From assembly GCA_012295275.1 (NCBI GenBank), contig CM022672.1:23560001-23624000 (forward strand): a stretch of 64,000 nt of DNA, given 5' to 3'. Numbering within the stretch: the first letter of the stretch is position 1; each line of letters begins with the position of its first letter. The position numbers and the translations under genes are program-made. Below are positions 1-64,000 of the stretch, piece by piece. The notes beneath the pieces were generated by a model, which saw only the letters and a list, made by a program, of their open reading frames with translations, searched no databases and had not been told where the DNA came from. Source of the stretch: Chrysomallon squamiferum. Lineage: Eukaryota > Animalia > Mollusca.

Positions 1-675
1 AACAGGGGTTCTATTAAATCTATATGACTATCTGCACATTTGATTACACATTTTTCCAAATCTATTTTGTGTTTTGCAATTTCTTCATCTGATGCATTTG
101 CTGAGACTTTATCTCTCACCCTGTCCTGACAATCCATTGCACACCGCTGAAGTCGATTCTGAAAAAGAAAAGAACAGCTGAAATTTATTCTTCTCCAAAG
201 ACACCATTCCTATTATGATCTATCACAGGGTTACTGCATAAAAGCAATTTGAAGCTGATTCTGCCATGTAAAACCACAACTGGCTCATTGCTTTTTGGTA
301 AAAGGTTGTAGTAAATTCATAACCTGGACATTTTTGTTATTGTTTTTTTTTAAAATAAATATTAAAAAATATTCTGATCTATAGGTATTTGGATAATTAA
401 TAAAACTTGTATATATTATGTTTAATTCAATACCTGATAATTCTGCAGTTCATTCTGAATGTATGTCTGGGCTTTGTTTACATTAACAGAACATTTGTCA
501 ATACATGTCTGAACTTCTTCCAGAGATGCAGTTTTACTCTCACAACATTTTGTACTACACCGATACATTTCAGCCTGCCATTTACAAAAATAAATGTTAT
601 CCAACAATTATTATAATTATCTTTTTTACCAAGTATTAGTATTAAATAGTATGATGTACTGATTAATAATAATAT

Positions 676-756
<81 letters not shown>

Positions 757-1129
757 CTTCAGATTTTTTAAAGTAAAAACTGTGTTCCGAATTAAGACAG
801 TTATCTTCATTTTGTCAATGAAAATTTTTATAAATAAATTAATGTGTATGCATATCAATCATTCAATGGAACATGTAATTATGAATAATTATGTTCATTC
901 ATTTAACTGTATTAACTATTAATCTAATGTATTATGTATATAGTTATAATTATTTTTGTAACTGTGTATGAAGTTTGACACCTTATCTAAAATAGATATT
1001 TTATTGATCTAATATTTATATTTGGAATTCAACAGTTACAAAGACCTGCATTTTCCGTAAGCAATCCTTATCCAAGGAATTCACCATAGAAGTGACAGCT
1101 TTCTGAACACGTGCTTGAACTTCGTCCAT
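1..1129 (-). CDS. FAM136A: FAM136A protein (3 coding exons visible; 3' end beyond left edge of window)
   Basis: Exons 1129-1046 (MDEVQARVQKAVTSMVNSLDKDCLRKMQ), 574-434 (AEMYRCSTKCCE...IQNELQNYQ), 158-<1 (NRLQRCAMDCQDRVRD...CVIKCAD) join in frame at GT-AG junctions; Cys-x3-Cys pattern typical of FAM136A. Confidence 0.92.
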
Positions 1130-1419
1130 GTTGATAAAAATAATCAGAAGTTAAAAGCTGTCTCAAAGTTGATTGGATAAAATAGATAAGCAATGTCGTT
1201 ACATAAATAAATATAAAACATTTTGTTATTTATTTTTTGTCTGAGTTAATTATAATTATTAGTTCAAGTTATTTTTCGGTTTCTTTTATTTTGTATTACA
1301 CATGCGGCTATCGCTGATCTCTGTTCAGCAGACGAATATTTCTCTGTTGCTTGAAAGTAAACAAATCTTTTTTGAGTCTAGCAGGGCTTTTTTGTTTATG
1401 TGACTACTTATTAACGATA
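1130..1419. promoter_or_regulatory. Putative bidirectional promoter between FAM136A and WDR34
   Basis: Divergent start codons about 290 bp apart (1129 on -, 1420 on +). Confidence 0.65.
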
Positions 1420-3001
1420 ATGTTTACGGACGAAGTACTGGAACCTGTTGTTTTGAAATCATATTGGAAAAAAGAAAGGTTTTATACTATCATTCATTCA
1501 ATATCAGTAAATTAATGTTATAAAGACTAAATTTAAACAAAATTTTTAAATATATATATATAATTATAATAATATAGATTATATACTGTTTCATTATTGG
1601 TAATTATACAATACAAATAGTTTTGGGTATTCGTGTTTCTGCAGTGTATTTTTCCGACATACTTAATATGCAACTTTGTATTAATAGTCACAGTAATTTC
1701 AAAAATATAATTAATTTACATTTTAAACCCTTGTGTTTAAGAGCCAGTTTTGTTTTGAATAAGTCTTTAAAGTTTAAGTCTAGAACTATAATACTTAATA
1801 GTATAAGTTAAGATAGTTTCATTTATGAATAAATGTTACTTAACTGACTGTCACTGTAATTTGATTATTTAGTAGATCATTTGGTTATTTACTAGATGTT
1901 TTGCTATTTAATAAAACCAGTGAATTAATATATAATTTTAAAATCTTTTTAGGTCTGTTTTACTGACGGAACATTTCTTTTGTATGGTGGTTAGATTTTC
2001 TGTTCAAACTAACATCCAGTACTGCACTCTTTATAAATTGCACAACAGAGTCACCTGAATTATTTTGTTACTTGTAGTTATTTTCTATTTGCCTTGAAGC
2101 TATATATGTATAGTTAGAGCAGGTCAATGGATAATGATAGCATATTGATAGTTTGCACATGACTTGATTGTTGTATCTGAAATCTAACAATATAAGTAAA
2201 AAGTTATTTTCTGTATTTTGTTTATTTATATTTTCTGTATAGATCTTTATCAGAAATAGGAACACAAACAAGAAATCTTGAAACAGATGAAGTTGGATGT
2301 CAGTCTGTTGAAAAATTCAACCAAGAGGTGAGTATGTTCCATGAATTAATAAATGTATATTATAAACATATGATATATTTAGACAATTCTTCCATATTAT
2401 CTGCTTTTATATATATTAAATAATTGTAACCTTGACTAACAATAATATTCATAACTACTTTCAGTCCGATGATATTGTTCCCAGATTTGCTATCACCCAT
2501 TTTAACTGAGGAATAAAACTCAAACTCTGATTATTCTAGTACACATCTAATTTAAACCAACAAAATTGAATTCAAATTAATTAATTCATACAGATGAACT
2601 ATTTAATTGTACTTTGTAGGAACAAAATTTAATAATCTAAAGATATTTGTGTATTTCCAAGGGATTAACAAAATATAACAGCTGCATAAGACTGTGAATA
2701 TTACTTGATTGGATTTGTTTCATAACATAAGGCTTCAATTTCATTTCTTGTTGTTTCAGACTCAAACAGAAAATGATGCTGAAGGGATTTTGCATCTAGC
2801 AAAGGATGATTCCCAGCGTCTTGTAAATTTCCTGAAACAAGTAGAACCAATGATTGTGAAAACACTGGTGAAAAATATAAAGAGTCATGCCTTTGACGGT
2901 ATGTAATATATTTCATAAACTTGTTTGGTTGTGATGTTTTCATTTATTTTGGATATGTCATTTTTGTTTTGCTCCTATAATTGTATTTAAAGAAGTTGAA
3001 T

Positions 3002-3032
<31 letters not shown>

Positions 3033-3339
3033 TTTTTCATTTCCTCATTAATTATTTAATTGCGAATTGAAACTGTTACTATGTCTGTAGCTGGCCACAA
3101 AATTTGTTTGGTACTTTTTTTTATTATTCAAAATTTAATTACTAACTCATTTGGTGTATGTGTATATGTTTGTAGATAAAGAGAGTACAAAATTTGATTT
3201 GTAGGATATATTCAGCAGTATGATGAAGAAACTGTAACATGCATCCACACATTAACTCATTCTGCACTGGAGGAGAAAGTAAGAAGATATTTAAAAAAAT
3301 AATTAAAAGAAAATAATTTAATCTAGTAATAATTGTATG

Positions 3340-3373
<34 letters not shown>

Positions 3374-6300
3374 TTTTTTTTCTCCCACAGGGAATTTTTT
3401 TTATTTTTATTTTTATTTTTTTTATTTATTTGCAAAGACCTTGATAAAAACAGTATAATTTTCTTTTACTTACTAAAACAGATTCTGAAACTGTTAGTAT
3501 TTTTTTTAACTTCTGCTGTTTTTTTAAAGATGACTATTTCATTTTATTTTTCTGTTTCAGCTACAGGTTACTGGTTTATCATGGAATGCGACAGGATCTG
3601 TTATTGCAGCTACATATCTTTTTTTTGTTTTTGTTTGTGAACTCATTTACATGTGAAACTTCTAACATAGTTATTGTTTAAAGCCAGAGGGGGAAGTTGT
3701 GTAATTATTTGATTTAAGTGGCTCTGTGAATGGTAATTATGAGTTTACCACATTTCAGCTTTGATAATGAAGTCTCCAATAAACAGAGATACTTTTTACG
3801 TATTTGAACATCTGCATGTAAAAAAAAAATTAATAAGATAATCCAGAGAGTATCAGATTTCTTTTTCATAATACTGTACCAAAAAACCCCTGTATATTCC
3901 ATACCTAGTAATCCTTATTATTAAAATATGTCAAACATTCTCATGTAACAGTGACTTAAATCCACTGAAGGTTTATAAAAATATCAAAAACATTCTCAAA
4001 GCAACAGGTCTGTTAAATAAGAATTATATATATATCATAAGACATCCTGTTAATATGAACCCTTAACATGTACACCTTTGGGAGGTTTGATCATGAGGAC
4101 TGGTGTACCCATAAAGCAGCACTGGGCACCTGGAACTTGGACAGGAGAAATATGGATCACAACAAACCTGACACTAGCATTGAATCTTCTTGTTGTCTGA
4201 TGTGTCTCCAGTTCCATCCTGTTAACCCAGCTTGGATTGCAGGAGGAAGTTTCAATGGTTGGTTTTAAAATAATTATGTTCTTTCTAGAGAATTTATTTA
4301 TATAAAAGTCTCCCGTGAACTAAGATTTAATGTCCAGGTAATCAAGTTAATTTGAATAAATAAGGACAAACACATATCACATTCAAAGTGTAAAAAAAAG
4401 ATTTTTCAGATTTTTATTTATTTATTTTCACATTTTATTTATTTATTTACTTACTTATGTATATACCTCTATATAACACATTTATTATTATGTATGATTT
4501 TATTTTTTTATAATAATATTGTTTATAGAAATCATGTTTGATCATTCCCATAAATTTAAAAAAATTGTTTAAAATATTTTACATTTTTGGATACACACAT
4601 TCTTGAACTCTTTGCTCTAAAACATACCATGTTAAAGAAACAGATGATATAATTTATGTGTTTTAACAGGTGAAGTGCTGGTATGGGATCTCACTCGTGA
4701 AGATGACCTAATGTTGGCAACGTCAGGCATTGGAGATGATGCTCACCGAGAGCCAGTTTCCATGGTGCAGTGGCTGCTGGATCCTGAATCTAAATCTAAG
4801 AGATACAATGTAAGTGTATATGATTATCCACAAGTTACAGAACACTATAACAAATAGCAACCAGAAATATCTTAATCCCATATATATATATATATTTATG
4901 CACAGTCAAAATACTTGTTTTTTAATCTAACCCCATATTTTATTGGCTGTTGACCAGAGATCAGATGTCTTTGTACTCTGTTATGTGAGTCATCAAATAC
5001 ACTAATTCTAAATCAGGCTGTTTTGGACAGACATTTGAATCTACTATATTTATCATGTTTATTTTCAGATAATTAGTATTGGAAGTGATGGAAAAATTCT
5101 AATTTGGGGTCTGAACACAAAGAAACAGAAACTGAAACTTATAGAAGGGTAAGGCTGTGTTAAATTATGTTAAAATAAATTTAGGCAATAATGATTTATA
5201 CGGTAGCTGTAACAGTGGGAAAATTGTCATAGTTATTTTTGAATTTATTTCTTAAGACCAAATGTTGCTAATAAAGCATCTTAAATATATAAGAAGCTCG
5301 CCAAAAAATACAGATGGTGCATTTTTAACTTCTTTCTGAAAGAAAAATCTGGTCTGCTTCTCAGTGTGAACAGTCAGTTTCATCAAACCAAAAAAACGTT
5401 AAAAACAAATAGTTGTTGTTAACAGTTTATGCTGATTGGTCAGTAAACAAATTCATTCATTGTTATTTTATATCAGGTTTATTATAATGGCTCAGAGTCT
5501 GCCAAGAAATATGAAAGTTCGAGGAGTGCGCAGTGACAAAGAAGTTGGAGCAACTTGTATATCTTTCAACCATGAAGACAAAGAAACCTTTCTTGTGGGT
5601 TCTGAAAGTGGGTGTATCTTCAAGTGCTCACTGCATGCCAAGGGCAGTCCTGCTGGAAGTAAGTTAACATGTTTTTAGTTTTCAGTGACAAATCAGTATT
5701 ACTTCCTAAGTCAGTAATTTCTTTATGCAGTAATTGCTATTGTTTCTTGATATTATGAATATAATTACTAATATTGCTTTTTATATCATTTATCATTCAG
5801 CATTTTTGTTGCTGTTTTTTTTTGTTTGTTTATTATTCAATGATTTGTTTTGATGTGAATTAAATCCATTTGTGATTTTGTTATGTTTTCAAATTCCTTT
5901 TTCACTTTTTCTAATAATATAACATTTAATGTTCAAACAAATGCAATCAGTTTTAATAAAAGCTCATTCAAATGCCTATCATTATGAATAATTAAATGAG
6001 TTCTGTCTACTGGATATTATTTTGCATTATCATTTGTTGTCAAAACATTTAAAACAAATTTTTTTTTTTAGTATTTTAAAGTAATTTTGTGGGCAAAATG
6101 AAATTTAGTATGTATTTGGTGTAGTCTCTATTTGTCCCAGTCTAAAAAATGGGTTTTATTTGTATAACAGGTCATGTCCAATCATCTGTACCTCTCCATT
6201 CTCCTGTGACCTTCACTTTCAATCCACACCATGGTCCTGTGTATGCTGTTGATTGTTCTCCTTTCCATCGACTGGCCTTTGTCAGTTCTGGAATGGACCA

Positions 6301-7847
6301 GTGTCTGCGAGTGTATAGCATGCTTCAGGTAAATTAAATTTTCTTTCCCATTCATTTGTAATTTAATCAGATTTCATTTAATAATATTAAAAAATAAATT
6401 TAAAAAAACTGAAAAACAAATACTGACTGACAAATTCTTTAAATGGACAAGAAAAAACAGCAAGTAATTGTTCAAACAGACAAAAGCAAAAAAGTGGTGT
6501 ACTGAAAACCTTTTGCCTATATATCCTTGATCATTACTGTATCAGATCTTTTATTTGTATACCATTATAACTCCATTATATAATTCAATATTATTATGTG
6601 TTGTCACCTACAATCTTTGAATTTATGACCTAAATAGTAACAGTTTTATCAGTGAACAATCTAGATTAATTATTTAACTCGGCGGATCCTAGAGTTCATG
6701 GCAGAGATCCATAGAAAGTTCAAATGGGTTCCAGTATAATCGGGGAATATAGTTTTAAAATTCTTAAAGAGTTCACTGAATGCAAACTATTAAAGAGTAT
6801 TATGGTTTTTATTATGTACTAGCAGTAATTTATATATTTATGTTTTATCAACAGGACCAACCAATGGTTACCATAGAACCAGGAGACGGCTACCTGCATT
6901 CCGTGCAGTGGTCACCTTTCAGACCATCTGTACTGGCAGCAACTTCATCTAATGGATCTCTTCTCATATATGAACTGCTTCATGGACAGTTTGTTCCTCT
7001 TCATAAACTGGAGGCCAGCATGAAGAAATCATCTCTCTACACACTCAAGTTTAATTCCCTACAGTGAGTGGCATTTCATCATGTGTATCTATATAATAAG
7101 TTTAAAACCTCTGCAGAGTTTTATTTAGTTTAAGTGATCATTTCATTATCTTTGGCATGGCTTGTTTTGTAATAATTCTGACACAAGATAAACCCTTCTC
7201 GTTTACTCAGTGATCTACCATAAAACATTTTTATTGATAGCTAAGGAGGCAGTTTAAAAACCTAAATCCTAATTTGGTTGCAAATAAGGTACAGTACAAA
7301 AATAACATATACCTTGTTACTGCAGTGTTAATTATGTATGTTTCAACAGCTGTTTACATGATAACACAAACTTCAAGAAGAGGATATCCCTTATTGAAGT
7401 TTGATACATCCTCTGTGACATCATAAAAATATTTCCTTGCAAAATAAGAAAAGCAAGCTCAGTCAGAGATTATTTTAAGACAAAAAAAATCTTTGTATAT
7501 ACAGTATTCTGTTTGAAATCATAGCATTCTAGCCACAAATTCAGTTTTGGAAAATTAACATTAAATAAAATATTACAAATATTTAAATGCAGTAGAACGT
7601 ATTTTAGAATTGTTTCAGAAGGGTGGGGGTGTTTTAGGCTTTTATTATCATTACTGTTTTTCAAGTTAGAATGTCATCAGCAGTACTTCTGTTAACAGAA
7701 TATGTTTAATTTTGCAGACGGAATCTCCTTTCAACTGGCGATGGACTTGGTTACATTAAGATCTGGAAACTAGGTGATAATCTGTCGGCTGTACAACCCA
7801 GAGAAAGTGAAGGTCTTGGAAATGTTATCAATGCAGCAAATGACTGA
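1420..7847 (+). CDS. WDR34: WD-repeat protein 34 / cytoplasmic dynein-2 intermediate chain 2 (12 coding exons)
   Basis: Approximate exons 1420-1478, 2243-2327, 2760-2898, 3205-3278, 3561-3613, 4076-4257, 4670-4809, 5069-5148, 5477-5658, 6171-6328, 6854-7063, 7718-7847. Motifs [62 protein letters not shown] and VQWSPFRPSVLA match dynein intermediate chain WDR34. Confidence 0.9.
3614..4075 (+). other. U12-type (minor spliceosome) AT-AC intron in WDR34
   Basis: 5' end ATATCTTT at 3614, branch point CCTTAAC at 4061-4067, AC at 4074-4075; removing it restores GCT AC|C TTT GGG (AAT-FGRFDH) in frame. Confidence 0.88.
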
Positions 7848-8956
7848 ACATCTCAAAACACATTAAAACTTCTGTGATATCTGACTGAGACCAATTATTT
7901 ATTAAATACTTTTGAAAAAGTCGTCTTAAGAAGACTGTACAATAGTTACTAATTTGTTACTGTGTTAATATTTGGGAAAGTATTTTAAATTTAATAAAAT
8001 AAGTATTTAATACTTTATAATGATTTTGTTTACAAGTTACAAAGAGCCTATAGTTTATATTACCGAATTGAAAATTTGTTTAAAGAAAAGGTTTTTCTTA
8101 GTATAAATGAATGAGATCACAGAAACAACTAAATTTTCTCTCTCTATCTGCATTCTGTTTGGTCTTTAAAATATATTTCATTGAAAGGAGAACAATGGCA
8201 GATGGTTTTATTTTATTTATTACAAAGCAATGGCAATCAAAGACAAAACACAACTTGAAAGTATAAAATTTTTATTTGTTTGCACCACATCAGTCTTTAA
8301 ATAAATCAGAAAACACCTAATGCTTTTATTCATGAGAAACAACACATAACTTAAATAATCTAGTGTTTTTATGTAAGAATTATCTGTTATTTAGCATTTA
8401 AATTTTTACATTCAGTTTGGAAAATGGATTACATAAATTACATGGTGTATTAATTTCAAATGAAGAAACAATTAGAATAATTTAAACATACAGCAATATT
8501 GACAGGCAATGAAAATGAACAATAAATAACACACTAGCTAAGACAATGACCATTCTAACTAACTAATTTTGTCACAATATCAACACTAGAAATATTTTAT
8601 ACAATTGAGGGAAAAAATGTCATTGTTTATGATGTATTGTTGTTACTTTATTACAATAAAAATTTGTATTAATGAATCAAAGCAATTCTTTTGTTTTTTA
8701 ATTTATGACCATAATGAAATGGTTTTAAAAAAAGAATAAAATAATAATAAAAAATAAGATTTACATGATTTGCAAACATTCATTTTATTTAACCACTTAA
8801 TAAATAAGTATTTCTAAAAAAAAAAAAAAAAGAAAGAAAAGGTACTGTTAAGCTACACCATACAGCAATGTGTATGAAAGTTAAGATTTAGCTTTTTTCT
8901 GTGTGTAACCAGGCACCACAAAATAATAAAGTAGACATAACCACAAGTCATTCATG

Positions 8957-10358
8957 CTAAACATCACTTGAGTCAGTTGAGGTAGAGGGTTGTACATCAG
9001 TCACATTTAATGCAAGTGCCTGTAATATTGTGTCAAGTTTCCTATTTATTCTGTCTTCCATTTCAGTCATCCTTCTTTCAACTCTTCTCACAATCCTCTC
9101 TTCTGCAACTTTTAGCTGATTTACCATTTCAGTCATTAGTCCTTGGTCTAGTCTTACAGGAGTTGTCTGTACTTGTCTGAAAATAATTTTTAAAATGTAT
9201 CTTTTATCAAACTTACTGTATTGATGTAAGATGTGTACATGAAATGTATTTTGTTTGTGCTCTTTTGAAACATACTGTTGTACATTTAAAATGAGAAATC
9301 TAAAATACAAAACAGAAAAATGTTTCATTATCAGATGCTGTGACTATTTCTTAATCTGAAATATACACCAGGAACACATGTTACAGATTCATAAACTGAA
9401 ATTATTTAAATTATGTTCAAATTGTAAAAAGTATAAAAATAATGTTCTATATAAATTAACTCAAAACCAATGCAGACAAAATAGATTTAACCATTGCTAT
9501 AAATATGTATATCATGCACATATTTCCGTTTAAAATTTATCACTTATATGAACATTAAACAAATTTACCATTCTTAAAGGCATGCAATAATATTTAACAC
9601 TAAATACTAGATTCATCGTGATCTGTTAACACATGATAGACTGTGTACTTACAAACTCTCACCACTGGTTGAATCATCACTGCCTGTGTTCCCTGGTTCA
9701 GCAGGAGCCGAGGCTTTCTCCCTCATTTTTGTCACCCTTCCGCACACAGAATGCAACAACTTGTACATATCTTCACCTTTGACAGCATCCACCTTGTCAA
9801 CACCTGACATCACATCACACAACACATTGTCTGCTAGCTTGCTGGGGTCGCTCTTTTCACTACATTCCTCGTCTTCTTTTGACAGCTTCTCGCGCAGCAG
9901 CAAATGGACAAGTGGATTCTTCTGTTGCTGGTTTAAGTGGGAGAAAGACGTTAGCATTCCAGCTAAGCCTGATATTGTCTTTCCTTTTTCTGTGGACGAA
10001 GAAGTCTGAGACAATAAATTCTGCACTTCGCCAAGAACACCCTGCTGATTCTACAAGAAAGAAAAAAAAAATAAAAGTGTACAGATGTTTAGTAAATACC
10101 TTTACTGAAGAATTTGCTCAGACAAAAAAATTATTAAATTTTTGTGAACAGTCTCCTTTTAGCTAGTGACAGCCTTGAATGTGCTACAGTAATTTGACAT
10201 TCTGAATGGTTTCTTCTGCTGTTTTCAAGGATAAAAATTACATTCTGCAAAATAAATAATCAGTTATGACTTATGTACCATAAAAACTGATGACACACTA
10301 CACCAAAAATTATATTTTAGTTTTTATACATAACATATTAACATATCTATATAAAAAA

Positions 10359-10444
<86 letters not shown>

Positions 10445-11238
10445 CAATGTTAGAAATTCTTAAAAATGTGACAAGAAGTTATTTTAATGAAATATTCAAT
10501 ATTCAGATGACAGATATTCTTTCTGTTTGAACACACTGCTTAATTATCTGACTTTATTCCAAAAATATAATTACCAGTCAGCATAGAACATATTAACATC
10601 TTAATAAAACTGATGTTATCAAAGATTATTTAATAAATAAGAAAATCACTGGACAATAAACTTAGCACCTGGCCAGTAACATCTGTCTTATCTGATATTT
10701 TCATTTTGTATTCTGGAAAAATATTAGTTATTTAAAAGATATGCAGACTATGGTATGCCATTAAATAATTAAATAAATAATAAAATAATTAAAACCTAAT
10801 GTACAATTCAGTAATATAATGTATCTTTTGGCAATGACAAAAAAAAAATAACAACAATAAAGTTTATGTTAGTATTAATGTAAAAAGAAACTTTAAAATG
10901 GTTAGATCCTACAATATATGCAAATTAAAAAAATCAGTTAATGAATCATTCATATGATCAAATGATGGATACATGAATGAAAGAGGAAAAACAAAAGAGA
11001 ATTTTTAATGGATTAATTCCCAAAATATTTGTTGGCTTATTATGTGAGTACATAAATATGAAAGATTCAAAACATATCTACTTAATAATATCAGTATTCA
11101 AATTATTGTAAATCTTATTTTGTTGAAATTAAATTAAATAGAATGAAAACAAAACCAAAATTTAATATGGACAAATGATAAATTATTTTGAATTAATTTA
11201 AGAAAAGTAATAAAAACCAACGTAGATTATTATTATTA

Positions 11239-11282
<44 letters not shown>

Positions 11283-14200
11283 GGTGACTCAGTCTTTCTA
11301 TGAAAGGTGTATTTAGCATAAAACAGAGTTATTTCCCTTAGACCACAAACTTAACAAATTGGTGGATGCGAGTGTTGTTTACAGTTAGATTAAGCTGTTA
11401 ATTATATTTATAAATAAACGGAACAGTTATCGTTTATTTCATTTTAGATAAATTAAAACAAAGTCAATTAATTAATTAATGTAGTGATTAACTGATGGCT
11501 CAATTAGTTGACAAAAAGAATGATAGGTTTTTAATGGTATAAGGGAAACAACTCTAAAATTTATTTAGAAGACTAGTTATTTATTTATTTTATTTATATA
11601 TATTAATTTCATTATTTTTTTATTTAGATATTAAAATGTTTTTTCATGTAAGTTTTGTAAAAGAAAACAATGTTTTTGCTTATAAACTGTAAAAATAAAA
11701 CCAAGATACCATGTATTATATTATAATTATTTGAATTATGCTTAAACTGAGTAAGCAGAAATAAAAACAAACATCATTAAATAAGGACATCTGCTGTATT
11801 AAATTCAATTTCAATGAATTTAAAAAGAATGGGTGAAAAATCTGTGTTATACATTTCTTATAAACTGATACACTGCTAGAGATTTTGTTGCGTTTAACAT
11901 AATTTTTTATCTTTATGCATTTTATCATTACTCAGTCTCTATATTTTCCATCTGTACACATTGAGCACAGTGTACCTCAGGGACCGGCCCTTAAAAAAAA
12001 AATGTATGCTATGTCACTTGGTGACATGTTGACTCCACGACAGTTACAATTGATGATACCTTCACAATGTTCAAAATGTTTGAGAAATCTTTTATGAAAG
12101 GAACAGAAAGTGAAAGGAATATAATGATCAAGTTTTGCGCAACTATAAAAGGTTGATTGAGTCAGGCAGTATCTAATAAGTGATGCCACAAAAATGCTGG
12201 TGAATGCACGTGTGATATCGCAACTAAACTATTGCAGTGATTACTAGAGTTTGCCCAACACCTTGCTAAATAAACTACAACATGTTCAGAATTCAGCAGC
12301 ATGCACTTGATCAGACCACTGCATCACAGTCACACACCAGCAGTGTTCAGGGAGTGCCACAATCTGCCTGTCTACTGTATCATACATATTATGGCTGAAA
12401 CAATGGTTCCATGGTGTACATTAAGCACATACTGGAAGAGTACAGGCTAGGCAGGACTATGATCACAGACCTCATTAAGGAAAGTAATACCAAGAATCAG
12501 AACATTTACATTAGCAGCAGGTGTTTCAGTTATGCCAATCTGAGTTTGTGGAGCTCACTTCCTAGCAAAATCAGGAAGAGTATGGCTACACAGCCCATGT
12601 GATCTCACATCTTCTACGAGTTTTTGTTCATACTGAGATAAGTATGGTCATCATGCTGTTGATCTGACATCACTGAACTTGAGTGAATTTTTTTGTGTGC
12701 TCTGTATGTTGTCCATGAAATAGAATGTGTGATTACCTTTTCATAAATAAATGCTGCCTATAAAATTTAAATGAAAACCAGCAAGAAAGTAATGTATTAA
12801 AAATATACATTCCTTTCTTGCTGGTTTTTACTTAAAGTTTATAGGTGCATTAAAAATGCTATACATTATTGGCATTTATTCAGATATACTAAATCTTTAA
12901 ACTATTTACTTATGTCAACAAAAGGTATTTACATGAACTCTGTAAAATGGCATTTTGTCCTTTTTTTTTTTTTCACTTTAATTTTTTTTTACTTTACATC
13001 AACTGGAAAAAAAAATTATTATAAGTGTTTTATACTTATAACAACCTTCTGGTATTGTTCCATAGTTTCAAAGAGAGATCTGGCACCCTCAGAGACATCA
13101 GATCCAAGCCCATCTATATGATTCTTCAGTTTCACCATATCCAGCTTGCTCCTGTCTGCTCGTGTTTCATGTTTCGTCAGCGTAATATGAATGTGTCTGA
13201 TTTGAAATGTGGACCTTTCACCCAAAGATAAAAACTGATCACGAAAACAAACAAAAAGTTTAAATTATAAATTTCTCTGTAAATGTATGTGAAAAAGAAA
13301 TAAAATAAAATAAAATATAATAACATCCAATAGCATTTTACTTCACATGTGATAACATATATCCAAAGAGATGTGATTCAATTTTGTCTCCTGATACTTC
13401 ATTACCATTTTTAAACTATAATTTTAGTTTGTTTAATATAGGATATTACAGAATGATGATAATTAAAAATGTCAGTGTCCAAGAAGTATGGAAAAAATAG
13501 TTAACAAACTGTCTGAGAATGATCTATCTAGAATATTCTTTATATTGTTTGTTTGATCATCACCTTTATTTTCCTTGAAGGTATAAGATTTATTACTGTT
13601 TTATTAACAAAGAAATAAATGTAAATAAACTATATGTAGATGACACACATCTTCAAGATAAATGTAAGTAAATATACATACCTTAATTTCAAGGCCAATT
13701 TTGGGATCCTTTAATTCAAATGAAGTCATATAAAAATATTTATCTTCAGCACTGTCAGAAATAAGCACACCTTTAACACTTTTTAAATACCCATCAATGT
13801 CATCATAAATCTCTATATTTTTTGCTTCACTCATAATATCTACTTTTTTGATAGCCACTTTGTGTACAGGTTTACATTTCAAATTCAGTGTACAGCTTTT
13901 AGAATTTTTCCCAGCACTAGATTCATTAAATAATTCTAATCTTCTAGAAGCATCATGTAAAGTGGACTCAACAATTCTGTAAATAAAAAGGTCATTAAAA
14001 TGAAATGTATAAAAAAAAAAATGAAATAATAAATCAATTTCTTGCATAAGGTATAAATACCAAATTGCACCATGCAGCCAGTTAACCTGAATAATAATTT
14101 ATTTTCTTCTATTTGAAAGATAAAAAAATAATAATAATAATAATAATAAACAGTTGACACCAGAACATTAAAGGCTAAAATAAATGTTATAAACTGAAGT

Positions 14201-15365
14201 TCAACTAATAATTAAATGGAAAGCTAATTAACAATAGGATCCAAAAAAATTGGATAAAACTGAACAACAGTTCTGATCTGGATTGCATACATTCCAGACA
14301 GTCATTAACCAAGTATTTTGGACAATTGGTCCTATTTCATCCCTCCCTTTAATTTTGCGTTTAAACACATTATTTTATCATATTTATGTTTAAATGTCTG
14401 CATATAGTAAAGAATGATCTTTACCAATTTTATGTTGATGTTTAAAAAAATTCTGGTGTAACATTCAGCAATAAAACACAAAAATGGTCACATTTGAAGA
14501 CATGCACATATTAATATTTAGTACAATGTTGAGATGATAAAACAAAATATCACACTTTGTCAATCTAATGTAATAACTGCATGTTTCCATCTCTGCAGTA
14601 CAACATATCAGAACACTATATTCTTAGTTAACAAGTACATGTATAACTCATTTATATATAAATTTAGCTCTTTCAAACCTTGTGTTAGTCTACATTTGTT
14701 TTCTCAATTAAAATGCAGCCCAATTCTTATTCAGATGCTGTGTAATAATGTCCATATGATCTTATGACAAAATGGAATCATAATCATACCAAAGATCTGA
14801 TAGGGTTCACCTATCTGTTTTAATTTCATCAGTTACCAAGATAAGAGCTTGTCCAAATTAAAAACTAAAGGTAAACACCATTTGTGTCTGATTACTGTCA
14901 ATCAAAGAACACATTAACTGACAATGTAGGATTGATTCAGGTCTTTAATATTCAGTTAATATTTCCTAAGCAGATATTTATCGTGTAAAGATAAACAGTA
15001 ATATTCACAGTCGGCCAACATTCAGTACACTCAGTAACACTGTTATTTCAGAAGTAACAATTTTTAACTTTGCTTAATTATTAATAGTAATAATACCGTT
15101 TAAAATTTTACAATATTTTAATAACTTAACTTCTTAAGTAATAAATTTAAATATATTCTGATTCTTGTAACAGTTTTCAGTAAAGGATATTCTATAAATT
15201 AATAAATGATCTAAGACTAGTATACCTGTCATTAACATTATTAAGGCTTCCAATGTTTTCATTATCTCTTTCGAAACTTTGTTCCTCTAAGTAACAGTAA
15301 GTAACAATTTGTTGTGAATTTGTTTCAGCTGGCCAGTCAAAACACACATGACAATAATCAACCAT
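8957..15365 (-). CDS. C10orf88: C10orf88/PAAT-like protein (5 coding exons)
   Basis: Approximate exons 15365-15226, 13976-13683, 13234-13045, 10050-9653, 9177-8957 join in phase. KFLSLGERSTFQI, DMVKLKNHIDGLGSDVSEGARSLFETMEQYQ and C-terminal coiled coil (EERIVRRVERRMTEMEDRINRKLDTILQAL) resemble C10orf88 as I recall it. Confidence 0.75.
11326..11554. mobile_element. MITE-like element with imperfect terminal inverted repeats in a C10orf88 intron
   Basis: AGAGTTATTTCCCTTAGACCA (~11326) pairs with TGGTATAAGGGAAACAACTCT (~11535-11554); AT-rich, non-coding interior. Confidence 0.45.
12750..12851. repeat. Long imperfect palindrome / hairpin
   Basis: CCTATAAAATTTAAATGAAAACCAGCAAGAAAGTAATGTATT is mirrored by AATATACATTCCTTTCTTGCTGGTTTTTACTTAAAGTTTATAGG across a few-nt loop. 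Confidence 0.75.
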
Positions 15366-15775
15366 GCTTAAAGGTACTTATACAATAATTCTAGTAACTT
15401 GCAAAATATTTTTTCATTTAATTAATAAAACTAAATTCATAATAATAATAATACTATTTAAAGCATTGTCAATCGTCTCTATTTCCTGAAATGGACAATT
15501 TAATAACTTTTCATATAAAAGAGCTCCAAGGCTTCGGGATGATTTATTATTCTCAAAACTAATTGAAATTCATTAATAGCTGGTAATTGCCTTTTATAAG
15601 TAATTATCAGAAATTGCAGGCTTTTAAATATGAAATAATATATTTTATTTCAATTTCCTTTACATTATTATTTTCCTTCCTAATCGAAATTATTTATTTA
15701 TTTTGTAATGATTACTCCCATGTTATGGCTGCGTCCTCTAATGCACGTTTTGGCTGTAAATAAACAAAGATTAGA
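15366..15775. promoter_or_regulatory. Putative bidirectional promoter between C10orf88 and SMIM8
   Basis: Divergent start codons about 410 bp apart. Confidence 0.6.
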
Positions 15776-17089
15776 ATGTCATCTAAAGGTGATCCATCGA
15801 AATTAAAAGAAACTATATCAAAGGCTAAAGGACTGTTTCAAATCCAAGAACCAGGATGGAATAAAATACGGACTACATCTGTTTTTAGAGCTGTAAACTT
15901 TGAATTATATACTCGTCCTGTAAGATATTTGTTTTTATTACGATTAATCGGATGATCTCAGATCTGTTGATCAGAATCGTATATTATATAACGGTATAAT
16001 ATATAACATATTTCAGTTTATATTAAGCATATTTATGTACCTAGTCCTAGAGCACACGCGTCCACTCCATACCCAGAAGCTCAGCTTAATATTTCAGAAC
16101 ATGTTTAAAGAATAGAAAATACATGGACATACGATTTCCTAGCAGAATTGTGTTGTGTTACTGATATTTTACCAACTATTACTGTCAGTATTAATAGATA
16201 AATAATTAATAAAAAAGAAATAAACAAGTTCATCAAACAATGGTACAATGATCAATATTCAGCAAAATTGTAGAATTGGTATAATGAATTTTATTGGCAG
16301 TTTGTTACTCCCCCGCCATATAATTTAATAATCATAAATGTATCAAAATATTTATGAAAAGCAAAATTTCTTGACAAAAACTGACAGACTGTCACCACTG
16401 GTAATTAGTTTTATATAGCAAAGGTGTAACAAAAATAAGTGTTATTTTGATTTTTATGATGACAAAGGTTTTGGTGCCTTTTATCGTTAGTTACTAGAAA
16501 CTGCATACTACAAAGTTTAAAAGGTTCATTTCTTATTTCACCGTTCTTTATGTTTTTATTTTCCATCCCAACCAAATTTATTTATATGTTTTGTAATAAT
16601 TAAAATGGAATAAAATATGAGCCGTGTCTGTTTTAATTATAAATAATTATTACCTCTCCTGCTCCTTGTGATATGTATTGCAGGACTAAAAATACTTCAA
16701 ATATTGCATAACTATCACAGGGCATCTCTTAGTTATTTTGATTTTTCTTATGCCCAAATTTATTTTGTAACTAAAATATTGATTTCAGAACTAAATTAAA
16801 ATATTATAATAATAATAATTATATATATATATATATAAAAAAAAAAAAAAAAAAAAAGTTATTTCACATACATGCGTATACCAATTTTACATAAAGTAAT
16901 TATAAAATAATGTTTATGTATTTTATATTTCAGAATAAAGTTGCTATGAGTTTTGGTAGTATGGCTTTCCTAGGATGTGTTGGATATTTGTTGTACATTA
17001 ATTATCGAGACAAAAAAGATCACACTTACGCTGCTATCAATGCTGATGGGACACTAGTAACTCGGCCAAAGCCTTCGAAATGGGACTAA
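15776..17089 (+). CDS. SMIM8: Small integral membrane protein 8 (2 coding exons)
   Basis: Exons 15776-15919 and 16934-17089 give MSSKGDP...IRTTSVFRAVNFELYTRP-NKVAMSFGSMAFLGCVGYLLY...PKPSKWD*; the RTT-x-x-FRAVN-x-EL motif and C-terminal SKWD are typical of SMIM8. Confidence 0.92.
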
Positions 17090-18426
17090 CTACTTGCTTA
17101 TGGTGCTTACAGTTGTGGATGGCAATGTTAAGTGAACTTTACAAAAAATGTATATATATATTTAATAAACAGTTTCAAGTTTTTTAGAAGTGGATTATAA
17201 ACATGTTCACTGTAAGCCAAAGAATTTGAATCTGATATTCAAATTTTCGCAGACACAAAATGACATTCAGTAACTGAAGTGTTGGACTGTAAATTGTGTA
17301 GCTGTATTAAGTTTAAAACCAAAAATTTTTTATTAATTAGTTATTGTATTATAGGAGGTAATAGTTATCTGTGATAAATTTTGAATTTATGACCTGTTTC
17401 TAGGAGAAGAAAATGAATTAGATTAATAAAATATTTAATCATGATGCATATTTTGTACAGTTTTCAAGTTGAGGCATTTCATAATAACATTTTCATAATT
17501 ATTCTTTATTAAGTGCAGACTAGTGAAAATGCTGTCTATTTCTCTTTCTGCTATCTTTGTTTAAAATAATATTTGAATTAGGAAAGTCACACACACATTA
17601 AAATAAAATTTCTGAACAGAACAGAATATTTTTACACTGACAGGAGATTTTCAAGGTTGTTTCTTCTATTTTCATATTTATGTTTTTATTATTATTACTA
17701 TTATGTATATTTATTTATTCATTCATTCATTTTAAAATTTTAAAATTTATTTGATTAGTTATTTTCACAAAAGAATACATAATTTAGAATGTAAATCATT
17801 TTGTTTTATTTTAGGATAGACTATCCAAAATATAACTACTAATCTATCAATCAAAACTTGGGTGAGGCTAAATTTTGATCATGAAAAATACAATATCAAA
17901 CAGTGGGACATAAAAGAAGATATAATCATATAATGATATAGTTATTAGGAATCTTATTTAGACTAAAAAAAAGAATGTGTAATATAAAAATGTAAATAAA
18001 TCAAAAAGGAAAAACTGTTTCCATCATTATTTGAAAAAAAGAAAAAAAAAAGAAAAAACTGTTTCCATCATTATTTGAAAAAAAACGAAATGAGGGAAAA
18101 AGAAATGTCCAAATAGGAAATCATTTTCCAGGGTTGTAGCAAATAAAAGTAACTGAAACTGTTGGAGGAAAAAAAAAAAACACCAGAAAACAGAGATAAA
18201 TAATTTAAGTGAATGAAAAGATAAGTGGTAGTTTGAGAAATACTTTATTGTGTTTTCTATTACTGGGACAGGGTGAAACCAGTATTTAAATGAAAACAAT
18301 GTAACTACTGTAATACACCTGACAACGAGAAATAAGTTTATTTAAATAAAACAACGATGGCGGGAATCCAATTATTAAAAATGTGAATTGGGTGCCCTTC
18401 TCTGTCACTAAGTTCTCCGTCTATAT

Positions 18427-19886
18427 TCAAGACGAATCCTTTGCTTTCAGACAGTCATCTAAAGGAAGAATTTTGTATCCAAACTGCTGAAATAAATACA
18501 GAACCAGCAAATCAGCATTTTCTTCGCCAATGTCAACACTAATTATCTGCGAATCGGGGATCACTGGCATTTTGGAAACATTTCGAAAATCGGCCCATCG
18601 AAGATGCGTGATATCGACTGTTTTTACTATTATATTGTAATGTCTCTCTGCTATCAGTTTTTCATAATATGTTTTATACACGTCATTTCTTACTAAGACG
18701 TTTTGAAGCAAACCATCAGATTGTTTGAATCGGTTTTCAATGGCCACCAAAATATTCCTCAACTTAAAATAGCGTTCATCATCAGTCATGTTCATTCCTG
18801 GAGGGTAAGGTTTACTTACATAGGCTCCAACATCAAGAATAGTGAATAAAGAGCTAAGTCTTCCAGGATATGATATTACAAAATCGTACGGAAGGCACAA
18901 AGTCATGGGTAGTTTATCTGGAAATGTTTTTCGAAGTTCTGCCAGGAGACTGAGTGTTTTTTGGAAAGTAAGAGACATCCGCGACGAATAGAGAATAACA
19001 GAATGATAATTTTGGTAGCGTCTCTGCATTTTCTAATTACATTACTTTGAACAGGTGGCAATTTTGGTGGATTTTGTTTGAAAAAATCGGAGTAATTTCC
19101 TCTGTCATCCCAAAAAAGCACATCCTGTGGTCTTGCACTGAATTTCTTTTTCTCGAAATTCACAATTTCTGTGTCCATAGTGGTGGTATAAAACTGATCA
19201 ATCCATTCTAGAACTTCAGTCTCCATTATCCTTTCAGTGATTGTCTTTTCTGTGTTACCGTCGACGTCTAGCTTAAGAATTATATGTTCGTCGGGATGTG
19301 TTGTAGTTTTAATCCATAAAGCTAAATCAAAAGTGGGAATTGTAACGTTTTTCTTACGATTACTAGCAAAAGTTTTCATTTCTGCCGTCATGGTTCCATT
19401 TGAAGAAGCACACGCCAGAGGGGCAAAAAGAAAATGATTGGAAAACTGTGCATAAAGAGGAGCATAAGAAACGTCAGTGATGAACGAATAAATAACGTAC
19501 TGATGCGAATTAGGATATGTATCTTGAAAGAGTTTCACAGATCTGGGTAGTGTCCCGCCGCAGTTTATGAAAATTAATCTTGGAATGTAATCTCTGAACT
19601 GAATGCTCATGTCTTTCTTTAAACTAAGGCCTGGTCTTCCATCAGATGAATCTACATGACGTCTGGCTTGTCTGTAATTCAATGGTCTGTCTACAGCTCT
19701 ATGATGAGAGAAGAGAGTATTTTTTCTTGACATGAAAGTCAAGTGAATAAAGTGTCCACAAATTATTCCCAAAATAAAAAGAATGCCCAGGCACAGGAGA
19801 CGTTTCCACTGACCAAGACCTTTAATTGGGCTCATACTGTTAAAAGACATTTGACGCGGCAATGATACTTGTCTTTTGCTTTCCAT
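18427..19886 (-). CDS. Intronless type II membrane protein: FkbM-like methyltransferase-fold region followed by a polysaccharide-deacetylase-like region; split by one frameshift near 18960-19030
   Basis: ORF 19886-18903 has an N-terminal TM helix (LLCLGILFILGIICGHF), LIFINCGG and FDLALWIK...HIILKLDVDG..E, resembling FkbM-type motifs. Overlapping ORF 19029-18427 continues in the -1 frame (LPMTLCLPYDFV...IIVKTVDI...GYKILPLDDCL). Domain calls are by eye. Confidence 0.55.
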
Positions 19887-21117
19887 TTTTTATTTTTTTT
19901 TTTTCCTTTGATATTCAAGGATTGTGTTAATATAACATATGTTTTCAATAAAACTTCTGATAAAAGTCGGCATGAAAACGAGCTCTTATCTAACGATAAA
20001 TGCAAGCGAGGTCAGAAATATTGCCAAGTACTGTTATAATTATATTATCAAACGTGTGTCAGACTGAGCGTGTGTTATATATACACTTGTTATCTAGACT
20101 GCATGTTTCTCTGTATTCTGTTTTATATTTGCTAATTTTATATTTATATTTTATGTTCGAAAATGTACTGAACATTAAAATACAAATACAGACATAACAA
20201 ATCTCTCTTTCTAACACATGCACACTGACAGTTTGTGCGGGACACACGACAACGTTCTAAAGAGACAAAAAAGTAATATTGCCCACGAGTTTGATTTTTC
20301 AGTGTTAATATTAAATTATCATCACTAAGACATCAAACAGACTTCTGAAACTGCTGGTGTTTCAAGCGGCTTTTGCACTTACGTACTTGTTTGTTGACGC
20401 AGCATTTCTTTTTATGTATTTCAGATTAAAACAAATTATCAAGATTATATATATTAAATAATAATACTTTACAAAACAGTCAAATAAATAATGTAAGAAA
20501 GAACACACACACACAGATATATATGTATGTTACCTGCCTGGTCGCATTTATTATAAAATTAATGAAACTTAAGCTACAATGATACTCTGCAGGAGGGGTC
20601 CCAGAAGCGACTTCAATCGACACTGCTTCAGAATTTTGAATATATGAAAATTTCACAAAGGAAATCGGTTCTTCAAACCACAACTTTCAGGTTTCAAGAC
20701 TTAAGACACACACAAACATATATACATAATTAAAATTCTTATGGTTATGAGAAAAAAAACCCCACATATTATTTTTAGGAAAAACAACCTATTGCTTTTA
20801 CGTACTTGATGAATAACGTTCAGTAATACTTGAAATGTAAACGTACGGACGAAGCTAAATCATTTTTATTTTATTTTTATTTATTAAATTTATTATTATT
20901 ATTATTATTATTTTTTTTTTTTTTTTCAGTATAAAAATATAATAGTTTTTAGTATTAAAATGTTGTCTCTTCCGTATTAAAAATTACATTTGAAAGGGAA
21001 AATGATGATTTATTATTAATCATTTTTTGAAGAAAGAACCTGTCAGTAACTGTGGATGAGAATTAAAAAAATGCTGTAGTTAATAAATACACAAAATAGT
21101 TTCATCTGTTATTAATA

Positions 21118-21173
<56 letters not shown>

Positions 21174-21686
21174 TTTATTTTTATTATCATCATCATTATT
21201 ATAATAGAAAATCCTTCACATGCATTTGATTACATACATATATTTTCAGAAAGAATCCAAATAATTATGTATATAGAAGAATTCGAACAAATGCCGGAAT
21301 CCCAAAAGGCGTTGCAATATTGATACAGGAACGTGTCATAAAAATAATAAAAAAATCATTACACTGATGCATATCTGTTGACGTATGTCATTTATAATTG
21401 AAGTTTCCAGAATGATCCGCCTACTTACAGAAAACGTTTATATATTTTCCATAGATAATGAAAAAAGACATCTCTTCTGCTTGTGGTTCTTTCAATTTAA
21501 TAAACATATGTTCGCTCGAGAGTGACGCGCTGTTCAGCCAATTAGATTACAGTAAAGCATCTGGTGACACATAGGACCACCATTATTAAAACTGAAATCC
21601 TAAATTTCTTTCAGGTGGAGATTTTATCAAAGTGACAACAGAAAATCAGAAACGTAAAACGATTTCTGGCAATCACGTGCACACAC

Positions 21687-22201
21687 ATGCATGTCACGTT
21701 TATATTCTTGTTTCATTTTTGTCTTTCTCTTTTAGAAGCATGCACAGGTAAGATTTCGAATGAATGAATGAGTAAACCTAACGGGACACTTGATAACGGG
21801 TGCTATGAGTCATGAACAGGTAAATATATATGTATAAATAAATCACGTGATTTAATTCAGGCCAAAATAATATGTTGTTACTGTATGAAATAATGTATGT
21901 TGTAGTTACCAACCCGACCATTAATGTGTTGCCAGCGATGAACCCTAAAGCATTCGTGCTCTTATTAACCATTTTAACTGAGAATGCATGATAATTCTGT
22001 CTCATCCAAATCTGGTAAAGAATTCTGCTTGTATATTTGCAAGTGTGTTCGTTTCAATTTGTGGATGTGCGTGTGTGCGTGTGTGTGTGTTTAAAATGTA
22101 ATTACCTCAGATGGTTTACATTAATTTCAGGACAGAAGTGGGTAAGTAATATTGATTTTAAATGTTAATATTTTTTACAGTTGAATCTCTAGAAAGTATA
22201 C

Positions 22202-22257
<56 letters not shown>

Positions 22258-25200
22258 CATCATCAACATCATCTTCATCATCATCCTTATCATTATTATT
22301 AGTCAAAAATATGGCAGCAGTAAGTAACACGAAAATAGTAAAAGAAAATCCAATAGGCTAAAAATATTATATACTAACCAGGATATAGGAGAAACAAATG
22401 GCTGCAGGTATTACCGAATTTTTGCCCCTCGGATGCATTTTGATAGATGATTCGCCTGGTTCACGATTTCGAGGACGTTTCTTCAGGATAAACGTGTAGT
22501 GAACTAGTGGCATGAAACACTATCCATGTACCTCGAGAAAAGTGGTCTGGTTATTTTCTGTCATCTTTCCTTTCTGGTATCTTTTAATTTTTTCTACTAA
22601 CTCCTTGGCCAAATTTATTCTCTTTAAATGGCAACAACTATTTGATCAAAATAACAGGCAGCGTGATATAAATAAAATTTCGACTGCAATGATATATATT
22701 TTTTTATCTTGGCTTGATCAACCTTCATGTCCTACCGTCTGACTGATCTTTGAACCAAAGCGTTAAGGTTTCAAATTGAAAATTAAAGCGTGTTGCCATT
22801 TATTTAACAATTAAAGCGTGTTGCCATTTATTTAACAATACCTTAAACATAAAAACATAAAGAACCGGGTCATTTCCATAATATTTTCGACCATATTTAC
22901 AGACCTCTTAAACGGTCGCGCAAGTCGATTGACATCGTTTTGTCAGATATCTGGAGATGTCTAACAGTTGTGTTCCTGACAGAAATGTTTTTAAAAATAA
23001 AATATAATAATTTTGTAAACGAAAATAAATTATTATAAAAATCAAACACTTTCCAAACACTATTACTCAGTTAAAAACTAACAATAATGACAAACGAGGA
23101 TACATTAACGTCTGAAACATATGTTTTTTTTTATTAGATTACTGATACTGAGAGACAATTTATTAATACCGTAGCTTTCATAAATTACACAGAGCCAAAA
23201 CAACAACAACAAAAAAGAAAGCAAAAAACCCACCAAAAAAACCCAGACAAAAATAAAACAAAACAAAAAACAACAACAATAAGAATAAATTATTTTAGAA
23301 TAATGAATGACAGTAAATTATTATTATTTTGTTTTCATGGGTTTTTTCGTCATATGAATAAATTTTACATGATGCTAAATTGATCATTGCGAAGTAAATA
23401 AGGAGATAAGGAAAGTTCGGCTGTGAATACAGACCTAGACTTACGACTTTTTAACTTTACGACAGAACGACTGACAATGGGGCCATGGCTAATGCTTTGT
23501 TCATAATTCTCTGCTAACAAGATGCAAATTGCTTTTTCATTACTGGGATTTACGAGTAACGAGTGAAAAACAACAACAGTTCAGATTAAGCTGAAAATAT
23601 TTGTAAAGGAAATTACTCCACCTGATACCGAAGACTGCAACATCTTGGTCCACTTCTCATCACCAGTGATCATTAAATATTTTCTGTTTTCTTCTTCTTC
23701 TTTTGTTTTGTTTTGTTTTTGTTTGTTTGTTTGGTGGATAAGGACATGATGTTGTAGTTGTAGCAATTCTCCATACTGCTTGTTGTAATTTGAGCATCTG
23801 CGCCAACCTTGATAATATCCTGTTAGCGATTAACTTAAGAAATTTGGAAATAACCCTTAGACATTAATACTGCCAAGTTCAAAGTATAAAATTAATCCAG
23901 ATTTGAAACAGTTATGTGTAAATGAATCGTACATAGAAAAGATTCAGACCGAGCTAAGCATTTTTTTCATTTATTTTCAAATAGCTTAGAAAAACCAAAG
24001 TCGTTATGCGTGTTAATGTCTATATAAACTTGCTCAGTAATAACGTAAAAAACAATTATATATTTCTTTTACACCCGAGCATATAAGATAAATAAAATAC
24101 ATATAAATATCTTTCAATATAGCCTTCTCATAAGAACAGAAACAAATATTCAATATGTAGTAAGAGAGCGCAGTTTCCGATTTCATATAATTAAAGGGGC
24201 GTTTGCTGGTGAGTTAAATCACGTAATATACATATCAGCGTATGTCTTCTGTCAAGCATTATCTGCTTTGCACATAAAACTACAAATCAGCTCCACTTTA
24301 GTTGACACTATAAAATTTAGAAAACAATAAACTAAAATAATATATACTTTGTAAAGTGAACTTTCGTTAGATTCATATACCCTAATAATAATTTGATTAT
24401 CATGAAGATCAGTATCAGAACACATTATGAATTCGCATTAAAATATAATAAAATTCAGTAGTGAAGATACCAACCAACACATTGTTCAGTTTTGATATAT
24501 TTTTATTATTATTATTTTTTTTTTTTATGAAATATTTCAGTTAAAAAAATAAATAAGAGTGTTATTTTCTGTTTATTAATTCTTTTAAGTGCTCATGCCA
24601 AAATCGTGAAGTCTACTGCAAATGTGGATGTCGAAGCGATTCCGCACAGGAAGTGATGTGTTGTCATTCGTGTCCTTGTTTCCCTGGCGATGTATCTGTT
24701 CGCCTTGACACAGGAAAAAATGTACAAATGAAAAATCTTGTCACAGGGCAAAAAATACTATCTGGTAAGTTAGCTGTGTACTATGTACAGTTTGAGTTTG
24801 TGAAATAGAATTATTATATATACCTTTTTTATACGTGTATGTATGTATACATGTATGTATTAAGTATATATGTATGTATGTATGTATGTATGTGTCTGTT
24901 TATATGTATGTATTTTGTTCATCTTTTTCGTTTTTTTTTTGTTGCTATCAGTTATATTTGTCAGGCTGATCGTATTTAAAAGTTTGTTTTTTCTTTCTTT
25001 CTTCTATTATAAACAACGAACAACTAGACAAATATTAATATTAATGGTTAAAAGCATAGATACCGTTTATAAACAATGAACAACTCGATAAATAGTTTTT
25101 ATAATGGTGAAAAGCACGCGTTTTTAGCTTTCGTAGAAAACTATTACTGATTATGAGCTCCAATAATTTCTGTGCTGCTGTACACAGACTGTAGTCACGT

Positions 25201-25804
25201 ACTTGAAACGTTGATTAAGACAGATACAACTTCTGAAAGAGAATTGGTCCTCATGAACCCAGCCCAGGAGACAATGATGGTTATCAAATCCTCTAAATGT
25301 GACACGATTTTTTTTATTTATTTATTTTTTTTTTTTTTTTTTTTGCCATATTAGACATAACAAAACATTTAGAATTAAAATGTAGTCTATTTCTTTTATC
25401 AGTGCAAAATGGAAAGAGAACATTTTCTGAAGTCAAAACATTTCTGCATCGGGAACCAGCATCGAACACGACATTTGTAACGCTGATTACAGAGCAAGGC
25501 CATCGTATCACTCTCTCCGAATTACACATTGTATTTGCTTCAGCAAACAAGTCAGCCAACGTGGAACCCAGGTACTTTGTTTTTATATTTATCCCCTATC
25601 ACAAACTTATTTACAATTCATAAAGAAAAAATATTTGTGTACAGATATAATCAAGCTATATTAATAGCATATCTTACTTTCCATTCGCATAATCTAATTC
25701 CTATGGTGACAAAAACAAGATTTACTTCAAGGGTCGGCAACCTTTTTGAGAAACGGGTTCAGACTGCTATGCAGTGTTTTGGGGGAGGGCCAAGATATCA
25801 AATG

Positions 25805-25854
<50 letters not shown>

Positions 25855-26521
25855 CGGTATCTCTCTCTTTCTCAGTTCTATCTTTAATATTGAGCATTAA
25901 AAAGGGATGCTAGGTAGGCTGCCTTGTTCTGGAGGTTTAAAGAAAAAAAAAACGAAATTAATGTAACAACTGGTACCCAAGTTTTCTGCTGGTGGGCCGG
26001 ACTAAAATCCCTCGCGGGCCAAGAAAAAAAATACTACCGTACCTATGAAAATAACATATGTCTGCCAAAATTTATTAGAAGTTGCTTAATTTATAATATT
26101 TTATCCTTCAGGTTTGCTCGATCTGTAAAACCTGGTGATTATTTACATAGCATGGAAGATGATCTCCGTCCAGAACGAGTTGTTCAGATATTTGTCTCTG
26201 TGAAACAAGGTAATCTGAATTAGGCTTATTTTTATTAGGAGTAGTAGTGTAAACCGTGGTGCAGGTGCTAGTTTTACCATAGTTGAAGAACAGCTGACGC
26301 GACAGAAATTCAGACTAATCAATATCAGTTTAATTCAGCATTTGGACATGCATTCCACAAACATTACCAAATATTGACATTCAGCAAAGCTGTGCAAATA
26401 AAATTAAAAACAAATAATAATAATAATAATAATATTTAGTAAAATCAAACACCTTTCTTCTTTCCTTAATAGATATACGTTTCTTTTCTGACATAGTTGT
26501 ATATATACATGTATATATCCT

Positions 26522-26580
<59 letters not shown>

Positions 26581-26818
26581 TAAAATTATATTTACGTTAT
26601 CTCAGGTTTTTACGCTCCTCTGACGGACACGGGGACACTTGTAGTTAATGGGATTCTGGCATCGTGCTTTGCACATTTTCTCCAACAAGATTTGGCACAG
26701 TTCTGTTTGTTTCCGTTGCGATGGTTTCCATTGGCTGTTAGAACCGTGGCAAGAAGACGGTCTCAGTCCGCTGATGTCTCACGCGAAGGACATACTACTG
26801 TATTATTTCCCAGAATAG
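21687..26818 (+). CDS. Secreted Cys-rich peptide-Hint/Hog autoprocessing protein, copy 1 (6 coding exons; 1-nt frameshift near 26731)
   Basis: Exons 21687-21747 (signal MHVTFIFLFHFCLSLLEACT), 22131-22141 (GQKW), 24590-24764 (CSCQNREVYCKCGCRSDSAQEVMCCHSCP-CFPGD...), 25403-25571 (FSEVKTFLHRE...ITLSELHIVF), 26112-26209 (FARSVKPGDYL), 26606-26818 (GFYAPLTDTGTLVVNGILASCFA...FPLRWF). All junctions are GT-AG and phase-consistent. As sequenced, the last frame runs to 27000. Confidence 0.85.
25728..26046. mobile_element. Possible hAT-type MITE remnant with (CA)n inside a Hog copy 1 intron
   Basis: Starts CAAGGGTCGGCAACCTTTTT, resembling hAT-type termini, with internal GGGCCG/CGGGCC motifs; right end degenerate. 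Confidence 0.4.
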
Positions 26819-28152
26819 CCACGGTTCTGATTCTTATCGCATTTCAGTGTTCCCGAAGATATATGAACATAATGTATTCGAAATATAAATTCTTCATTGA
26901 AATTAATACATTTTTCTTTTGCATCAATGTATGTATGTATATATGTAAACCTGTAATATTTATAATAGAAACGAAAGATATAGCGGCGTCCGAGCACTAA
27001 TTTCCTTCGTTGTTACAAAATACAGAGCAAACTAACGTTTGTTTCTGAGAAAATTTTATATTACTAATATCAGTGCTTGAATAATAAAAAAATAAAAAAA
27101 TAAAAATAAAAATCCTCTGCCGGTTGTTTTGGTTAGAAATCACCATTAGGACTTTGTGTTTGAAAAAATCCGCAGAATTTTTTTTTCATAAACATTATTG
27201 CAAAGAAACTAAGTACGGAAGTCGAGAGCATAAGGAATTTCTAAGAATATAGCGGAATAATTATCCAGCACTAAGTACACTACATTTATGAAAATCCTGT
27301 TGTTAAAATCGATTATCGTTAGTAGGACTGGAAATACAGTTTCCAACGAATTTTTCTTATCAAGAAATGAAGGTCAAATTGAAAGATAATTTTAGGACAT
27401 GCTCTAATGAACCATTTATCTCATTAAGACGGTAAAAAAAAATAACTGAAGAAATGTTCTTATTGTTCACACATGAAATCGGCTATGAAAACACTTAGTG
27501 GTCTTAAGACTTTAAATAGTCTTATAAAATTACTAAAGTATAGTGCTTCAGAGGCATTTGAGCCGTGTAAAACGACTATTATTCTGACTGATGCTGCAGT
27601 TGTGAAAAGAACCACACACTAAACCACTTTCCACAACTTTATTTCTACTGAATATAGCAGTACACAAAACACTATGAACACATCACAAAGTTAATTATTT
27701 TAAAAACGTATATTGTACTAAAAATAAAATAAATAAAATATAATAAAATAAAAAATAAATAATAATAATAATAATAATAGTAATAATATCATCGGTAAAA
27801 AAGATAATGATAGCGTTATTGTCGTCTTCAAAAACAAACACTAAATTTTAATTATAATATTAATATATATTGTTCTTACACACAAAGATTAGTCAGTAAA
27901 ATCTCTCATGGTTAATGATATTTTAATGTAATAAAAATAATAATAATAAAAATTAAAAACCGTATATATAAATAGTTTACAAATTTTTCACTTTTAGAAA
28001 AATCCTGTTTTTATTAATTTTATTAAACATAATTATTTGACGAATAACATACAATATTACAAGAACATATTTGAAAAGAAATTAAATGCTCAGAAATATA
28101 TATTTAACAAAAAGGGAAGGTAATCCTTTTGAAATAGTTTTCATTTTATTTC

Positions 28153-28183
<31 letters not shown>

Positions 28184-29420
28184 ACTGTTAAATTTATAAT
28201 GGCTTTCTAAATCAAATATCTGATTATCATAAAAATTTACATTTAAAATGAAAAAAAGATGTTGATGTATTATTAAAAAACATAAATATCAACCATATTA
28301 TTCAAATATTTTTAAAACTTCTTTTTTTGTTCTTACATATCAGTAAATGAACAGAATTCGAAATGATGAAGAACTGATTAGACAAAACTAACTTGTTTTT
28401 TTATTGTTAATCACAGGTTGTAAATGCACATACAATTTCAATCTGCAATACTGCCAAACAACAATTCATGATTGTAAACACATTCTGTTTTTAACAAATG
28501 AGTATTGTCATGTCAGGTTCAGTGTTTCAGGGGCTAAGTCACTGTCATTTGACTGATATATCAGCTTGTACTGGAATTAATTATGTAAAACATCCAGATC
28601 TGTTTTCATTAACTGACAAACATTATTCTATCACACATTTCAAATGATTGCAAAAAAGTGAAAACAGACATATGTTATCTAAGAGTGTAACCAGTTACAA
28701 ATAAATGCTTAAAAAATTTAATAATAATCTTTTAAAAAATAAATAAAGTAATAGCAAAAATGCTGTTGTAGATTTTTAAATAGCTACCAAAATTAAACAT
28801 AAATAAAATGCACCATCAGTAACAATTATTTGAATGTTCTAAATATAGTGAACATTCTTTTTTTTAACAATTATTTAATCAACATCTGTTACTCATTTCT
28901 TTCTTTTTTTTAATTACAATTACTGATTATACCGTATACAAAATCTTTTTCTGTGGTGAAATTGTTAATTTTTCAGGTTTCAGAAAGCTATAATTACATC
29001 ATAGTAAAAGGCAAGCCTGATAGCACTGATCAATAATTAAACAAATTAATATTTCCACAGCAACAGTAATAAACAGACACAGTGAGCTGGTTAAATACTG
29101 ACAATGAAAGTTGTTGCTGTAGACTTGTACATGAGATAAAATAATATCATGTTTAATTTACAAATATAATTTATACTTGACATGGTTTGTAAGGAAAACA
29201 TTCAAATGATGTGAAATTGCTCAAGATATTCAGTTGATGTACCATAAGAAGAAAATAAACTGATTTTCAGAGATTTCGTCACATTTTATAACTGTGGATA
29301 ACAGACTGTCAACCTCTAATACTTCCTGATATAACTGCATTTAAGATGAAAAAAAATATATAGCTAGAGAGAGAGACAGACAGATAATTTGTATTTTGTT
29401 TAGTTAGTAGGTATATACAT

Positions 29421-32400
29421 TCACAGTGAGCTTTCCTTCTCTAAACATCTGGCTATAGTGTTCAGCTGAATGTTGCTTGTACCTTCGTAAATTGTACCTG
29501 TAAACAAACATATACCGAATCAACATTTTATATGATTTCAAACCAAAATAATGTACATTTTTTCTTGTACTATTGTTCTTCCAATAAAAAATGTTTTCTT
29601 CATTTTTGGAATAAAGTATTATTTGAAATATTTTTGATATTTTATTGTAATATGAAATATTCAGTCAGTAGAAATGATTTTGATTAACAATATATTTTAA
29701 TTACATAAAAACACACAGAAAAAACCCCATAACAAAACAACATACACTGTAAACTGTCTTAAATAATTTTATGAATTCTTAAAATAAAATTATATATAAA
29801 CCAATCCTGTCTTGACCAGAATTATTTTAGTTAAGCATTCATATATATTCTTCTAACATCTTCCCACCAAAAAAAACCCCAAAGAAATATAATGCAAAAA
29901 TGAAACAGATGAGATTAGTTTTGGTTTTCTAAAGATGTTAAAAACTTTTAATATTGAAATATTATTGATGATATTTTTTTTTTTTTTTTTTTGTATCCCA
30001 TTTGTACTATGCATAAGATAAAAAATAACAACAAGCAATGAAAACAGAAAATAGTTGTAACAGTTACCTATTTTACAATCTCTATAATATTTCTCAACAG
30101 GATAATCTTTTGTAAAGCCAACACCTCCAAGAAATTCCACACATTTTGATGTAACTACTTGGGCAACCTAAATAAAAAATACATGTGAAATTGAAATTTC
30201 TAATAATGAACGTATTTGAAGTAAAGGAAGAAATATTTTAAAGCTACAATTATGATATATATATATATATATATATATGAATGATTTTTTTTATACCAGA
30301 CAATTTCAATCCATTTTATTACCCTCAAACAAATGGATTATCACTGGAAAAAAATGTCTTATTGTTTAAGACTGAAAATGTGTGGTTTATGTAGTATTCA
30401 CCTTTCAGCATACCAGGTGAACCAAGAGAAACAAAGCTGCTTGGATTTCAAAGTTAATTATGCTATAGGTTCAAGTCTATATTTTATTATTCCATTTGCC
30501 TAGCCTGAGGACCATGTCCCACAACACAGGTTTACCTCAGAAGACATGTATTTAGCCATGGAAGCCTCTTTAACACAGGGAAGTCCTGCTTCCTTGCGAC
30601 GAGCTGCATTGTACACCATTAACCTGGCTGCCTCAATCTGAGTGGACAAGTAGGCTATTTGATGTTGAATAGCCTGTAAAACAAATTATCTAACTCTGAA
30701 ATGTATCTTTAAATAAAACGTAATTATTTTAAATTTAAAAATTAATTCACACATGTGTAGATCAGTTTTTTTTTATAATAAACATTAATATGAAAGAAGC
30801 ATATTGTTGTCACTCACTGAGAATGAGATATTTGTACAGGCTGATTAACAGCAACAAATATTTTTACAGATACTTCCCCATGCAAGACTAGTTGAAGTCT
30901 GTCTAAGACGGTTTACAAGTTATTCCAGCCCCCAATAGCTGCTACAAAAAGAAAAACTATGTAATTGTTTACAAACCTGAAAATCCCATATTCTTTTACC
31001 AAACTGTTTCCTCTCTTTCACATACTCAAAAGCATGATGTAAACATCCGTCAGCCAAACCAATCATCTGGAGGTGAAATAAAACATACATGTAGGATAAT
31101 ACAGCAGGTCAGTTTAAAGAATGCCAAATGCAATACAAACCAGAATTATTGCAGTTAATGCACAATTATAATTTATGGGACTGAACAAACAACTTTTACT
31201 AACAATAAAACATGAAAGAAAATAATGTGTTTTTTTATTTTTTTATTTATCTCCTTGATGCACAGAAAATCCATGTAAAATGACAATAAAAAAATATAAA
31301 ATAAGAAACTTGTAAAACTAACTAATGTAATGAACAGATTGTAACCTTCACCTACTTGTCCAAGTATATTAGATTTAGGAACCAAATGAAACAACCAGTC
31401 TGAAACTGCAAAATTTTTACTTCACTATATTTTTTTCTTCTGAACTGTTCCCTTTTTGTGTTGCAAAAATAAGAAACTTAAGGCTTGTTTGATTATTATG
31501 GTCATATTTTATTGCTAACAAAATAAATCTGATCAAGAGATTAATACACTTAATGAATATGCAATTAATCCATGAATACATCAGTAATGAGTTTTATATA
31601 TATATATGTATGTATATATAAAGAGACATAGAGATAGATAGTGTGTGGGTGTGTGTGGATATTACCTGAGCCCCAATACCAATTCTTCCTTCATTTAAAT
31701 TCCGATGGCCAACTTGTAACCTTCACCTACTTGTCCAAGTATGTTAGATTCAGGAACCTAAACAAAATGGTGCACCAAATGAATCAACTAAATATTTAAA
31801 GGCTATATATTTTTCAGATAAATTAATTCTGGTTGTACTGAGACACACAGTATATATTTTAAAAATGTTAAAATAAAATAAGACAAAATTAAGAGCTTCA
31901 AGTTAGTTTATGAAATGATAATGATCTTAGTAAGCTGTAATGATTATATGTTGCATATGTAATTCAGCTTTTACATTTTTACTGAAAATGGTAAAATCAG
32001 TGCTTCCTACATTTTTTTTTTTTTTTAATTTATCACTAGTAATAATACTAGCATAATATATTTTAACAAAAATCTGTCCTTTATGTTAATAATCAAAATT
32101 GTACAGGTGCATGAAATAATAATTAATTAATTATTCTTATCAGTGCTTTTCTAAAATTTACTTTGTTTACAAATTTGTTTAAGAAATAAATACATAATGT
32201 TAAAATTATATAAATAATTTAATGCATTGTTACATGACTGTATTAATACCTTGACATTGTCAAAATGCAGAGTACATGTTCCTGATGCTCTCAGTCCAAG
32301 CTTGTCTTCTTTCTTGCCTATACTAAAACCTTCCATGCCTCGTTCAACAATAAAACAAGTTATACCCCTATAACCCTGCAAATATTTCAAATTTAAAACA

Positions 32401-35400
32401 AAAAGTTCAATGTAAACATTAAAACTCACAGATCAATTTTCTATCTTCACTTGCTAAATGTCAAACATTTCTTTTATGACACCATTAAACTAGAGCACTT
32501 AGAATAATTCTCAATGATCAGCTACTGGATGTAAACATCGATTTAATGACATTGCAAAACTAGAAAATTACAGAATGACTTTTGTCTATTAGCTTCTGTA
32601 TATAAAAAACCCCAACTATTTAATAGAATATTATATTAGATAACTGTCTATTTTTAGCTACTGGACATTTATGTTCATTCCGATATATATAGATTCCACA
32701 TCAAGCAATCTTTCTAGTTATACATTAGGTAGTTGCACAAGTTAAGCATATAATATTTTTGTGTAAGACATGCAGGTGAAGAAAACTAATAGAGGAACTA
32801 ACCTCAGTGGGTTTGGCATTTGCAAACACCAAAAATATATCTGCCAAATCGGAGCTTGAAATCCAGATCTTGTTTCCATTTAAAATGTAGCCATCTTCTT
32901 GTTTCACTGCAGCAGTCTTCATTGCAAAAGCATCAGAACCTGATTCAGATTCTGACAGACAGAAACAACTAATCTGAAGAATAAATAAAGTTAAAAACAT
33001 GGCTGTGTATTTTAGGGAATTAACCAAATAGTTTGTGAACTGCATCCAGCTGATGATAGAAATGACAACAGTTCATGCTTTATTATCCAGTAAAAAAAAA
33101 AAAAAAAAAAAAAAAAGTTAATTTATCTGCATTTGAACATAATTAAAATTACACTATTAAAAATTTGCCAGAAACTTCAAATGACAAATATAATTATGTA
33201 TTATTTTCTAATTTCTTAATACATTTTCTACCAGATTTCATCAACAGAAATTATTTAGAATTAATAGTTAATGGTGGTAATATATACAGAATTGCGTAGA
33301 CTATTACTACCAGTAAAATATCATACAGTATCAGTTGCCAGCCGAGGTAGATATTTTTCTTTTTGTTCTTTGGTTCCATATCTCATAATCAGTGCATTAT
33401 TTAGAGTGTTTTGAATGTCAACACAAATGGCAATGGATGGGTCAACTTTGGCGAGCTCCTCAATGACCAAGTTACAGACCATGAATGTGGAACCAGCACC
33501 TCCATAATCTGAGTCAATTTCTATACCAAACATCTATAAATGAATAACATTATATAAACATATAAAAAATAACTACACTGGTACAGTGAGATTTGATTAC
33601 TTTCTTTTTTTTATTATTTAAACATTATATAAACACTTAAAAATGTTGCCTTTTTTAACAAATATTTATAACTGTTAGTACATTGATGTTTGATTACACC
33701 TTGCTTCTTATTATGAAAATATTTAACACATATTAGTTTAGATGAAATTCTAATTTATGTCCATTAAATAAAAGTTCAAGCAACTCACTCCATTCTCAAA
33801 CAAAGCATTAACAACAGACTTGTCAAACTGGCCATCTTTTTCCATCTTCTGGACAAGAGGCTGGATTTTTTCTTTAGCTAGCCTGGCAACTAATAAAAAA
33901 AATACTACTAACTAAATTACAATAAAATCAAATCAAAATCAAAAGAATGAAGGTATTTTTTAATGACATTTGAGTTCATTTATATTAATACAGTGGATCC
34001 TCTATAAAATGAACATGTTGTTGACAATAAAATGTATTTGTTTTGGACAGGGATTGTGTTTATAACAGTGTTTTTATTGACAGTGGGATGAAATACAGAT
34101 CAGTGAGATTTCTGATGAAGAAAAACATGCATGGTAATGTATTCTTCTTTCTTTTTCTTTTTTTTTTAAAAAAAAAACAAAATATTTTTGTTATAGTTTT
34201 TTGGTCTTCATTTAAATTAGAGGCATTAGGCATATACTAAATTACTGTTTAAATTTGAAATATGTCAATCAAAGAGAATAGCTGACTGCAATTACAAAAT
34301 ACTTGGCAATATGAAGTGGAAATTTCCAAGGTAAATATACGGAATTGTCATTAATTTTGAAATCAGCCTCTATATTTATGTAATATTGTTTATTTAGTGA
34401 GGACAAAAAAAAAAAAAAAAAAAATATTATTTTTAAAATGACCTACATAAGCAGTGAAGAAGACTGACACTCACTAATAAGTTAAACTGATTTTAGGTTC
34501 ACAAATGTGACAAAACACACAAACACACAGACTGAGTTCAGACTTTTACCAGTTTCTTTCATCATTCGTTCATCATCTGAAAGCATATCTAGTGGCAGAT
34601 GTGAAGACAAGGTTGCTTGTTGTGTTGAGAACATTCTGCAGAGATTTGCTTTTCCAGGGAGATTTCGCAACTGACTGACAGTGCTCCACTGTAACCATGG
34701 TGATCGTGAAAACTGAAATTGAGTAACACTTCTTGAAACAAGTTAAAACATTTCTTTGGCACATTTACTTTTAAATCTTTATATATATCTCCTTACACAT
34801 GATATTTCTATTAATAATAATGCTGTGTTTGGTATGCACTGACTTAAATTTGTAACACTTTGTTTGAAATGTGCTTACCAATAATCACACTGAGGCTTTT
34901 GAGTGAAATATTTGAACAAATACACAAATACAATCATATTTGAATTAGGCATTACTATTTTCAAGAACACACTGATGTAATTCATACTGCATATACTCAA
35001 GTTATAATTGAATAATTGAACAAATATGGTACATGCAATATTATATTTAAACATGCAATGATTTCCTGTAAGTTGTTATCAGTGTTATTCAAAATGTTGC
35101 TCATAGTAATTACTTCAAATCTGGACAGGAATGCACCCGATTATGCAGTGTTGTCAGTGTATTCTGGTGGCTGATGTAGATTTAAAAATACAACAGTTAA
35201 TCTACATATCAGAAAACTAAATTTTGCTTATTTGTACATAAAAAAAAAAAATCACTGATCCATGCTTTATCTAAATTTATTTTGCACTCTGTTTTGTTAA
35301 AATGATACTGGCATTCTTTTTTCCACATCGGGACTGAATTAAATTGTTATATAAAAATATAAGCCTGGTTTATGTGAAATTATATTTTTCATATGTGTAT

Positions 35401-35475
35401 CTGTTTGCTTGTGTGTGCAACTTTGTGTGTGTGTTTATGTGTGTTTATATTCTCATATTTAGAAACACACACACA

Positions 35476-35523
<48 letters not shown>

Positions 35524-36226
35524 ACTGACTAAGAAAGTGAAAGGCAATGGTAAAAATCCATTTACAATATTGTTACTTGTGTCTTTGATCAACATCTGAT
35601 TAAAAAACTCAAAGATTACAGTTTCATGTCGGCCTCTGTATCTGGAAAATTAAATGTTATGATTTCGTTTCTGAATGCATCAATATTATTAAGATTAATT
35701 AAATTTGTTTTTTGTTTTTTACAACAAATCTGTAAAGATGTTATTTTTAACACCGTTAGGGTTACAATTACCACAATCGTGACAACGGTAATGAATGACA
35801 GAAATTTGCAATTATCATTTCAATAAAAAATATAACAGTATATTATTATATTATATATATCTATAACAATAATCTTTCTCACAGGATAACTACTGACACA
35901 ATTCAAATTTTATGTTATTGTAGAAACAGTTCTTAACAATTTAACCTTGTCTATAACTCTTAAGCTATTTTTTTGTTGTTGTTGTTTTTGTTTTTTTTTT
36001 TTTTTTTTTGGGGTTTTTCTGTGTTTTTTGCAGATCTGTCAAATTTTCTATTTTTATTTTGTATCATGTACAGTCATTGACATGTGGAGAAACACACATA
36101 ATAGTGAAAATTCAGTATTTTTTGTTTAAAATGACTGTTTGCTACATGCATCTACAAGCCATATAACATACAAACCGTCGAAGTTGTTCGAGAACACGTC
36201 CGTAAAAATATAAAGGACGCAGCCAT
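29421..36226 (-). CDS. ACADSB: Short/branched-chain acyl-CoA dehydrogenase, mitochondrial (about 11 coding exons)
   Basis: Start [14 protein letters not shown] at 36226; motifs [103 protein letters not shown]; stop at 29421. Apparent 1-nt deletion near 31697. Confidence 0.93.
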
Positions 36227-37300
36227 GCCGCTATTGTCAAAGTAAATTCCTCCAAAATGGCGCACTAATCTAAACATCAACGCCATAACCTTTCATACAA
36301 TGCTCATGGAATAGACAGTGCATTATAAAGTATTGATTAGACTTTTATGACAATGTTCTAATCACTGACCTGTACAAATATATATTTAAGAATGTTGACT
36401 GTGTCGTTTCACTCAATACATTCTGATGCTCAAATTTAATATCTATAGATCAATACTGAATATGAATAGGCTATCTTTAACTAAAACCGACCCTAAGTTT
36501 GAAGGATAACTGGTAATCGACCTTTAAGATATAGGTCTCAGAGTCTTTTAAAATCGCATGCTTACAATTTTTTAAATTATTTTTTCTATTTATTTATTAT
36601 ATATATATATATGCGACTTGTCAGAGGTGGATTAGATTTGTCACAGTGACTATCAGTTGAACAATTAAATTTCAAATCAACCAAAATCTTAAAATCTAGA
36701 TCTTACGAGTAACAATATATAAACATGTTTAGAGTGAAAGTTATTTCTCGTTTGATTTGACCAGAAATTAGATTCATATTCTCTTATGTCGTTGTAATAT
36801 TAGTTTGGAACAAAAAGTGATAGAGTTTTCTAAATATTTAACATAAATGACATATATAAACATTCTGAAATCAATTTATGTACAAATATCGAAATACTGT
36901 CTTTGAATTTCACTTATAAACACTATAGCCTTTTGTTTCATCCCAATAAACACAATTCACTTCAATAATTAATTATTACTTAAAGCCTTCAACGACATGA
37001 TTAAAAGCATATATAGTGTATTAAAAGACCTATAGGTAATTTGTTTTTCAAACAGCCATATTTGGGGTTTTTATGGTTGTCTTTTATTGGGACACAGAAT
37101 CATAGCTGCTTAGATTCTTTATGCTATAAAACGACCTTTCATTCACGTTTCTGTTTGATCTGGTTATGAAACAGATTACCCGGATTCTGTGGCGGCCATC
37201 TTGCATTTATTCTACTAGAAGAAAGGACAAAACAATAAAATTAATAAAATTACTTACTGAACAAAAGTGATCGTAATATAACAAAATTAAACTGATTAGT

Positions 37301-37402
<102 letters not shown>

Positions 37403-37869
37403 AGTAAAAGTTGAATGCAAATTAGAATAAATACATTTTTATTACAATGATTTAAAATGATTTTAAATGATTTTAAATACTTTACACAGTTTTGGTAAAC
37501 GTGTAACATCAAGCCCAGGTTGAAATAAATTGCTATGTTAAAAACGTTTATTTATCTTTGTTGATGTACGCCATCTGTTTACATACAACATCTGCTGTAA
37601 AAATAATCTGCATATTTAAGCATGAATGGTGATTGAAAATATCGAAAGAATTATGATTCATCTCTTTTGGATTTGTTTAAGCAAAAAATTTAAAAAAAAA
37701 AAAAAAAAAGATAATAAGTAATAAAATATTTTTGGATACTTCAATTAATACATATTTAATCATAAACAAGAAACATACACTTGTTTAGAAATATCCTATA
37801 CTCATTTTTAGCTGTTTTAATTGTTTTGCCTGTTGCCTGTATAAAATTCAAAATATATAAACTTATACC

Positions 37870-38721
37870 ATGTGTGTCATGTTGCTGGGTTTTTTTGTAT
37901 TATACATTTCTGCTTCAGAAACAAATAAAGGTAAGCTTTTGGAGTAAACGAATAACTAATCATTTTGATGTTAGCAATGTTACAATAGATGTTAGGAACG
38001 TTTCCCGTATTGTGATGGTATAATTATTGCATCATTTGTGCGCGTGTGCGTGTCTGCGTGCGTGCCATCATGTGTGTCTGAATTATAATATTTATAACGC
38101 AGGTTGTATTCGTGAATATAAGTAAACATAATTTATGCGTATGTATATGATTTGATTATATAAACAGGCATTGGTATTTAGAAGGGTATATAACTAGATG
38201 TGAGTATATAGTAGGGTATATAACTAAGTCTGAGTATGTAGAGGGTATATAACTAGATCTGATTATGTATAATAGGGTATATCACTAGGTATGATTATAT
38301 AGCAGGGAATATAACTAGGTCTGAGGATATACAACTAGGACTGAGTATGTAGTAGGGTATATAACAAGATCTGAGTTTACAGTAGGGTATAGAACTGCGT
38401 ATGAGTCGGTGTGTGTTTTTGTGTGTATATCTGCGTATGTATGTGTACATCTGTATTTGGTTTAAGCTGTGAGAGAGAAACAGATGTGTTATAATCTGAT
38501 TATTTCACATTAAATTTATATATATTAATTTTAGGGCAAATAAACAATCAAAATCTAAAGAGATCTTATGTAAGTTGTAATTTTGAATATTTACAGTGAA
38601 TCACATAATATAATGATTAATGCAGCAGGCTGAAAAAGTTATCTCTTGATTTTTAATATATAATTATTTCTTTTTTTATTAATATTTTGTTTAATTTTTT
38701 GTTGTTGTTGTTGTTCTTCTT

Positions 38722-38790
<69 letters not shown>

Positions 38791-41265
38791 GTTACTATTA
38801 TTATTATCGTTCTTGTTGTTCACAAAGAGTTAAAAAAATAAATAACCAGAATAATATTTTGTTTGAAAATAATACATATGAATATAAAAATCGTGTTCGA
38901 AATCTGGCAACAGAGAAAAATAGTTTCATATTTGTACTTAGAAGGATCAGTTATGTGACCATTATGCTTCAGCTAACATTCTGATTAGCACTCATTAATT
39001 GTGTATCACTGCACATTAATATTGACGCATTATGGAATAGTTCTTGCTCTCATTACAGTAAAATGCTTTTTCAAACACATAAAATTTAGTTGTCGAGAAA
39101 TTGTCTCACAAGTAGATGATATTAAGTTTTGCTTTTGTTATGCAAATAAACAAATAAATCAGATTTGACAAAGGTCAATGTACAGCGTAACTTTACATCT
39201 GAAATCTGCAATGGCTGAGGTCTGTACAACTGCATTAGTTTACGATTATATATCTGAGTACCTCTAACCAACTAATCTCCTCATCATACCTTTAAATCTC
39301 TCCTAACCGAACATTAACAGTTTAACGTTATTCTTAAAATGTAAACTTTTAGATTTTTTTTCTTTTTATTGGAAAAACATCAACAACAACAACAAAAAAT
39401 TAGGGAAGTTGTCGTTGTGGGAAACAAATCTTGCTTTGTAAATGTGGATGCCATCCTGGGACATATTCTAAAGAGTACATACATAAATGTTGTAAACCAT
39501 GCTTAAAGCCTGGCAAATGTTTTCCTGGCGATGCCACTGTGCTGCTGGACACAGGGAAATCTGTCCAAATGAAAAATCTTGCTGTAGGGCAAAGGATTCT
39601 TACTGGTATGTCAAACTATTTTTTTTTTCTCCCGGTATGGAATGATGTCTTGAGTTTTCTGCTGACATAAATATTTATTTATATACTTTTTCTTTGTACT
39701 ATATTTTCAATAAATGAATGTAAATGAGGATGTGTTAAAAATAACCACTGTTAATGGTAATAATAAGTACTGTGAACCATTACATTAATAAAATAATACT
39801 CAAGATGCGACAAAACAATTTGATTTACGAAACATATTTAACATTTTAAAACCAAGATACGACAAGCGCGAGAAAATGTGAAGCAAGAGCTTGGACAGTA
39901 TTTAAATATTACAGTAATATTTACGTAGGCATGACTTACACCCAGCAGTGTTAAATATAACATATAAATATAGTATTGATTATATACGGCTTTCAAAGAT
40001 AACAACGAATATACCAAGTGTGTTTGTAAACCAGATATAATATTGGCATGTGGACGCTATAACCCGTTCCTTAAATTAGATACTGTTTTGTGATTTATAA
40101 AAACAAGAAACACTTTAATAAAATATGTCTGATTTGGCAAAGATTTTAAAATTACAATGTTCATTGCTTTTCGTTTCAGTACAAAATGGAAAACGAGTAT
40201 TTTCTGAAGTCAGAACATTTCTCCATCGCCAACCAGAACAAAATACGACATTTTTCACAATGATAACAGAACAAGGCCATCAACTTTCTCTCTCAGAATT
40301 TCATGTTATATTTACTTCAGCAAACAAGTCAGCCAATATGGAGCCTAGGTTTGGTTTTCTTTTAGTTTAAGCATAATAAAATAATGTTTAAGGAAATCTT
40401 ATTAAAACGTTAGGTGAATAATATTTCTTCCTCTACCAAATAAAATTTCTATTTCGTACATATTAACGTTTTAAAAATTAAGATAAAAAAAAAATATATA
40501 TAAATAGCTACTACAAGAAGGAATATTTTAAAAATAAAAATATTACAAATGCTTATATACTGGAACACGTTTTGGTGGATAATACATTATGGAAGAAAGA
40601 ATTTAAACATTTCTCAAATACAATTGAACTAATTAAAGGAAAATGATTAGATACTTTCTTCGTGGTTACTTAATTTATAACTTGTTTTTTTTCAGTTTTG
40701 CTAAATCTGTGAAACTAGGTGATTATATATTTACCACGGCAAAATGCCCAGATGATCTCTGTCCAGAACGAATTGTACGAATAGTTCTCTCTATAAAACA
40801 AGGTAATCTAATTATGGTTCCAGTAGTCGCAGTTTTAGTACTAACAGTAGTAACAGTAACAGTATTAGTAGTCGTACAGCAGCAGGAAAAGAAATCATCG
40901 CAGTAAACATGATAGTCATCGTGATGACAACTGCAGTAGTGAATATTACGTAAAATCATTTTTTAGCAGTAATAAAAAATATATGATTATTAATAATATT
41001 AAGAAAAATAATATCAATCAAGTTATTTAAATAATTATTAAAACCAGGTTTGTACGCTCCTCTGACGAATACTGGAACCGTTGTTGTTAACAAGATTGTG
41101 ACATCCTGCTTCGTAAACTTTCTCAAACACGATATAACACAGATCATACTACTTCCATTTCGATGGTTTCCTTCGCTGATACTGCCGTGGCAAGAAGACG
41201 GTTTGAGTCCATTGTTATCAAACATGGAATATATATTATCATATTATTATTTTCAGTTCACTTAG
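37870..41265 (+). CDS. Secreted Cys-rich peptide-Hint/Hog autoprocessing protein, copy 2 (6 coding exons, intact)
   Basis: Exons 37870-37930 (signal MCVMLLGFFVLYISASETNK), 38535-38569 (GQINNQNLKRSY), 39404-39605 (GSCRCGKQILLCKCGCHPGTYSKEYIHKCCKPCLKPGK-CFPGD...), 40180-40348, 40696-40802, 41048-41265 (YAPLTNTGTVVVNKIVTSCF...LPFRWF). Exon structure and phases match copy 1; TATA-like TATAAAA near 37840. Confidence 0.88.
38182..38405. repeat. Minisatellite, ~31-bp unit, about 7 imperfect copies
   Basis: Repeated AGGGTATATAACTAG(A/G)TCTGAGTAT-type unit in intron 1 of Hog copy 2. Confidence 0.8.
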
Positions 41266-41451
41266 GCTTTCTGCATCTTCCAAAAGAGATATGAAAACAA
41301 AATTGTTTCGAAAATAAATTCTGCTTGAAGAATAATTAATACAGTTTTTATGTTATTTACCTCACTGAATGTTGACATTTGTTATTTCTTCATAATTTGT
41401 TAATTCAAATCTCGGTATTTAAAAAAAAAAACAGGAACAAATTCTCTCTCA

Positions 41452-41547
<96 letters not shown>

Positions 41548-41738
41548 ACTGTAATTTCATATATTTTAACGTTATGTACATTAAAAAGGTTAATGTTCTT
41601 GCTGATGATATCAATGATTATACCTGCTGATGAAATAACCAATATTTATGAAGAAAGACATAAAGAAACAAATGAGTTTTCAAAACATTTTATTTTATTT
41701 TATATATTTTTTTAATATTTTAATCATTTTTATTTTTA

Positions 41739-41786
<48 letters not shown>

Positions 41787-42301
41787 TATATGTGTTTATA
41801 GTTAAGGCAGTACAAATAAATAGGCAAAGTACATATTACATAACATCGAGAGGATCCGTGGGTGCTTATTTTTCCTTTCATCGCATTGCCTAATACATAA
41901 TAAATTAATTTAAAAATCTAATTATGATATGTTAATCATTATATTTTTGTGTAAAATTTATTTTTAAAATGCACGAGAAACTATTCTAATTTTCAACGTA
42001 ATTCTCAAATTTCTCTTGTCATCATTTTTCTTTGCATTTCTTTGCAAGTAATGATTCATGATGAAATGGAAAATGGAAAGCTACAAACGTGACTGCTGGT
42101 ATGGTTTTTATCGTTAAACTTCATTATTAGTCAGACAGGTGTTCATTTTATAAACGAATGGTTCAGATATGCATATTTATAAGCTATGTTTAGCTTTGTA
42201 AATATACTATTTTAAAGTAATGTTATTATTTTTAAAAAATCATTTTAAATTTTATACAAACTATTAGAAGAAAAATAAACAACAATAACAACAACTACTA
42301 C

Positions 42302-42342
<41 letters not shown>

Positions 42343-42372
42343 CAGAAGAAAAGTTAATTGTTTAGAACTCCG

Positions 42373-42433
<61 letters not shown>

Positions 42434-42737
42434 CTTTATAAGTCGAAATGCGATATTTTTCAAAGGGATATTAATGTCACTCTATATTTTTGTATTCCCA
42501 AAGAGCCACTAATTCTTTTTCATATTCATACATCTTAAAAACTTCAAGGCAATTAAACTTCGTACGACCCACGAAAACTCTTCACGCCTCCCTTATAAAT
42601 CGAAATTAAGAATACTATCACGACCATCTTTCCAAAATGTGATGATCTTTCAGAGCAGCCAGCTATATGACTGTCATCGTTGTCGATCAAGAAGAATCAG
42701 CTTTTCGAGAACAAAGTACACACTTTCAGCGACCACA

Positions 42738-52015
<9,278 letters not shown>

Positions 52016-52489
52016 CAAAGGAGGAATATTCCATAATTATATACCATTACAAAACTACTAATTTTCATATAAATTATACGCTATAATTATAAACTGATAA
52101 ATTTTATAATCTATATGTCGACGCATAAATACAAATTACACACAAAAATTGCACAGATATGAATATAATATTATTTTCTGTAAAATGTAAAAGACAGTAA
52201 TAACGTGAAAGTAATATAATATAATATAATTTAAAGTAAAGTAGATAATATTCATTTAGCGATACACTCAGACCGTGTTATTAAAGGTTACTAGACAAAT
52301 ATGTCTTGATAATGAGATTTTTTTTAATTCGCTTATTGACTACACGTCAAGGCCAGCAGTGACTATAAAATATACTATTCTCTGTAGACCCCTTCTTCTT
52401 AATACAGGATTTCATCTCTTCATATGTCACCCAGTTCATTACCTGCGCATACTTTTGCCAGACTGTCTGCATTCTCATTGCCAGGTATG

Positions 52490-52790
52490 AGCTGGAACCA
52501 TATTCACGCGGCTTGATTGACACTACTGTTAGGGTGTAGTGCTCCTGAAAGTGGTTTTGAAGAGCCTCATCGCTCTGTGCATGAAAACCTGATCAACATC
52601 TGTTGCATCTAAGAATCCCATTGAGGCTACCAGACTTTCAGAAGCAATCGCAGTGGAAGAACCAAGGGTGGGCTGGTCATTCTGGTTAGGAATAACATCA
52701 GTTGAAACTAACAGATTTATGGAGGCAGTTGAATGCACTGAGGTCAAGATCAAAACACTGCTATTAGAAAACACAATGAATCGTTAATAA
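52490..52790 (+). mobile_element. Degraded non-LTR retrotransposon (LINE) APE endonuclease fragment
   Basis: The + strand translates to HENLINICCI*ESH*GYQTFRSNRSGRTKGGLVILVRNNI, matching APE motifs (I..lQEth; gy...r.dr...gGGv.ilv), with in-frame stops. Confidence 0.7.
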
Positions 52791-53086
52791 CACATTTACC
52801 TCACAGAAGTCTTCTTACAGTTGCCTCTGATCAATCTGTGAAGCTGGCGAAAACTTGCTCATTGGATATACTAAGGACATCGATGCTCCCACCCATTATA
52901 TCATATACCTACCTACCTACCTGCTCTATAGTCAGTATTTATTTTAAAGAATTGTTTTAGTTCATCCAAATAAATATATTATGTGTATAATAATTAGTTT
53001 ATTATAAATAGTCCAAGATAATTGATATATGAATACATTTTATATATCACAGATTTTGTTTGAATGTTGGTCGATGTTAAAGAAGC

Positions 53087-53174
<88 letters not shown>

Positions 53175-53191
53175 ATGTATATATCTATCTG

Positions 53192-53222
<31 letters not shown>

Positions 53223-53454
53223 GTCTATATGAATTTTTTGTTAATGCATTTTCATTTATTATTTCTATTTTACTGTTATTATAATTGCTAATATTCCTCA
53301 AGTTATGGAATTTTTTTTAGTTTTCCCGTCATCTTTGTATAAATGCTTATGTCTACTTTAAACTTTATAAACAAAAACAAAATCTTTATAACTGATTTAT
53401 TTTTGCCACCGCGAATATATTCTACTTGACCTATATCAGTTGTCACCTATATAC

Positions 53455-55170
53455 GTTTGGCTTCCATCACTACCAGTAGTAAAACTGATCTGACGTTCAA
53501 AGAGTTAGTTTATTTCTTCTTCACTGAGATTTTCATATTTGACAAATCTCTTGCCAAACCAAAATCCACTTGATGTATGAGTCGACGGTGTATGACTGCT
53601 GGTTCCTCCTGCTGTTAGCCCTAATGATGAACTGTAACTATGTCCATCAGTATCTACTGAACCGCCAATAGCCCCAATATGTCCCCCTGTTCCAGCTGAA
53701 AATCCGCTATTTTGACTGTACCCTACATGAAGATCAACCCCACTTCCACCAGCTCCCAGTCCAATACCAGCAGATCCCTGAAATCCAGATCCTTTGCTAT
53801 AACCAAGACTAGCAGTTCCCTGAATTCCTTCGCCAACAGAACCAGTTAAACTACCCCCGCTGAGATGTCCTGTTGGATCTGTTGTAACGGAGCCACCAAG
53901 GCTGAATCCTGGAAGAGGAACGTTAACCCCATACGTGTGGCTTCCATCACTACCAGTAGTAAAACTGATCTGACGTTCAAAGAGTTCTTTTATTTCTTCT
54001 TCACTGAGATCTTCATATTTGACAAACCTCTTGCCAAACCAAAATCCACTAGATGTATGAGTCGATGGTGTATGACTGCTGGTTCCTCCTGCTGTTAGCC
54101 CTAATGATGAACTGTAACTATGTCCATCAGTATCTATTGAACCGCCAATAGCCCCAATATGTCCCCCTGTTCCAGCTGAAAATCCGCCATTTTGACTATA
54201 CCCTACATGAAGATCAACCCCACTTCCACCAGCTCCCAACCCAATACCAGCAGATCCCTGAAATCCAGATCCTTTGCTATAACCAACACTAGCAGTTCCC
54301 TGAAGAACCCCCCCCGAACCTTTGGATCTGTGGTATACCGAGGCTGAATCCAAGGAACGTTAACCCCATACGTGTGCAGTTCCCGTTCAAAGAATTCCTT
54401 CTTCACTGAGATTTTCATATTTTACAAACCGCTTGAAACCAAAATCCACTTGATAAATGGAGTATGACTGCTGGTTCCTCCTGCTGAGATGTCCTGTTGT
54501 TCCAGAAAATCTGTTGTATCCCTGAAGCCCCGAATCTTTGCTATAACCAAGACTAGCCCCTGACCTTCACCAATAGAACCAGTTAAACTACCCCCGCTGA
54601 GATGTCTGAATCCTGGAACCACCGACGGAATCCTGGAAGAGTTAACCCCATATGTGTGACTTCCATCACTACCAGTAGTGAAACTGATCTGACGATCAAA
54701 GAGTTCTTTTATTTCGTTCATTGAGACCTTGAATTTCATCGTACGGAATAAATCTCTTACCAAACCAAAATCCGCTGCCAGAACTGGGAGTCGTGGAACT
54801 GTGACCACCTGAAAGCCCCAATGACTGAGTCAAACTGTGCCCATCAGTATCCACGGAATATCCAACTGGCCCCGTTTTGGTTCCCACACCTTCAGTAAAC
54901 CCACCATTATGGGTCCATCCAACGTGGACATCAGTGCCATATCCACCAACCCCAGTTCCAATACCAAGAGTTGCTCCAATTCCATTGTGTTTGTCGTAAC
55001 TTAGATGGGCACTTCCCTGCAGACCTTCCCCAATTGATCCTCCGATACTCCCTCCCGACAAATGCCAGTTTTTGTCTGTGGTTAAGGAGCCGTCGACGCT
55101 TCCTCCAGGAAGAGGTATATTTAATCCAAGTGTGTGACTTCCATCTGTTCCCTGGGTCCAACTGATCTGA
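53455..55170 (-). repeat. Coding tandem repeat with 480-bp period (160 codons)
   Basis: Lines beginning at 53461 and 53941 are near-identical, giving a 480-bp period; a more diverged unit lies at ~55170-54755 and internally deleted units at ~54690-54300. Confidence 0.92.
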
Positions 55171-55326
55171 CGTTCTTCTCTTTCGTCATCTAAAAAGAAT
55201 TTCCAGTCTACAGTGACTGTTTTCATTACTCAGCGGACTAATTCCAAAGGAGATTTCTTAAATAAATATAGGATATAAGTGACAATGAATTTTCTTTTGT
55301 AAATATACGTCAATATAGTTTAGAAT

Positions 55327-55369
<43 letters not shown>

Positions 55370-56622
55370 TTCTAATAAATTTGCAGTAGTATATATAAAA
55401 TTGTAATTATGTATTTTATCAAAGTTTCCAACTGTTCTTCCTTATTTATTTTTTTACATATAACTTCTGTTTTTTAAAGTTGAACATTTAAACAAAAGTC
55501 AGTATTCTCATTATCAAAAAGGCTACAAATATACCGCTTTTATTAATAGGAAGATTCTGTAACAGTTCTCTGTAACTGGGACATTTATTATTTTATATCT
55601 GTACATCACTGGTAAAGAATTAAACCATCAAAGACTGGTATATAAAGGCACTGGCATGTGGTTTCTCTGCCATGTTATCATACCAAAATAAGACAAATTT
55701 ATACACAACAATTTCTCATACAAAAATATGTCAAGATGTCAATAAAAGATTAATACAGTTATTAATTATGCTATTTATTTTTTATATGTAACAATTTCTT
55801 AAAACTTTTAATAACAATAAGAAGAGTTTAAGAAAATAAAATAATCACTGATATAAAATGCCCTTTTTACCTTTTACGCCAATTGGATTGGCGTGGACAG
55901 AGAGTAAAAGACATGTGATAAAACATATCAGAGACCTGGGGTGTATCTGTGTCAAAAGATAACAATTAAATATTAATTAATATTCATGTACTAAGATAAT
56001 GTCGGTATTTGTTTTAATTTATCGCCAGCAGAGAAGCCTTCTGTATATACGTGCATATTAATTTGAATGTATATGTTTGTATGTTTGTTGTGCACATTTT
56101 TTTTTTTAAAGTTAGTAATAATGGATGGATCTCTACATGTGTATAAAGGTATGTTTGTATGTGTATGTATGTATGTATGTATGAGTATTGTGTATGTATG
56201 TGTGTGTATGTGTTTGAGTACATACATATAACTTTCAGTGAATGTGTATGTGCGCGCATATATATTTGGTTAGGCTGGTATCTTCTCTTTTGCTAACTCA
56301 GTTTCGTACAGAGATTAATATTTAATTTTAAAATCCCCAAGTTTAAAGACTTTTGATTTTCTTTGCAATTGTTCGTTTTACCTTTTTATGTAAAACAAAC
56401 AAAATTAAAAAAACAAAAAGAAAGAAATATATTTTTTTTAAATCGGTGCCTTGTAGCCATCACATGAGAGTGTTAATTTTTATTCACACTCTGTTATCAG
56501 TTACGATTATTTTATAGTAGCACGAAATTATCTATTCTGTAGAAACTTTATTCAAATTATCATCATGATTATTATTATTATATTTTTAAAAATGTACTAA
56601 ATATAAGACCTACCAGTACCAT
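53505..56622 (-). CDS. Secreted multi-repeat prepro-peptide precursor encoding about 4 Gly/Ser-rich ~139-aa peptides ending GFWF-GKR
   Basis: Exons 56622-56614 (MVL), 55946-55871 (IHPRSLICFITCLLLSVHANPIGVK), 55666-55626, 55556-55535, then 55189-53505 (DDEREER-QISW...GFWFGKR-spacer-QISF...). Phases are consistent; the two small middle exons are less certain. The 54300-54720 stretch is scrambled by indels. Confidence 0.8.
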
Positions 56623-56715
56623 ACTGCTGCAAAAAGCTCTAGCTGAAGATTAGTTCAAAGCTTAATGTCAGACAGAAACAGTAACAAGACACTGGGTATT
56701 GGCGGACGGGTAATG

Positions 56716-56731
56716 TTTTTTTTTATATATA
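56716..56731 (-). promoter_or_regulatory. TATA box candidate for the Gly-rich precursor gene
   Basis: TATATATAAAAA on the - strand about 100 bp upstream of the ATG at 56622, followed upstream by a GC-containing stretch; weak evidence in AT-rich DNA. Confidence 0.4.
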
Positions 56732-57018
56732 CTTGGCTCATTTATTTATACCTCCCAAATAAGGTGTGGAGCGTTAGATCAGATAAGAGTTTGGGGAACG
56801 AAACAGATGAAAAGATAAGTTTTGAGTTGTTTTGTTTTTTTTGTGTTTTTTTATCGTGTGAATTAACCGAATTTATACCTTGTCTAGCGTAATCTAGCTT
56901 TTAATGTTTTTGTAAATATATATTGGTTCATTATTACATTTTTGATAACACATCCGTCAAAATAATTTGAAAATAAATAAATAAATAAACATTAAAATAA
57001 AGACGTATAAAATTATGC

Positions 57019-57068
<50 letters not shown>

Positions 57069-57704
57069 TATCAATGGATTTATCGCTTTTTTTAAAGGTT
57101 TCATTTCCTTTACTCTTTCGAACCTCTCTTTTTAAGGTATAGTTTTACTTCTCATAGTTGACCATTTTCTTCTACGTTTTATTTTTATTTTTTTAATTCA
57201 CTACGAGAAGGACATCTTTGTTAACACAGTAGGCCTACTGTTTTAATGATTGATTTTATCAGCTTTTTGAACTTACAGAACTTTAAGTTCCGCAGTTGTT
57301 TCGCCATGTCTATACAAGTTTCATGGATACAAATATTTTGAAAAAAACATATTTAAAACAAAAATCGATCAATATGTGTTTTAAATGCAAAACAAATTTT
57401 TTGGGGGGGTTAATTGTTGTTATTTGTTTTCATACTTTTCAAGGAAATGATAATCTGTTATGTATAAAACAGGTCACTTTGGGGATATTGTATATAAAGA
57501 GAAACTAAGAATAAGATTGCAAAACAAGCACAGCTGGCTCCAACAGAAAAGGGCTTTTTAAATTTGCTTTAGAACCTGAAGTCAATTATTTTGTTTTACA
57601 AATTTCATATTAATACTTCTAATCAGTAAGAGAAACGAAACAAGAAGACAAAATATGAGCTATCTTCCCTTAGCTGGTCATTTTATACATCTATCTATCT
57701 ACGT

Positions 57705-57754
<50 letters not shown>

Positions 57755-58726
57755 ATATATATATCTTGAGGTGCCAATGACTAACAGTGGCTGATATGAA
57801 GAGTGTAGATATAACACGTCAGATAACGTAACAGCTGCAATAATAATCGATAAGTAATCACCTTTAGCTATCCATGGTTAGGCTCTCCTTAAAACGACAG
57901 TTTTATATTCAGGCAATTTGTTGATAGGTTTAGGATCTTATAGTGTTTTTTGCATGTGATTATCAGTTCTGCTATGTATGTACTACTGATTACACAGTTT
58001 TGTCTCTTGGTAAAACTTTAATAATAAACATTCTGGTTGATGAAACTGTAGACTGGACCTCACTAATCCGGTAAATTCGGTGATTCCGGACAATGATTTT
58101 AATCAATAATTAGCGTGGCAACACCACCTACCCACAACAGCTTATTTATGGTACTTGATGATGCTATTCAGGTACAGATAATATATATATATATTCTTCT
58201 TCATTAGTATTTTACCCTAAAATATGCCTCGAAAGGGACCATTAAAAGTAATGCTGAAAAGAACATGTGACATTTGAGCTGTTACAAAAATGTGAAAGTT
58301 ACCCAAATTTAAAAAAATAATAATAACAAAAAATGTAAAATTTAAAATAAAATAAAAAAATAAATAAAATACAGTAATACAAAAGGACTGGACAATTGCT
58401 TTGTCATAAAGAAATCCAATGAGCAGGAAGATGTATCGATATCAGATATACAGTACAGAACACGCTTGATTTTTTGTTATTTTTTAACTCTCACCTGCTT
58501 GGCAGCTATCTGTTCGAAGGTTATAGGATTACTGAAATCGGATCTGCAATACTGACTAACACTCAAGTCAAGTTTAATGTAAACTAAGTTGACAATTCTT
58601 AACAACTCGTTACAGTCTGTATTCTTATAGGCCAGGTAACCGTGTCGATCTATTTTGTATTCCGTTGTAATGTGTGTACGTGTGAATATTATGAATAAAT
58701 AATATTAGCCTTTTCAGATCTTTAAG

Positions 58727-58768
<42 letters not shown>

Positions 58769-58771
58769 GTA

Positions 58772-58808
<37 letters not shown>

Positions 58809-58955
58809 GTAACAGTAATAGTAGTAGTAGTAAAACCATTGATAACAATAACCCTGCTAAAACTAATTGTGGAGTTGCCTGGTATGACATTTGCTGTAAT
58901 AATTGAAAATATTACATTAATATATATATATACACACACACACACATATATATAC

Positions 58956-59511
58956 ACAATGGTACCTCGAGTTACGAGTGCTCCAAGTTACGAGTTTTTC
59001 GAACAACACAACATCCGCCCAGCATCCTGCGACTTACTCGTTTGCTTCACGCGGTTACCTCGCCGTGGAGTCATCTCTGTTGTTTTATGCTCTCGTTTTG
59101 TGCAGTATTTTGCCAAATTTCCATGGATCCTAAGAAAGTGAGTGCAAAGGACAGTGCTGAGAAGAAGCGGATGATGTCCATCGAATTAAAGCATGCAATC
59201 ATAGAAAAACATGAGCGAGCTGCGTGTAGTGAACATGGCTAAGCAATAAGAGCGTACTACTTTTACGATATGTACCAGAAGGAGTCGATAAACGCTATAT
59301 CTCCAGCCAAAGGCATTAAAATAATTTCAAAGCTGCGGACATATATTTTTCTTATTTAAAAACACGTTACAAAAAACTGGGGTGGTGTTTGGGGGGCTGG
59401 AACGGATTAAAGGTATTTCAGTTAATTTCATTTTGGAAAACTGATGTGATTATACGAGCAAATTGAACGAATTAAACTCGTAAGTCAAGACAATAATACA
59501 AAAATACTGTA
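58956..59511 (+). mobile_element. Internally deleted Tigger/pogo (TIGD1-like) DNA transposon remnant
   Basis: MDPKKVSAKDSAEKKRMMSIELKHAIIEKHER from 59123 is a CENP-B-type N-terminal HTH, followed by frameshift/stop. Partial TIRs: CTCGAGTTACGAGT (~58966) and ACTCGTAAGTCAAG (~59477). Confidence 0.75.
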
Positions 59512-60174
59512 TATTATAAATTAATAGGCTTCTGTTGTGAAACCTACATTTTTTCTTCTAACTTATTTTCTATTACAGAAAAATTCTAATAGGAAATTTT
59601 AAAATTAATTAATTTATTAAAATTATATTAATTTTTGTTACCTTTTGATTTATTTTTTAAATTGTTTTATTATATATATATATGTTGTTGTATTGTTATT
59701 GTTGTCGCTATTGTTTCTATCATCATTTTAACTTCTTATTTTCGTATTTCAGTAAAATTAATGAGCAGTATCAATCAATAAATGCACTTTTAAAAAGAAA
59801 ATTATATAAATAATAATAGTTAATGCCCATGTCATTAGATTACTACATATGATTTTGATTCCCTGCTACACTTACTAGCCCCAAGCTTAATGATATAATT
59901 AAATCAATATGTCACCAAATAATTAATTAAAACAGACATATTTTCACTTACGTGTATTCTGAAGTAACTGAAGAAATGATCAAGAGTCGCCAAAAATTAG
60001 TAAAAATGGAAAATTAGGTTATATATTTATCATATATCTTGCAGTTTACATGTTCCTTGTTAGCAGAGGTATTATTATTATTGTTACTACTACTACTACT
60101 ACTACTATTGACACCGTTTCTTAATGTTAGTACGAGAAGGTAAAAATGTACTGATTTGACAAAAGCGAAAGTGG

Positions 60175-60217
<43 letters not shown>

Positions 60218-60435
60218 GTGTGTGTGCTTGCGTGCGCGCGCTCTCGAATATGTACGTTTATAAATATTATGTTTTTATAGCAGCACTAGGAGTAAAACAA
60301 AAATGTTGTAGAAAAAGCTCTGCAAACAAAATGGTTACTTAAATTACGAAACTGTGGGTCATAATTAGCTCCAAATAAGAATACTTCCATAAAAAGCAGT
60401 GCTGTAAGTATAACATGATAACATTGTAGTTAAAT

Positions 60436-60553
60436 CTTCCGCCCTGAAGCTAGCGAGTTTCTTTTCCTTATTTGGGTATGATTGTCCTCACGCATGCGCA
60501 TCTTTTGGTCCTTCACCCTTGAATCACTTCCTGGATAGAAGCCGGCAGGAAGT
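60436..60553 (+). promoter_or_regulatory. WDR1 proximal promoter: CArG box, NRF1-like and ETS-like sites
   Basis: CCTTATTTGG at 60466-60475 is a perfect CC(A/T)6GG; GCATGCGCA at 60492-60500; ACTTCCTG and CAGGAAGT within 60526-60553. Confidence 0.6.
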
Positions 60554-60613
60554 TTTGACAAAATTTAAAAAGAACTTAATCGAAGTGACAGTGAAGACAT
60601 TGGAAGTGAAAAT

Positions 60614-62046
60614 ATGTCTGTAAACCAAAGTAAGGAGCTACGGTTATATATATATGATTTGTTACTTTTTTTCTTTCTTTTTTTTGAAACGGTGCTGTAT
60701 TTCTAGTAAAAGTAGGAGAATACCTGTATCATTTGATGATTTGTATGTATCTGTATCAGTGTATGGCCCTGAACTCAGAATTGACTAGTGATTTCTGCGT
60801 CTGAGCAAGTACTAAGTAGCCCGATTAAAGTTAAAACAGAAAATTATGCGTGTGTTCTTGCAGACATTATTAGGTTTCAGCTTCAGGCTGCATCAAGTAA
60901 ATAATATAGGATGCTTTCCAATAATACTTTTAAAGAATTTCAACAACGTCAACGTCCCGTCAAAATGGCGGATACGGGACAGTTCGTGGGAGTATCCTGC
61001 ATTATATGGCTCGCTGAAATACAGAATAAAATAACCTCTGTTACTCTGTATACATTATAATATTACTCTCTATTTTTTGTAATAGAACTGTATAACTTAA
61101 AGAAGAATAGTATTAAGTTAACGATAATTATAAATTAATGTATCCTTGATAAACTGAAGGAACTAATTAAATTAATAATTTCAGAAATTATTAAAATAAA
61201 TAACGAAGAAAGTGAATATTGCAAGTAGTGCAAAATGCATTGATTTCCCGTATTGCAGAAAATATAAGTAACCAAGAATATATTCAGATACTGAGATAGG
61301 TCAAAACTATTAAAATAATTTTGTATTTGTTCTGCAAACACCCCCACCCCATCACACCTAGGTCAAAAACAAACCACCTAAAATCATCAGAGATCCTCCT
61401 AAGCAAAATTCATGTTTATTTATTATTCTAATAGAAAACTTCAGAAATGACCTAGTTAGAACTTAGACCACTGACAAATATTGTTTGATAGCAATGCAAC
61501 AGTAATGTACAGGAAATAATGTTAAACACTTTTCAACACTTTTGATGTAGTTAGTGGTGTTTATTTTCAATGATGAGCTAAATATCATTCAGGACAGTAA
61601 AATTTGCAGGAATAGAAAATGAATTAAACAAACAGGGACAGTTTCTTCCATGGTCATTTACACAATCTTGGCAGCCCTGTAGTTTATAAATAATCCTATA
61701 ACAATAATAACACTATTGTGCCATTTATTTAAAATAGTAATAATAACTTAAACCCTTTATTTTTCCAAATTTTGAGTCAGTTATTTTATTAATGTTTGTT
61801 GAATATTTCAGAAAGTGTTTTTGCAACTCTCCCACGCACTGAGCGAGGTGTACCAATTGTTCTTGGTAAAGATCCCAAAGGCAAAAATTTCCTGTATTGT
61901 AATGGAAATAGTGTGATCATCAGGGATATTGCTGTAAGTTTATGATATTGGTAAATTATAGATTCCTTTGATAGGGCTACAGCTCTTAGCAGAATTTTGT
62001 GACATAAATCACTGTTTTCCAGTGTAAAACAAGTATTATTTACCCC

Positions 62047-62078
<32 letters not shown>

Positions 62079-64000
62079 AAAAAGAAAATAATAATAATAA
62101 TATCCTGGTTCAGTATAAATGATTGTGTTATTTACAACAAATTGTGATGATATAAACTGATTTTTAACTGTTAATGTTAAGAGCATTTCTTTTCGTCATT
62201 ACATACTTGTTTTATTAGGTTTATTTACAAAGAATATGGTATTAAACAAAAATTATTTTCTCATAAAACATTTCAAGTTTTAAAAATTATTTTTTTAATT
62301 TCAGAACCCACTTATTGCTGATATATACACTGAGCATTCCAAGGAGACAACTGTGGCCCAGTATTCACCTAGTGGTTTTTATATAGCTTCTGGAGGTATT
62401 TGTTTTCATAATTTAAAAAAATAAAAATATTTAGTTCTGGCAGGTAGTAAAAACCCATTGACACTCAAAATAACAGTATTTGATAACTTGTTTCTATTTT
62501 CTATCTCATAACATTATAATCTAAAGCATAATATAACTATTAAAAGCTAAATTAATGTTATTTAAATAAGAAAGAATAAAAATTCTTTTTAAAGATTAAA
62601 TTACATAATAACTGAATGAAATTAATTTCAATACTGTCTTGTCTCAATGTTCCAATCACCTGTTTGTATTACTATAACTCCAAATTTAATTTAACATTTA
62701 TTAGATGCAAGTGGAAAAGTTCGCATCTGGGATACAACACAGAAAGAACACATCCTGAAATATGAATATCAGCCAATTGCTGGTAAAATCAAGGACATTG
62801 CTTGGACAGAAGACAGCAAGAGACTTGTTGTTGGAGGTGAAGGACGAGAAAAGTAAGTATATTTTTACTCCTCCTCATTTTAATAGAACTTTTTTTTTTT
62901 TTCTATCAATTACTTCTGTGTAAAACCTTTCTCTCTGAACTTGTATGTATATATAAGTTTGTGTGTGTGTGTAATGCTCAGATTAATTTAATTAGAAAGA
63001 TTTTTTCTGTTTTAAAATTGAATTCATTAATGATCAACTTTGATTAGAATAAAGTTCTAAGCATAATATCCCAAAATGTATTTATTTGTGTCTTATTGAT
63101 CTATCAAGTTATTTAGAGTAGTAAAAACATTTACTGAGGTATATCCTTTATAACAAAAAAAACAAACAACTATAAGCCATAGTATTTCAATTTTAATACC
63201 TGTAAAATATCTATTTCAGATTTGGTGCAGTGTTTATGTGGGATACTGGTACTTCAGTTGGTAATATTATGGGTATGGGAAAGACCATCAACTCGGTGGA
63301 CTTCAAGCCCAACAGACCATATCGGTGTGTGACAGCTAGTGAGGATTTCTCTCTAGCATTCATGGAAGGACCACCTTTTAAATTCAAACAAAATTTAAAA
63401 GTAAGAATATGTATTTTATTTTGTAATTGGCTGAAGTAATTGTATTTTCATAACTTCTTTTTATCTAATATTTCTTAACCTTAGTTTAGAGTTTGGTCAT
63501 TCAGTGGACTGTTTAAGAGATCTTTGAGTGACTGTTTTGAATGCTGTCATGATAGTAATAAATCTGTAAAGATTATTTAACAAAGAAATTGTAAGTCTAA
63601 AACTGAATTAAAAACTACCAATATTTTTAAAGTCTGATTTTGGTGGGTTGTATTAAACATTTTTTTTTTAAATTTACTTCATTTCAAGGACTGAATGACT
63701 ATTACATGGAAATTTAAAAACTTTTATTTTACAGTTTATAATTCCATACATCTTATGTTGACATCCAGTAATAAAATTCATTTGAGACAAAAAGCATTGA
63801 ACATTTAATGATAAAGTTTTTCATACCTTCAATATTAAACTAATGATTTTTTTTTATTTTTTAGGAACATACAAATTTCGTCAATGCAGTGCGATATTCT
63901 CCAACAGGAGACAATTTTATATCGTGTGGTGCTGATGGAAAGGTATTATATTTCTTCTAGATGTTCACAATAAACAAGGAGTAAGGACATTAAAATATCA
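60614..64000 (+). CDS. WDR1: WD-repeat protein 1 / actin-interacting protein 1 (5' part; continues past right edge)
   Basis: Approximate exons 60614-60629, 61811-61933 ([39 protein letters not shown]), 62305-62395 (DIYTEHS...[11 protein letters not shown]), 62705-62852 ([18 protein letters not shown]), 63220-63400 ([13 protein letters not shown]...FMEGPPFKF), 63865-63942. Confidence 0.95.

Follow-up and report, generated by a model that had tools for sequence, protein, structure and literature searches.

Hymenoptaecin precursors of the ant Camponotus floridanus contain six 97-aa Gln-initial units; in the available part of PMC3415428, a signal peptide and pro-piece precede a divergent first unit and near-identical Gly-rich units, all within a single exon, and the tandem repeats broke the genome assembly. 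Attacins and diptericins are large, Cys-free, Gly-rich pre-pro-peptides with a wide charge range (excerpts of PMC10690985 and PMC12940664) and are predicted to form an amphipathic antiparallel sheet similar to outer-membrane barrels; for attacins, the excerpt of PMC10690985 gives a net charge of −3 to +10 and 14–22% Gly. One attacin, predicted to be a porin-like β-barrel oligomer, disrupts P. aeruginosa's outer membrane (same excerpt), while the excerpt of PMC12940664 treats the barrel of attacins as no more than a prediction and proposes non-lytic effects. In spider cytolytic precursors (cupiennins, latarcins), acidic linkers have Arg as their last residue and Glu at −2 to −4, and the precursor closes with a truncated linker and a stop (excerpt of PMC7889660). 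Acanthoscurrins (~10 kDa) and ctenidins are Gly-rich, C-terminally amidated haemocyte antimicrobials of ~9–10 kDa (excerpt of PMC6784228). The earlier note on this DNA stressed neuropeptide-style processing of products far longer than neuropeptides, which is overstated in so far as large amidated or Gln-blocked Gly-rich products have precedents in acanthoscurrins and ctenidins (PMC6784228) and in ant hymenoptaecins (PMC3415428).

The window (the whole 64,000-nt stretch of DNA analysed, probably from a snail of the deep-sea vent type) contains a genuine gene on its minus strand, in which a signal peptide and a short acidic pro-piece are followed by tandem Cys-free Gly/Ser units (Table 1). The units are 136–139 aa long, start after E-R/Q boundaries, end at F-W-F/G-K-R and are separated by 18-aa acidic spacers; two are intact and one is partial. 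Unit A is 60% identical to the other units. The gene resembles the hymenoptaecin precursors in its signal and pro-piece, divergent first unit, single-exon run of near-identical Gln-initial units and broken assembly, but the ant units are of 97 aa and RR is followed by a 4-residue EAEP spacer, the available part of PMC3415428 reports no G-K-R signal for amidation, and insect and gastropod proteins gave no detectable sequence or profile match. The spider rule (Arg at −1, Glu at −2 to −4) holds at all three pre-unit sites, EREER and ELFER in the window and ELTER in a relative from Gigantopelta aegis, each standing before Gln, and the array likewise closes with a shortened spacer and a stop. In contrast, the inverted spider motif (Arg with Glu no more than three residues after it; excerpt of PMC7889660) is missing from the window spacers, which open R-F-V-K or R-F-I-P, whereas relatives in ENA have R-E-E-E; the spider products are also short and cationic, unlike the predicted acidic 13-kDa β-sheets of 136–139 aa.

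Table 1. Features of the polyprotein gene, in window positions and in the order of transcription
Feature	Positions	Strand	Remarks
Putative coding micro-exon 1 (M-V-L)	56614..56622	-	phase-0 donor GTAGGT
Exon 2, encoding the core of the signal peptide and the first part of the pro-piece	55871..55946	-	acceptor TTTTGACACAG, phase-1 donor GTAAAA
Beginning of exon 3, with the acidic pro-piece up to E-E-R	55170..55189	-	putative acceptor choice
Unit A, the divergent first one, 136 aa from Gln to G-F-W-F	54762..55169	-	net −6, 8 His
G-K-R signal for amidation and cleavage, then the first acidic spacer	54693..54761	-	frameshift near 54714 in window
Damaged stretch with what is left of two B-type periods, deletions only	54304..54714	-	gap count and X2 contig
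Intact 3′ two-thirds of B-type unit, ending G-F-W-F	54036..54303	-	
G-K-R and 18-aa acidic spacer ending E-L-F-E-R	53973..54035	-	
Last B-type unit, 139 aa, 13.2 kDa	53556..53972	-	net −5, 7 His
Terminal G-K-R, shortened spacer, TAA stop (53507-53505)	53505..53555	-	
Non-coding leftover from the start of another repeat, past the stop	53442..53504	-	

The splice model is proposed from the genomic sequence. A scan of the 3 kb upstream of exon 2 returned the M-V-L micro-exon as the sole ATG with a phase-0 consensus donor. Exon 2 (55946–55871) encodes a signal-like hydrophobic run (9-residue hydropathy maximum 3.06) and is covered by DNA contigs of X2, X5 and X8 with zero differing letters, and the acceptor preceding 55189 would join it in frame to DDEREER/QISW, in agreement with the signal peptide and the pro-region ending in DDEREER that had been noticed before. 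Two alternative in-frame acceptors for exon 3 lie at 55207 and 55216. A tblastn search with the G. aegis protein found no second pro-region exon in intron 2, and no spliced-read join for the model was seen in the read contigs. The bin 56763–56900 had zero read cover, which was set aside as evidence on its own.

No continuous ORF runs through the array in the window sequence. The two damaged periods within 54304–54714 measure 320 and 400 nt as against 480, and all of their internal gaps (34/34) are deletions, restricted to ~400 nt with clean copies on either side. Short-read contigs contradict these deletions, as an X2 contig leads on from 54717 to a B-type unit that is intact, joining across 54304–54714, and an X8 contig has two extra letters at the first-spacer frameshift near 54714; the deletions are therefore likely an error made in assembling tandem copies that are nearly identical. 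The partial unit (54036–54303) differs from the last unit in 8 of 88 codons, 5 of them silently. The true number of units is likely four or five; the depth of the B-type contigs relative to the unique flanks (3.5–4.1) is a hint only, summed contig depth being no copy number. The bin 54411–54557 had zero cover in all four runs and was likewise set aside on its own. Downstream, the X5 contig over 53458–53758 has a single differing letter, at 53571, so the stop is retained in it. Thus, of the ~139-aa repeats claimed earlier, intact units of 136 and 139 aa stand and a clean run does not, with 54304–54714 damaged, and the last Q-I-S-F stretch, at ~53455–53492, is a non-coding remnant, because the TAA at 53507–53505 ends the array in the last spacer. 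An X8 contig is without 20 letters of this remnant (53442–53504).

If the frameshifts were real and the array silent, the locus would be a decaying pseudogene. The lack of a continuous ORF and the thin RNA support speak for this, but the deletion-only gaps between clean neighbouring copies and the two contigs described above oppose it, as do the read variants listed for the coding exon, which include 11 silent ones and no stop among 21, and a dN/dS of 0.30 between units A and B; a pseudogene is thus extremely improbable, and the units are under purifying selection. Transcription is weakly hinted at by a single contig from RNA run X9, 285 nt long and inside unit A (depth 4.5, without a spliced join), which may stem from DNA carry-over.

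An exhaustive search recovered only two clusters of relatives (at E 0.001, 2 of 1.84 billion proteins). The G. aegis protein XP_041361499.1 is a true homologue (50% identity, E 1e-19, HMMER), which contains one unit and a pro-region of ~90 aa and keeps both processing sites (ELTER/Q ... SWW/GKR), and the ENA cluster keeps the C-terminal one (GFLF/GKR-EEE-stop). Processing sites are conserved across the relatives and the pro-region is not. A non-repetitive register of 120 residues is nearly indel-free between species, its body more conserved than the tail; every relative closes its unit with an aromatic-x-aromatic or an aromatic-aromatic motif, and Asp80-x-His82 and Asp107 are invariant. The database title of XP_041361499.1, 'keratin, type I cytoskeletal 10-like', is a mislabel that reflects only Gly-richness. 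Type I keratin itself was rejected, since Pfam places no Filament family on P0010 and the unit is predicted to be all-β.

The units matched no Pfam family at E up to 10, attacin models being among the families of that database, and no NCBIfam family; neither Pfam nor NCBIfam returned a porin family, and the PDB sequence search, with unit or profile, gave no match at E up to 10. Neither database relative is named an insect antimicrobial peptide. Pfam DUF7353 (E 0.073, one of six members) and two weak NCBIfam rows were set aside as weak. Word-seeded searches (3475 and 6499 candidates) yielded no relative, but these are weak negatives because the G. aegis protein, found by HMMER, escaped them. 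Scans of JGI metagenomes (257 pattern hits) and viruses (147) gave no relative either, and the ESM Atlas feature matches, all under 0.9, were set aside. The prokaryote-genome search showed no sign of a bacterial origin; its single match, L001, covers 20 residues on the opposite strand of a 1335-aa biotin-carboxylase-like ORF and was dismissed as chance. Short unit motifs were absent from the supplements of PMC11871041 (three of four files, one in part; by the headers seen, its sheets give accessions rather than sequences, which limits this search), PMC7142155 (12 of 13) and PMC7895826 (10 of 10).

In composition, the window units have zero Cys and 25–26% Gly, and across the units compared Gly makes up 25–29%, the mass is 13.2–13.6 kDa and Cys is absent. 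The net charge is −5/−6 in the acidic, His-rich window units, −3 in the ENA partial units and +10 in the G. aegis unit. Compared with attacins (excerpt of PMC10690985), Gly is higher than the 14–22% given there, and the window charge falls slightly outside their range. The aromatic-x-aromatic-GKR pattern occurs three times in the six frames of the 64-kb window, in each case inside the array. A signal peptide, repeated G-K-R amidation sites and pGlu-capable starts also form the grammar of neuropeptide precursors, and molluscan WF-amide peptides exist; in a neuropeptide or hormone precursor the active part would be a short C-terminal aromatic amide and the remainder a carrier, and the basic residues in the G. 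aegis tail could free a short WW-amide. However, basic residues number just 1 and 3 in the two intact window units, with none in the last 38 before F-W-F, these units offer no short products with basic sites on both sides, and the greater conservation of the 120-residue body and its strict two-faced pattern make such a precursor very unlikely.

Hydrophobic and small residues alternate in the units far over chance (z ~5.6 at 170 degrees, matched by 0 of 5000 shuffles). AlphaFold2 predicts the last B-type unit as a 10-strand meander (residues 2–119) with a flexible tail at pLDDT 72 (71–85 over blocks 1–110), from an alignment of 6 rows only, three of them almost identical; the single-sequence model is weak past residue 60 and gives only weak fold matches. 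The predicted strands are antiparallel and 7–12 residues long, with aromatics gathering at their ends. One face is aliphatic/aromatic, the other is made up of Gly/Ser/Thr and a small number of conserved Asp and His residues, and the two carry 31–33 versus 0–2 hydrophobic residues in all four sequences (10–12 in shuffles, 0/5000). The polar face is mainly Gly/Ser, as in fibrous β-sheet materials, with no charged lumen.

By these models the unit is predicted to be shaped like half a porin, a likeness to barrels by shape only. Outer-membrane or organellar barrel proteins account for 47 of 50 titles among the matches listed, with FhaC as the best neighbour (Z 10.9, rmsd 3.0, 122 aligned) and Tom40 close to it in fold (Z 9.8, rmsd 2.0, 110 aligned); Z is 8–11 across ~120 residues for outer-membrane and mitochondrial barrels. 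Foldseek gave TMq 0.52–0.54 for the best porin and 0.50 for VDAC1 (best E 0.013, no row at E 0.001), and the ESM Atlas model for the G. aegis homologue likewise matches porins and ushers (TM 0.38–0.46). Any curved amphipathic meander will match barrels. The unit shares with Omp85/FhaC, PapC, porins, Tom40 and VDAC a curved amphipathic meander, short turns and aromatic strand ends; it differs in having 4–16% identity and no sequence match, in spanning only an arc of a barrel, and in its predicted secretion and processing as a peptide. Attacins and diptericins have 5–6 predicted strands per chain, in the excerpts cited above, against ten in the snail unit, which comes from an array with amidation sites and has no Pfam match, and acanthoscurrins and ctenidins are cationic, with low-complexity Gly repeats and no ordered 10-strand pattern described in the excerpt of PMC6784228. 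In part, the earlier note agrees with these results: the units are free of Cys (both intact ones), the alternating hydrophobic and Gly-Ser segments are real, the G-K-R/Gln processing grammar is conserved in G. aegis and, at the C-terminal site, in the ENA proteins, the membrane-active β-hairpin idea is favoured by the predicted amphipathic sheet with its barrel-like nearest folds, and the Pfam, NCBIfam and PDB sequence searches gave no characterised family. The note overlooked the damage in the middle of the array and the charge of the window units, which is acidic rather than cationic.

The same sheet could serve a structural or adhesive protein, whose units would stack like-face to like-face into cross-β films or fibres in mucus, periostracum, operculum, scale or egg capsule; the spacers would keep the precursor soluble until cut, and polar-face His and Asp may bind metal. 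Consistent with this are a Gly, Ser and Thr content of about half of each unit without Cys, 7–8 His per window unit, the polar-face position of the invariant residues Asp80-x-His82 and Asp107, the OspA single-layer sheets among the weak Foldseek rows and an acidic net charge suiting a non-antimicrobial role. Nevertheless, we regard it as unlikely, because a non-repetitive register nearly without indels between species is unlike low-complexity structural proteins, the amidation and Gln capping predicted for each unit are typical of bioactive peptides, the net charge of orthologues ranges from −6 to +10, and the model curves like a barrel arc.

Outer-membrane proteins carry an aromatic C-terminal signal, which the aromatic end of all relatives resembles, and the model, with two free edge strands, superposes on the Omp85-family barrels FhaC, CdiB, TamA and BamA. 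The units might then act as non-lytic envelope binders, whose sheet or aromatic amide tail would bind LPS or add a strand to a barrel edge (e.g., the BamA lateral gate), slowing the growth of symbionts or colonisers without a pore of their own. Such effects are proposed for attacins (excerpt of PMC12940664), and gammaproteobacterial symbionts live in close relatives of the host (excerpt of PMC7895826). The shape match is generic, however, and ~17 disordered residues separate tail and sheet in the model, which leaves this binding quite unlikely.

We favour, with a probability of roughly 0.55, a secreted host-defence polyprotein whose capped units are predicted to form a porin-like sheet or barrel that would damage bacterial membranes. 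It would represent an unnamed gastropod family, somewhat more probably than otherwise one that is attacin/hymenoptaecin-like in action and not a member of either group. By ordinary secretory chemistry, a convertase would cleave after KR and after single R and a carboxypeptidase would trim the products, whereupon PAM amidation and Gln cyclisation would block both ends of the unit against exopeptidases, so that one transcript would yield about 4–5 molecules. Each unit would fold as the amphipathic 10-strand antiparallel meander; since a lone unit cannot bury its hydrophobic face, the one-sided sheet would sit within a membrane or pair with another along their edges, and two units could make a ~20-strand barrel of VDAC/Tom40 or large-porin size. 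The amidated F-W-F on its flexible linker may be the first membrane anchor, and the target, by analogy with attacins, would be the Gram-negative envelope. The acidic, His-rich window units (about +2 with His protonated) would favour low pH, while the G. aegis unit might act at any pH. That this lineage multiplied the unit into a polyprotein, with His replacing cationic charge, as a pH-gated weapon against gammaproteobacterial symbionts or vent biofilms is a speculative extension, which we hold to be doubtful.

In the open-access literature, we found no gastropod antimicrobial of the attacin-like Gly-rich β-sheet type, and no paper on antimicrobial peptides that names Peltospiridae. Such genes stay hidden, as their repeats break assemblies and a RefSeq title reads 'keratin-like'. 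The snail family, a possible mollusc counterpart of the insect attacins, has ten well-predicted strands and occurs in nature in both acidic and cationic forms, features that would make it a cleaner test than attacins themselves of whether large Gly-rich antimicrobials build porin-like barrels. If the favoured reading is true, the attacin-type design arose independently in molluscs, in a group that farms Gram-negative symbionts.

The window (~30% G+C) was of eukaryotic composition with introns and microsatellites, and its features are collected in the table. In the predicted model of the array gene the exon joins were in frame with good splice signals, and the number of spliced reads in support was zero. 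Exon 3 encodes D-D-E-R-E-E-R, the divergent first unit A (136 aa), G-K-R, an 18-aa spacer and then B-type units of 139 aa each with a 480-nt period.

Features located in the window
Feature	Position	Strand	Remark
ATPase PAAT-like gene exon	13604-14047	minus	PF14958
Overlapping ORFs in different frames	18427-19886	minus	327 and 200 aa
Acyl-CoA dehydrogenase exon	32725-33045	minus	PF02770
Tandem near-duplicate first exons, sodium:solute symporter (SSF/SLC5) genes	42642-43118; 44648-44995	plus	PF00474; further exons out to ~49600
Raised GC	52400-52800		
84-codon open frame directly downstream of array	52532-52783	minus	No Pfam match; may be exon of adjoining gene
Array end	53507-53505	minus	TAA stop, preceded by final G-K-R and truncated spacer
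Exon 3, single long exon carrying entire array	from 55189	minus	Gene model
Exon 2, hydrophobic leader	55946-55871	minus	Gene model
AT-rich high-copy repeat within putative intron 1	56322-56615		Marked by very high summed contig depth in 4/4 runs (up to 59,280 in read set X2)
M-V-L micro-exon	56622-56614	minus	Putative, gene model
Exon, presumably of a WD40 protein (WDR1/AIP1 type)	63206-63436	plus	No Pfam match at E 0.01

No continuous ORF crosses the array gene in the window. Two B-type periods within 54692-53973 measured 320 and 400 nt, and their alignment to the clean period contained 34 internal gaps, all of them deletions, with few mismatches. A contig of read set X2 spanned 55319 to 54717 and then continued into sequence resembling the start of a B-type unit, which represents a different copy because it differed from the last one in 11 letters. 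An X8 contig carried two extra letters at 54714, which equals the frameshift in size, and the terminal stop was retained in an X5 contig. From these gaps and contigs we take the damage for an assembly error in an array of near-identical tandem repeats; the ant hymenoptaecin gene, according to passages of PMC3415428, was likewise missed in its own assembly for a similar cause. The repeat array of the earlier note is a real gene, but its assembly is damaged and the clean units are fewer than implied. The window holds unit A and three B periods; the depth of the contigs loosely suggests some four copies of B, although summed depth is no true copy number.

The overlapping ORFs at 18427-19886 are likely parts of one gene of ~480 aa, and the frame change between them may be a further assembly indel. 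For the ORF at 18903-19886, 647 candidates gave 5 matches, the best from G. aegis (63%), ahead of an ENA protein without a name (60%) and one from Haliotis (41%). By these matches the host is likely a gastropod related closely to G. aegis but distinct from it. Homologues of the first ORF of the pair were uncharacterised gastropod proteins of 481-523 aa without a Pfam family.

Units A and B share 60% protein identity (dS 1.33, dN 0.40, ratio 0.30 over 136 codons). The read-variant tally covers 40 of 57 variants; 21 of these 40 lie in the coding exon and comprise 11 silent and 10 missense changes and no stops. Transcription is weakly supported: a single contig of RNA run X9, 285 nt long and at depth 4.5, lies in unit A, and exon 2 has no X9 contig. 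With the broken reading frame on one side and these ratios and variants on the other, a pseudogene was considered hardly probable.

Word-seeded searches found no relatives of the units, and they had no match in Pfam, NCBIfam or PDB sequences, nor any genuine relative in prokaryote genomes, viral contigs or JGI metagenome contigs. HMMER against 1.84 billion representatives returned two matches: XP_041361499.1 of G. aegis, labelled 'keratin, type I cytoskeletal 10-like' (50% identity, E 1e-19), and three unnamed ENA proteins that form one cluster (54%, E 6e-23). G. aegis is a vent peltospirid with an average G+C of 37.22% (passages of PMC7895826). In its protein, a signal-like leader precedes a long pro-region, acidic and rich in His (residues 20-112, with an internal K-R site), which ends in E-L-T-E-R and is followed by one Gln-initial unit and S-W-W-G-K-R. 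Since the last residues of this pro-region resemble the window spacers (E-I/L-K/R-E-L-x-E-R), the spacers may derive from a pro-piece end duplicated along with the unit. The ENA proteins, as called, begin at an internal Met and are three near-identical single-unit products, each stopping after F-L-F-G-K-R-E-E-E; in that organism, amplification may have affected entire genes and not the units inside one gene. The amidation signal was conserved in all three sources and the E-R|Q site in both where it is visible (window, G. aegis), whereas unit number, pro-region and charge were not constant: net charge was -5/-6 in the window units (7-8 His), -3 in the ENA partial units and +10 in G. aegis.

AlphaFold2 with a 6-row alignment predicted ten consecutive antiparallel strands (residues 2-119) at a mean pLDDT of 72 (70-90 for 102 of 139 residues) and left the tail (121-139) disordered; the single-sequence model had nearly identical strands (pLDDT 60). 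In all four sequences tested, one strand face carried 31-33 hydrophobic residues and the opposite one 0-2, while shuffled sequences gave 10-12 and none of 5000 matched the two-faced pattern. The polar face consists of Gly/Ser/Thr and invariant Asp80, His82 and Asp107, and aromatic residues lie near strand ends (58, 64, 77, 85, 113). VIA-align of the model against 48,161 chains, where unmatched models typically reach a best Z of 7-8, placed FhaC (Z 10.9, rmsd 3.0, 122 aligned), PapC (10.7, 2.3, 113) and Tom40 (9.8, 2.0, 110) among the highest-ranking matches; 47 of the best 50 titles, as read by the author, were outer-membrane or organellar barrels. Foldseek neighbours were of the same kind (best E 0.013, no row at E 0.001). 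With identities of 4-16%, barrel proteins and the predicted unit would share a shape; homology is not claimed.

The architecture, the conserved sites and the two-faced pattern are seen directly in the sequence. By the known chemistry of such sites, the precursor would be cut at K-R and at the single Arg, and its products would be amidated and acquire pyroglutamate. The released unit is predicted to fold as a 10-strand arc, which could insert into membranes and assemble edge to edge, two units giving ~20 strands; the target would be the Gram-negative envelope, and His may act as a pH switch in the window lineage. A membrane-inserting, edge-assembling defence unit against this envelope is the best reading (probability about 0.55), but the charge of the units is acidic, their polar face is Gly/Ser rather than charged and the fold match is generic. 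A structural sheet was regarded as rather unlikely, a non-lytic envelope binder as less likely still, and a hormone as very unlikely. The earlier proposal of large, amidated, Gln-initiated peptides, possibly membrane-active or structural, is partly supported by the conserved processing sites and the predicted two-faced sheet; the membrane role is one we infer.

By analogy, the product may work like attacin and hymenoptaecin, which in passages of PMC10690985 are Cys-free and Gly-rich, with predicted porin-like sheets and charges of -3 to +10; the attacin barrel is called unconfirmed in the part consulted of a review (PMC12940664). Ant hymenoptaecin has Gln-initial units arrayed in one exon (PMC3415428, same passages). 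The window units are alike in Gly-richness, Cys absence, predicted porin-like sheet and single-exon Gln-initial array; however, they have about twice the predicted strands plus an amidation signal, and sequence and profile searches showed no homology to these families. The linker grammar is similar to that of spider cytolytic precursors (PMC7889660, in part), and spiders possess amidated Gly-rich antimicrobials near 10 kDa (passages of PMC6784228). Precedent for the family or the combination was not found in searches of the open-access literature, nor in passages and readable supplements of PMC11871041, PMC7142155 and PMC7895826, whose sequence-free supplements could carry the protein under an accession. 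The individual parts have precedent in the spider and insect systems; within this literature, it is the family and the combination of its parts that appear to be new.
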